DNA of 64,000 nt from an uncultured bacterium (lineage in GTDB: Bacteria; Chlamydiota; Chlamydiia; Chlamydiales; CAZBXE01), in NCBI GenBank assembly GCA_964496125.1, contig CAZBXE010000001.1, forward strand, positions 35,486-99,485. The letters are read 5' to 3'. Position numbers and translations under genes: made by a program. Below the pieces are notes generated by a model, which was not told the DNA's origin, made no database searches, and saw nothing but the letters and a program-made list of their open reading frames with translations. Positions within the stretch are counted from its first letter, which is position 1. Every line of letters begins with the position of its first letter. This document shows, piece by piece, positions 1 to 64,000 of the stretch.

Positions 1-1052
1 ACGCGGATAAAACTTGGCTCTACGAGGTTAAGCCCTCGGTAAAATTGTTCGAGTGATACCTTTTTTAGCTTTTCTGGAAATTCTGCTTGGAGCTTGGGAA
101 AAAAATGCTCCCAAAAGGGAAGACTTTGACCAATTCTTGTTTCCCAGAAACGGGACTGTGATTCATGTATACCAAGAGAGAGCGCTTCTCCAAGCGGAGT
201 GCCATATTCTTCCTTGGGAACACCCATATCATAGAGGCTGTGACCCCCTTCATGCAAACAGGCAAGAATGTTACTAACCAGTGATTCAGGGTGTATTCTT
301 GTTGTGATACGGCTATCAGTCGGATGGGAGGACGAGGAGAAGGGGTGGGCAGAAAGATCGAGGCGTCCTTTGGCAAAGTCGTAGCCCATCGCTTTAAGGA
401 TGAGTTTACCAAAATGCAGCTGTTTATCATGTGGAAAATTTCCGCTTAGAAAACTGTTATCTACCTGTGGTTTGGAGGCCATTTCTTGTAAGAGAGCTCT
501 TGTCCTTTTTGCAAGACCTGTAAAAAGCTGCTCGATCTCTTTTGTTGTGGCCCCAGGTTCATACTCATCGAGTAGGGCATCATAAGGATGCGCTTTGTAG
601 CCGATATATTCTGCTTTCTGGCGGCATGCTTCTACAATCTGTTTTAGAATTTTGGCAAAGCTTTTGTAATCTTCCTTCGGTTTAGCCTCCTTCCACACTT
701 CCACACCTTTTACAATGAGCTTGGTAAATTGCGAGACAAATCTATTCGGGAGCGCGGTGGCGCGGTTAAAGTCTCTTCTCCACATCTTGAGAGCTGCCTT
801 TTGTCTTGTAGAGAGTTTTTTTGCAAGGACACGGCCCGACTTGAGATCGATCAGTTCTCCTAATGTGTTTTGAAATAGCTTGCTTGTGAGTTTTTTGTGG
901 GAAAGGCTTGCTAGTAGGGAAAGTTGCTCTCCTCGGATTTCTCCTCCCTCTCTAGGCATATAGGTTTCTTGGTCCCAATTGAGCACGGAGGATATGCCAT
1001 TTAGTATTTTGATTTCTTTCGAGAGTTTTGTTAGTTTTTCGTAAGTAATCAT
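1..1052 (-). CDS. M32-family (Taq-type) metallocarboxypeptidase, 3' end outside window
   Basis: Hand translation from ATG 1052 (not in ORF track): MITYEKLTKLSKEIKILNGISSVLNWDQETYMPREGGE...HPYDALLDEYEPG...GRLDLSAHPF...LHEGGH (His codon 254-252, in frame)...GIHESQSRFWE. These are M32 signature motifs. SD-like GAGGA upstream. Confidence 0.9.
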   Translation of the reverse strand, partial: MITYEKLTKLSKEIKILNGISSVLNWDQETYMPREGGEIRGEQLSLLASLSHKKLTSKLFQNTLGELIDLKSGRVLAKKLSTRQKAALKMWRRDFNRATALPNRFVSQFTKLIVKGVEVWKEAKPKEDYKSFAKILKQIVEACRQKAEYIGYKAHPYDALLDEYEPGATTKEIEQLFTGLAKRTRALLQEMASKPQVDNSFLSGNFPHDKQLHFGKLILKAMGYDFAKGRLDLSAHPFSSSSHPTDSRITTRIHPESLVSNILACLHEGGHSLYDMGVPKEEYGTPLGEALSLGIHESQSRFWETRIGQSLPFWEHFFPKLQAEFPEKLKKVSLEQFYRGLNLVEPSFIR

Positions 1053-1062
1053 TCTTTCCTCT

Positions 1063-3525
1063 TTAACGTAAAAATACCCTTTGGATGCGGGGGCCAAGGC
1101 ACGTGATCAGTTCATGTACAATCGAGCCTCCGTTTTCTGCAAATTCTTCTGCTGGCACGTATCCACCAAATTCGTCTTGCCCAAAAAAAAGGGCAGTGTC
1201 CCCAACTTTGGCCTCTGGAATGTCGGTGAGGTCGCACATCATATAATCCATACAAATAGAGCCTACCATAGGCGCCTTTTTTCCGTGCACAAGAACAGAC
1301 CCTTTTCCGCTATAGCTACGGTGTAGACCATCAAAGTAACCAATCGGAAGAACGCCTATGGTTTGCCATTTTTTTTTCACGGTATAGTTGCGTCCGTAGC
1401 TGATGGTTTCCCCCTGTTTGCAGTGATTGATCCCAACAATTCTTGAAAGCAGAGAGAGGGCAGGCTTGAGTGGAAGAGCTTTTTTGGCGGAAGCTGAGCT
1501 ATAGAGACCATAGATTCCGAGGGCAATCCGTATCATATTGAAGTTTTCTGTCGGATGGCGAATGACCCCACTCGAGTTTGCGATATGTTGGTATCGTGGG
1601 GTTATTCCAATTCTTTTGAGTTCTTCAGCAATCTCTTGTAGAGCTTTTGACTGCTCTTTTGTGAACGCATCACTTAAAGGGTCTTCTGAGGAGGCATAAT
1701 GAGACATAAGCCCTTCAAAAGTCAGATGGGATGAATTCCAGATTTTTTGAGCGAGTTCTATCGCGTGTTCTTTTCTACATCCAAAACGACTCATGCCTGT
1801 ATCGACGTGGAGGTGGACTTTGCATTTCTTTTCTTGTAAAGCCGCCTCTTTTTCTAGAATGTCCAAGATGGTACTATTGGAAACACCGATTTCAAACCCC
1901 CATTTTACCGCTTTTGCGGCTTCGTAGGGTGGGGTATTGAGAACAAAAATGTCTTGTGTAACCCCGTGCTGCTTAAGGTGGACTCCCTCCTCTACATAGG
2001 AGCAGCCGAGAAGATCGATGCCACATGTTGTAAGAAATTTTGCCATTTGCACGCTGTCTGTGCCGTAAGCGTTTGCCTTTACCATCACCATGATTTTCAC
2101 TCCTTCGGCAAGGGCTTCTCGAAGGGTCTCGATGTTCTCCTGGATGTACCCTAGGTTAATGCGTAGCTCATTATTGTGCTCACTTTCTTGCGTGATCTGC
2201 AGGAGTTTGGGAAGGCTTTCTTTTTTTCCTCCTTTAATCAGAATGACATCTCCTGCACCTACGGTATCTTTGATAAGTCGGACAGCGGTAGCAAGATCGG
2301 GGGTGGCCTTAACCTCCATGGGAAGATGCGTCAACAAGGACTGCTCTTTCGGAACACCTGCTAGGACAAGAAGATCTATTTTTTCATTTTGAAGAGTTTT
2401 TGTTACTTTTTGAAAGGGGGAGAGGTCTGTTTTTTTGTCTTCTTGGAAACCTCCAAAGACAAAAACTTTTTTTCCTTGTCCTCCTAGTTCATGAAGCCTT
2501 TGGAGAGCAAGATCGACAGATAAGGGATCTGCAGAATAGGGTTCATTGATAAAGGTTGCGCCTGTTCTGGTTTTCCAGATCTCAGTTTGCATGAGCTGCC
2601 CGTCGTAGTTTAAGAGAGTCTTTTGGATCTGCTCTTGCGAGATGCCGAGGAGAAAGGCGGTTTTTACGGCCTGGTTTACAAGGGCGACAAAGTGGGGGAA
2701 GCCAAAGGTAATTTTTCCTTCGAAAGTTGACCCCGCGGGAAAGGTAAGGGAGTAGGTAGTAAGAGATGTTTTGGTTGCGTGTGGGAGGTGAAGGTTAGCC
2801 TGATCCCAGGGGTGACTGCCTGGGAACAGGTTGCTTGTCGGGGAAAAAACAAAGCGCTGTCCAGGGAAAGAAAGAAGCTTAAACTTTTCTTCTTCTATTG
2901 TTTTTAAGTTTTTTAGAGTTTGGATGTGCTCCTCTTCGATGCATGTAAGAATAGAGGCATTAGGCCGAATTGTTTTTGCAAGTCTTGCCATTTCCCCTTT
3001 TTTAGAAATGCCTGCTTCGATGATGGCAATTTCATGCTCTTTTTGGATTTGGAATAGGCTTAAAGGGACACCGAGTTGACTGTTGAAGCTCTCCGGGGAT
3101 CGGACTGCTTTCTTTTCGCTGGAGAGAAGAGCGTAGAGGAGATCTTTAAGAAGGGTTTTTCCACGTGATCCTGTAATAGCAATGACGAAGGCTGGCAGTT
3201 GACTTCTGTAACAACTTGCGATTTCTTGCAGGGCTGTGAGAGGGTCATCAACTTCGATGGGGAGGGTGTGCTTGAGATTTATTTTTGTTCCCTTTTTGAC
3301 AAGAGCGAAAGCTGCCTTTACGTTATCTGCTTCGCTAAGAAACTCATGGCCATCTCTTCGTGCTCCTTGCAGGGCGACAAAAAGTGCTTTTTCTTTATAA
3401 ATCTTTCTTGTGTCGATGGCGACTTGGTTGATAAGAAACTGCCGTGGGGGGAGCCTTGTGTTCCAGAGGTGGAGGTCAAATTCTTCCATAAAGGCATTTT
3501 GTGCTTTCCTCCACAAATATTGCAA
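1063..3525 (-). CDS. alr: MurF-like ligase / alanine racemase fusion (MurF-Alr)
   Basis: N-half: DTRKI, ITGSRGKT P-loop, FNSQLGVPLSL, EAGIS (Mur ligase). C-half: VKANAYG PLP lysine, HVDTGMSRFG, GETISYG, PIGYFDG, GSICMD (Alr). Start may be ATG 3489. Confidence 0.9.
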   Translation of the reverse strand: MQYLWRKAQNAFMEEFDLHLWNTRLPPRQFLINQVAIDTRKIYKEKALFVALQGARRDGHEFLSEADNVKAAFALVKKGTKINLKHTLPIEVDDPLTALQEIASCYRSQLPAFVIAITGSRGKTLLKDLLYALLSSEKKAVRSPESFNSQLGVPLSLFQIQKEHEIAIIEAGISKKGEMARLAKTIRPNASILTCIEEEHIQTLKNLKTIEEEKFKLLSFPGQRFVFSPTSNLFPGSHPWDQANLHLPHATKTSLTTYSLTFPAGSTFEGKITFGFPHFVALVNQAVKTAFLLGISQEQIQKTLLNYDGQLMQTEIWKTRTGATFINEPYSADPLSVDLALQRLHELGGQGKKVFVFGGFQEDKKTDLSPFQKVTKTLQNEKIDLLVLAGVPKEQSLLTHLPMEVKATPDLATAVRLIKDTVGAGDVILIKGGKKESLPKLLQITQESEHNNELRINLGYIQENIETLREALAEGVKIMVMVKANAYGTDSVQMAKFLTTCGIDLLGCSYVEEGVHLKQHGVTQDIFVLNTPPYEAAKAVKWGFEIGVSNSTILDILEKEAALQEKKCKVHLHVDTGMSRFGCRKEHAIELAQKIWNSSHLTFEGLMSHYASSEDPLSDAFTKEQSKALQEIAEELKRIGITPRYQHIANSSGVIRHPTENFNMIRIALGIYGLYSSASAKKALPLKPALSLLSRIVGINHCKQGETISYGRNYTVKKKWQTIGVLPIGYFDGLHRSYSGKGSVLVHGKKAPMVGSICMDYMMCDLTDIPEAKVGDTALFFGQDEFGGYVPAEEFAENGGSIVHELITCLGPRIQRVFLR

Positions 3526-3623
3526 GCTCGATTCCTAACTAATCTGATCACCCTCATCTTTATGGAATATTTATACCAAAACAGTATGATGGCTTGTCAA
3601 AAATAGATTGTTAAGAGGTTTCC

Positions 3624-4586
3624 GTGCTCGACAAAATAGACCAGGCAGTCCAACCCTTTCGATTGCAGCAGATGCTTGATCGCATCGCAGTTCATCAATT
3701 AGAAGGCGGCTTTTTTAGAAGAGAGATTGTCACAAGAGCGTATTGCATCGCTGCAGGAGCGTTTGCTCTTACAGAAACTTGTTATAAAGCTGGGTATGGT
3801 CTAGGGCTTGCTACAGTCTTGGCATTGAAAAAAATTATAGTAATTACATTGAACATTGGCGCTTTGTCTCAATTGTTTTTTCTTAACTTTGTCTGGAATA
3901 ACTACATTGCAGTTGCTCCCTCGCAGCAGGTGATGCGGTCTTTTGTATTCTCAGCTCTTTTTATAAAATTTCCTAGAGCGACTTGGAATGCCCTCGACCG
4001 AGCTGTAACTTTATGGCTTGCCCTCCCCGAAAATGCTGTATACCTGGCTGATTTAGCAGGGGGAATCGAAAAAAATACACAATGGATCAACGGGAGGAAC
4101 ACTGTCCACATGCTCACTCAAACCGCTCTTCTGTTTGCCAATGCCCTGTGGACTGTCAGTGTTGGTTTTTGCAGCCCTCAACTGGCCCTTGATAAGCAGC
4201 TTGACTTTGAGCTTCTCGGCTATACGCAAAGACATAGCACTCTGTTGCCTCCCAAAAAAAGCCTTGCCTCTAGGATTCGGCAGGGGATTAATAACCGAGT
4301 CTATACCCTAATAAGCCTGGCTGCTATTATAGGAATCACGCAGCTTTATCGAGTAGATGTTATTGGAAGCATTCTCGGAGGCATTCGCGGTGTTGTGTCT
4401 AGAATTACTCCAACTGGTAGCTCAACTCCAGAAGAACTAGATAGGCTGTATGGTACTGCAAAGATGAATCTGGAATCTGCACGTCTCAATGCCTTAGCAG
4501 CTAAGATGAATTTCTGCTTGCAACAACCCCAAATCTCTATGTGCAGTGAGCTACAGGCGAGTTCCCTTGGTATAAATCCAAGATGA
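3624..4586 (+). CDS. hypothetical protein with several hydrophobic segments
   Basis: 320-aa ORF, GTG start with AAGAGG upstream; fills the gap between divergent murF-alr and convergent lptG; no recognised motif. Confidence 0.7.
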   Translation: MLDKIDQAVQPFRLQQMLDRIAVHQLEGGFFRREIVTRAYCIAAGAFALTETCYKAGYGLGLATVLALKKIIVITLNIGALSQLFFLNFVWNNYIAVAPSQQVMRSFVFSALFIKFPRATWNALDRAVTLWLALPENAVYLADLAGGIEKNTQWINGRNTVHMLTQTALLFANALWTVSVGFCSPQLALDKQLDFELLGYTQRHSTLLPPKKSLASRIRQGINNRVYTLISLAAIIGITQLYRVDVIGSILGGIRGVVSRITPTGSSTPEELDRLYGTAKMNLESARLNALAAKMNFCLQQPQISMCSELQASSLGINPR

Positions 4587-5621
4587 AATTCCAAGGAAAA
4601 TGACCATTGGCGTCAGAAGAGCAGCAGGGGCAGGGAGCATCTGGCTTAGGCTAAGCACTGTGGATGCATTCAGGATAAAGAAGGCCACAAGAAGACCTGC
4701 AATTGATCCAATGTAAAGAAGAAAGACAGCGAGATTCCGGTTGAACCTGAGACAGAAAGGTGCTGGGGCGAGGATGGCAAGGAATGAAAGCCATGGCATG
4801 GCAAGCTTTCGGTAAAACATCGTTGTAATCGCTATTTGAAGATTGGAAGCTGTTTCGGAACGAAGTGGCAGCTCTTGGAAGAGCTCGGTAAGAGAGTAGC
4901 CTTCAATCGGTTTTAAGGATTTTTCAAGAGATGTCTTTTTAACAGGTAGTTCGACAAGGGAGATGCCTGCAAAGGTTTCTTCTAAAATGAGTGCCCCACT
5001 TTCCGCTCTGACAAGATGTTCTCCAAAATGTCCCTCGGGGACTTGTTTTGAGAGGTCTAATATTTTGAAATGATAGAGGTCATCTCCTGTCCTTACCCAG
5101 TATGTATCAAAGAGAAGATCTCTTTCTCTATCGCGGTTCTGAAAAATCAGCAGTGATTTGTCTTCCAGATGAACCATATGTATGTTTCTCGGTTCTTTTT
5201 TTGTTTTTCGAAAAAAGCAACTTTCTTCGATTAAAGAGAGCTTTTCCATTGCGTAGGGGGTTATGTATTGGGCTGAAAAAAAAAGAAAAACCACTGCAAT
5301 AAACCCAGAGTATAAATGGGGCTTCATGAGGGTTTTCATAGGAACACCGCTTGCAAGCAGGGGAATGAGCTCGTTATTTTGGTTGCGGGCTGTGAGGGTC
5401 TTAATATTTGCAAGCAGCAGCGCAAACGGGACAAGGATTTCAAGCCTGCGCACAAATACGCAGCCGTAATATCTAGCAAGGATGTTAAATTCGAATCGGA
5501 TGAGGGGGAATTTACTGATGCGACTCGAGTAGTCGACGAGCACATAGAACACAAAAAAGCAAAGGAGGATAAAAAGAAAGGATTTCCAAAGCTCTACAAG
5601 AAAAAGGCGTTTCCAGATCAT
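4551..5621 (-). CDS. lptG: LptF/LptG (YjgP/YjgQ) LPS export permease
   Basis: 3 N-terminal TM helices, NELIPLLASGVP motif, beta-rich periplasmic region, 3 C-terminal TM; second gene of a tandem pair (F versus G assigned by order). Confidence 0.8.
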   Translation of the reverse strand: MIWKRLFLVELWKSFLFILLCFFVFYVLVDYSSRISKFPLIRFEFNILARYYGCVFVRRLEILVPFALLLANIKTLTARNQNNELIPLLASGVPMKTLMKPHLYSGFIAVVFLFFSAQYITPYAMEKLSLIEESCFFRKTKKEPRNIHMVHLEDKSLLIFQNRDRERDLLFDTYWVRTGDDLYHFKILDLSKQVPEGHFGEHLVRAESGALILEETFAGISLVELPVKKTSLEKSLKPIEGYSLTELFQELPLRSETASNLQIAITTMFYRKLAMPWLSFLAILAPAPFCLRFNRNLAVFLLYIGSIAGLLVAFFILNASTVLSLSQMLPAPAALLTPMVIFLGISSWIYTKGTRL

Positions 5622-6763
5622 TCTACACCTTTTGAGATTTGATTGAGGTTTCTAAGAGAGATAAGCATAATGAAAACACTTGGAAGAATATATAGAGTTG
5701 ATGACAGAGGAAGGCTTTCTCCTAGATTTTTTGCTGAAAAAAAGCAGACTAAATAAAGAGATGAGAGGATAACAACAGCAAGAAGACTCTTGTTTCTGGC
5801 CCTCTTGCCGATATGGATACCAAATGAGCCGCCAAGAAGGGTAAGGGTAACCACAGCAAGGGCAAGAGAGAACCTTCTGAGTATTTCAGAAAGGGTTGCG
5901 GCCCTTCTTTTTTTTAAGATATCGATTTCCCTTTTGGGCGCATTTTCTGTCCGTAGTTGATTGATCATTTGTTTTGTTTCTTGCGCTCGTATGAGAAGAA
6001 GTCTTAAATTTAGGTAGTCGTCGTGGATTTTCCATCTCTTTTTTTTGAGGAGGTGGGAAAATTGAGAAATGGGGCTTTCTAGGTGTCCTGCATTCTCAAT
6101 CACAAGAGTGTCAAAGCTAGAGTCTGTCTCCTTTCTTGCGGTGATCATCGATACCCTTTCACCGACGATGCTTTCTTTTTCGCTGTCGATCTCTTTGGCA
6201 ATCAAGATTCCGAGCCTTTCTTTATGCGCCTCAGGCAGCGCAAAAATTACATCTGTTGCGCTTTGCCCGGCAAGGGCTCTTCCTAATGTGTGAACGTAGA
6301 CGCTGTGAAGCTCTGCCTTTTGGGTGTTACTGAGCAGGACAAGCGGATTGAGCGTTTTGAGTTCTTGTTCCAAAATCTCTGTTGCGAGGTTGGACTTTGT
6401 TGCAAGTTCTGAGGCAATAAAGAAGTTGCATGCCCCTACAAGGGTTGCGGTTGCAAGCAGTGGAGAAAAAATGTTGCTAAAGGAAAAGCCACTTGCTCTC
6501 ATGGCGGTAAGTTCGTTGCGGCTCGAGAGACTTTTTGTCAGGATCATAGCTGATATGAGAGAGGAGATTGGCACAACAACAGGCACAACAAAGGGGATTT
6601 GGTAGAGGGCAAAAAGGGCAATGGAGCTCACTTTGGCACCAAGGGCTGCGAAGTGAGCAATTTCTTCTAGGCGGGTTGTTAAAAGAATAGCTACAAAAGA
6701 AAAAATAGAAAGCAGTAGTACTTTTGTATATTGAACAAGAAGGTAGCGAGAGAGGGTAGACAT
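5618..6763 (-). CDS. lptF: LptF/LptG LPS export permease
   Basis: MSTLSRYLL start (ATG 6763, refined from track start 6820), NELTAMRASG motif, 6 TM pattern; stop overlaps start of partner. Confidence 0.8.
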   Translation of the reverse strand: MSTLSRYLLVQYTKVLLLSIFSFVAILLTTRLEEIAHFAALGAKVSSIALFALYQIPFVVPVVVPISSLISAMILTKSLSSRNELTAMRASGFSFSNIFSPLLATATLVGACNFFIASELATKSNLATEILEQELKTLNPLVLLSNTQKAELHSVYVHTLGRALAGQSATDVIFALPEAHKERLGILIAKEIDSEKESIVGERVSMITARKETDSSFDTLVIENAGHLESPISQFSHLLKKKRWKIHDDYLNLRLLLIRAQETKQMINQLRTENAPKREIDILKKRRAATLSEILRRFSLALAVVTLTLLGGSFGIHIGKRARNKSLLAVVILSSLYLVCFFSAKNLGESLPLSSTLYILPSVFIMLISLRNLNQISKGVE

Positions 6764-6770
6764 GGCCTTG

Positions 6771-6801
6771 AGGATACAATAAATAGGGCTTTTGGTACAA
6801 T
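6771..6801. promoter_or_regulatory. overlapping divergent sigma70/sigma66-type promoters for lptF and tilS
   Basis: Minus: TTGTAC(6800-6795)-18-TATCCT(6776-6771)-7 nt-ATG. Plus: extended -10 TGgTACAAT (TACAAT 6796-6801)-7 nt-ATG 6809. Confidence 0.45.
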
Positions 6802-6808
6802 TACTCCC

Positions 6809-7747
6809 ATGAAACAGCAAATGGAGAGATTTTGGAGGCGTTATGGGAATCCAGGCGCTCCTTTGCTTGTCGGTTTTTCGGGCGGGCCAGATTCAACCTG
6901 CCTTTTGCACTTGCTTTTAGAGCTTGATGCAGACCTCCATGTGGCACATGTCGACCATAGCTGGCGTCCGGAGAGTGCAGAGGAGGCTAAGAGCCTCTCC
7001 TCTTTTGCCGATAGTTTGTCCCTGCCTTTCCACAGTGTTAAGCTCTCTCCTCCTGGGCCAGGCAATGCGGAAGCCTGCGCTCGGGAAGCAAGACTTCTCT
7101 TTTTTCAAGAAATTAGCAGTAAGATTGGCGCGCAAGCAGTCGCCCTTGGCCACCACTTGAATGACCAGGCAGAGACTGTATTAAAGCGAGTTCTTGAAGG
7201 AGCCCCACTTGCGCAGCTCGGGGGATTGGAGAAAGTAAGACGGTATCGGGGGATTATGTATTGGCGCCCTTTGCTCGACGTATCTCGGGGTCAAATTATG
7301 CAGTACTTGGAGGAGAAAAAACTCTCCTATTTAGAGGATCGAACGAATCAAGACCGGAAATATCTCCGTACACGCCTACGAAGGGATGTGTTTCCCTTTC
7401 TAACTGAGGTTTTTGGAAAGGAAATTAGCTCTCCCTTGTGCCAGATTGGAAGGGATTCGACCGAGCTAGAAGGATATCTGGATCGAAAAGTGGCATGGTT
7501 TCTTCCTGAAATTAGGGAGGTTGCAGGCGGCGTTCTTTTTGATTTTTCAAGAGGTTTTCCAGAGGAGGTCATTGAATCTAAGCATCTTCTGCGTTCTTTG
7601 TTTCGGATTAGGGGGCTTTCCATTCCCCGCGAGATTCTCCTCGATCTCATTCGGTTTCTGGCTTCATCCCATGAAACAAGGGTTTTGAAGTGGGGAAGGA
7701 CGGAAGTTCGAATAAAAGGACGGGGGTTTTTGGTAATTAGCAATTGA
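6809..7747 (+). CDS. tilS: tRNA(Ile)-lysidine synthetase, short form
   Basis: GFSGGPDS PP-loop, HVDHSWR, GHHLNDQAET, RPLL, DRTN...RTRLR; ATG 6809 chosen; adjacent to ftsH as is typical. Confidence 0.92.
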   Translation: MKQQMERFWRRYGNPGAPLLVGFSGGPDSTCLLHLLLELDADLHVAHVDHSWRPESAEEAKSLSSFADSLSLPFHSVKLSPPGPGNAEACAREARLLFFQEISSKIGAQAVALGHHLNDQAETVLKRVLEGAPLAQLGGLEKVRRYRGIMYWRPLLDVSRGQIMQYLEEKKLSYLEDRTNQDRKYLRTRLRRDVFPFLTEVFGKEISSPLCQIGRDSTELEGYLDRKVAWFLPEIREVAGGVLFDFSRGFPEEVIESKHLLRSLFRIRGLSIPREILLDLIRFLASSHETRVLKWGRTEVRIKGRGFLVISN

Positions 7748-7942
7748 AAAGGAACAAAATATTTGGTACGATATGGGTTTGAACTCAAGGAGATGCAGAT
7801 TCCGTTTGCAACAAACTCTTTGATTCACATAATGCGGCTATATATAAATGAGTTCAAAAATTGGGAATTTAGAAGCAAAGCCTTCAATTTTAAGGGTTTT
7901 CTGTAGTCAAAATCTCAAGTTTTGAGTGCATTTGTGCTGATT

Positions 7943-7982
7943 GGTGGAGTCCGGATTTCCGTACGGACGGGGACTTCCCACC
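7943..7982 (+). promoter_or_regulatory. GC-rich stem-loop in the ftsH upstream region
   Basis: GGTGG-AGTCC...GGACT-TC-CCACC with inner palindrome TCCGTACGGA. Confidence 0.35.
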
Positions 7983-8005
7983 CTAAAATAATAAGTCTGA
8001 GGCGT

Positions 8006-10744
8006 ATGAACGACAATAAACAAGAATTCGGCAAGGGTTTTTCTAATTCCTTTATTCTCATTTTGCTTGCGATATCCCTTCTCGCAGTGGTAGCGCAGAG
8101 CGTTTTTGAATCCAATAACGCCCACGTCTCCTTTAGCTACCAGCTTGAACATCTTGTAAACTTACGTCTTATCCAGCCTGAAGATAGTAGAAAAACGGCT
8201 TTAAATGAGAATCTTGTTTCCTTTAGTGGCAAGTTTCTTGAGAAGCAAAGTGACGAGAGTAAAAATCGATATAAGTACCTGGAACTTTTAAATACCAATC
8301 ATGAGCTTACAGCTGATAGAGACCGTCTGGTAGCAGGTTTTCCTGCTCTGAAAGACAAGGTTGCGGATGCTGCTGAGTGGTTTCTACAGCTCAGCGGTAC
8401 TCCCATGCCATCGGGGGGGTACACGGTGATTGAGGACTTTACCGGTCTAGATCCTGACCTTAGCATTGTGATCCGGGAGGGGGTAAAAAAAGAGATAGCA
8501 TCGCTGCCTGCCGTGGAAAGAGGGCTCACTTCTTTGGATAGCATCAATAACTCGAAAGCTATTCTTACTCTAGGCGGGCAGATTTCCGATGTAATTCACA
8601 ACTTCCGCTCTCCTATTCTGGGAATTGGAAGTGAGAGCATCAAGCAAAAATTAAGGGAAATGGACCAGGAGCTTACAAGCGCACTGCGCCCTCAGGTTGC
8701 TGATGCGGCTCGTGTTGATCTTTATCGCAAACTCGTTTCAGGACTTAAAGCTATCGTCTCCGAATTGAACCAATTTGAAGACCATATGCGTCTTTCTGCT
8801 CTTCGTTCTGTTCGTAATTATAAGGAAGCACTTCAAGAGTATAGCTTGCTGACGACAAAAATGGCGGATAAACAAGAAGAGCTGAATAAGGCAAGAGTGT
8901 CTGTTGCACATGTGATCTGGTACTTCAATAACCAAGAACTCTCTACAAAAGCACTCGAGCGTCAGGACGTAGAAGCGTATAGTCAGTGGTTTAATAAGGC
9001 AAAAGCTGAGTGGGAAGCGTTTCCGGAGAATAGGGGGTCTGCTTTCAGAGCGCCTGACCAGCCTTTGAATACTGTTCTCGAGAAAACTTTTAAGAGCGAA
9101 AAGCCAGCACCCAATTACTATAGTTACCTCTTTACTCTCGGGCCTGCATTTTTGATTGTGCTCTTCCTCTACTACTTATTTACAAGGCAGATGAAAGGAA
9201 TTGGATCGGGTGCCATGAATTTTGGCAAGTCACCTGCCCGTATGCTCACAAAGGGGCAGCATAAGGTTACCTTTAAGGATGTGGCTGGCATTGATGAGGT
9301 GATCGAAGAACTCGAAGAGATTGTAGAGTTTTTGAGAAGCCCCCAAAAATTTACAGCTCTGGGGGGACATATTCCTAAGGGTGTGCTTTTGATTGGTCCT
9401 CCGGGGACAGGGAAAACGCTCACTGCAAAAGCAGTGTCGGGCGAAGCTGACCGTCCCTTCTATTCGATTTCCGGCTCTGATTTTGTCGAAATGTTTGTAG
9501 GCGTTGGCGCAAGCCGCATCCGAGACCTATTTGACCAGGCTAAAAAAAATGCTCCTTGTATCATCTTTATGGATGAAATTGATGCGGTAGGTCGTCATAG
9601 GGGCGCAGGCCTTGGTGGGGGGCATGATGAAAGAGAGCAGACGCTAAACCAGCTCCTCGTGGAAATGGACGGCTTCGATTCTAACGAAGGTGTAATTTTG
9701 ATGGCAGCAACCAATAGACCAGACGTCTTAGATAAAGCCCTTCTACGTCCCGGTCGTTTTGATCGTCGCATTATGATTTCTCTGCCTGACATTAAGGGGC
9801 GCTATGAAATCTTAAAGGTGCATGCTAAGAAGATCAAAATGGACACATCTGTCGATCTTATGGCGGTGGCAAGAGCTACCCCTGGCTCTTCTGGGGCGGA
9901 TCTGATGAACCTTTTGAATGAAGCGGCTCTTGCTGCGGCTCGTAAAAACCGAATGGCTGTGACGATGCAAGAGATCACTGAGGCAAGAGATAAGGTTCTT
10001 TATGGAAAGGAAAGAAGAAGTCTAGAGCTCGATGAGAATGAAAAGCGCACCACAGCCTACCATGAATCGGGACATACGATTGTAGGGATTTGCACAACGC
10101 ACGCGGACCCTGTGGACAAGGTTACGATCATACCGAGAGGCTTTTCACTGGGCGCTACGCAATTTCTGCCTAAGAAGAATCGCCTCAGCTACTGGAGAAA
10201 TGAACTTCTTGACCAATTAGCCGTCTTGATGGGAGGTCGCTGTGCAGAAGAGGTTTTTGTCGGCGATATTTCGAGTGGTGCTAAGCAAGATATCGAACAT
10301 GCCACGAATCTTGCCCGTAGTATGATTTGTGAGTGGGGGATGAGTGATAAACTTGGTGCTGTTGCCTACGAAGATAAAGGGGAAGGTGCTGGTGGCTATA
10401 TGAGTGGCTACCATGAGAAGAAGTACTCTGAAAAAACAGCAGAAGAGATCGATCAAGAAGTCAAGAGACTTCTCAATGAAGCCAATGAGCGCGCGCTTAA
10501 GATCATTAAAGATCACTACTCTCAGGTAAAGCTACTTGCCGATATGTTGATGGAGTTTGAGACTCTCGATAGCACTGACATCAAGGAAATCCTTGAAGAC
10601 AGGTGGCAAATCGAAGAGAAGCGCAAACGGCTTAAGACAGCCGATGAGCTGCACAAGAAAGAGCCTGCGAGGATGCCCCCCCCTCCTCCGCAAGAGGAGC
10701 CGCTAAGCCGCGAGACAATCCGACCCTCGGAAGCCTCTGCGTAG
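8006..10744 (+). CDS. ftsH: ATP-dependent zinc metalloprotease FtsH with long chlamydial-type periplasmic region
   Basis: GPPGTGKT Walker [11 protein letters not shown]alker [28 protein letters not shown] zinc motif; ATG 8006 follows GAGG. Confidence 0.97.
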
Positions 10745-10893
10745 AACAGGGTGTCACACTATTCTTAAATGCTGGGAGAGCGACCAGTTTCTTTAAGGAT
10801 AAGAGTAGTTTTATTTACAGGGAGAAGTATCATGAAGGTAATTCTGCCATAAGTAACGATCAACCCAAGCTTCGAGAGGAGATAAGCTCTGAC

Positions 10894-11358
10894 TTAAAAT
10901 ATATTTATGCTTTGCAAGAGAAACAAGGTTTTCAATGTTTTTGCATTGACCGAAGGAGGGCTTTCTGGACAAACTTCTTCTACAACAGGAATTAAGGGCA
11001 AGTTAGGTTGCCACACTTTAACCCATTCAGATTTGGCTGAGATGAAAATTTGGTAGTCCCTACAATCTTGGCGCAGTTTTACAAGAGCTTTTCTTAGAAG
11101 TAGCTCGTTGTCGACTCCACAGAAATCAATAATAACTGTGATGTGTTTCGTCTCATACTCAGACCTGATGTAAACATCGATTTCATTCCTCTTATCCATC
11201 TTCGTGCTCTGATAATAAGGAACAACCCTTGGGTTTGAGTAAGTTACACTCTTTGCTTCTTTTCCTAAAGCTATGTTAGTAGATTTTGGATTGATCGTTA
11301 TAAGAAAAGTTTTGATTCCTGGCAACGGATCGGGGCTTGTCGTTCTTAAGCTTTGCAC
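10894..11358 (-). CDS. hypothetical protein
   Basis: 154-aa ORF between ftsH and the pnp terminator, AGG upstream; no motif recognised. Confidence 0.55.
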   Translation of the reverse strand: MQSLRTTSPDPLPGIKTFLITINPKSTNIALGKEAKSVTYSNPRVVPYYQSTKMDKRNEIDVYIRSEYETKHITVIIDFCGVDNELLLRKALVKLRQDCRDYQIFISAKSEWVKVWQPNLPLIPVVEEVCPESPPSVNAKTLKTLFLLQSINIF

Positions 11359-11386
11359 AATGTTCCTTTCGATTAGGATAAACAGC

Positions 11387-11411
11387 CCCTGCTCGTTATA
11401 AACGAGCAGGG
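11387..11411 (-). terminator. probable intrinsic terminator after pnp
   Basis: Perfect 11-bp stem CCCTGCTCGTT-ata-AACGAGCAGGG ending 9 nt past the pnp stop; weak U-tail. Confidence 0.6.
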
Positions 11412-11420
11412 AATGCGAAT

Positions 11421-13544
11421 TTATTGTTTATGAGTAGGTTCAGGCTTGGATAGCAATGCCTTGCGACTTAGCTTGATCTGCCCTCTTTCGTTGATATCGA
11501 GCACTTTTACGCTAATGACATCACCTACTTTTGTGAATTCATTCAGGTTTTCGATGCGCTCGTATGCAAATTCAGAGATATGACAGAGCCCCTCTTTTCC
11601 TGGCAGGATTTCGATGAAGGCACCGAAAGCCACGATGGAAACAACCTTTCCTTTGTAGGTACTTCCAATTTCTATCTCGGCAATCAGGCCGCTAATGATA
11701 GCCTTGGCTTGCTCGATACTTTCTAGGTTAGGGGAAGAGAGGGAAACAATGCCATCGTCGTTGATGTCAATTTCAACGCCTGTCTCTTCAATGATTTGTC
11801 TGATCTGCTTGCCTCCGGGGCCAATGATGGTGCCAATCTTACTTGGTTTGACGCGGATCACTTCGATACGAGGGGCATATGTAGACATTTCTTTACGGGA
11901 TTCGGGACAGATGCCGACCATAATATCAAGTATATGCGCGATGCCGCGTTTTGCTTGGGCAATCGCTTTTTTCATGATCTCGATCGTGATGCCTTCTACT
12001 TTGATGTCCATTTGGAAAGCAGTTATGCCGTTCTTGTCGCCTGTGACCTTAAAGTCCATGTCGCCAAGCGCGTCTTCGACACCGAGGATGTCCGAGAGGA
12101 TGACGGAATTTTCCCCTTCGAGAATAAGGCCCATGGCAATACCAGCTACTGGGCGCTTAATGGGCACCCCTGCATCCATCATCGCAAGGCAGCCGCCGCA
12201 GACTGAAGCCATGGAGGAGGAGCCGTTCGATTCAGTAATGTTGGATTCGACACGGATTGTGTAGGGAAATTCTTCTGGCGAAGGGAGTGCGGCTTGTAGA
12301 GCTCGCTCAGCAAGCTTCCCATGACCTACTTCTCGTCTTCCCGGTGCTCCGACTCTTCCTACTTCGCCTACAGAGAAGGGAGGGAAGAAGTACTGCAAGT
12401 AGAAGCGCTGTGTTCCTTCACCGTGGAGATCTTCGTATCGCTGGGCCATGGTTTGACCACCCAGGGTACATACGGCAAGTGTCTGGGTTTCGCCTCTTGT
12501 AAAGAGGGAGCTTCCGTGTGTTCTTGGTAAAAAGCTCTGTTCGATGGTGATGTTTCGAATTTCATCCGTCTTTCTGCCATCGCATCGAATGTTTTTCTCA
12601 AGGACCATCGCTCTCATCACGTCGGATGAAATTTCCTTGAGTGCATTCTTGATGTCTGTGGGAGAGAATTTTGCTTCAGCTGCGTTTTCAGGGATGAACA
12701 TTGCGAGAATTTGTTCGTGAGCGGTTGCTTGGGCCTTTTCTCTTTGTTGCTTGTCGGTGATGGCAAGAGCGCTTCTCAGTAGAGGAACTGCTTTTTGAGA
12801 GACGGCCTGGAGGACATCTTTGGGAATGGGCTTAAGCGTAGATCTATTTTTTTGTTTACCCACCTTTTTCTGCCAGTTGCTAAGTGCATGGCAGATCTTA
12901 GCGATCGCTTCATGACCTGCGGCAACAGCAGCAAGCATCTCATCATCAGAGAGGAAATCACCATACCCTTCAATCATAAGAACCGCATCTTCCGTTCCTG
13001 CGATCATGAGGTCAAGCTTAGATGTCTCCATTGCCTCGTGGGATGGGTTGATGACAAGAGAGCCGTTGACAAGACCCACTCTTACGGCTGCGATGGGCTT
13101 AATGAGGGGGATGTCGGAGATGACAAGAGCGGCAGAGGCCGCGCAAATGGCAAGCGGTTCGGGTCCATGAACACCATCATACGACCACACGTAGGTTAAA
13201 ATTTGGATGTCGTGGAAGTACCCTTCTTCGATCATGGGACGGATAGGCCTGTCGATAAGACGACTTACAAGTGTCTCGCGTTCTGTGGGTCTTCCTTCGC
13301 GCTTGAAAAACCCCCCAACTGTTTTTCCTGCGGAAGAAAACTTTTCTTGGTAGTCGATTCGAAGAGGAAGAAAGTCTGTGTTTTCTAAGGGATCTTTTGT
13401 AGCGCAGGCTGTAGCAAAAACGACCGTTTCACCAGCTTTTGCAATGACAGCACCCCCGGCTTGTCTAGCGACTTGTCCTGTTTCGAAGGAAATTTCTTGG
13501 TTTCCTACGATAACAGTAATTTTTTCTTTGTTTTTTTGATGCAT
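11421..13544 (-). CDS. pnp: polyribonucleotide nucleotidyltransferase (PNPase)
   Basis: Two RNase PH domains (RLIDRPIRP; RTHGSSLFTRGETQ; ESNGSSSMAS), KH (IGPGGKQIR) and S1 domains; ATG 13544 after AGGAG. Confidence 0.97.
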   Translation of the reverse strand: MHQKNKEKITVIVGNQEISFETGQVARQAGGAVIAKAGETVVFATACATKDPLENTDFLPLRIDYQEKFSSAGKTVGGFFKREGRPTERETLVSRLIDRPIRPMIEEGYFHDIQILTYVWSYDGVHGPEPLAICAASAALVISDIPLIKPIAAVRVGLVNGSLVINPSHEAMETSKLDLMIAGTEDAVLMIEGYGDFLSDDEMLAAVAAGHEAIAKICHALSNWQKKVGKQKNRSTLKPIPKDVLQAVSQKAVPLLRSALAITDKQQREKAQATAHEQILAMFIPENAAEAKFSPTDIKNALKEISSDVMRAMVLEKNIRCDGRKTDEIRNITIEQSFLPRTHGSSLFTRGETQTLAVCTLGGQTMAQRYEDLHGEGTQRFYLQYFFPPFSVGEVGRVGAPGRREVGHGKLAERALQAALPSPEEFPYTIRVESNITESNGSSSMASVCGGCLAMMDAGVPIKRPVAGIAMGLILEGENSVILSDILGVEDALGDMDFKVTGDKNGITAFQMDIKVEGITIEIMKKAIAQAKRGIAHILDIMVGICPESRKEMSTYAPRIEVIRVKPSKIGTIIGPGGKQIRQIIEETGVEIDINDDGIVSLSSPNLESIEQAKAIISGLIAEIEIGSTYKGKVVSIVAFGAFIEILPGKEGLCHISEFAYERIENLNEFTKVGDVISVKVLDINERGQIKLSRKALLSKPEPTHKQ

Positions 13545-13570
13545 GAGTATTCTCCTAAAAATTTGCCAAC

Positions 13571-13598
13571 AGTATAACACGCTCTCAATTCTCTGCAA
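13571..13598 (-). promoter_or_regulatory. sigma66-type promoter of pnp
   Basis: TTGCAG-16-TATACT with TG extension. Confidence 0.55.
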
Positions 13599-13723
13599 GA
13601 TGAATTAAGGCGTCCGTTGTGAATTCGCTCTTGTGTTTTGGCATCGGGGAAAGAATACAGAAAGCGTATCTTAATTTTCATTCAGATAAAGTTTCTGTCT
13701 TCTTGAAAAACATCCCTGTTACC

Positions 13724-13782
13724 AAAAAAAAGGGGCGGCCTTAAAAAGGTCCGGATTACCCCGAACCTTTTTAAGGCCGCCC
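13724..13782 (-). terminator. intrinsic terminator after rpsO
   Basis: 22-bp stem (13733-13754/13761-13782, one G-U pair on the minus transcript), 6-nt loop, followed by a run of U. Confidence 0.8.
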
Positions 13783-13789
13783 TTCAGTG

Positions 13790-14059
13790 TTATCTTCGAA
13801 TTCCTAGTTTTTCAATTACTTTCTGATATCTTGTGGTATCAGTTGAATTTAGGTAATCCAATAACCGTCTCCTCTGACCAACTAACTTAAGCATGGCTAG
13901 GCGAGACGCGTGATCCTTCGGATTGCGCTTCAAGTGCTCATTCAACTCCGCGATTCTCTCTGTGAGAATAGCGATCTGGACATCTGCGGATCCAGTATCT
14001 TTTTCGTGGAGCTGAAACTTTTTTGTGATTTCTTCTTTTGTACCTTTATCCAGCGACAT
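13790..14059 (-). CDS. rpsO: 30S ribosomal protein S15
   Basis: [31 protein letters not shown]. Confidence 0.98.
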
Positions 14060-14113
14060 CTAAAAATTCTTCCTTGATCGTATGGTTTAGGGCTAATTGG
14101 ATATTCAGATAGG

Positions 14114-14142
14114 AGTTTATCACACTTCCTTATTAATATCAA
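14114..14142 (-). promoter_or_regulatory. sigma66-type promoter of rpsO
   Basis: TTGATA-17-TAAACT with TG extension. Confidence 0.55.
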
Positions 14143-14205
14143 GCCTTATGGGCAAACAATCTAAAATCTTGATTATGCCTCCTGGCAGGGCCGATGGGGG
14201 AGAGC

Positions 14206-14457
14206 TTATAGCTTCGTATCTAAAAGAACTTCCACTTGTGGTGCGAACTTGCCCGTTGGATCTTGTCGTAAAATAACTTTAAACGGAATTTTTATGACAC
14301 CCTGGTGTCTTAGGTTTGTCAGCTCTTGCCAAATATCCTTTTTTAGCTGGTCGTTGACCTCTCGTTTTCTATACTTGGCCAAGACCTCTAGGATTTTCTC
14401 TTGCTCCCCTGTTGCAAAGATGTGTTCCCCGTAAAAAGGGTGGTCTTTGTGACTCAT
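14206..14457 (-). CDS. small hypothetical protein
   Basis: 83 aa, SD GAGGG, own promoter candidate TTGAAC-16-TATACT at 14509-14482. Confidence 0.7.
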   Translation of the reverse strand: MSHKDHPFYGEHIFATGEQEKILEVLAKYRKREVNDQLKKDIWQELTNLRHQGVIKIPFKVILRQDPTGKFAPQVEVLLDTKL

Positions 14458-14525
14458 CTATTCCCTCAAATTCTTGAATACAGTATACATGAGGTTCTTT
14501 TTTGTTCAAGTTGGAGGAAAAGAGA

Positions 14526-15005
14526 ATGGAAGAAGTCGCGTATAGAGAGAAGATGATCGGTTTAGCCCCTTGGATGGGCGTGTTGCTTGGGTCAATTAAA
14601 GGGGATATGAAGAGCGCGCACCTGCTTAAAGACGTCAAGTTTGCGAGGAAATATTTTCCTACAAAAGACATTAAGCGTATTCCTTTGGTCGAACTGACCG
14701 AAGGTTATAAGAAAGCGCTCGTGCAGGAGGAGCCTCAGGTGGCGGAAAAAATCGCAGCCTTTATGGTACAAGCGTGGCTGACCCAAGAGCAAGGTGTGTA
14801 TAAATATTTTGAAAAAGAGCTGAGCAAGATCACGGCCCATTTCGATCAGTTAAAGGAAATTGATGAGGAGAAGGCAAGGGAGATCATGGATGGCTCGATT
14901 GATAAGTTTCGCGCCGAAAAGACCTACCTTTTTGTTATTTTGAACGAGGTTGTACACCCACCTGAGGTGATTGCCGAGCTCAAGGAGATCGCACTCGGAT
15001 TATGA
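14526..15005 (+). CDS. hypothetical protein
   Basis: ATG 14526 follows GGAGG by 8 nt; stop overlaps the tadA start. Confidence 0.75.
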   Translation: MEEVAYREKMIGLAPWMGVLLGSIKGDMKSAHLLKDVKFARKYFPTKDIKRIPLVELTEGYKKALVQEEPQVAEKIAAFMVQAWLTQEQGVYKYFEKELSKITAHFDQLKEIDEEKAREIMDGSIDKFRAEKTYLFVILNEVVHPPEVIAELKEIALGL

Positions 15006-15493
15006 CAGAAGCGCAAGATGACATGCGTTTCATGCAAGAAGCGCTAAAAGAGGCGAGAAAGGCGTTTGCCATGGACGAAGTTCCTGTCGGGGCTGTGCTT
15101 GTCCATCGTGGCCGTGTGATTGCGCGGGGGCACAATCAGGTAGAGACCCTGCAGGATGCAACCGCTCATGCAGAGATGATCTGCATTACTGCAGGGGAGA
15201 ATGCCTTGCAGAACTGGAGGCTATTAGACACAACGCTCTACTGCACGATCGAACCCTGCACAATGTGCGCGGGCGCGATGCTTCTTTCGCGTGTGGGTAG
15301 GCTTGTCTACGGTGCCCCGGATATAAGACATGGGGCTGCGGGTAGTTTTGTCGATATCTTTGCAGCAAAGCACCCGACACACACTCTTGCTATTGAACGA
15401 GGTATAATGAAGGAAGAGTGTGCCTCCATCCTACAAGAATTTTTTCGAAAAAGGCGTAAAAGCGATGAAAAGCTTGGACTTTCAGAGGGTTGA
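15002..15493 (+). CDS. tadA: tRNA adenosine(34) deaminase
   Basis: EVPVGAV, AHAEM, TIEPCTMC zinc motifs. Confidence 0.93.
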   Translation: MTEAQDDMRFMQEALKEARKAFAMDEVPVGAVLVHRGRVIARGHNQVETLQDATAHAEMICITAGENALQNWRLLDTTLYCTIEPCTMCAGAMLLSRVGRLVYGAPDIRHGAAGSFVDIFAAKHPTHTLAIERGIMKEECASILQEFFRKRRKSDEKLGLSEG

Positions 15494-15704
15494 GGCTCTC
15501 TTGCAGGAGATGATTGCTCAGCAAAAGGAGTCTCTGCTTGTCTGCGGACAGAGAGTTATTCCTAATTTAACAACCGACGACATGTTACAGCCCAACGATT
15601 ATCAAGAACTTGAAGAGAACCCTCATTTTCGTTACCAAGAGGGGATTTTAGCAGGGCTGCAGAGCGCACAAATCTCGCTGCTTGCTCTTTACCGTGAGGA
15701 ATAG
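15465..15704 (+). CDS. small hypothetical protein (positionally like C. trachomatis CT845)
   Basis: 79 aa from ATG 15465, overlaps the tadA 3' end; assignment by synteny only. Confidence 0.7.
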   Translation: MKSLDFQRVEALLQEMIAQQKESLLVCGQRVIPNLTTDDMLQPNDYQELEENPHFRYQEGILAGLQSAQISLLALYREE

Positions 15705-16538
15705 CTATTTCCTCTTGCGGGAGGAGATTTTGGAAAGGCGATTTCTCTCTTGAGGCGTAAGCGAGGCTTCACCAGACTTTGAGATTTTTTCAAGCATTTG
15801 ATCCACAAATGCATCTTCGTTTACAATAGGCGCTCTTGTTCGTATGTCGTAAATCTTGGCTCGAGGTGGTCTCTCGTCCGTTTTTGTCCTGCGCCCAAAG
15901 CGAAAGGAGCCATAAAGGTAGCCGCAAAGAGCACCTGCCATTTTATTCGATAGACCCACATAGTCTAACTGCGAGAAAGATGTCAGAACGGTGACACCAA
16001 TAAGGGTCAAGAAGATCCATTTTGCCTTCAGTCTGACCGTGAAAAGAAAGAGCACTTCCATTTCAGGGTAAAGCAGGGCCCAGAGGGAGATTAAGGCAAA
16101 AATTGAGGATTCAGGACCGGAGAGTATCTGTGGAGTGTGCGTGATGGCCATCACAGCTGTAGCCAGGAGGCCAGAGCCAATGCCTGAGAGAAAGTAAAGC
16201 CCCAGAAATGCTCGCTGCCCTAAAGCGGAGAGCAACACGCTCCCAAGAGACCAGATGATGACTCCAAAGAAGAGCAGAGAGAGAAAGAAGGCAGAGTTGA
16301 GACCGCCATAGGGCTGTAGGACAAAGAGGTAGCTGAAAGGTTGCCAGAAGTAAAGATGAGAGACCCCGTGAAGGGATAGGCTAAAAAATTCTTGAAAACC
16401 GCCAACGCCGAAGAGGTGAGTGAAAGCGGAATCATACAGCGCACCGAAGATGGAAATACAAGCAAGAGATCCCAGAAGAAGAACGATTGTCTTCTGGGTA
16501 ATGCTAGGGCCGCTCGTAAATTCTACTGTTTCTCTCAC
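15705..16538 (-). CDS. rhomboid-family membrane protein, catalytic dyad apparently lost; C-terminal soluble tail
   Basis: 6-TM pattern, FWQPFSYLF, FLGLYFLSGIGSG; GPE where GxS is expected; no TM6 His; tail VDQMLEKISKSGEASLTPQER. Confidence 0.7.
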   Translation of the reverse strand: MRETVEFTSGPSITQKTIVLLLGSLACISIFGALYDSAFTHLFGVGGFQEFFSLSLHGVSHLYFWQPFSYLFVLQPYGGLNSAFFLSLLFFGVIIWSLGSVLLSALGQRAFLGLYFLSGIGSGLLATAVMAITHTPQILSGPESSIFALISLWALLYPEMEVLFLFTVRLKAKWIFLTLIGVTVLTSFSQLDYVGLSNKMAGALCGYLYGSFRFGRRTKTDERPPRAKIYDIRTRAPIVNEDAFVDQMLEKISKSGEASLTPQERNRLSKISSRKRK

Positions 16539-16544
16539 GCGAAT

Positions 16545-16572
16545 AAACTACTGCTTCTTTCTTTTTTTGCAA
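16545..16572 (-). promoter_or_regulatory. promoter candidate for the rhomboid-like gene (leaderless geometry)
   Basis: TTGCAA-16-TAGTTT-6 nt-GTG. Confidence 0.4.
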
Positions 16573-16606
16573 AGCCAAAAGACGGTTTTCTGAGCTGTTT
16601 TTTTTA

Positions 16607-16635
16607 TTGTGTTTTAAGGCACAACTCGTTACCAT
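16607..16635 (+). promoter_or_regulatory. promoter candidate for rpmE-prfA-prmC
   Basis: TTGTGT-17-TACCAT. Confidence 0.45.
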
Positions 16636-16665
16636 AATGATATTTTTGAAGCATGGGAGTTTAAA

Positions 16666-16998
16666 ATGAACCAAAAGGCAAAAGAGTCCAAGCCGGTGAA
16701 GCAAAAGACACAAGACACGAAAATCGAACTTAGAGAAGTGCTTTTCGTTGACTCCTCGACAGGAGTGAAGTTTGTTACACGTAGTACCCTGAAAACAGAC
16801 AAGAAAGAAACCTATAAAGGGGTTGAATACCCAGTATGCCATCTTTCTGTGTCCTCCTCCTCTCATCCCTTTTTTACAGGGAATACGCAGTTTGTTGACG
16901 CAGAAGGAAGGGTGGACAAGTTCCAGAAGAGATATCGCAAGGGTGCACCTGCTGAAAAAGTAGCAGAAGTTACGTCTCAGGACCAGAAGAAGAAATAA
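16666..16998 (+). CDS. rpmE: 50S ribosomal protein L31 type B (zinc-independent)
   Basis: [27 protein letters not shown]; no CxxC; N-terminus atypical (no HP motif). Confidence 0.93.
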
Positions 16999-17022
16999 TT
17001 TCTCCCCCCATAGATTGAGTTC

Positions 17023-18093
17023 ATGAAAAAGAGAGTAGAAGGGCTTCTGAAACGACTCGGCGACGTTGAGGAAGCTCTCGGGTCTCAAGAAGTTTTTTCA
17101 GACCAAAAAAAGTATCGAGACCTAAGCCAGGAGCATTCCTATCTTTCTACTTTGCGAGAAGAATGGGAGAAGTGCCAGGCGTATCAAAAGCAGCTTGCGG
17201 ATAATGAGGATCTTTTGAAAAAAGAAGTAGATCCCGAATTCATCCAGATCTTGCAAGATGATGTTAATGAACTGAAAGGTAAGGCCGAGAGAAGTCTCCA
17301 AAAACTAGAGAATCTTCTTGTTCCCCCCAACCCCAAGGACAGCTGCAATACGATTCTAGAACTAAGAGCTGGTACGGGTGGAGAAGAAGCTGCTCTTTTT
17401 GTGGCTGACTGCGTACGTATGTATAAGCTCTTTGCTGACTCGCAGGGCTGGAGGTATGAGCAGCTTTCTTGTACTCCGTCCGATATGGGAGGGTTCAAGG
17501 AATACGTAATGGTATTTAGCGGCTCTAATGTCTACAGGTTTTTGCAGTATGAAGGAGGTACGCACCGCGTGCAAAGAGTCCCTGATACTGAGGCCCAGGG
17601 CCGGGTGCATACGTCTGCTGTTACTATAGCCGCCTTGCTCGAACCCGAAGAGGGGGAAGAGATCCTGATCGACGAAAAAGATTTGAAGATCGATACATAC
17701 AGGTCCTCAGGAGCCGGGGGCCAGCACGTGAACACGACAGATAGCGCTGTGCGCATAACGCATATTCCTTCAGGGATTGTTGTCGCTTGTCAAGAAGAGA
17801 GGAGTCAGCACAAAAACAAGGCAAAAGCACTCCGCATCTTGCAAGCCAAGCTCAATGAAGAAGAGATGATTAAGAAAGAAAAGGAGATGGCCTCAGACCG
17901 CGCTTCACAGGTCGGAAGTGGCGATCGTTCTGAGCGCATTCGCACCTACAATTTCCCACAAAATAGACTGACCGATCACAGGATCAATTTGACTCTCTAC
18001 AATTTGGATCGGATCATGAACGGCGCTATGTTGGATGTGATCGAAGCCCTTGTAGCCCATTTTCACAAGAAGAAGTTATCCGGGGAAACGTGA
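17023..18093 (+). CDS. prfA: peptide chain release factor 1
   Basis: [11 protein letters not shown], PxT tripeptide (PDT), [20 protein letters not shown]. Confidence 0.97.
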
Positions 18094-18938
18094 GAACGGT
18101 TAAGGACATCCTCCTGCTCTCCGCAGAACACTTGCAGAATAAAGGAGTAAAAAGCCCTCGTCTTGTAGCAGAGGAGCTCTTGGCTTCCGTGATGGGGATA
18201 AAGAGGCTTCAGGTCTACTTAGAATTTGAAAGACCCTTACAAGATGACGAAGTGGATCAATGTCGAAAAAAACTGCTCCGCCTTTCTAAAAAGGAGCCGC
18301 TCCAATATGTTCTTGAAGAGGTTGATTTTTTTGGTTGCACTCTCTATGTCAACCCATCTGTTTTGATCCCCCGCAATGAAACAGAGCAGCTTGTTGAAAA
18401 AGTGGCCCAAGAGCTTTCGAGAGCCCCCTTGCAAGGCAAAGTGCTCTTTGATCTCTGTGCGGGCTCTGGATGTGTAGGTATATCGCTTAAAAAGAAGTTT
18501 CCTCTCTTAAATGTTGTTTGTACCGATATTTCAAAAGACGCTCTTCTTGTCGCCAAGCGCAATGCCGAGAGAAATAGTGTCGAAGTTGAGTTTATAGAAG
18601 GCGATCTCTTCTCTCCTCTATCTGGCCGAAAGGCTGATTTTCTGGTCTCCAACCCCCCTTATGTGACAGAAGAAGAGTGGATGAACCTTGACCGAGAGGT
18701 AAAAGATTTTGAGCCAAGGCGGGCTCTTGTGGCAGGGCTTGAGGGAACAGAGATTTATAAAAAAATATCTATAGAGTCTCCTCGCTACCTAAACCCTGGC
18801 GCAAAAATATGGCTTGAAATAGGAGCTTCCCAGGGACAAAAGGTTAAAGAAATTTTTTCAGGGAAGCAGTGGAAAAGGCAAGCGCTTTCCCAAGATTATG
18901 CCGGGAGAGACCGCTTCTTTTTCCTTGAGTTTGAATGA
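18090..18938 (+). CDS. prmC: release factor glutamine methyltransferase
   Basis: [30 protein letters not shown]-type overlap with prfA. Confidence 0.95.
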
Positions 18939-18953
18939 TTTTTTTTGTATTAT
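18925..18953 (+). promoter_or_regulatory. promoter candidate for the ffh operon
   Basis: TTGAGT-17-TATTAT. Confidence 0.45.
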
Positions 18954-19002
18954 ATACCACAACATGATTTCTTTAATACAACGATAGGTTTCCCGGTACG
19001 AA

Positions 19003-20331
19003 ATGTTTGGGGGATTAACAGAGAAGATTCAGTCCGCAATTGCCTCTTTGCGAGGCAATAAAGTTCTGACAGAGGAGAATGTGGCAGGCGCCGTAAGCCA
19101 AGTACGCGTAGCCCTTCTTGAAGCAGATGTGAACTATTCTGTCGTGAAGAAGCTAGTGCAGCGTATTAAAGAAAAGGCACTTGGACAAGAGGTTGTAAAG
19201 ACAGTCACTGCAGACCAGCAGTTCATCAAGATTGTGCATGATGCGCTTGTAGAACTGATGGGAGGAGAGGAAAAGCTCCTTCACTTGAAGGACAAGCCGG
19301 CTGTGATCATGCTGGCGGGGTTGCAAGGCTCTGGTAAGACAACACATGCTGCCAAGCTAGCGAAGTATTTACTCAAGGAGAACCCGAAGAGAAAACTTTT
19401 GCTGGTAGCCTGTGACTTGCAAAGACCGGCGGCAGTCCAGCAACTGCAAACCTTGGGAAGGCAGGTAGGAGTAGATGTATTCACTCTTCCTGGAGCCAAA
19501 GACCCTGTTTTTGTGGCTAAAGAAGCCATGACGAAGGCAAGAGATGAGGGCGTGGATGTTGTTATCCTCGACACTGCAGGGAGACTGCACATAGACGATG
19601 AGCTCATGGAAGAGCTTGCAGAAATTAAGAGGGTAACAAAGCCGCAGGAGGTTTTGTTTGTTGCAAATGCGACGACAGGGCAAGATGCCGTCCAGATTGC
19701 AAGGGAGTTCCACGGGAAAGTGGAAATTACAGGGACGATTCTCACACTGTTAGATGGAAATACACGCGGCGGGGCCGCCATTTCGATCTGTGAAGTGACA
19801 GGACGCCCTTTAAAGTTTGAGGGTATCGGAGAGAAGATCGATGATATCCAAGTGTTTAACCCTGTTTCCATGGCGGATCGTATCCTGGGAATGGGTGATA
19901 CCATCAATTTGGTAAAGAAAGCGCAAGAGCACTTTGATGAAGAAGATGCCAAGAAGCTCGAAAAAAAGCTCAGGACGGCCACCTTCACCTTCAAAGACTA
20001 CTTGAAGCAGATCCAAATGGTGAAGAAAATGGGTTCTTTTTCCTCACTCTTTGCAATGCTTCCTGGAGCTTCGGCCCTCAAGGGCTTGCAGATTGACGAC
20101 AAGGAATTTACAAAGATTGAAGCAATGATTTTGTCGATGACAGAAGAGGAGAGGGATGGACTTGATGACCTTAGCTTTTCTAGAAAGAAAAGGGTAGCAT
20201 CAGGAAGCGGAGTGCAAATCGATGATGTCAACAAACTTGCAAAATCGTTTAAACAGGCAAAGGTTTTCTTTAAAAACATGCCCAACCAGAAACAGTTAGA
20301 GAAAATGATGGGAGGCGCTAGATGGCGTTAA
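19003..20331 (+). CDS. ffh: signal recognition particle protein Ffh
   Basis: GLQGSGKTT, DTAGR, C-terminal Met-rich M domain. Confidence 0.97.
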   Translation: MFGGLTEKIQSAIASLRGNKVLTEENVAGAVSQVRVALLEADVNYSVVKKLVQRIKEKALGQEVVKTVTADQQFIKIVHDALVELMGGEEKLLHLKDKPAVIMLAGLQGSGKTTHAAKLAKYLLKENPKRKLLLVACDLQRPAAVQQLQTLGRQVGVDVFTLPGAKDPVFVAKEAMTKARDEGVDVVILDTAGRLHIDDELMEELAEIKRVTKPQEVLFVANATTGQDAVQIAREFHGKVEITGTILTLLDGNTRGGAAISICEVTGRPLKFEGIGEKIDDIQVFNPVSMADRILGMGDTINLVKKAQEHFDEEDAKKLEKKLRTATFTFKDYLKQIQMVKKMGSFSSLFAMLPGASALKGLQIDDKEFTKIEAMILSMTEEERDGLDDLSFSRKKRVASGSGVQIDDVNKLAKSFKQAKVFFKNMPNQKQLEKMMGGARWR

Positions 20332-20615
20332 AAATTCGTATGCGAAAACAGGGAAGAAGGAATAGACCTTTTTTCCGTATCGTAGTTTCCGATATCCGTT
20401 GCAAACGTGATGGAAAGTATGTAGAGGCACTCGGCTGGTACAATCCAGTAGAAGCCGAAGCTGAAAAGAACTTAAACGTAAAAGGGGATCGCATCCTCTA
20501 TTGGCTAGAGCAGGGCGCTTTGATTTCAGAGCGAGTCGAAGCTCTTGTAGATAGAGCATCTCCATCGCTACTCAAGTCCTTTAGAGCTGCGAAATTGGAA
20601 GCTAAGAAGGCGTAA
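20322..20615 (+). CDS. rpsP: 30S ribosomal protein S16
   Basis: [29 protein letters not shown]. Confidence 0.97.
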
Positions 20616-20617
20616 AG

Positions 20618-21349
20618 TTGCAAGGCCCAGCAGAAGTTGATCTCCTCTCCCTCTTTCCAGAGTATTTTACAAGTCCTTTGGAAACATCAATCTTGGGAAG
20701 AGCGCAAAAGAAGGGACAACTGGTTCTGAATCTTATAGATATTCGGGACTTCTCCAAGGGCAAAGCAAGACAAGTGGATGATAGGCCTTATGGAGGAGGA
20801 CCAGGGATGGTCCTCATGGCCGAGCCAGTCGCAAAGGCGATCCGCAGCGTAAAGAAAGAAGGTTCTCATGTCGTGTATTTAACACCCCAAGGGACCCCTT
20901 TTACGGCAGCCAAGGCCCGCGCGCTTGCGAGCAAGGAGCACCTCGTTCTTCTCTCTGGACACTACGAGGGAATCGATGAAAGAGTGCTTCGCAAAGAGGT
21001 GGATGAAGAGATCAGTATTGGGGATTATGTCCTTACAAATGGGTGTCTTGCAGCTCTTGTAGTACTCGATGCTATGGTGCGCTTTATTCCAGGTGTTCTC
21101 GGACATGAGGAGGCAGCAGACAGTGACTCGTTTGAAAAGGGGATATTTGACCATCCCCACTATACGAGGCCTGAAGTTTTTGAAGGAGAGCGAGTACCTG
21201 AGGTGCTTCTATCCGGAAACCATGAAGAGATACGCAAGTGGCGCCTCAATCAGGCCCTCTTGAAGACCAAGCTAAGACGGCCTGACCTGATCGGGCGGAG
21301 TTTATATATAGATAAGGAGCATGAAAATGAGCAAACCGGAAATCATTAG
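20618..21349 (+). CDS. trmD: tRNA (guanine-N1)-methyltransferase
   Basis: [38 protein letters not shown]. Confidence 0.97.
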
Positions 21350-21788
21350 AAATATCGAGAAGAGGCGCGAGAAGAACTCTCCTCCACAGTTCAACATCGG
21401 GGATACCGTGAGTGTGGATACAAGGATTGTAGAAGGTGCAAAGGAGCGCGTACAGGTGTTTACAGGTACAGTCATTGCAAGAAAGGGAACAGGTCTCTCA
21501 GAGACGTTTTCTCTGCATAGAGTTGCCTTTGGCGAAGGAATGGAGAGAGTATTTTGCCTGCATAGCCCCAATATCCTCGATATTAAAGTTGTTCGTGAAG
21601 GCAAAGTGCGTAGAAGCAAATTGTACTACCTCAGAGGCACAAGCGGAAAATCTGCAAAAGTTAAAGGTAGAATGGTCGCAAGAAGCAAGAAAAAGGTGGA
21701 CAACAATCAAAAAATGTCAGACTCTGTTGAGGTAAATACAACCAACAGAGCCCCACTTGCAGAACAAGGAACCACTCACACAACCTAA
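21321..21788 (+). CDS. rplS: 50S ribosomal protein L19
   Basis: [35 protein letters not shown]-terminal extension. Confidence 0.97.
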
Positions 21789-22392
21789 AACCCAGTTCGA
21801 AGACGAAGCGAAGAAAAAAGGGTTTCGGTTTGTAGCCGGGGTAGATGAGGCGGGGAGAGGTCCACTTGCAGGGCCAGTTGTGGCAGCTGCTTGTTATATT
21901 CCCTATGGTCTTATCATCCCCGGCATCGATGATAGCAAAAAACTCAGCGCCACGCAGCGCGAGTCTCTCTTTCAAATCCTTACAGAACATGAAGAGATTC
22001 GGTATGGCATTGGTATCGTGGATGCCGATGTGATTGATCAGGTCAACATCTTGGAAGCTACAAAGCTTGCTATGCATAGAGCTGTAAAAAATCTAACCAT
22101 TCCCTTTGATCTTCTCTTGATTGACGGTCTCTATCTCAATGTAGAAGGAACATTGGTACAAAAGATCGTCCATGGGGACGCTCTTTCTTATCTCATCGGG
22201 GCGGCTTCCATTTTAGCAAAAGTCACGCGTGATCGTTTGATGGCCCAATTTGACCAGGAATATCCTCAGTATGGGTTTAAGAAGCATAAAGGGTATGGCA
22301 CTAAAGCTCACATTGAGGCCATCTCTGCCCATGGTCCTTCACCCATTCATCGAAAAACCTTTGAGCCTATAAAGAGTCTTGTGTGCGCTTAG
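21757..22392 (+). CDS. rnhB: ribonuclease HII
   Basis: GVDEAGRGPLAGPVVAAA, DDSKKL, LIDG, AASILAKVTRD, HKGYGT. Confidence 0.97.
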   Translation: MQNKEPLTQPKTQFEDEAKKKGFRFVAGVDEAGRGPLAGPVVAAACYIPYGLIIPGIDDSKKLSATQRESLFQILTEHEEIRYGIGIVDADVIDQVNILEATKLAMHRAVKNLTIPFDLLLIDGLYLNVEGTLVQKIVHGDALSYLIGAASILAKVTRDRLMAQFDQEYPQYGFKKHKGYGTKAHIEAISAHGPSPIHRKTFEPIKSLVCA

Positions 22393-23180
22393 TTGCCCCT
22401 GTAGCTCATCTTCTTAAGGAGCCAGGTTGCTATCCTACTTCTTATGAAATTGATCGAAACCTGCTCACACAGCTTCTTTTCGGGGAAAAGGTAGAGGTTG
22501 TCGACTGCCAGGGCGAGTGGTCGTTTGTTCGCTCTTTGGAACAGCAGTTTTTTGATGAGCAAATGGGGTGGATGGGCTATCCTGGTTGGATCGAGAGCCG
22601 ACACCTAGGACAGGAAGAGTTTCTTTTGCCAAACCTTATAGTCACCGCATTATGGGCAAAAATAACCGATAGTTTTTCAGTTTCTTTTGGGACAAGGCTT
22701 TGGGGCGAGCCGCGTCCAAATGGATGGATGATTCCACTCCCTGGTGGAATGCAAGGATTCTTGTCCCCTCAGGATGCTATTGCAAAGAGCCCGCAAGACC
22801 CTCGCGCCTTTCTTTTATACTGTGCTGAAAAAATGAGGGATACTCCCTATTTTTGGGGTGGGAGGAGCGCTTATCGAGACCCTTCATTTGGTGTCATGTG
22901 CGGTGTGGATTGCTCTGGGTATGTGCAGCTGCTTTACCGAGCTCTTGGCTTGGATCTCCCCCGTGACTCCAAGGATCAGTTCCGACGGGGGAAACAAATT
23001 CAGAGAGAAGAAGCGAAAGCGGGGGATCTTGTTTTTCTGCGTAAGGAAGAAAGAATCCACCATGTGATGCTCTATGATGGAAAAGATGGTGTTTTCGAAG
23101 CAACCATCATAAGTGGAACCATCCGCAAAGCGCCGCTTGCAGGCTTCCAAGAGCCAATTTTTTGCACCTATTTGCTATGA
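22383..23180 (+). CDS. ykfC: SH3b + NlpC/P60 gamma-D-glutamyl peptidase (YkfC-like), no signal peptide
   Basis: TQLLFGE (SH3b), YFWGG, GVDCSG catalytic Cys, LPRDS, HHVMLY. Confidence 0.8.
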   Translation: MRLVAPVAHLLKEPGCYPTSYEIDRNLLTQLLFGEKVEVVDCQGEWSFVRSLEQQFFDEQMGWMGYPGWIESRHLGQEEFLLPNLIVTALWAKITDSFSVSFGTRLWGEPRPNGWMIPLPGGMQGFLSPQDAIAKSPQDPRAFLLYCAEKMRDTPYFWGGRSAYRDPSFGVMCGVDCSGYVQLLYRALGLDLPRDSKDQFRRGKQIQREEAKAGDLVFLRKEERIHHVMLYDGKDGVFEATIISGTIRKAPLAGFQEPIFCTYLL

Positions 23181-23977
23181 GACTCCTTTTTGTTGCTTTT
23201 ACTTTTGCATGCAGCTTATTTGCAGGTGGTGAGCCACTTGCGCATCTTCCTTTTATCGTAGTCTCTCCCCCTAAAAGTGGAACACACCTTCTTGGCAAGA
23301 CCCTTTGCCTTCTTTTGAACAAACCCATGGTAAAATATCTGATTGTGCCCTGTACTAAGGAAGCACTGCAAACAAAAACGGAAGAGGCAGTTCGTTCGGG
23401 TGGTTTCTTAGTTACCCACTGCTTGCCTGACGAAGAATGTATTAATCTGCTCAAGGAGCGTGGCTATCTTGTCGTTTTTATGCAAAGAGATCCGCGTGAC
23501 CAGTTGATTTCTCGCCTTTTTTGGACCGTGGATACACACCACACCTTTGAGCTAAAAGAGAGAGCTAAATTTCTGACGTTGTCCAGGGACGATCAAATTG
23601 AAGAGCTGATTACGGGTAGAAGATTTGGTTTTAGATGTGTAGAAATCGATCTTGTGCAGCGGCTCCCCTGGCTTTTGCAAAAAAGCGACTTTCTTCTTCC
23701 TGTGCACTTTGAAAAGCTAGTGGGAAACAAAGGGGGCGGTAGAGATGACTCTCAACTCAAGGAGCTCCGAAGGATCGCTCAGTTTCTCCAAGTAGATATT
23801 TCTGAGGCAGACTTAAAGAAAGTCGGTCTGAAAATTTTTGGGAATACCTGGAGTTTTAAGAATGGACAAATAGGCTCCTGGAAAACGTATTTTAGGCCAA
23901 AGCACAAGAGGCTGTTTAAACAGAAGTATCAAGGCCTTTTAGAAAAGCTAGGCTACGAAAAAAAGAGCAACTGGTAA
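23177..23977 (+). CDS. PAPS-dependent sulfotransferase-domain protein with N-terminal signal-like segment
   Basis: SPPKSGTH (5'-PSB), RDPRDQLIS (3'-PB), FEKLV, FKNGQIGSWK; ATG overlaps the NlpC/P60 stop (ATGA). Confidence 0.8.
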   Translation: MRLLFVAFTFACSLFAGGEPLAHLPFIVVSPPKSGTHLLGKTLCLLLNKPMVKYLIVPCTKEALQTKTEEAVRSGGFLVTHCLPDEECINLLKERGYLVVFMQRDPRDQLISRLFWTVDTHHTFELKERAKFLTLSRDDQIEELITGRRFGFRCVEIDLVQRLPWLLQKSDFLLPVHFEKLVGNKGGGRDDSQLKELRRIAQFLQVDISEADLKKVGLKIFGNTWSFKNGQIGSWKTYFRPKHKRLFKQKYQGLLEKLGYEKKSNW

Positions 23978-23985
23978 ATTTTTTC

Positions 23986-24013
23986 TTGACTTCATTTAAA
24001 AAGAATTTATGGT
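23986..24013 (+). promoter_or_regulatory. promoter candidate for cyoABCDE (leaderless geometry)
   Basis: TTGACT-16-TATGGT-6 nt-ATG; no SD. Confidence 0.5.
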
Positions 24014-24019
24014 TAGACC

Positions 24020-24904
24020 ATGGTAAACAAGGTCAAACGTCCTCTTTTTTTCATGCTCGTTTTTTCAGCGTGCATTTTGCTTTTAATCTTGCTTTTACAA
24101 CCTCTTTCAATTTTTCATTTTAGGGAAAATTTATCAGTTTTGTTTCCTAAGGGAGTCATTGCCTTAGAGCAGAGAAACCTTCTCTTGCTCATCCAGGGAC
24201 TTATGCTTCTTGTAATTATCCCTGTGTATGTTCTCACGTTTGTCTTTTCATGGCGCTATAGGGCCCAAAATGAAAAGGCAACGTATGATCCCGACCTTGT
24301 GGATAATAAGCTTGCAGAGGTCGTCTGGTGGGGAGTACCCCTCGTGATGACCTTGCTTGTTGCTGTGATTACGTGCATCAAAACGTATGAGCTAGACCCC
24401 TACAAGCCTATTGTTTCAGATAAGAAGGCCAAGACCATACAGGTCGTTGCGCTGCAGTGGAAATGGCTTTTTCTCTATCCTGAGGAAAAAATTGCAACGG
24501 TTAATTTTGTGCAGATTCCCGAGAAAACGCCCATCCATTTTGAAATAACAGCGGATGCTCCGATGAATTCCTTTTGGATTCCAAGCTTGGGAGGGCAGAT
24601 TTATGCTATGCCTAAGATGAAGACAGAGCTTTATCTTATGGCGGATGAAAAAGGGGATTTTAAGGGGTCATCTGCGAACATTAGCGGAGAGGGGTTTGCG
24701 GGGATGACCTTCATCACGAGAGCCTCTTCGGAAAAAGAGTATGACGACTTTGTACAAAAAGCCTTGGACTCTCCGAAAATGTTAGATCTTGCGGAGTATA
24801 AAAAATTAGCGCTTCCGAGTCAAAATACTCCGGTGGAGGTCTATACACTTGAGGATGACACCCTTTTTGAGCAGATCATTGCAAAATACATGCATGGTGA
24901 ATAA
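24020..24904 (+). CDS. cyoA: quinol oxidase subunit II
   Basis: PKGVIALEQRNL, VVALQWKWLFLYP, MNSFWIPSLGGQIYAM, SANISGEGF; no CuA ligands. Confidence 0.95.
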   Translation: MVNKVKRPLFFMLVFSACILLLILLLQPLSIFHFRENLSVLFPKGVIALEQRNLLLLIQGLMLLVIIPVYVLTFVFSWRYRAQNEKATYDPDLVDNKLAEVVWWGVPLVMTLLVAVITCIKTYELDPYKPIVSDKKAKTIQVVALQWKWLFLYPEEKIATVNFVQIPEKTPIHFEITADAPMNSFWIPSLGGQIYAMPKMKTELYLMADEKGDFKGSSANISGEGFAGMTFITRASSEKEYDDFVQKALDSPKMLDLAEYKKLALPSQNTPVEVYTLEDDTLFEQIIAKYMHGE

Positions 24905-26868
24905 TGTTTGGTAGATTAACTCTAGAAGCTCTTAAACATGAGTCGACGCAGAATATTGCTGTGGCCATGATGATGATCTCTGGGATTGTGCTGATCGGGC
25001 TTATTACCTATCTCAAAAGATGGACCTGGCTTTGGAGGGACTGGATTACAACCGTCGATCCCAAGCGTATTGGTATTATGTATATTGTTGTTGTTCTGAT
25101 CATGTTTATGAAGGGATTCGCAGATGCCTTGATGATGCGGATGCAGCAAGCTGTTGCTGTTGGGGATGCTACGGGACTTTTATCAGCAGAGCACTTTCAG
25201 GAGGTTTTTTCTGCTCATGGAACAACCATGATTTTCTTTGTGGCTATGGGGGCGGTTTTTTCCCTGATGAATTTGATCATCCCCCTCCAAATAGGCGCTC
25301 GTGATGTGGCCTTTCCCTTTGTGAATGCCCTTGCATTTTGGCTCTTTGCAGCAGGTGCTGCATTGACAATGGTTTCTCTTGTGGTAGGTCAATTTTCAGC
25401 TACCGGATGGCTTGCCTATCCGCCTCTTTCAGAGCTTCAGTATAGCCCAGGAGAAGGGGTTGACTACTGGATTTGGGCAGTGCAAATCTCAGGGGTCGGT
25501 AGTACCATTTCGGGGGTGAATTTTCTTGTCACGATTCTAAAAATGCGCTGTCCAGGTATGACTTTTATGAAAATGCCGATTTTTACCTGGAGCTGCCTTT
25601 GTTCTGTGATCTTAATCATTTTTGCCTTTCCCATACTGACGGCAACTCTTTTCCTTCTCACCTTAGATCGCTACTTGGAATTTCAGTTTTTTACAGCAGC
25701 AGCAGGCAATCCGATGTTGTATGTGAACCTGATTTGGGCTTGGGGGCATCCAGAGGTGTATATCCTGGTGCTTCCTATCTTTGGTGTCTATTCTGAGGTT
25801 GTGCCTACTTTCTGCGAGAAGCGTTTATTTGGCTACGTTTCTATGGTGTGGGCGCTTGGCATGATTACCTTCTTATCTTTCATTGTCTGGCTTCATCATT
25901 TCTTCACAATGGGTGCAAGTCCAGCTGTGAATTCTTTTTTTGCTGTGATGACCATGATGATTGCCATACCCACAGGGGTGAAAATTTTTAACTGGCTCTT
26001 TACGAAGTTTCGTGGGCGGGTTCATTTTACCTCGCCGATGCTGTGGTTCTTTGCTTTCGTTCTCAACTTCAGCGTAGGGGGGATGACAGGAATGCTGCTC
26101 TCTGCTCCACCTGTGGACTTTCAAACTCACAATAGCCTTTTCCTGATTGCACACTTCCACGGGATGGTAATTGGTGGCGTGCTTTTTGGGTTTTTCTGTG
26201 CCTTCACGTACTGGTTTCCCAAATTTACAGGGTTTTTCCTTGATGAAAAACTCAATCGCTATGCGTTTTGGTGCTGGTTTTCAGGTTTTTTGTTTGCCTT
26301 CATGCCCCTTTATATGCTTGGTTTTATGGGTGCTACAAGACGTCTTGACCATTACGCTGCCGATACAGGATGGCAGCCCCTCTTTCTTCTTGCAGCCTTC
26401 GGCGCCTTACTCATCTTTTTGGGAGCGTGCATTCAGTTTTTTGGTCTCTTTTCAAGCATTGCGCGTCGCAAGGAGAACTGGGACTACACAGGTGGCGATC
26501 CCTGGAATGGCAGGACTCTTGAATGGGCAACCTCTTCACCTCCTCCCATTTACAACTTTGCGATTATTCCAGTTGTCGATCAGCTCGATCCTCTTTGGGC
26601 TACAAAAAGGGGAGTAGGACCTAGACAGCAAACAGAATATGAGGATATCCATCTCCCCGTCAATACTCCACTCCCTGTCTTGATGGGGTGTGCGTCTCTG
26701 ATCCTGGGATTTGCCTTGACTTGGCATATTTTTTGGCTTGCGATTTGTTCTTTTCTTGCTCTTGTTCTTTTTTTAGTGATCCGTTTATCTGGTAAGGAGG
26801 AATTTATGTTGATTCCTGCTGCTCTGGTAAGAGAGATCGAAAAAAAACGAGGTTCATTCTATGGTTAA
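24904..26868 (+). CDS. cyoB: heme-copper quinol oxidase subunit I (bo3-type)
   Basis: AHGTTMIFF, WGHPEVY, WLHHFF, AHFH ligands; extra TM0 typical of quinol oxidases. Confidence 0.97.
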   Translation: MFGRLTLEALKHESTQNIAVAMMMISGIVLIGLITYLKRWTWLWRDWITTVDPKRIGIMYIVVVLIMFMKGFADALMMRMQQAVAVGDATGLLSAEHFQEVFSAHGTTMIFFVAMGAVFSLMNLIIPLQIGARDVAFPFVNALAFWLFAAGAALTMVSLVVGQFSATGWLAYPPLSELQYSPGEGVDYWIWAVQISGVGSTISGVNFLVTILKMRCPGMTFMKMPIFTWSCLCSVILIIFAFPILTATLFLLTLDRYLEFQFFTAAAGNPMLYVNLIWAWGHPEVYILVLPIFGVYSEVVPTFCEKRLFGYVSMVWALGMITFLSFIVWLHHFFTMGASPAVNSFFAVMTMMIAIPTGVKIFNWLFTKFRGRVHFTSPMLWFFAFVLNFSVGGMTGMLLSAPPVDFQTHNSLFLIAHFHGMVIGGVLFGFFCAFTYWFPKFTGFFLDEKLNRYAFWCWFSGFLFAFMPLYMLGFMGATRRLDHYAADTGWQPLFLLAAFGALLIFLGACIQFFGLFSSIARRKENWDYTGGDPWNGRTLEWATSSPPPIYNFAIIPVVDQLDPLWATKRGVGPRQQTEYEDIHLPVNTPLPVLMGCASLILGFALTWHIFWLAICSFLALVLFLVIRLSGKEEFMLIPAALVREIEKKRGSFYG

Positions 26869-27490
26869 GCCCTTAACTGTTCACTACACAGCAGACCCTT
26901 TTGCGGACACAGGCTGGCCAGACCCACACCATGATGCTTTTTCGAGGACGACTCTTGGTTTTTGGATCTATCTGATGACTGATTGCCTCTTGTTTGCAAC
27001 CCTTTTTTGCACTTACGCAGTCATGCACGGAAGCACAAACGGGGGACCAGATTCAAAAACCCTTTTTAGCCTAGGCACAGCCTTTACAGAGACAATGATC
27101 CTTTTAGCAAGCAGTGTCACGTGCGGCTTTGCCCTTCTTTCTTCGTTGAAGGAAAAAAGGGGGCATGTGGTGCTTTGGCTGCTTGTCACTTTTGTGTTGG
27201 GGATGTCGTTTGTCACCATGGAGCAGAGAGAGTTTTCGACTTTGATCCATGAAGGAAATGGTCCTGAGAGAAGCGCCTTTTTATCTGGTTTTTTTGCGCT
27301 TGTCGGAACACATGGAGCGCATGTAACGGTTGGCCTTTTTTGGATTCTTGTGCTCATAGGCCAGCTTTTGCTCTCTGGGATTACGTTCGATACGTTCAGA
27401 AGACTTGTGATTTTTGGCATGTTTTGGCACTTTCTTGATTTAGTATGGATCTTTATTTTTACACTTGTCTATCTCTTGGGGGTGTTGTAA
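26861..27490 (+). CDS. cyoC: quinol oxidase subunit III
   Basis: GFWIYLMTDCLLFATLF, GTHGAHV, FWHFLDLVWIFIFT. Confidence 0.96.
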   Translation: MVKPLTVHYTADPFADTGWPDPHHDAFSRTTLGFWIYLMTDCLLFATLFCTYAVMHGSTNGGPDSKTLFSLGTAFTETMILLASSVTCGFALLSSLKEKRGHVVLWLLVTFVLGMSFVTMEQREFSTLIHEGNGPERSAFLSGFFALVGTHGAHVTVGLFWILVLIGQLLLSGITFDTFRRLVIFGMFWHFLDLVWIFIFTLVYLLGVL

Positions 27491-27491
27491 C

Positions 27492-27839
27492 GTGACAACA
27501 GAGTTTTCTCTAGAAGACGCAAAAAAACAGTGGCTTGGGACGTTTAGGGCCTATGCGATTGGGTTTGCTTTTTGCCTTTTTTTGACCACGGTCTCTTTTG
27601 CCCTTGTCGTGCTGAAGGGATTTGCGGGCTTTCCTCTTGTAGCGTCACTGCTTGCACTTGCTCTACTACAGGCAACTGTGCAACTTCGTTTCTTTCTTCA
27701 CTTGGGACAGGCTCACAACCACCGTTGGGAGAAACTTGTGTTTTTCTTTATGATTGTTTTACTTCTTGTTGTGGTGATCGGATCGCTTTGGATTATGCAG
27801 GATTTAGATGAACGAATGATGATGGGGATGCATGATTAA
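27492..27839 (+). CDS. cyoD: quinol oxidase subunit IV
   Basis: YAIGF, QLRFFLHL, GSLWIM; GTG 27492 right after the cyoC stop. Confidence 0.93.
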   Translation: MTTEFSLEDAKKQWLGTFRAYAIGFAFCLFLTTVSFALVVLKGFAGFPLVASLLALALLQATVQLRFFLHLGQAHNHRWEKLVFFFMIVLLLVVVIGSLWIMQDLDERMMMGMHD

Positions 27840-28677
27840 CTATTATTTGATCACAAAGCCTGGGATTATCTTAGGGAATTTAATTACGCTGGGTGCAGGT
27901 TTTATTTTAGCTTCGCAGGGGGGCTTTGATCCTTGGCTGTTCGCATCTACTTTTTTAGGGCTTGCGTTGATCGTGGCTTCTGCTTGCATTTTTAATAATT
28001 ATATCGATCGTGAGCTGGATCAGAAAATGGAAAGAACAAAGAAGAGAGCTCTTGCTTGTGGCGCAGTTTCTCTAAGAAGTGCTCTTCTTTTTGCTCTGCT
28101 CCTCGGGGCAATCGGTTCTATGTTGCTTTTAGTTTGCACGAACTTCCTTGCCTTTTTTCTCGCGTTTCTTGGTTTTTTTGTGTATGTCTTTATCTACAGT
28201 CTGTGGAAGGCCCATACGGTTTACGCAACTGCTGTCGGCAGTGTTGCCGGCGCTGTGCCTCCAGTTGTAGGGTATTGTGCTGTATCAGGCAGCTTGGATG
28301 TAGGAGCGCTTCTTCTCTTTGCGATGATGGTGCTTTGGCAGATGCCCCATTTCTTTGCCATTGCGCTAATGCGCTTTGATGATTACCTTGCAGCCAATAT
28401 TCCAACTCTACCAATCCAAAGGGGTGTGTGGAGGACAAAGGTCCATATGGCGCTCTACATTTTCTTTTTTATAGGGGTCTGTTCTCTTTTTAGCTATTTC
28501 GGCTATACAGGGGATTTGTTTTTGTTTGTGGCAGTTGGAGCAGGTCTTCTGTGGCTGATTGTGTGCCTCTCGGGATTTGTGGTTTCGGATGACAGCGCTT
28601 GGGGGCGAAGCATGTTTCGTCTTTCCCTTGCTATTCTAATGGCGATCTGCTCTTCCCTTCTTATTGAACTTTTATAA
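27832..28677 (+). CDS. cyoE: protoheme IX farnesyltransferase (heme O synthase)
   Basis: TKPGI, NNYIDRELDQKMERTKKR, WQMPHF. Confidence 0.95.
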   Translation: MINYYLITKPGIILGNLITLGAGFILASQGGFDPWLFASTFLGLALIVASACIFNNYIDRELDQKMERTKKRALACGAVSLRSALLFALLLGAIGSMLLLVCTNFLAFFLAFLGFFVYVFIYSLWKAHTVYATAVGSVAGAVPPVVGYCAVSGSLDVGALLLFAMMVLWQMPHFFAIALMRFDDYLAANIPTLPIQRGVWRTKVHMALYIFFFIGVCSLFSYFGYTGDLFLFVAVGAGLLWLIVCLSGFVVSDDSAWGRSMFRLSLAILMAICSSLLIELL

Positions 28678-28692
28678 TATCTTAACTAAGAT
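28664..28692 (+). promoter_or_regulatory. promoter candidate for the duplicated-domain/CPBP gene pair
   Basis: TTGAAC-17-TAAGAT; SD-like AGAGG before ATG 28730. Confidence 0.5.
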
Positions 28693-28729
28693 TTGTTACA
28701 CTACCCTTTTTACAATAAAGAGGTTTGTG

Positions 28730-29209
28730 ATGACAGGTTCAACAGTTTCCCGTTTTACATCATTTTGGCCTAATTATTCGCATGAAAAGAAGGCTCTTTT
28801 CTGGAATACCACCAAAGGAAAAGCGTATGTGCCTTTGCAGCGCTTTTCTGAGTATTTGTACTATGAGGAAGAAAAGATTGAAAAAAAGACTGGGTGGTTG
28901 ATCGCCTTACGACTTAAAGACCCAGAGACAATCATTCGTATTACCGATGTTATCAAGACGACCCAATCAGAAAAGACCCTTTTTGCAGCAGGCTTTCGAG
29001 ATGAAGTGATTCGCATGTGCTCCCTTGGATCTGATTCCTGGGGCGGGAGAGTGCGGAATGTAGCTATCCTTGTGTCCTCTCTGTTTTTTGTAGGAATCCG
29101 TCCGGTAGTCTTAGTTCTTGCAGCAAGAGTTATCGGAGAGGGTATATGCCGCCTTACCCCTTTCTCTAATATAAAGCTGACCCCAAGTGAGGCAAAGGGG
29201 GTCTCTTGA
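28730..29209 (+). CDS. hypothetical protein, paralogous to the N-terminal domain of the next gene, C-terminal hydrophobic segment
   Basis: 159 aa from ATG 28730; aligns by eye with residues ~25-115 of 29206..30174. Confidence 0.75.
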   Translation: MTGSTVSRFTSFWPNYSHEKKALFWNTTKGKAYVPLQRFSEYLYYEEEKIEKKTGWLIALRLKDPETIIRITDVIKTTQSEKTLFAAGFRDEVIRMCSLGSDSWGGRVRNVAILVSSLFFVGIRPVVLVLAARVIGEGICRLTPFSNIKLTPSEAKGVS

Positions 29210-30174
29210 GCCTCCCCTCAAATGTGGTGCTTAGCCAAAGCTTGTTTTCCTGGACGATAGGGGAATGTAGAAAAACAATTCCCCTACAAAGAGGCTCTTC
29301 CATTATTTATCAAGAAGAAAAGCTCTTTGAAAAAAGGGGGATCCTTGCCTATTTGAGGCTTACTTCCCCGTTTACAGAGTACCGTGTTGTTAGGGTCATC
29401 ACGAAAACCGATTCCTTGTCTGCTTTATTCTTGGCTTCGATACGCGATTTTGCTCTCTGCTATTCTGGTCTAGGGGGGCAATCTCAGAAAGAGAGAGTGG
29501 TCAATATTGCGGTTACCATCGCTTTATTTATGTTGATGACTCCCTTTGCTGCGCTCAGGCATCTTGCTCTATTTGATACGTATCGAAGTATTCTTTCAAC
29601 AGCTGTTTGGAAGAAGGGTTTTCCCCTAGATAAAGGCACTTTTGGCAAAGTGCTTCTTGGTGCTTTGATGGTTCAGCCTGAAATGAGGATTCAGAGAAAC
29701 GTTTTCTCTTTTGCTGAAGGGGTCATGACCCCTCGAAATCTGAGCCAGTTGTCAAGTTTTTTCTACGCCGTGATTGGGGCTCCTTTGCTGGAGGAAACGA
29801 TATACCGAGGGGTTTTCTACGATAAACTCACCCCTTCTAGATATGGAGAGGAAAAGAAATCCCTTTTGAAAAAGGTGTGCCTCATTTTGACGGGTCAAGA
29901 AAAGAGAAAGAAAATACTACAGCCCCTTACGTTTAGAGACAGGTGCAGGAGAACTTTTGTCACATCTCTGCTTTTTGGACTTGCCCATTACATCCCTGGA
30001 GAAGGTTTTGCGGGGATCCCGCGAGTTTTAGGAATAACAACAAGTGGCCTTGTTCTAGGGGGACTGCGGGAAGTGACAGGTGATCTATGGGCCTCAACTA
30101 CCATGCACGCCCTTCACAATATGGTGATTAGCATTGGGGAAAATTGGCTAATGATTGACCCCTCAGTTCTTTAG
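29206..30174 (+). CDS. CPBP/Abi (type II CAAX-like) intramembrane metalloprotease with extra N-terminal domain
   Basis: LEETIYRG (EExxxR), FGLAH (FxxxH), HALHN (HxxxN); TTG start overlaps the upstream TGA. Confidence 0.8.
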   Translation: MSLPSNVVLSQSLFSWTIGECRKTIPLQRGSSIIYQEEKLFEKRGILAYLRLTSPFTEYRVVRVITKTDSLSALFLASIRDFALCYSGLGGQSQKERVVNIAVTIALFMLMTPFAALRHLALFDTYRSILSTAVWKKGFPLDKGTFGKVLLGALMVQPEMRIQRNVFSFAEGVMTPRNLSQLSSFFYAVIGAPLLEETIYRGVFYDKLTPSRYGEEKKSLLKKVCLILTGQEKRKKILQPLTFRDRCRRTFVTSLLFGLAHYIPGEGFAGIPRVLGITTSGLVLGGLREVTGDLWASTTMHALHNMVISIGENWLMIDPSVL

Positions 30175-30230
30175 TCAGATAACCTATCCGAAAAGTGGAT
30201 TCTGGACATATTAAACTTTATTTATAAGCG

Positions 30231-30258
30231 TTGACAAAATTTAACGATTCTTTATAAT
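30231..30258 (+). promoter_or_regulatory. consensus sigma70/sigma66 promoter of yicC-gmk-rpoZ-hyp-metG (leaderless geometry)
   Basis: TTGACA(30231-36)-16-TATAAT(30253-58)-6 nt-ATG 30265; no SD. Confidence 0.75.
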
Positions 30259-30264
30259 ATCTCT

Positions 30265-31146
30265 ATGATAAAAAGTATGACTGCCTTTGGTCGGGCTCGG
30301 TTAAAGAAGCCTCAAGGGTACTTCGTTGCAGAAATCCAATCCCTTAATCGTAAGCACTTAGAAATAACTACCTCGTTGCCTAAAGAGGCATATGGTCTTG
30401 AAATCGAAGTGAGAAGGCTTGTTGCTGAAATGCTTGCCAGGGGAAAAATCCAAATCAAGATCTCTCTAGAAGCCGAAGCAGAGACATCCTTACGCATTAG
30501 GCCTAATCTTGCCTTAGCCAGGGAAATAAAATCAGCGTGGCTGCAGATTGCAAAAGAGTTAAACATTCCCTTTGAGGACGCGCGTCTTTGCGAACTTTTG
30601 ATCCGCGAAAGCGCTGATCTATTAGGAAGAGAAGAAGGTGATTGTGGGGAGGAGTTAAAAGAGGGGGTGCTCGAGTCTCTCTTACTTGCCTTAAAAGATT
30701 TAGAAGTCATGCGCCAAATAGAAGGGGAGTTTTTAAAAAAAGATTTCTCAATGAGGATTGGATTGCTACGTGAGCTTTTTGGAAAGATTGAGCAGGCAGC
30801 AGGCAAAACAAAGGCAGTTTACGAAGAAAGGCTTAGAGAAAGGTTGCAAGCTTTTGATTTAGAAGATAATGAAGATAAGATTCTGAGGGAAGTAGCTCTC
30901 CTTGCAGAAAAATTAGATATCAGTGAGGAAATCACCCGTTTTCGCTCCCATCTGGACCAGTTTACTGAGATCATGAATGCCAAAGAAGGAGGAGTGGGTA
31001 AGACGCTTGACTTTTTGTTGCAGGAGCTTTTTCGTGAAGTCAACACTGTAGGATCTAAGGCGCAAGATATTGAGATCACAAGGTGGGTCATTCAGGCCAA
31101 AGGGGAGCTGGAGAGTTTGAGGGAGCAAGTGCAGAATGTCGAGTGA
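30265..31146 (+). CDS. yicC: YicC/YloC family endoribonuclease
   Basis: MIKSMTAFGR, LNRKHL, RGKI, DISEEITRFRSHL, GKTLDFLLQELFREVNTVGSK; upstream of gmk. Confidence 0.93.
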   Translation: MIKSMTAFGRARLKKPQGYFVAEIQSLNRKHLEITTSLPKEAYGLEIEVRRLVAEMLARGKIQIKISLEAEAETSLRIRPNLALAREIKSAWLQIAKELNIPFEDARLCELLIRESADLLGREEGDCGEELKEGVLESLLLALKDLEVMRQIEGEFLKKDFSMRIGLLRELFGKIEQAAGKTKAVYEERLRERLQAFDLEDNEDKILREVALLAEKLDISEEITRFRSHLDQFTEIMNAKEGGVGKTLDFLLQELFREVNTVGSKAQDIEITRWVIQAKGELESLREQVQNVE

Positions 31147-31711
31147 GCAGAAGGGGAATGTCTTTGTAATAAGCGGCCCATCAGGGGTGGGTAAAAACAC
31201 TCTTGTCGAAAGGCTGAAGAAAGAACTGCCTAACCTGACACCTAGTGTTTCCTACACGACCAGAAAACCGCGAGGAGCGGAGAAAAACGGGGTCGATTAC
31301 TATTTTGTGACCCCAGATGAGTTTGTTGCGATTGCGGAGGATGAAGGCTTCCTAGAGTGGGCCCGGGTCCATGGAAATTTTTACGGAACCTCGAGAGATT
31401 GGATTGAGGAGCAGCAAGAAAAAGGCCGAAGTGTTATCCTCGTGATTGATACGCAAGGCGCGCTCCAAGTGAAGAAGGAAATGGACGCAGTTTTGATTTT
31501 TATTGCGCCGCCTTCGATGGAAGAACTTGAGCGAAGGCTACGAATGCGGCAAACAGAAACAGATGCTGTGATTGCAACAAGGCTAGAGCGTGCTAAAGGT
31601 GAGATGAAAGTGGCAAATCGGTACGATTACCGAGTCATAAACGATACAATTGAACGAGCCTATCAGGAGCTGAAAAAGATCGTGATAGAAGAAGAAAACA
31701 AGAGGAGATAG
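31136..31711 (+). CDS. gmk: guanylate kinase
   Basis: ISGPSGVGKNT, SYTTRKPRGAE, DYYFV, GNFYGT. Confidence 0.97.
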   Translation: MSSEQKGNVFVISGPSGVGKNTLVERLKKELPNLTPSVSYTTRKPRGAEKNGVDYYFVTPDEFVAIAEDEGFLEWARVHGNFYGTSRDWIEEQQEKGRSVILVIDTQGALQVKKEMDAVLIFIAPPSMEELERRLRMRQTETDAVIATRLERAKGEMKVANRYDYRVINDTIERAYQELKKIVIEEENKRR

Positions 31712-31718
31712 GAGAATT

Positions 31719-32000
31719 ATGGTTGCAAAAGAAGCACTGACGAACGAAGGCCTACTGAAAGACCGATTTGATAGTACCTTCGAATTCGTAAATTATGCTA
31801 TTCACAGAGCAGAAGATATGATCAAAACGGGGAGAACGACGTATGTTTATACAGATATACAAAACCCCGCCGTCCAAATTCTTCTTGAGATTGCCGAACG
31901 GAAAGATTTGCAGCATGACATCTATGAAGACGAAGACGAAGATGAAGATGATGAAGGTGAAGAGTTTGTAGACATTGAGGTGGACGAAGTGAATGCCTGA
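31719..32000 (+). CDS. rpoZ: probable RNA polymerase omega subunit (chlamydial type) with acidic tail
   Basis: Directly after gmk; LTNEGL..RFDSTFEFVNYAI resembles the omega N-terminus; the gmk-rpoZ linkage is established for chlamydiae. Confidence 0.7.
   Translation: MVAKEALTNEGLLKDRFDSTFEFVNYAIHRAEDMIKTGRTTYVYTDIQNPAVQILLEIAERKDLQHDIYEDEDEDEDDEGEEFVDIEVDEVNA
31926..31949 (+). repeat. (GAAGAY)4 hexamer repeat encoding EDEDEDED
   Basis: gaagac gaagac gaagat gaagat, in frame in the rpoZ tail. Confidence 0.6.
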
Positions 32001-32616
32001 CCCAGGATTTACAAGCTCCAATGCGGTGCTTTTCTGGCAGATCATGGGGGCTTTTTTTGCCCTGGTAATGGGGACTTTACTTATTGTATTTGTCAATTAC
32101 CTACTCTCCAAAAAGTTTAAGGGCGCTGTCTGCCCGTATACTGGGGAGCCAGTAAGGCCCTGTCAACACCTAGAATTTTCACTTAGGGAGAAGGCTTACG
32201 AATGGTTTAATCAGCATGAGGCTTACCGCAACCAACGGATTGATTTTAGGAGGGCCGCCTACTGCCGAAGGACGGGGAGGATCTTCCCTGATTGTATTAA
32301 ATTTTGGGGGGGTATTTTTCTAGACTGGACATTCCTACGTAAACGCTGCCCAGGAACTTGGGTATCTTGGGGTAGTTTAAGCCTTGCGCAGAAAAGAGCT
32401 ATTCAAGAGGCCCAAGGTTCTCTTGAGGGCTACCAGACAGAATACTCAAGTCAAAGGCCCGCTCCTCGAATGATTGAAAAGGAATATATTTATTTAACCC
32501 CGGGCCCCCTTTATGTAGATCTTGCTACGAAAGTCGTGATGGGCTGGAAAGTGGTTCCCGGAACAGATCTTGAAGTGCTCATTGTGCAAAACCCGGAAGG
32601 AAAAACTTCGGTATGA
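31993..32616 (+). CDS. hypothetical membrane-anchored Cys-containing protein
   Basis: N-terminal TM helix, then CPYTG..PC..C..C..C; overlaps both neighbours. Confidence 0.8.
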   Translation: MPDPGFTSSNAVLFWQIMGAFFALVMGTLLIVFVNYLLSKKFKGAVCPYTGEPVRPCQHLEFSLREKAYEWFNQHEAYRNQRIDFRRAAYCRRTGRIFPDCIKFWGGIFLDWTFLRKRCPGTWVSWGSLSLAQKRAIQEAQGSLEGYQTEYSSQRPAPRMIEKEYIYLTPGPLYVDLATKVVMGWKVVPGTDLEVLIVQNPEGKTSV

Positions 32617-34631
32617 CGGAAAAGATTCTTATCACCTCAGCTCTTTTATACGCAAACGGACCTCTCCATTTTGGACACATCGCAGGAGCGTATCTTCCCG
32701 GGGATGTCTACGCTAGATTTGAACGCCTCCTTGGCAATGATGTCCTCTATATCTCCGGGTCAGATGAATATGGTGTTGCCATTACGTATGCAGCAGATGT
32801 CACTGGGAGGACGCCTAAAGAGCATGTTGATCTTTACCATGAGATCAATAAGAAACTCTTCCAAGATCTAAACTTCTCTTTCGACCACTACTCCCGCACG
32901 ACCTGGGAAGGACACATAAAGCCAACCCAAGACTATTTCTTAGAACTCTTGGCAGCAGGCTACATTGAAGAGAGGGTGACAGACCAGCTTTACTCCGAAA
33001 AGGAACAAAAGTTTCTGGCAGACCGGTATGTGGAAGGGGATTGCCCACACTGCGGCAAGCCAGGGGCAAGAGGTGATGAGTGTCCTTCTTGTGGAGCAAG
33101 CTTTGACGCAACGGATCTGAAAAATCCAAGGTCTAAGCTTACGGGATCTCCCTTAGTCTTCAAGCCTACAAACCAATGGTTTTTGCGCCTTGATCTCTTA
33201 AAGTCTAGATTGCAAGAGTGGCTTGCGACAAAAAACTGGAAGCCCAACGTTGTAAATTTTATTAAAAAATTTGTTGACGACTTGGAGCCTCGCGCCATTA
33301 CTCGTGACTCTACTTGGGGTGTTCCCATTCCGCTTCCAAACACCGAGGGAAAGGTCCTCTACGTTTGGTTTGATGCCCCGATTGGATATATTTCGGCTAG
33401 TATGGAGTGGGCTGAAATCAAAGGAAAGAGAGAGGCTTGGAAAGACTACTGGCTCGATCCTAAGACAAAGCTTGTGCATTTCATCGGCAAAGATAACATT
33501 CTTTTCCATGCCGCCATTTTTCCTGCAATGACAATGGGGCAGAAAAAGCCATACAAGCTCGTCGATGAGCTCCCAGCCAATGAGTTTTATTATCTTGAAG
33601 GAAAGAAGTTTAGTAAAACTGAAGGTTGGTATATAGACTTTGACGACTTTTTTACAAAATACACCTCTGACCAGCTCCGCTATGCCATCGCTGCGAGTGC
33701 CCCTGAGACAGCAGATGCTGATTTCACCTGGCAAGATTTCCAGGTGCGCTGCAATGCAGAGCTTTTAGGAAAGTTTGGTAATCTTGTGAACCGCACTCTT
33801 GTTTTTGCAGACAAAAATTGTGATGCGAAAGTGCCCTCTCCAGCTGGCTTGGAAGTGATTGACACAGAGTTTTTAGCAAAGGTAAAACATCTTGTGGATG
33901 AGGCAAGAGAGTGCTACGGTTCATTTAAAATTCGTAAGGCATGTCAAATCATTATGGAACTTGCGCAGGAGGGGAACGTCTATTTTAACGACAAGGCTCC
34001 TTGGAAAGATGCGAAAGCTCCTGAGACAAAACAGCGTCTTGCAAATACTCTCTTTTGCTCACTTGAGTGCTTAAAAGCTTTGGCCCTCATTTCTCAGCCG
34101 ATCATTCCGCATAGCTCTGATAAGCTTTGGAGCATGCTTGGGTTCAAAACAACGCTTGCAAAATCGAAATGGGAGGCATTGAAAGAAAAGCCTATCCCTC
34201 CCGGGCAAGCTCTGTCGCGGGAGCCTGTCATCTTATTCCGCAAGATTGAACAGGAAGAGATAGATGAAGAAATCAAAAAGCTTAAAAGCGCCGGTGCGGC
34301 TTGTACAAAACCTCAGATTTCTATCGATGATTTTGACAAGATGGACCTTCGAGTAGGGAAAATTGTGGAAGCTGCACCTGTCCCTAAAAGTAAACGGCTT
34401 CTCAAGCTGCAGATTGACCTGGGCTTTGAAAAAAGAGTTGTGGTTTCAGGAATCAGTGAACACTATCAAATAGAGGAGCTAGTTGGGAAGAAAGTGATCG
34501 TTGTTGCTAACCTTGCCCCTGCGAAGTTGATGGGAATTGAGAGTCGTGGGATGGTTCTTTGTGCCAAGCAAGATGGGGATCTAGAGATTCTTACTGTGAC
34601 AGAAATCGCTCCTGGTTCTAGTGTTAGTTAG
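32613..34631 (+). CDS. metG: methionine--tRNA ligase with C-terminal tRNA-binding (Trbp111-like) domain
   Basis: YANGPLHFGH, CPHC..CPSC zinc knuckles, KFSKT, DFDKMDLRVGKI...ANLAPAKLMGIES. Confidence 0.97.
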   Translation: MTEKILITSALLYANGPLHFGHIAGAYLPGDVYARFERLLGNDVLYISGSDEYGVAITYAADVTGRTPKEHVDLYHEINKKLFQDLNFSFDHYSRTTWEGHIKPTQDYFLELLAAGYIEERVTDQLYSEKEQKFLADRYVEGDCPHCGKPGARGDECPSCGASFDATDLKNPRSKLTGSPLVFKPTNQWFLRLDLLKSRLQEWLATKNWKPNVVNFIKKFVDDLEPRAITRDSTWGVPIPLPNTEGKVLYVWFDAPIGYISASMEWAEIKGKREAWKDYWLDPKTKLVHFIGKDNILFHAAIFPAMTMGQKKPYKLVDELPANEFYYLEGKKFSKTEGWYIDFDDFFTKYTSDQLRYAIAASAPETADADFTWQDFQVRCNAELLGKFGNLVNRTLVFADKNCDAKVPSPAGLEVIDTEFLAKVKHLVDEARECYGSFKIRKACQIIMELAQEGNVYFNDKAPWKDAKAPETKQRLANTLFCSLECLKALALISQPIIPHSSDKLWSMLGFKTTLAKSKWEALKEKPIPPGQALSREPVILFRKIEQEEIDEEIKKLKSAGAACTKPQISIDDFDKMDLRVGKIVEAAPVPKSKRLLKLQIDLGFEKRVVVSGISEHYQIEELVGKKVIVVANLAPAKLMGIESRGMVLCAKQDGDLEILTVTEIAPGSSVS

Positions 34632-34694
34632 ATATATTAAGTTTGTGTTAAGATTCATACAGGAAATCCTAATTTTTGGTATTATTGGGAGCGT

Positions 34695-35108
34695 ATGATA
34701 GAACTATTCGAGATATCACTTGTTGATACAGGTGTTCTTTGGGATACAATTGTTAGGGAGGAGCTGGGTGCTGATCCTAGGTTTGGCCGGCAGATTGCCT
34801 TGATGACGCTAGAGCGCCTCAAGGAAGCGGACCGCAAACTTGCCATCGTCGCCCTCAATGCAGATGGAATCATGACCAAAATGGTCGGTTCGGGCAGCGA
34901 GATGAACTTCCTAGAAGTGGAAAAGGTGTTTGTCAAGCAGGCTTCTTGTGGAGATGTGCGGGTAGATACGTTAATCCATCGCATTTTACAGGCTAAAGTG
35001 GATAAGGAAGACGTCTTCCTTAGTGAAGAGGAGACGAAGCTCATGCAAGAACTTGACAGTAGTATCCTTAAGCTTGCGCAAGAAGCCAAAAATCTCAAGA
35101 AGCTCTAA
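34695..35108 (+). CDS. hypothetical protein
   Basis: 137-aa ORF, extended -10 candidate TGgTATTAT 9 nt upstream; no motif recognised. Confidence 0.6.
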   Translation: MIELFEISLVDTGVLWDTIVREELGADPRFGRQIALMTLERLKEADRKLAIVALNADGIMTKMVGSGSEMNFLEVEKVFVKQASCGDVRVDTLIHRILQAKVDKEDVFLSEEETKLMQELDSSILKLAQEAKNLKKL

Positions 35109-36826
35109 TTCTTAAAGTAGAGAGCCCAGTTTTCGGTTACTAACTTTTCCGTGATGGGGTCGCATTCTACTTCTTTGGGATACGTTTTTTTCATCTTTGC
35201 ATTGATCAGCAGGGAGCCTTGCGAGGTAATGTGGTTACGGTAGATCTCCTGTTTTCCTGCATATATGTCCGCTGCTGGCTCAAACCGGGTAAACACGGTC
35301 CAGAGAAAGGCTTGTTCTGAGGCATTTGCCTTCTTTACATCATCGACTAAAATAAGAAGCGGCCATGAGGGGAACAGTGTGCAAAGAGTGCTATAGTCTT
35401 CGCTTTCTGACTCAATTAAAAGGCAACCTGGACAGTAAGGAGCAGCTCTTTTGATCTGGGAAGGAAGAGTGCCAACGAGTGCCTCGGGCAGCTGTCGAAT
35501 CTTTTCTCCTATCCCCAGCATTACGCCGCGCGAGCCACGGTTTAACGAAGGGCCTGTATAATCTAGTGTATCAAGAGAGAGATTTGAAAAGACATACAGA
35601 TCTGTTTCTGGCTTAAATCTTTCTAAAATAGTCCTTAGAACGATTTTACTGTCTTGCACGTTCACATTTTGATCGGTAAGAAGTAAGAATTTTGTAAGTG
35701 CTAATTGTCCTTCTCCAAGGATTCTGAAGGCAGATGTCATGCATTCTCGATAGTACCTTTCTTTAACAACAGCAGTGGCAAGGGAATGAAAACCAGTCTC
35801 TCCGTAACTCCAGAGAGCTTTTACACCTGGCATGACGACGGGAAAGAGGGGGGAGAGGAGCTTTTGTAGATAGTTGCCGATGTAGTAGTCTTCTTGGCGA
35901 GGCTTGCCGACAACTGTAGCTGGGAAAATCGCGTCTTTGCGGTGGTAGAGGGTGTGGCATTCAAAAACAGGAAAGTCATGATCCAGGCTGTAGTAACCAA
36001 AATGATCACCAAAGGGGCCTTCGATGTGCCGTTTATAGGGATGCGCCTTTCCGAGTAGAGCAAACTCAGCACTAGCTATCAGTGGGTGTGGTGTATATGG
36101 ACTTTTGGCTATAGAAACGGACTTTTCCTGTAAGAGTGAGCAGAGAAGTAGCTCTGGGACATTTTCCGGTAGGGGAGCGATAGCACTCATGATCAAAGCG
36201 GGCGACCCTCCGAGGAAGATAGTTACATCGAGAGGTACATTTTTTTGTTCAGCTTGGTAGTAGTGAAATCCACCACCCTTTGCAATTTGCCAATGGAGTC
36301 CAGTTGTGTTTTTGCTGTGGCGTTGAATGCGATAGATGCCGAGATTAGGCGGTCCACCATTTGGGTCTTCTGTATAGACAAGGGGCAAGGTAAGGAAGAA
36401 CCCTCCATCCTCAGGCCACGATTTTGTAAAGGGAAGAGTGTTAAGGTCGGGAGAGCGTGAGCAGACGTCTAGAATCTCTGCCTTGCGTGTAGTGCGTGTT
36501 CCCAATTTAAGCAGCGAGGTGAGAGCTCTTCGCTTTTTCCAGAGAGTGTTGAAGGAAGGTGGAAAGTCTCTTGTGGCAAGATTCACAAGATCAGCTACGA
36601 TCTCTTCTGGGCGATTGTGAAAAGCGAGATCCACACGCTTTTGTGTACCAAAGAGATTGGTCACTACTGGAAAAGAGCTTCCTTTAACGCGGTGGAAGAG
36701 GAGTGCGGGTCCCCCTTGTTCGATAATGCGCCGGTGAATCTCAGGGAGTTCTAGATCAGGGTCCACTTCGTGATAGATATCACAGATCTCCCGCTGCTGT
36801 CGTAGACGGGAGAGATAATCACGCAT
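35105..36826 (-). CDS. ubiD: UbiD-family (prFMN) decarboxylase, probably menaquinone (futalosine-type) biosynthesis
   Basis: WPEDGG, NLGIYR, EGPFGDHFGYYS, VVGKPRQED, DTLDYTG; next to rpmB, like C. trachomatis CT085. Confidence 0.88.
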   Translation of the reverse strand: MRDYLSRLRQQREICDIYHEVDPDLELPEIHRRIIEQGGPALLFHRVKGSSFPVVTNLFGTQKRVDLAFHNRPEEIVADLVNLATRDFPPSFNTLWKKRRALTSLLKLGTRTTRKAEILDVCSRSPDLNTLPFTKSWPEDGGFFLTLPLVYTEDPNGGPPNLGIYRIQRHSKNTTGLHWQIAKGGGFHYYQAEQKNVPLDVTIFLGGSPALIMSAIAPLPENVPELLLCSLLQEKSVSIAKSPYTPHPLIASAEFALLGKAHPYKRHIEGPFGDHFGYYSLDHDFPVFECHTLYHRKDAIFPATVVGKPRQEDYYIGNYLQKLLSPLFPVVMPGVKALWSYGETGFHSLATAVVKERYYRECMTSAFRILGEGQLALTKFLLLTDQNVNVQDSKIVLRTILERFKPETDLYVFSNLSLDTLDYTGPSLNRGSRGVMLGIGEKIRQLPEALVGTLPSQIKRAAPYCPGCLLIESESEDYSTLCTLFPSWPLLILVDDVKKANASEQAFLWTVFTRFEPAADIYAGKQEIYRNHITSQGSLLINAKMKKTYPKEVECDPITEKLVTENWALYFKN

Positions 36827-36832
36827 AGACCT

Positions 36833-37114
36833 TTAAGCTCTTTTCAGTTTTTCCTTAGTTCTAATGTCCTTAAGGACGACATCTACACCTCTTTTGTCAA
36901 TAGTGCGTAGTGCAGCGGCTGAGAGAGGAAGAGTGATGAATTTTTTCTCTTCTGGAGACCAGAGTCTTTTTTTCTTGATGTTCGCTTTGAAACGGCGGCT
37001 GGTGATCCCTGTGGTTTTCAGACCAATCCCCTTTTTTTTCTTTGCGATACCACGTGTGGCATAGCTTCTCCCTTGACGGGACTGCTTTCCTGTTACAGAA
37101 CAAATTTTGGGCAT
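36833..37114 (-). CDS. rpmB: 50S ribosomal protein L28
   Basis: CSVTGK, KKGIGLKTTG, RRFKANI, LRTIDKRG. Confidence 0.96.
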   Translation of the reverse strand: MPKICSVTGKQSRQGRSYATRGIAKKKKGIGLKTTGITSRRFKANIKKKRLWSPEEKKFITLPLSAAALRTIDKRGVDVVLKDIRTKEKLKRA

Positions 37115-37149
37115 TTCGGAGCTCCGAGGTTTAAAGAATTTAAGGCACG

Positions 37150-37178
37150 ATCATACCAAGAGTGCTCCTTTTTCTCAA
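37150..37178 (-). promoter_or_regulatory. promoter of rpmB-ubiD
   Basis: TTGAGA-17-TATGAT with TG extension. Confidence 0.6.
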
Positions 37179-37210
37179 GAAAAATGTGGCAAGATTGTGC
37201 AAAGGTGACT

Positions 37211-37639
37211 TTAGTCTAGGGGGAGCCAGCGTTCGTTGACGTTAAATCTCTTATTGATGTGCCTTTGTCTCTCTTTTTCCACCTGTGCTTCATCCTCAGA
37301 GGGGTCTCGAATAGAGATGTTTTTTACCTCCTCTACTTTGTTTTTAAGAGCTATGATTTCACTCCAGACATCGGGCTCGATCGCGGACTTGCTTTTGAGA
37401 AGCTTTTCAAGCTCTGAGATCGCGGCACCTAGCTCTTTGTACGCCTCGGGTTCTTTTTTTATCAGACGACAAAGGTCTTTAACGAACCCTTTAATTACAA
37501 GTCTTTTATCTTTGATTTCTGCACCTGCGGAAGGAGTGCCTGTGAGTGCTTCGGCAAGCCACAAAAGGTCTTCTAGCTTAATCTTATAAAGCACATCGGC
37601 AATTGCTTTTTCCACAAGAGAGAGGTTGATCTTTGCCAT
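37211..37639 (-). CDS. hypothetical helical protein
   Basis: 142 aa; promoter candidate TTGTCA-17-TAGAAA-6 nt-ATG. Confidence 0.75.
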   Translation of the reverse strand: MAKINLSLVEKAIADVLYKIKLEDLLWLAEALTGTPSAGAEIKDKRLVIKGFVKDLCRLIKKEPEAYKELGAAISELEKLLKSKSAIEPDVWSEIIALKNKVEEVKNISIRDPSEDEAQVEKERQRHINKRFNVNERWLPLD

Positions 37640-37702
37640 GAGTTTTTTCTATCAGGAAAAAATTAAACTGACAATTTTTAAGAAAAAGATAAATATGCGG
37701 TT

Positions 37703-47288: not shown

Positions 47289-49451
47289 CTACGAGATCTG
47301 GACCCTTCCTAAGGGTTGGATCCGAATTTCTGGGACGATCTCTTGGTACGAAACGACCGAAACATCAGGAAATTCCATTTCGATCAGCTTACGCACGAAT
47401 CTTCTTACGTTAATGGCCGTTAAAATAATGGGGGGTTGTCCTCCTGGAGGAGGGGGAACTACGGTATTGCGCACCCCTTGCAAGATGAGTTGCACAGAGT
47501 CTGGGTCAAGGGCAAGATAGGAGCCGGCAGAAGTTTGCTTGATGGCCCCTTGGATCATGTCTTCAATTTCAGGATCGAGAATATAGACAGCAAGCACCGA
47601 CTGGCCTTGGGAATACTTGTAGCTGATGTAGCGTTTGAGAGAAGAGCGAATGTATTCAGTCAAAAGAACTGTGTCTTTTTCTGTCTGAGCCCATTCGGCA
47701 AGAGACTCGAGGATGGTGCGGAGGTCTTTAATCGAAACTTGCTCTTGGATGAGGCGTTTAAAGATATCGGTCAGCTTTTGGAGCGGAATCAGACGCGTTA
47801 CTTCCTTCACAAGGTCCGGAAACGATTTTTCCATAAACTCAAGCATTGACTTCACTTCTTGGATACCCACAAATTCGTTCGCGTAGTGACGGAAGAAGTA
47901 GGAAAGGTGTAAGATCATCACTTCGAGAGGGCCCCAGAATTTAATGCCTGCTTTTGTGAGTAGCTCTTGATGTTTTTGATCTACCCAAAGAGAGGGGAGT
48001 CCAAGAGAGTTTTTGTATGTAGTGAAGGGAAGGTTGTAGCGGTTGAGGTTCTCTTGCGATTCGTTTGTCAGAAGGAAGCTTTCAAGCACTTTACCCCGTA
48101 TAATAGGTACTTCGTTCAAATGAATAGAATATTCATCTTTTTCAAGGGTGGGGGAGTCAGTCCTTACGTGGACACCTGGGAAACGGACGCCCAGGTCGTG
48201 GTAGAGGGCCATCCTCATCCGTGGGATCATTTGATCTATAAATTGCTGTCCACGTCCTGATTTTTGGATTTCGGCGCTCATCTGGCTTCCGACTTCAAGA
48301 ATGACCGGCAGCGTCAGGGCGTAGCTATCCACACCCCCACCTGAAACAACACGGTGACCTTTGGTCGGCGTCTGCGTTGCTGTGGTGGAAGAGCCGGGTC
48401 CGACCATTGATTCTGCCCCCCCTGCCATCCGCTGTTTCTGTTCATTACTCCAAAGCATGTAACCAAGCAGGCCGAGGGCAAGGGCAGCTGACATAAAGGG
48501 AGGTGTGGGAAATGCAGGGATAATCGCAAAGCCAAGCATAATAGCAGCTCCCACAAGAAGTGCTTTTGGCTGATTCAATAACTGGCCAGAGATCTCAGCG
48601 CCCAGGTTTGTGTCTGATTTTTCACTGGAGACGCGGGTGGTGACAATACCAGCTGTAATGGAGATCAGAAGAGCTGGAATTTGGGATACCATGCCGTCCC
48701 CGATCGAGAGGAGGGCGTAAAGTTTAGCTGCATCCATGGCCTCCATTCCGTGCATCCCCATCCCGATGGCAAGGCCTCCGATAATGTTAATGAGGATGAT
48801 CACGATACCTGCAATTGCATCTCCCTTCACGAACTTCATTGCACCGTCCATCGCTCCGTAAAGTTGGCTTTCTTTACCGATTAAAAGCCTTTTTTCCCTG
48901 GCTTGGTTGGAGTCTAGGATACCTGCACGCATGTCCGCGTCGATACTCATCTGTTTACCTGGCATCGCGTCTAGAGTGAATCTGGCAGCAACCTCGGCCA
49001 CACGCTCAGCACCCTTGGTGATCACGATAAACTGTACGAGGGTGATGATTAGGAACACAACGCCGCCAACAACGAAGTTGCCACCGACAACGAAGTTTCC
49101 GAAGGAGAAGATGATATCCCCAGCGTTTGCATTCAGAAGGATCTGTTTTGTTGTAGCGATATTGAGGCCGAGACGGTAGAGAGTTGTGATAAGCAGCAGA
49201 GATGGGAAAATCGAGAGCTGAAGTGGGGTAGAGATGTAAACGGCAACAACAAGCAACGTAATCGAGGCAGTCAGGTTAATGGCAATGAGAAAGTCGATCA
49301 CATGGGGGGGGATGGGGACGATCAACATGCTTAAAATGGCAATGATGACAACGACAAGCAGTATATCGCTCGACTTGGAAATGCCTTCCATTGCGTGGTC
49401 ACCGCCAAGTCTTGCTGTAACGCCATCAAGTATAGATTTTAGATAATTCAT
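47289..49451 (-). CDS. cdsV: T3SS export apparatus major subunit CdsV/SctV (LcrD)
   Basis: FHIPEP motif ERVAEVAARFTLDAMPGKQMSIDAD, GAMDGAMKFVKGDAIAG; sits in the chlamydial T3SS cluster. Confidence 0.96.
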   Translation of the reverse strand: MNYLKSILDGVTARLGGDHAMEGISKSSDILLVVVIIAILSMLIVPIPPHVIDFLIAINLTASITLLVVAVYISTPLQLSIFPSLLLITTLYRLGLNIATTKQILLNANAGDIIFSFGNFVVGGNFVVGGVVFLIITLVQFIVITKGAERVAEVAARFTLDAMPGKQMSIDADMRAGILDSNQAREKRLLIGKESQLYGAMDGAMKFVKGDAIAGIVIILINIIGGLAIGMGMHGMEAMDAAKLYALLSIGDGMVSQIPALLISITAGIVTTRVSSEKSDTNLGAEISGQLLNQPKALLVGAAIMLGFAIIPAFPTPPFMSAALALGLLGYMLWSNEQKQRMAGGAESMVGPGSSTTATQTPTKGHRVVSGGGVDSYALTLPVILEVGSQMSAEIQKSGRGQQFIDQMIPRMRMALYHDLGVRFPGVHVRTDSPTLEKDEYSIHLNEVPIIRGKVLESFLLTNESQENLNRYNLPFTTYKNSLGLPSLWVDQKHQELLTKAGIKFWGPLEVMILHLSYFFRHYANEFVGIQEVKSMLEFMEKSFPDLVKEVTRLIPLQKLTDIFKRLIQEQVSIKDLRTILESLAEWAQTEKDTVLLTEYIRSSLKRYISYKYSQGQSVLAVYILDPEIEDMIQGAIKQTSAGSYLALDPDSVQLILQGVRNTVVPPPPGGQPPIILTAINVRRFVRKLIEMEFPDVSVVSYQEIVPEIRIQPLGRVQIS

Positions 49452-50527
49452 GCGTTCGTCTCCATCGCAGTTTCCTCAGATTCTGAAAGGGTAGCAACCC
49501 AGCGAAGGATTTCCGCGATTGCTTCGTAGGTTTCTTCAGGCACATACTCGTACAGCTCTCCATGTTCCCAGAGCTCGTGGGCAAGTGGTACGTTTTGCAT
49601 GACGGGGATGTTGTGTCTTTTTGCGATGGTGATCATTGTTTGTGCCATGGCATCTTGTCCCATGGCGGTGATATAGGGAGCTTGGTCGAGCCCTTTTTCA
49701 TAGGCAAGTGCAATCGCTAGGTGAGTTGGGTTTGTGACCAGAGCTTTTGCTCTTTGCACTCCTGCTGCAGGACCTTCTTGATAGGCGATCTCTTGAGCGA
49801 TTTGTTTTCGTTTGCCCTTGATGTGGGGGTCGCCTTCAGAGTTTTTGTACTCTTGTTTGACTTCAAACTTTTCCATTTTCATTTCTTTGGCAAAGGTCAT
49901 TTTTTGGTAAAGAAAGTCTAGCACTGCGACTATAATAAAGAAAAGACCTACTTTTACTACGACTTGCATGAGGAAAGCATGGAAAAGGATCATCGCACCC
50001 ATAAGGGAGGGCATCGATACAGTTTTGATAAGGACGGGAATGCTGTTGTACATCACGCCGTAAATAAGCCATCCTGCGATCGCAATTTTGAAGACCGATT
50101 TCAAGAGTTCTATGAGGGTCTTCATTTTGAATTTGGCTTTTAAGTTGTCAACAGGGTTAAACTTTTTAATATCGAACTTGAATACCTCGAGCGCAAACAC
50201 AGGGCCAACGGAAAGAAAGGTGATCAGAACTCCAATAAGAGTCACGATCATCAAGATAGGCATGCTGGCAATAAAGATTACGTTAACAGCTTCTGAAAAC
50301 ATTTGTGGAATCGTGGTGTTGAGTCCTTCACCTTGGGTAACCATTCGAAAGGCGTCAAGCAGAAAAACGCTCAATTTTTTGTACATAAAAGGCGCTAGAG
50401 CAACGACGGAAACAACGGAGACGATAAAGGTAAAAGCAGAAGGAAGGTCTTGGGATTTAGCAACTTGCCCCTTCTTTCGCGCATCTCGCAGTTTCTTCGG
50501 CGTGGCTTGCTCTGTTTTTTCGCCCAT
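49448..50527 (-). CDS. cdsU: T3SS export switch protein CdsU/SctU
   Basis: GEKTEQATPKKLRDAR, EGDPHIK, NPTH autocleavage motif. Confidence 0.96.
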   Translation of the reverse strand: MGEKTEQATPKKLRDARKKGQVAKSQDLPSAFTFIVSVVSVVALAPFMYKKLSVFLLDAFRMVTQGEGLNTTIPQMFSEAVNVIFIASMPILMIVTLIGVLITFLSVGPVFALEVFKFDIKKFNPVDNLKAKFKMKTLIELLKSVFKIAIAGWLIYGVMYNSIPVLIKTVSMPSLMGAMILFHAFLMQVVVKVGLFFIIVAVLDFLYQKMTFAKEMKMEKFEVKQEYKNSEGDPHIKGKRKQIAQEIAYQEGPAAGVQRAKALVTNPTHLAIALAYEKGLDQAPYITAMGQDAMAQTMITIAKRHNIPVMQNVPLAHELWEHGELYEYVPEETYEAIAEILRWVATLSESEETAMETNA

Positions 50528-50565
50528 ATGCTAGAAACCTTTTAGTATAAATCCCCTACCCCTAT

Positions 50566-50594
50566 ATTATAAGTCTTCTAGAAGGGGGGGTCAA
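50566..50594 (-). promoter_or_regulatory. sigma66 promoter of the cdsU-cdsV-copN operon
   Basis: TTGACC(50594-89)-17-TATAAT(50571-66); a C7 run spans the -35/spacer. Confidence 0.75.
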
Positions 50595-50650
50595 GGAAAA
50601 TCTACGCAGCCAACACAGAACCATAAAGGCTAAAAAAGTGTAAAAAAAGC

Positions 50651-50679
50651 TTGAGCTTCCCCTTTTTTTTAGGTACCAT
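50651..50679 (+). promoter_or_regulatory. promoter of ychF
   Basis: TTGAGC-17-TACCAT, 12 nt before the ATG; no SD. Confidence 0.55.
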
Positions 50680-50691
50680 ATTTTCTAAATT

Positions 50692-51792
50692 ATGGGTAAT
50701 TTATCTTGTGGTATCGTAGGTCTCCCAAACGTCGGGAAATCTACCCTTTTTAACTCCTTGATTGCCAAGATGGCAGCGGAAGCGTCTAACTATCCTTTCT
50801 GCACGATTGAGCCGAATGTTGGGGTTGTAGAGGTATACGATCCGCGCCTGGAGGTGCTATCTAAGATTTCGGGTAGCCACAAGATCATCTACGCGACGAT
50901 GGAATTCCACGATATCGCCGGTCTTGTAAAAGGCGCCTCCCAAGGAGAGGGACTCGGAAATAAATTTCTTGCCAACATAAGGCAGGCAGACGCGATCATC
51001 CATGTTGTCCGTTGCTTTGAGTCCGAAGATATTATCCACGTCGCGGGCCAGGTCGACCCCATTAAGGATATTGAGGTAATCAACCTAGAACTCATTTTGG
51101 CTGACCTTCAGATGGCGGATAACATTTATGGCAGAATTGAGAAACAGGTCAAAGCCAGGAAAGAGCTGGTACCAGAATTGGCTTTTATCGGACGAATCAG
51201 GGAGCAGCTAAATAACGGACTTCCGGTCCGTGCCCTTGAAATGACCGAAGAAGAGAAAAGGTTTTTGGTTCTCTACCCTTTCCTCACAAGCAAAAAAGTG
51301 CTTTACTTAGCCAATGTCGCAGAAAAAGATTTGCCCGAATATGACAATCCATGGGTGCGCCAAGTAATTGCGTATGCGGAAAAAGAGGGTAACCGCGCGA
51401 TCCCTTTTTGTGCAAAAATTGAAGAAGAGATAGCTCAGCTTCCTAAGGCGGAACAAAAAGACTTTCTTGAGTCTGTAGGGCTTACAGAGTCTGGCTTAAA
51501 TCGCCTTGTAAGAACGTCTTTTGAAATGCTAGGTCTGATCTCCTACCTCACAACGGGGGAGATGGAGACAAGAGCATGGCCAATCCGCAGGGGAATGAAT
51601 GCGATGCAGGCAGCAGGAGAAATCCACACGGATCTTCAGAAGGGCTTTATTCGTGCCGAAGTTGTCTCTTACACGGACATGGTGGCCTACCAAGGCCGAA
51701 CAGGCGCAAAAGAAGTAGGCAAGATGCGCTCTGAGGGGCGCGACTACATCGTCCAAGATGGGGACGTTATCCTCTTCCTCCATAAGTCTTAA
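50692..51792 (+). CDS. ychF: redox-regulated ATPase YchF (Obg family)
   Basis: GLPNVGKST, NYPFCTIEPN, DIAGLV, TGS domain IHTDLQKGFIRAE. Confidence 0.97.
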   Translation: MGNLSCGIVGLPNVGKSTLFNSLIAKMAAEASNYPFCTIEPNVGVVEVYDPRLEVLSKISGSHKIIYATMEFHDIAGLVKGASQGEGLGNKFLANIRQADAIIHVVRCFESEDIIHVAGQVDPIKDIEVINLELILADLQMADNIYGRIEKQVKARKELVPELAFIGRIREQLNNGLPVRALEMTEEEKRFLVLYPFLTSKKVLYLANVAEKDLPEYDNPWVRQVIAYAEKEGNRAIPFCAKIEEEIAQLPKAEQKDFLESVGLTESGLNRLVRTSFEMLGLISYLTTGEMETRAWPIRRGMNAMQAAGEIHTDLQKGFIRAEVVSYTDMVAYQGRTGAKEVGKMRSEGRDYIVQDGDVILFLHKS

Positions 51793-51820
51793 TTTCTCTT
51801 CATTTGTCTATAAATCGCTT

Positions 51821-53332
51821 ATGAATTACAACAGGCTTATGAAGTGGCCTATTGTTCTTCCTAAACATCTTGCTTACTTGTTGGAGCTGGAAGCACCAGA
51901 GCTCATCTTAAGTACTCTTCTTGCCCATACCACGGCTGACGTTGTCGATTTTTATGAATATGCCTCCGAAGATGAAACATGGACCCAGCAAAATGGACAG
52001 GCGATGGGCGCAATTTTTGCCTGGCTTGAAAAAGAGTTTTTAAACGGCAGGCTGAAGGGCGACTTTCCAAGACGTGTTGTGCAAGCGACACAGCCCCACT
52101 ATTACGTGATTAAACCCAATATCCAAGATGATATTTGGTTTGTCATGAAAGGGGGTGAAAAAATAGGGGGAAATTCATTTATTCTAAGCATGAGCGGCGA
52201 GTTTTTTGAAGGGATTATCCTGCGAGAAAAGCAGAGGGTTGTTGAGCTTAGAGACATAGAAGCAAAGCTCTTTTCGAGTGTGATCGAATTTGTCTGCTCA
52301 GGGACGATTGTGAATCTCTGGCGTGAAGAACCCGCTTTTGTTTTAGAGCTCATCCGGTTGGCACAAAAAATAGGCCTTTTGAATCTGGCAAGCTTTGCCG
52401 TGCTAACTTATAAGAATTACATAGATAAAGGAAACGTCCACAACACACTTCTTCTTGCACAAAATGAGCATCTTACGGAGCTAAAGGCAATATGTCTTTC
52501 GATCATTGCTAGCTTTTATAAGGGGCTTAGATTTGAGTTTACAAATCCAGAAGAGATACGAGTGACCCTCTCTGCCCTTACAGAAGAGGAAACTGCTGTC
52601 TTGGAGGCGCTGGCACCCTACATTACCTTCATGAAGCTCGAAAAGTCTGTTGCCCACGATGAGGGGGTGTACAAAATATTAAAATCTTGCAGCAAAATTA
52701 GGGGTCTTGATCTGTCTTACTCGTATGAGAACCCTTTAAACCTGTTTCCAGACAACCTTCGGGATATTAGTTTTCTGGATTTGAGCGCTTGTGACTGGTT
52801 AGATGACGAGGCGTTTAGGCAAGTAGCGCAATTTTTTCCCAAGGTTGAACAGCTTGTTATGAAAGAGATGCTCAAAGTAACTTTTGGGGGCTTTGGTGAG
52901 CTGATCCATTGGAAACGGTTGGAAGTACTGGATCTAGCAGAATGCGGGAGGCTTACGGATGCAGAGGTAGAGGTGATTGGAGTTTCCTCGCCTGGGCTTA
53001 GGGAGCTTTCTCTTGATGGCTGTTTTCATGTAAGTGGCAATGCCCTCTTGTCGATGATGTCCTCCCTGACAAGACTTTCCTCCCTGAATATAGCAAGGCT
53101 TCCTTTGATCTCCGCGCTCGAATTTGGGGAGCTTGCCGTTCTTTGTAACGGCTTAGAGGAGATCAATGTTTCGAGTTGTCCTGGGTTTACGGGAGAGGCT
53201 CTTGAGGCGTTTGGGGACTGTTGTAGCTATCTCAAGCAGATCCAACTTGAGGGCACCGCTGTAACAGATGATGAGCTTGATCGATTTCAACATGATCATC
53301 CCCAAATCCAGATCTACACCCGAATGAACTGA
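51821..53332 (+). CDS. eukaryote-like BTB/POZ + cysteine-containing LRR protein (candidate ubiquitin-ligase adaptor effector)
   Basis: DDIWFVMKGGEKI..SFILSMSGEFF...ELRDIEAKLFSSVIEFVCSG (BTB); repeats LDLSACDWLDD, LDLAECGRLTD, LSLDGCFHVSG, INVSSCPGFTG (LRR_CC); ATG 51821 or 51839. Confidence 0.75.
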   Translation: MNYNRLMKWPIVLPKHLAYLLELEAPELILSTLLAHTTADVVDFYEYASEDETWTQQNGQAMGAIFAWLEKEFLNGRLKGDFPRRVVQATQPHYYVIKPNIQDDIWFVMKGGEKIGGNSFILSMSGEFFEGIILREKQRVVELRDIEAKLFSSVIEFVCSGTIVNLWREEPAFVLELIRLAQKIGLLNLASFAVLTYKNYIDKGNVHNTLLLAQNEHLTELKAICLSIIASFYKGLRFEFTNPEEIRVTLSALTEEETAVLEALAPYITFMKLEKSVAHDEGVYKILKSCSKIRGLDLSYSYENPLNLFPDNLRDISFLDLSACDWLDDEAFRQVAQFFPKVEQLVMKEMLKVTFGGFGELIHWKRLEVLDLAECGRLTDAEVEVIGVSSPGLRELSLDGCFHVSGNALLSMMSSLTRLSSLNIARLPLISALEFGELAVLCNGLEEINVSSCPGFTGEALEAFGDCCSYLKQIQLEGTAVTDDELDRFQHDHPQIQIYTRMN

Positions 53333-53368
53333 AAAGCTGCGAATATGCCAAGGAGGGTATAATCTGTT

Positions 53369-54274
53369 TTAGAGGCTGCTGATATCTTTTTGGATTTGGG
53401 CTTTTAAGGCATCAAGCGATGGAAACTTCATCTCAGGGCGGATAAATTTATGAAAAAAAACTTCCGCTTGCTCGCTAAGCAGCGGCAACGCAGGCGGTTC
53501 CAGGAGATGAACCTCTAATAAGGGGGTTTGATCGTGCCTTACAGTTGGCGCGATTCCAAGGTTAGCAATTGCTTTATACATCTTGCCTCGCCAAAGAAAA
53601 CCAACAGAGTAGACGCCCAAGGGGGGTAAAATAAGAGAGTCAACAGGAAAGTTTGCTGTATGACAATTCAGCTTTTCCCCAAGCCCTGCGCCTTTTACCA
53701 CGTGGGAGTAGATAGAGTAGGGTCGCCCTAAAAAAAGGCTTGCTTTTGCAAAGTCGCCTTCAGCAATTGCATGCTTGATTTTTGAGCTTGAAATGGTAAC
53801 GCCTTCTAGGGAAAAGGGCGCAAGATAGAGCACTTCAAATCCAAGCTCCTTCCCATAGGCGCCAACCTTTTCCTTCGTACCCTCCCGGTTTTTCCCAAGC
53901 ACTGCATCGTGGCCTAAAACAAGTTCTGAAAAGTTTGCTTTTTTGAAGAGCATCTTCAAAAAGTCCTCTGCCGCCAGTTCTGAAAACTCTTTTGTAAAAG
54001 GCAGGAGAAGGACGATGTCAATACCAAGCTTTTCCAAAAGGTGAAGCTTGTGCTCTAGTGTGCAGATCATCCGGAGGGTTTTTTCTGGCGTGATTATAGA
54101 GAGGGGGTGATTGGAGAATGTGATCGCTATACTTTTCGTTTTTTTTTGACTGGCCCTGGAGGTGACTTCTTTGAGGACTGTTTGATGGCCGCCGTGCACT
54201 CCATCAAAGTTTCCGATCGTTATGACAGATCCAGGAAGCAGTGGTAGAGAAACAAGCGAGTCTATAATGTGCAT
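53369..54274 (-). CDS. ribF: bifunctional riboflavin kinase/FAD synthetase
   Basis: IGNFDGVHGGH, ISSSKIK, NLGIAPT, EVHLL, IRPEMKF; ATG 54274. Confidence 0.95.
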   Translation of the reverse strand: MHIIDSLVSLPLLPGSVITIGNFDGVHGGHQTVLKEVTSRASQKKTKSIAITFSNHPLSIITPEKTLRMICTLEHKLHLLEKLGIDIVLLLPFTKEFSELAAEDFLKMLFKKANFSELVLGHDAVLGKNREGTKEKVGAYGKELGFEVLYLAPFSLEGVTISSSKIKHAIAEGDFAKASLFLGRPYSIYSHVVKGAGLGEKLNCHTANFPVDSLILPPLGVYSVGFLWRGKMYKAIANLGIAPTVRHDQTPLLEVHLLEPPALPLLSEQAEVFFHKFIRPEMKFPSLDALKAQIQKDISSL

Positions 54275-54945
54275 TGGATGGGCAGGACCTCTTTGGGATC
54301 GTTGATTTTTTCCCCGGCTATGCACTGTGTGAGACAGAACTTGCCGCTTCTTGTTCGAGTAAGTTCGGTAAGATGGGCAAAACTACCAAGCATTATCCCT
54401 AGATCATGCGCAATGCTGCGGATATAGGTGCCTTTAGAGCACTGGATGCGAAGTTTTGCAGTGGGAAAGGAAAAGCTAAGGAGGGTACAGTTGACTGTTA
54501 CTTTAACAGGGGCTCTTGGAACTTCTTTGCCTTGGCGTGCGAGATCATAAAGCTTTTGTCCTCCCACTTTTTTTGCAGAATACATTGGAGGCACTTGCAT
54601 GATTTCACCTTGAAACTTTGCAAGAGCAGCCTGCAACTCATCTAAGGAGACCTGTTTTTGGCTTTCTGCGGTGATGTTTCCTTCGCAGTCGTAGCTATCG
54701 GTTGCTTTGCCAAAGAGAAGTGTTGCTTCGTATTCTTTATCTTGCGTGAGGAAGGTGTCTGAGAGTTTCGTATAGTTTCTCCCAATCAAAAGGATCATCA
54801 CTCCTGTAGCAAAAGGATCGAGCGTGCCTGAGTGACCGATTTTTTTGACACCGAGTCTTCTTCTGAGGTCTCTTATGAGACTGAAGGAGGTTTTTCCCTT
54901 GGGTTTATCGACGAGGAGATAGCCTTCAGTTACTTGGCCCTGCAT
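54262..54945 (-). CDS. truB: tRNA pseudouridine(55) synthase
   Basis: VDKPKG, GHSGTLDPFATG, VPPMYSAKK, SKGTYIRS; ATG 54945 after GGAGG. Confidence 0.96.
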   Translation of the reverse strand: MQGQVTEGYLLVDKPKGKTSFSLIRDLRRRLGVKKIGHSGTLDPFATGVMILLIGRNYTKLSDTFLTQDKEYEATLLFGKATDSYDCEGNITAESQKQVSLDELQAALAKFQGEIMQVPPMYSAKKVGGQKLYDLARQGKEVPRAPVKVTVNCTLLSFSFPTAKLRIQCSKGTYIRSIAHDLGIMLGSFAHLTELTRTRSGKFCLTQCIAGEKINDPKEVLPIQCTL

Positions 54946-55324
54946 CTTTTTCCTCCTGAGATACACCTCTTTCTCTTTCTTCTGCGTGAATCTTATGCAG
55001 AAGATCTTCAATCCGCATCTGTTTGTCAACGCTGTCATCGATAAAGAACTCAAGTGTGGGGAAAAAGCGCATTACGACTTTTTTTGAGGTTTTTCTTGCG
55101 ATTTGGCCTGCTAGTTTAGTGAGCAGAAGGATGGTCTCCTCCCTCTCTTTGTCCGTTCCAATGACGCTTACATACACTTTTGCATGCTGCAGGTCTTTGG
55201 AAATATCAACCCGTGTGATTGTACTGAGTGGATTGATCGGTTCATGAGGAAAATCGCGACGGATCACCTCAGAAATCACCTCTTTTAGAAGAGAATTGAG
55301 ACGGAGAGTTCTGCTTACAGTCAC
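54926..55324 (-). CDS. rbfA: ribosome-binding factor A
   Basis: [35 protein letters not shown]. Confidence 0.94.
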
Positions 55325-57846
55325 AGGTCTTGCTCTTTGTATAGAATTTCATAAGCTTGGATGATGTCTCCCTCTTGGATGTCATTGCAGCTTCCCAGTA
55401 CTATCCCGCACTCAAGGCCCTTTGTTACTTCCTTCACTTCGTCTTTTAAGCGTCGAATAGAGGTGATATGCCCTTGCCAGATCTGTGCCTTATTGCGTAG
55501 TAGCCTTGCATGGTAGTTTCTGTGGATCGATCCTTCAGTCACAATGCATCCTGCAATCTGTCCTACCTGAGAGGATTTAAAGACTTGCCTTACTTCTGCA
55601 TGACCTCTTACCTCTTCGTAGGCGATCTTATCGAGTAGGGATTTCATGATGAGTTTTACATCATCGATCGCGTGATAGATAATATCGTGAGTTTTTACGA
55701 CGACTCCGTATTGCTTAGTGATGGCGTCGGCATGGCTTTCAACTCCCGTGTGAAATCCCAGGACCATGGCCTTTGATGCGGAGGCAAGTTGGATGTCAGA
55801 CTCTGTCACTTCACCAACGCCTCCAAAGATGATGTTGAGGTTCACTTTATCAGACTTGATCTTCATAAGAGCTACTTTCAGGGCTTCAAGCGACCCTTGG
55901 ACGTCAGCGCGGAGGATGATGTTGAGAATCTTTTTCTCTGCATCTTTTGCTTTTTGCATCATGTTTTCCATCGACATTCTCATGCCTTGGAGCCTCTTTT
56001 GTTGGAACTCAAGGGCTCTTACAGATGCAATTTCTTTGGCTTCTTTTTCATTTTTTACAACGATAAACTCTTCGCCTGCTTCAGGGAGGGCTGATAGGCC
56101 CGTGATTTCAACAGGAGTAGATGGTGGAGCCTCTTTTAACGTTTTACCATGCTCGTCGTGCATGGTTTTTACCTTACCAAAATGGGTCGTGAAGACTAGA
56201 GAATCTCCAACGCGCAGTGTTCCGTTTTGTACAAGGACAGAAGCTACGCCTCCAAGCCCCTTATGCATTTCAGATTCGATTACAGTACCTCTGGCACGTG
56301 AGGCCGGGCTCGCTTTAAGTTCCAAAATCTCAGCTTGGAGTGCTAACATCTCGAGGAGGCTTTGGACGCCCTCTCCCGTAACTGCGGAGCATCTTACTGT
56401 GATGATCGTACCGCCCCAGGCTTCTGGAAGAAGGTTCGCATCAGCAAGTTGTCTGTAGACGAGGTCTGGATCGTAGTTTGGTTTATCGCATTTATTGATA
56501 GCGACCACAATGGTAACACCCGCTGCTTTTGCGTGGTTGATGGCTTCTAGCGATTGGACTCTTATCCCTTCATCTCCTGCTACAACAAGGACGACGATAT
56601 CCGTCACATCCGCACCTCTTGCTCGCATCGCTGAGAAGGCTTCGTGGCCGGGGGTGTCTAGGATAGTGATGTCCCCAACAGGTGTATGACACTTGAAAGC
56701 GCCGATATGCTGGGTGATGTCTCCTGCTTCACCTGCTGCGCGATTGCTTTTTCGTATGGAGTCAATTAAGCTTGTCTTACCGTGGTCTACGTGGCCCATG
56801 AAGGCAACCACGGGAGCCCTTAGAGTCAGTTCGCTGAGAGGAGCTTCTGTAATTTCTTCTTTGATTGACTTGCTTGTGATCTGTACGCGTTTCTCTTCTG
56901 TAGTGTCGACTGTGATTTCACATTCAAAGTCGTGACCGATAAGCTGAACGGTTGTCTCATCATCGAGGTAGTCGTTCAGTGTAACAGCTGTACCTTGCAA
57001 AAAGAGCTTTTGGATAATTTCGCTTGCTTTTCTCTTGAGCTCTGCTGCAAGGTCTTTAACAGTAATAGGAAGTCGAATTCGAAGGGATGTTGGACGAGTG
57101 GTGAGCTCTTCTGCGTAGTCATGGGGCCCTTTCCGTCCTCCCTTACGTCTTCTTGCTCTTTTGAACTCATCGTCTTGTTCACGGAGTCCGCGACTGTCGC
57201 GGGAGTCAAATCTGCTGGCGTCTTGTTTTCTTGCTGGTTTTACGTCTTTGAACTCTTTAAACTTCGCAGGTTTTGCCCCTCTCTGCTTGTCTTGCTCATC
57301 CTGTTCTTCTTTGGTTTCTACAACAGGTTGTGTTTTTTGTTCCCTTTCTGGTGTTGGGCGTGCTTCGGCTGTTTTTGCCAGGGGTTTTGCCTCTCTTTTG
57401 GGTTTGAGAAGATCGTCTACGTGTCTACCTGTTGGCCCTAGAACTACACGAGTTGGAAGGGGAGCTGAAGGGGGAGCTGGATCATGTTTGGGTGGAGGTG
57501 TTGCGGTGATGGGCTCTATTCCCATAACACTTGCGTTTTCTTTTTGCTTTGCCTCTTCCACAATAGGTTTGCGTACATGCTGCTCTTTGCTATCCTCATT
57601 AAAGGCGGACTTTGTCCTCGCCTTGCGGCGAGGAGCCTCTTCACCAAGTTGTTCTTGCGGCACTTCGTGAGCAGGTTCTTTTTTATGGGCTTTTTCGGCA
57701 CTTTTTTTCTCGCTTGTGTGCGGGACAGTTTCAGCCGGTTCCCCATCTGCTTTTTTTTGTGCTAGCTTGCTCTTTAAGTCATTAAGATTTAGAGCTTGCG
57801 CGATTTGAGTGTTTTTTATGTTCAACTTGATGTCTTTTTTTGCCAA
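55321..57846 (-). CDS. infB: translation initiation factor IF-2
   Basis: [24 protein letters not shown] 57846 just after the nusA stop. Confidence 0.97.
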
Positions 57847-57847
57847 C

Positions 57848-64000: not shown

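Follow-up and report, generated by a model that had tools for sequence, protein, structure and literature searches.

A tandemly duplicated orphan domain, one copy free and one fused to a CPBP/Rce1-like protease, in a chlamydia-like bacterium

In a 64-kb stretch of DNA (the window) from a deep-branching, chlamydia-like uncultured bacterium of wastewater origin, two tightly linked genes on the plus strand, ORF1 followed by ORF2 (28730-30174), carry homologous copies of a domain that belongs to no recognised family. ORF1 consists of little more than this domain and a hydrophobic anchor, while in ORF2 the same module precedes a CPBP/Rce1-like intramembrane protease with intact motifs, and the duplication that produced the two is old. 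The CPBP family is well known already; what appears to be new, judging from public sequences, is the N-terminal module of this member and its stand-alone paralogue, which match nothing else there. We lean, with somewhat less than even confidence, to the interpretation that the pair is a lineage-specific unit made up of a glutamic intramembrane protease that is active and a membrane-anchored paralogue that is not catalytic and serves as its partner or regulator.

The first copy of the shared domain spans ORF1 residues about 21-108 (28790..29053) and the second ORF2 residues about 11-97 (29236..29496), as delimited by BLASTP and shuffled-sequence comparisons. The initial annotation had proposed the tandem duplication from a by-eye alignment, and BLASTP returned essentially the same alignment, with 37/97 identities (38%), 2 gaps and an E-value of 3e-15. 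The Smith-Waterman score of the two proteins was 139, against 31.7 +/- 5.0 for 2000 shuffles (z 21.5), and that of the soluble parts only was 126, against 24.8 +/- 4.4 (z 23). In ORF2 the domain is basic and soluble and is followed by a transmembrane helix. The homology reaches through the juxtamembrane stretch (GRVRNVA in ORF1, ERVVNIA in ORF2) into this helix in both proteins, and hydropathy places the hydrophobic segment claimed after each copy at ORF1 residues about 109-140 (RNVAILVSSLFFVGIRPVVLVLAARVIGEGIC, 29054..29149) and ORF2 residues 98-120 (29497..29565). The description of the domain as unrecognised also holds, since it found no match in Pfam, NCBIfam, PADLOC or PDB sequences, the only hit being a stray one of ORF1 to phrog_6869 at E 0.084. 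Two outcomes would have spoken against the proposal, an alignment no better than shuffles and membership of the domain in a family of known housekeeping role, and neither was encountered. Word-based sequence searches with ORF1 and ORF2 returned only the queries themselves, and a profile of the domain searched against 1.84 billion representative proteins retrieved only ORF1 and ORF2, besides three sequences (P0003-P0005) that we discarded as spurious, being translated tandem repeats that scored via many short stretches. An AlphaFold model from the two-sequence domain alignment (pLDDT 43.5, with contradictory secondary structure) was too poor for a fold search, and no third copy of the domain was found in the 64-kb window.

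ORF2 is 322 aa long in the ORF list (29206..30174), or 315 aa from GTG 29227 in the database gene call. The CPBP/Rce1-like core, PF02517, was found by hmmscan at residues 181-307 (29746..30126; E 3.1e-15); its 56.7 bits exceed the curated threshold of 22.4, which places ORF2 in the family. The family motifs, defined as EExxxR, FxxxH and HxxxN/D (PMC11980579), had been reported as intact and are so: EETIYR (E196, E197 and R201; 29791..29808), FGLAH (F257 and H261; 29974..29988) and HALHN (H301 and N305; 30106..30120) all lie in moderately hydrophobic segments by hydropathy, and all are invariant in an alignment with the two closest relatives. ORF2 is therefore probably an active CPBP/Rce1-type glutamic intramembrane endopeptidase, to judge by its sequence. 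Like other members of the family, such as MmRce1 and the myxosortase MrtX, it carries the core and motifs in its C-terminal half, putatively within hydrophobic helices; it differs in that its N-terminal ~120 residues match no known family, in that a free-standing paralogue of this part adjoins it, and in that no CAAX protein, bacteriocin precursor or CTERM-tagged protein is encoded nearby. A search of PDB sequences gave no match for ORF2, and its AlphaFold model (pLDDT 37.5) was likewise too poor for a fold search.

ORF1 (28730..29209) encodes 159 aa, comprising the shared N-terminal domain, the hydrophobic anchor and a 19-aa tail. Its true start is most likely ATG 28730, which is also the database gene call (P0001) and lies 6 nt downstream of an AAAGAGG ribosome-binding site (28717..28723), rather than TTG 28664. 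ORF1 lacks the protease core, leaving PF02517 unmatched, and no family in Pfam, NCBIfam or PADLOC matched it. It also lacks the features of known CPBP substrates, i.e. a CAAX end, a signal peptide combined with an extreme C-terminal sorting tag, or a bacteriocin leader: the N-terminus is hydrophilic with no signal peptide, the helix is followed by 19-25 residues, the 19-residue tail contains Cys and only 3 basic residues, and the C-terminus is KGVS. Only the N-terminal module of ORF2, that is domain, juxtamembrane segment and helix, has its counterpart in ORF1. We also considered that ORF1 might be a decayed copy of the whole gene with an internal deletion, and rejected it; the second collinear BLAST segment, which pairs VIGEGICRL...KLTPS with VIGAPLLEETIYRGVFYDKLTPS, is insignificant (z 0.9, with 388/2000 shuffles doing as well).

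Over 95 aligned codons, ORF1 and ORF2 are identical at 0.43, 0.59 and 0.27 of first, second and third positions, respectively. Since the third position is near its chance identity of 0.25 while the first two are conserved, the synonymous sites are saturated and the protein is conserved, as expected of an old duplication. Such saturation, in two frames that both stay open behind ribosome-binding sites of their own, indicates that purifying selection has maintained both copies.

The closest CPBP relatives of ORF2 are the metagenomic proteins P0006 (337 aa) and P0007 (329 aa), whose genes sit just upstream of a giant uvrA (1,800-1,900 aa). They share with ORF2 their length, the CPBP core at 36-41% identity (E 1e-14 to 1e-15), a loop rich in K/R that separates motif 1 from motif 2, and a LREVTGDLWAST block that is identical. 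However, they have a different genomic context and no stand-alone partner gene, and their N-terminal ~180 residues have no demonstrable homology to the domain in the window. MAFFT aligns a few residues of the two, but homology was not demonstrated: hhalign gave E 0.13, four pairwise Smith-Waterman comparisons gave z 1.1-2.3, a column-shuffled profile-profile alignment gave p 0.16 and the shared-domain HMM did not match these N-termini. A metagenome scan with the alignment of this CPBP subfamily returned zero matches.

The most likely role of ORF1 is that of a partner or regulator, a substrate being less likely, and we infer that it acts on ORF2 without being catalytic itself. An old tandem duplication in the chlamydia-like lineage would have given rise to the two-gene unit, from which ORF1 and ORF2 would be translated in adjacent or overlapping frames, each from its own ribosome-binding site, following transcription from a weak local promoter or together with the upstream cyoABCDE operon. 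ORF1 may then pair with the protease via the domain and helix common to both, or alternatively compete with the protease's N-terminal module for the same ligand, and in either case access to the active site would be tuned. Non-catalytic relatives are known to regulate or partner intramembrane proteases and kinases, as iRhoms do for rhomboids and SpdC and Abx1 do among CPBP proteins. The concept of a regulatory paralogue devoid of catalytic residues is the same, but those proteins have lost the catalytic residues from a protease fold that they retain, whereas ORF1 has no protease fold at all and retains only the accessory N-terminal module. Counting against the partner reading, P0006 and P0007 work with no stand-alone partner, so that the subfamily does not generally require one. 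A more specific version, which we regard as a long shot, is that the domain-plus-helix module is a self-recognising regulatory cassette, with free ORF1 docking on the protease or displacing its N-terminal module, as a gate or pseudo-substrate; a bolder version still has both proteins exported to a host-facing membrane. If the cassette were real, the pair would constitute a natural minimal system for the control of CPBP activity. Bacterial CPBP proteases are very common, and their substrates and regulation are mostly unknown (PMC11980579). A protease accessory module that is also encoded separately, as a selectively kept paralogue, would provide a simple two-gene test system, suited to asking how a glutamic intramembrane protease comes under the control of, or is fed by, an N-terminal module. 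Since the domain was found in a single metagenome-assembled organism, the general reach is small, unless relatives are discovered.

Of the other explanations, the one to be taken most seriously, though we consider it doubtful, is that there is no functional link and that ORF1 is the leftover of a partial duplication that either has a role of its own or is gradually being lost. Tandem duplicates of parts of genes are common, the orphan domain has no conserved partners and the nearest relatives have no such gene. Nevertheless, a neutral remnant of such age would have lost its frame, while here, despite saturated synonymous sites, a frame of 159 codons is open behind a good ribosome-binding site, the protein is conserved and the tight linkage to ORF2 has persisted. 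Distinctly less probable, in our judgement, is an enzyme-substrate pair in which ORF2 cleaves ORF1 at or near the membrane helix and frees the soluble domain, and in which ORF2 might likewise remove the homologous module from its own N-terminus. The comparison would be with MrtJ and JDVT-CTERM (NF033192), likewise a minimal unit, in which one small membrane-anchored protein neighbours a protease, and for which two-gene protease/target neighbourhoods exist (PMC11980579). Of the named CPBP models in NCBIfam, MrtJ scores best for ORF2, and the membrane helix of ORF1 lies near the C-terminus, before the Cys-containing tail. However, the MrtJ score of 39.4 bits is far under the cut-off of 75, all eight models listed in the NCBIfam scan, six of them Mrt, fell under theirs, so that ORF2 does not score as a myxosortase-type protease, and ORF1 has neither the signal peptide nor the extreme C-terminal tag (motif, helix and terminal basic cluster) of a myxosortase-type target. 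Moreover, MrtJ targets are not homologous to the enzyme's N-terminus, as ORF1 is to that of ORF2, and no known CPBP system has a substrate of this kind. A linkage of the Abi bacteriocin type was not apparent either, there being no genes for bacteriocin precursors, transport or regulation among the neighbours.

The junction of the two genes bears on a further explanation. The nonamer AAAGGGGGT (29194..29202) is a ribosome-binding site for the TTG start at 29206 and at the same time contains an A_AAG_GGG heptamer (29194-29200) and a G5 run, so that ORF1 and ORF2 could be joined as one gene of ~480 aa with two tandem domain-helix modules, through either -1 ribosomal slippage at the heptamer or a true G5 run that is one G longer. 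In favour of this, the X_XXY_YYZ heptamer and the homopolymer fall within precisely the 19 nt over which the two frames are both open, and a single extra G would fuse the frames. We nonetheless think it very improbable, by either route. AAAGGGG is common (37 copies in the 64 kb) and the downstream structure is insignificant (z -1.3), for which reasons we rejected a programmed frameshift; the heptamer here also doubles as the ORF2 ribosome-binding site. Contigs from two runs, which may however be the very data behind the assembly, match the window and show no indels. In a fused protein, moreover, the homologous domains would face opposite sides of the membrane, except in the case of a hairpin-shaped ORF1 anchor. 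Most improbable of all is a host-directed pair, secreted to the membrane of the host or inclusion and acting on prenylated host proteins. The organism is chlamydia-like, the eukaryotic CAAX protease Rce1 belongs to the family, and both N-termini are rich in Ser/Thr and contain one acidic residue among their first 25 residues, a composition that also occurs in type III secretion signals. Yet the argument takes its basis only from the name of the Rce1 family, proteins that carry five or six membrane helices are improbable cargo for type III secretion, CPBP proteins occur widely among free-living bacteria and have housekeeping membrane roles there, and the pair is located among respiratory and core genes.

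As to expression, two details of the initial annotation hold in part. It had the genes overlapping at TTGA, which is correct if ORF2 starts at TTG 29206 (a 4-nt overlap), but with the database start at GTG 29227 there is a 17-nt gap instead. The promoter assigned to the pair, TTGAAC-17-TAAGAT (28664..28692), is present, but it is a weak candidate matching 8/12 consensus positions and so falls outside the list of a promoter scan with a threshold of 9/12; inside it lies a perfect TATAAT (28673-28678) with no good -35. Terminators were predicted neither between cyoE and ORF1 nor between ORF1 and ORF2, which makes read-through from the cyo operon just as possible. No RNA runs turned up among the sequencing runs that contain the sequence.

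The genes around the pair are cyoABCDE, yicC, gmk, rpoZ and metG. We rejected a phage, defence or mobile origin, since PADLOC had no match for ORF1 or ORF2, PHROGs had nothing for ORF2 and only the single stray match for ORF1, and the base composition (GC content) of the pair is uniform with its surroundings. Searches for a syntenic locus gave, with MetG as anchor, a 61%-identical Chlamydiae MAG as the nearest, whose 4.5-kb contig includes no DNA upstream; with YicC in metagenomes, all matches were at <=40% identity and none had the shared domain. The sequence itself was recovered only from four wastewater DNA runs of a single study, identical in sequence and at low depth.

The initial annotation had read, from a by-eye alignment, an unrecognised domain duplicated in tandem, once alone (ORF1, 28730-29209, 159 aa) and once fused to a CPBP/Abi protease (ORF2, 29206-30174, 322 aa), and this reading held. 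Residues 21-116 of ORF1 align with residues 11-106 of ORF2 at 38% identity with two gaps (BLASTP, E 3e-15), the local score exceeds the average of 2000 shuffles by 21.5 SD, or by 23 SD when just the soluble parts are compared, and the similarity carries on past a juxtamembrane motif, RVxN[VI]A, and into the hydrophobic helix of both proteins. The duplication is genuine and has firm statistical backing. The domain is indeed unrecognised, as searches of Pfam, NCBIfam and PADLOC assigned ORF1 to no family and the shared-domain profile has no match among PDB sequences; against PHROGs, ORF1 gave only a stray match (phrog_6869, E 0.084). The domain is basic (pI about 9.3-9.6), and the AlphaFold models, with pLDDT of 37.5 (ORF2) and 43.5 (shared-domain alignment), were too poor for fold comparison. 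Residues 181-307 of ORF2 match PF02517 (Rce1-like/CPBP) in Pfam well over the gathering score (E 3.1e-15), and the CPBP motifs EETIYR, FGLAH and HALHN, of the type that defines active members (PMC11980579), are intact, as claimed, and do not vary when ORF2 is aligned with its two closest relatives. The alignment statistics, the PF02517 match with its motifs and the lack of family matches together confirm the observation of a duplicated domain with one copy fused to an intact CPBP core, and the CPBP assignment of ORF2 is correct. The loop that follows motif 1 is rich in K/R, which points to a cytoplasmic location for it. Hydropathy gives one or two helices ahead of the motif-1 helix in ORF2, and the shared domain may accordingly lie on either side of the membrane.

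All the genes here lie on the forward strand. The pair directly follows cyoE (27832-28677), the end of a cyoABCDE cluster, and is itself followed by yicC, gmk, rpoZ and metG. The ORF list gives ORF1 a longer frame from TTG 28664; the 159-aa form in the public protein collection starts at ATG 28730, which is preceded by AAAGAGG. With ORF2 starting at TTG 29206, which has AAGGGGGT ahead of it, the start overlaps the ORF1 stop as TTGA; this overlap is lost with the database gene call, GTG 29227 (315 aa). The promoter proposed for the pair, TTGAAC-17-TAAGAT, fared poorly, matching 8 of 12 consensus positions and going unlisted by a promoter scan with a threshold of at least 9. Neither the cyoE-ORF1 nor the ORF1-ORF2 junction showed a terminator-like site. 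A perfect TATAAT at 28673-28678 overlaps the final cyoE codons, 52 nt 5' of the ORF1 ATG, and has no recognisable -35. Directly 5' of the yicC ATG (30265), a full sigma-70 consensus (TTGACA-16-TATAAT, 12/12, 30231-30258) marks where, past ORF2, the next transcription unit begins.

A search with ORF2 residues 125-322 returned two metagenomic CPBP proteins, P0006 (337 aa, 41% identity) and P0007 (329 aa, 36% identity; JGI name 'membrane protease YdiL (CAAX protease family)'). Both resemble ORF2 in overall length, in the K/R-rich loop that separates motif 1 from motif 2 and in an identical LREVTGDLWAST block, but differ in lacking a stand-alone partner gene, no short paralogue adjoining either, and in having a uvrA of 1,797-1,894 aa directly 3' (contigs L034, 3970-10664, and L035, 170-2351). 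The CPBP gene and uvrA overlap by 4 nt in L034 and are 13-37 nt apart in the P0007 contigs, and they may form a conserved gene pair in other chlamydia-like organisms. A uvrA of 1,800-1,900 residues is typical of Chlamydiae. Homology of the N-terminal ~180 residues of P0006 and P0007 to the shared domain is undemonstrated: hhalign gave E 0.13, four Smith-Waterman comparisons gave z 1.1-2.3, column-shuffled profile-profile alignment gave p 0.16, and the shared-domain HMM matched neither protein. ORF2 is thus a member of a small CPBP subfamily of chlamydiae in which the N-terminal half either evolves very fast or has been replaced. The free-standing domain copy appears peculiar to the window's lineage.

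Word-based searches of 5.8 billion proteins found no homologues of ORF1 or ORF2 other than the query proteins, and the protein clusters involved are all singletons. An exhaustive HMMER search of 1.84 billion representatives with the shared-domain profile returned both window proteins (E about 1e-61), the only genuine matches, and three others. The latter (P0003, P0004 and P0005) were rejected as translated tandem DNA repeats scoring over 3-12 short stretches; the summing of many short matches brings their E values as low as 9e-12 with this small profile, and they counsel caution when reading multi-stretch matches. Four metagenome runs on wastewater, all of one study, carry identical ORF1/ORF2 sequence at low depth, and no RNA runs with it were found. 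When MetG serves as anchor, the closest genome in a set of 185,579 species representatives is that of an uncultured Chlamydiae MAG (61% identity) whose contig is too short to show the neighbourhood, and YicC-anchored metagenome contigs, all at 40% identity or less, lack the shared domain. The organism thus comes from a chlamydial lineage that has been sampled only sparsely, and its domain is for now an orphan. As far as public data show, the ORF1-ORF2 unit is confined to one uncultured organism. After the Chlamydiae MAG, the next relatives of metG (32613-34631) are MetRS of Paludibacteraceae and other Bacteroidales (40-42%, full length), a hint that the MetRS of this lineage is of Bacteroidota type.

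The protease is of a known family, and its N-terminal module is an orphan that is also encoded separately, as a paralogue standing alone: ORF2 has an intact CPBP core, the basic domain and a helix, and its tightly linked paralogue ORF1 has the domain and helix only. Over 95 aligned codons, nucleotide identity between the two is 0.43, 0.59 and 0.27 at positions 1, 2 and 3. The third position is at about the chance expectation of 0.25 while the first two are conserved, and therefore synonymous sites are saturated and the protein is conserved; the duplication is old. ORF1 cannot be a neutral remnant of such age, in which the 159-codon frame would have closed. These identities disfavour an independent or decaying paralogue, which we consider unlikely. 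GC content and GC3 equal those of the surroundings and so give no sign of recent import, and no third copy of the domain was found in the 64-kb window. ORF1 is selectively maintained, and we infer that it could well be a non-catalytic partner or regulator of the ORF2 protease. It would bind the protease via the shared module or, alternatively, compete for a ligand that the protease's own module also binds.

That ORF1 might instead be the substrate of ORF2 has a precedent in MrtJ/JDVT-CTERM, a two-gene protease-target unit (PMC11980579), but ORF2 scores 39.4 against MrtJ, under the cut-off of 75, and ORF1 has no signal peptide, terminal sorting tag or CAAX end, making such a role rather improbable. 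A host-directed pair, for which the Ser/Thr-rich N-termini are the sole supporting data, seems scarcely credible. It is also very unlikely that ORF1 and ORF2 are a single gene, fused via slippage at A_AAG_GGG or split by an error in the G-run, because AAAGGGG is common in the window and serves as a ribosome-binding site, no structure lies 3' of the site, and the contigs of two runs both read G5. The 37 copies of this heptamer in 64 kb (e.g. at 29194, 29333 and 31099) compare with 14 +/- 3.5 expected from shuffles, an excess probably due to ribosome-binding sites and to the codons used for Lys-Gly.
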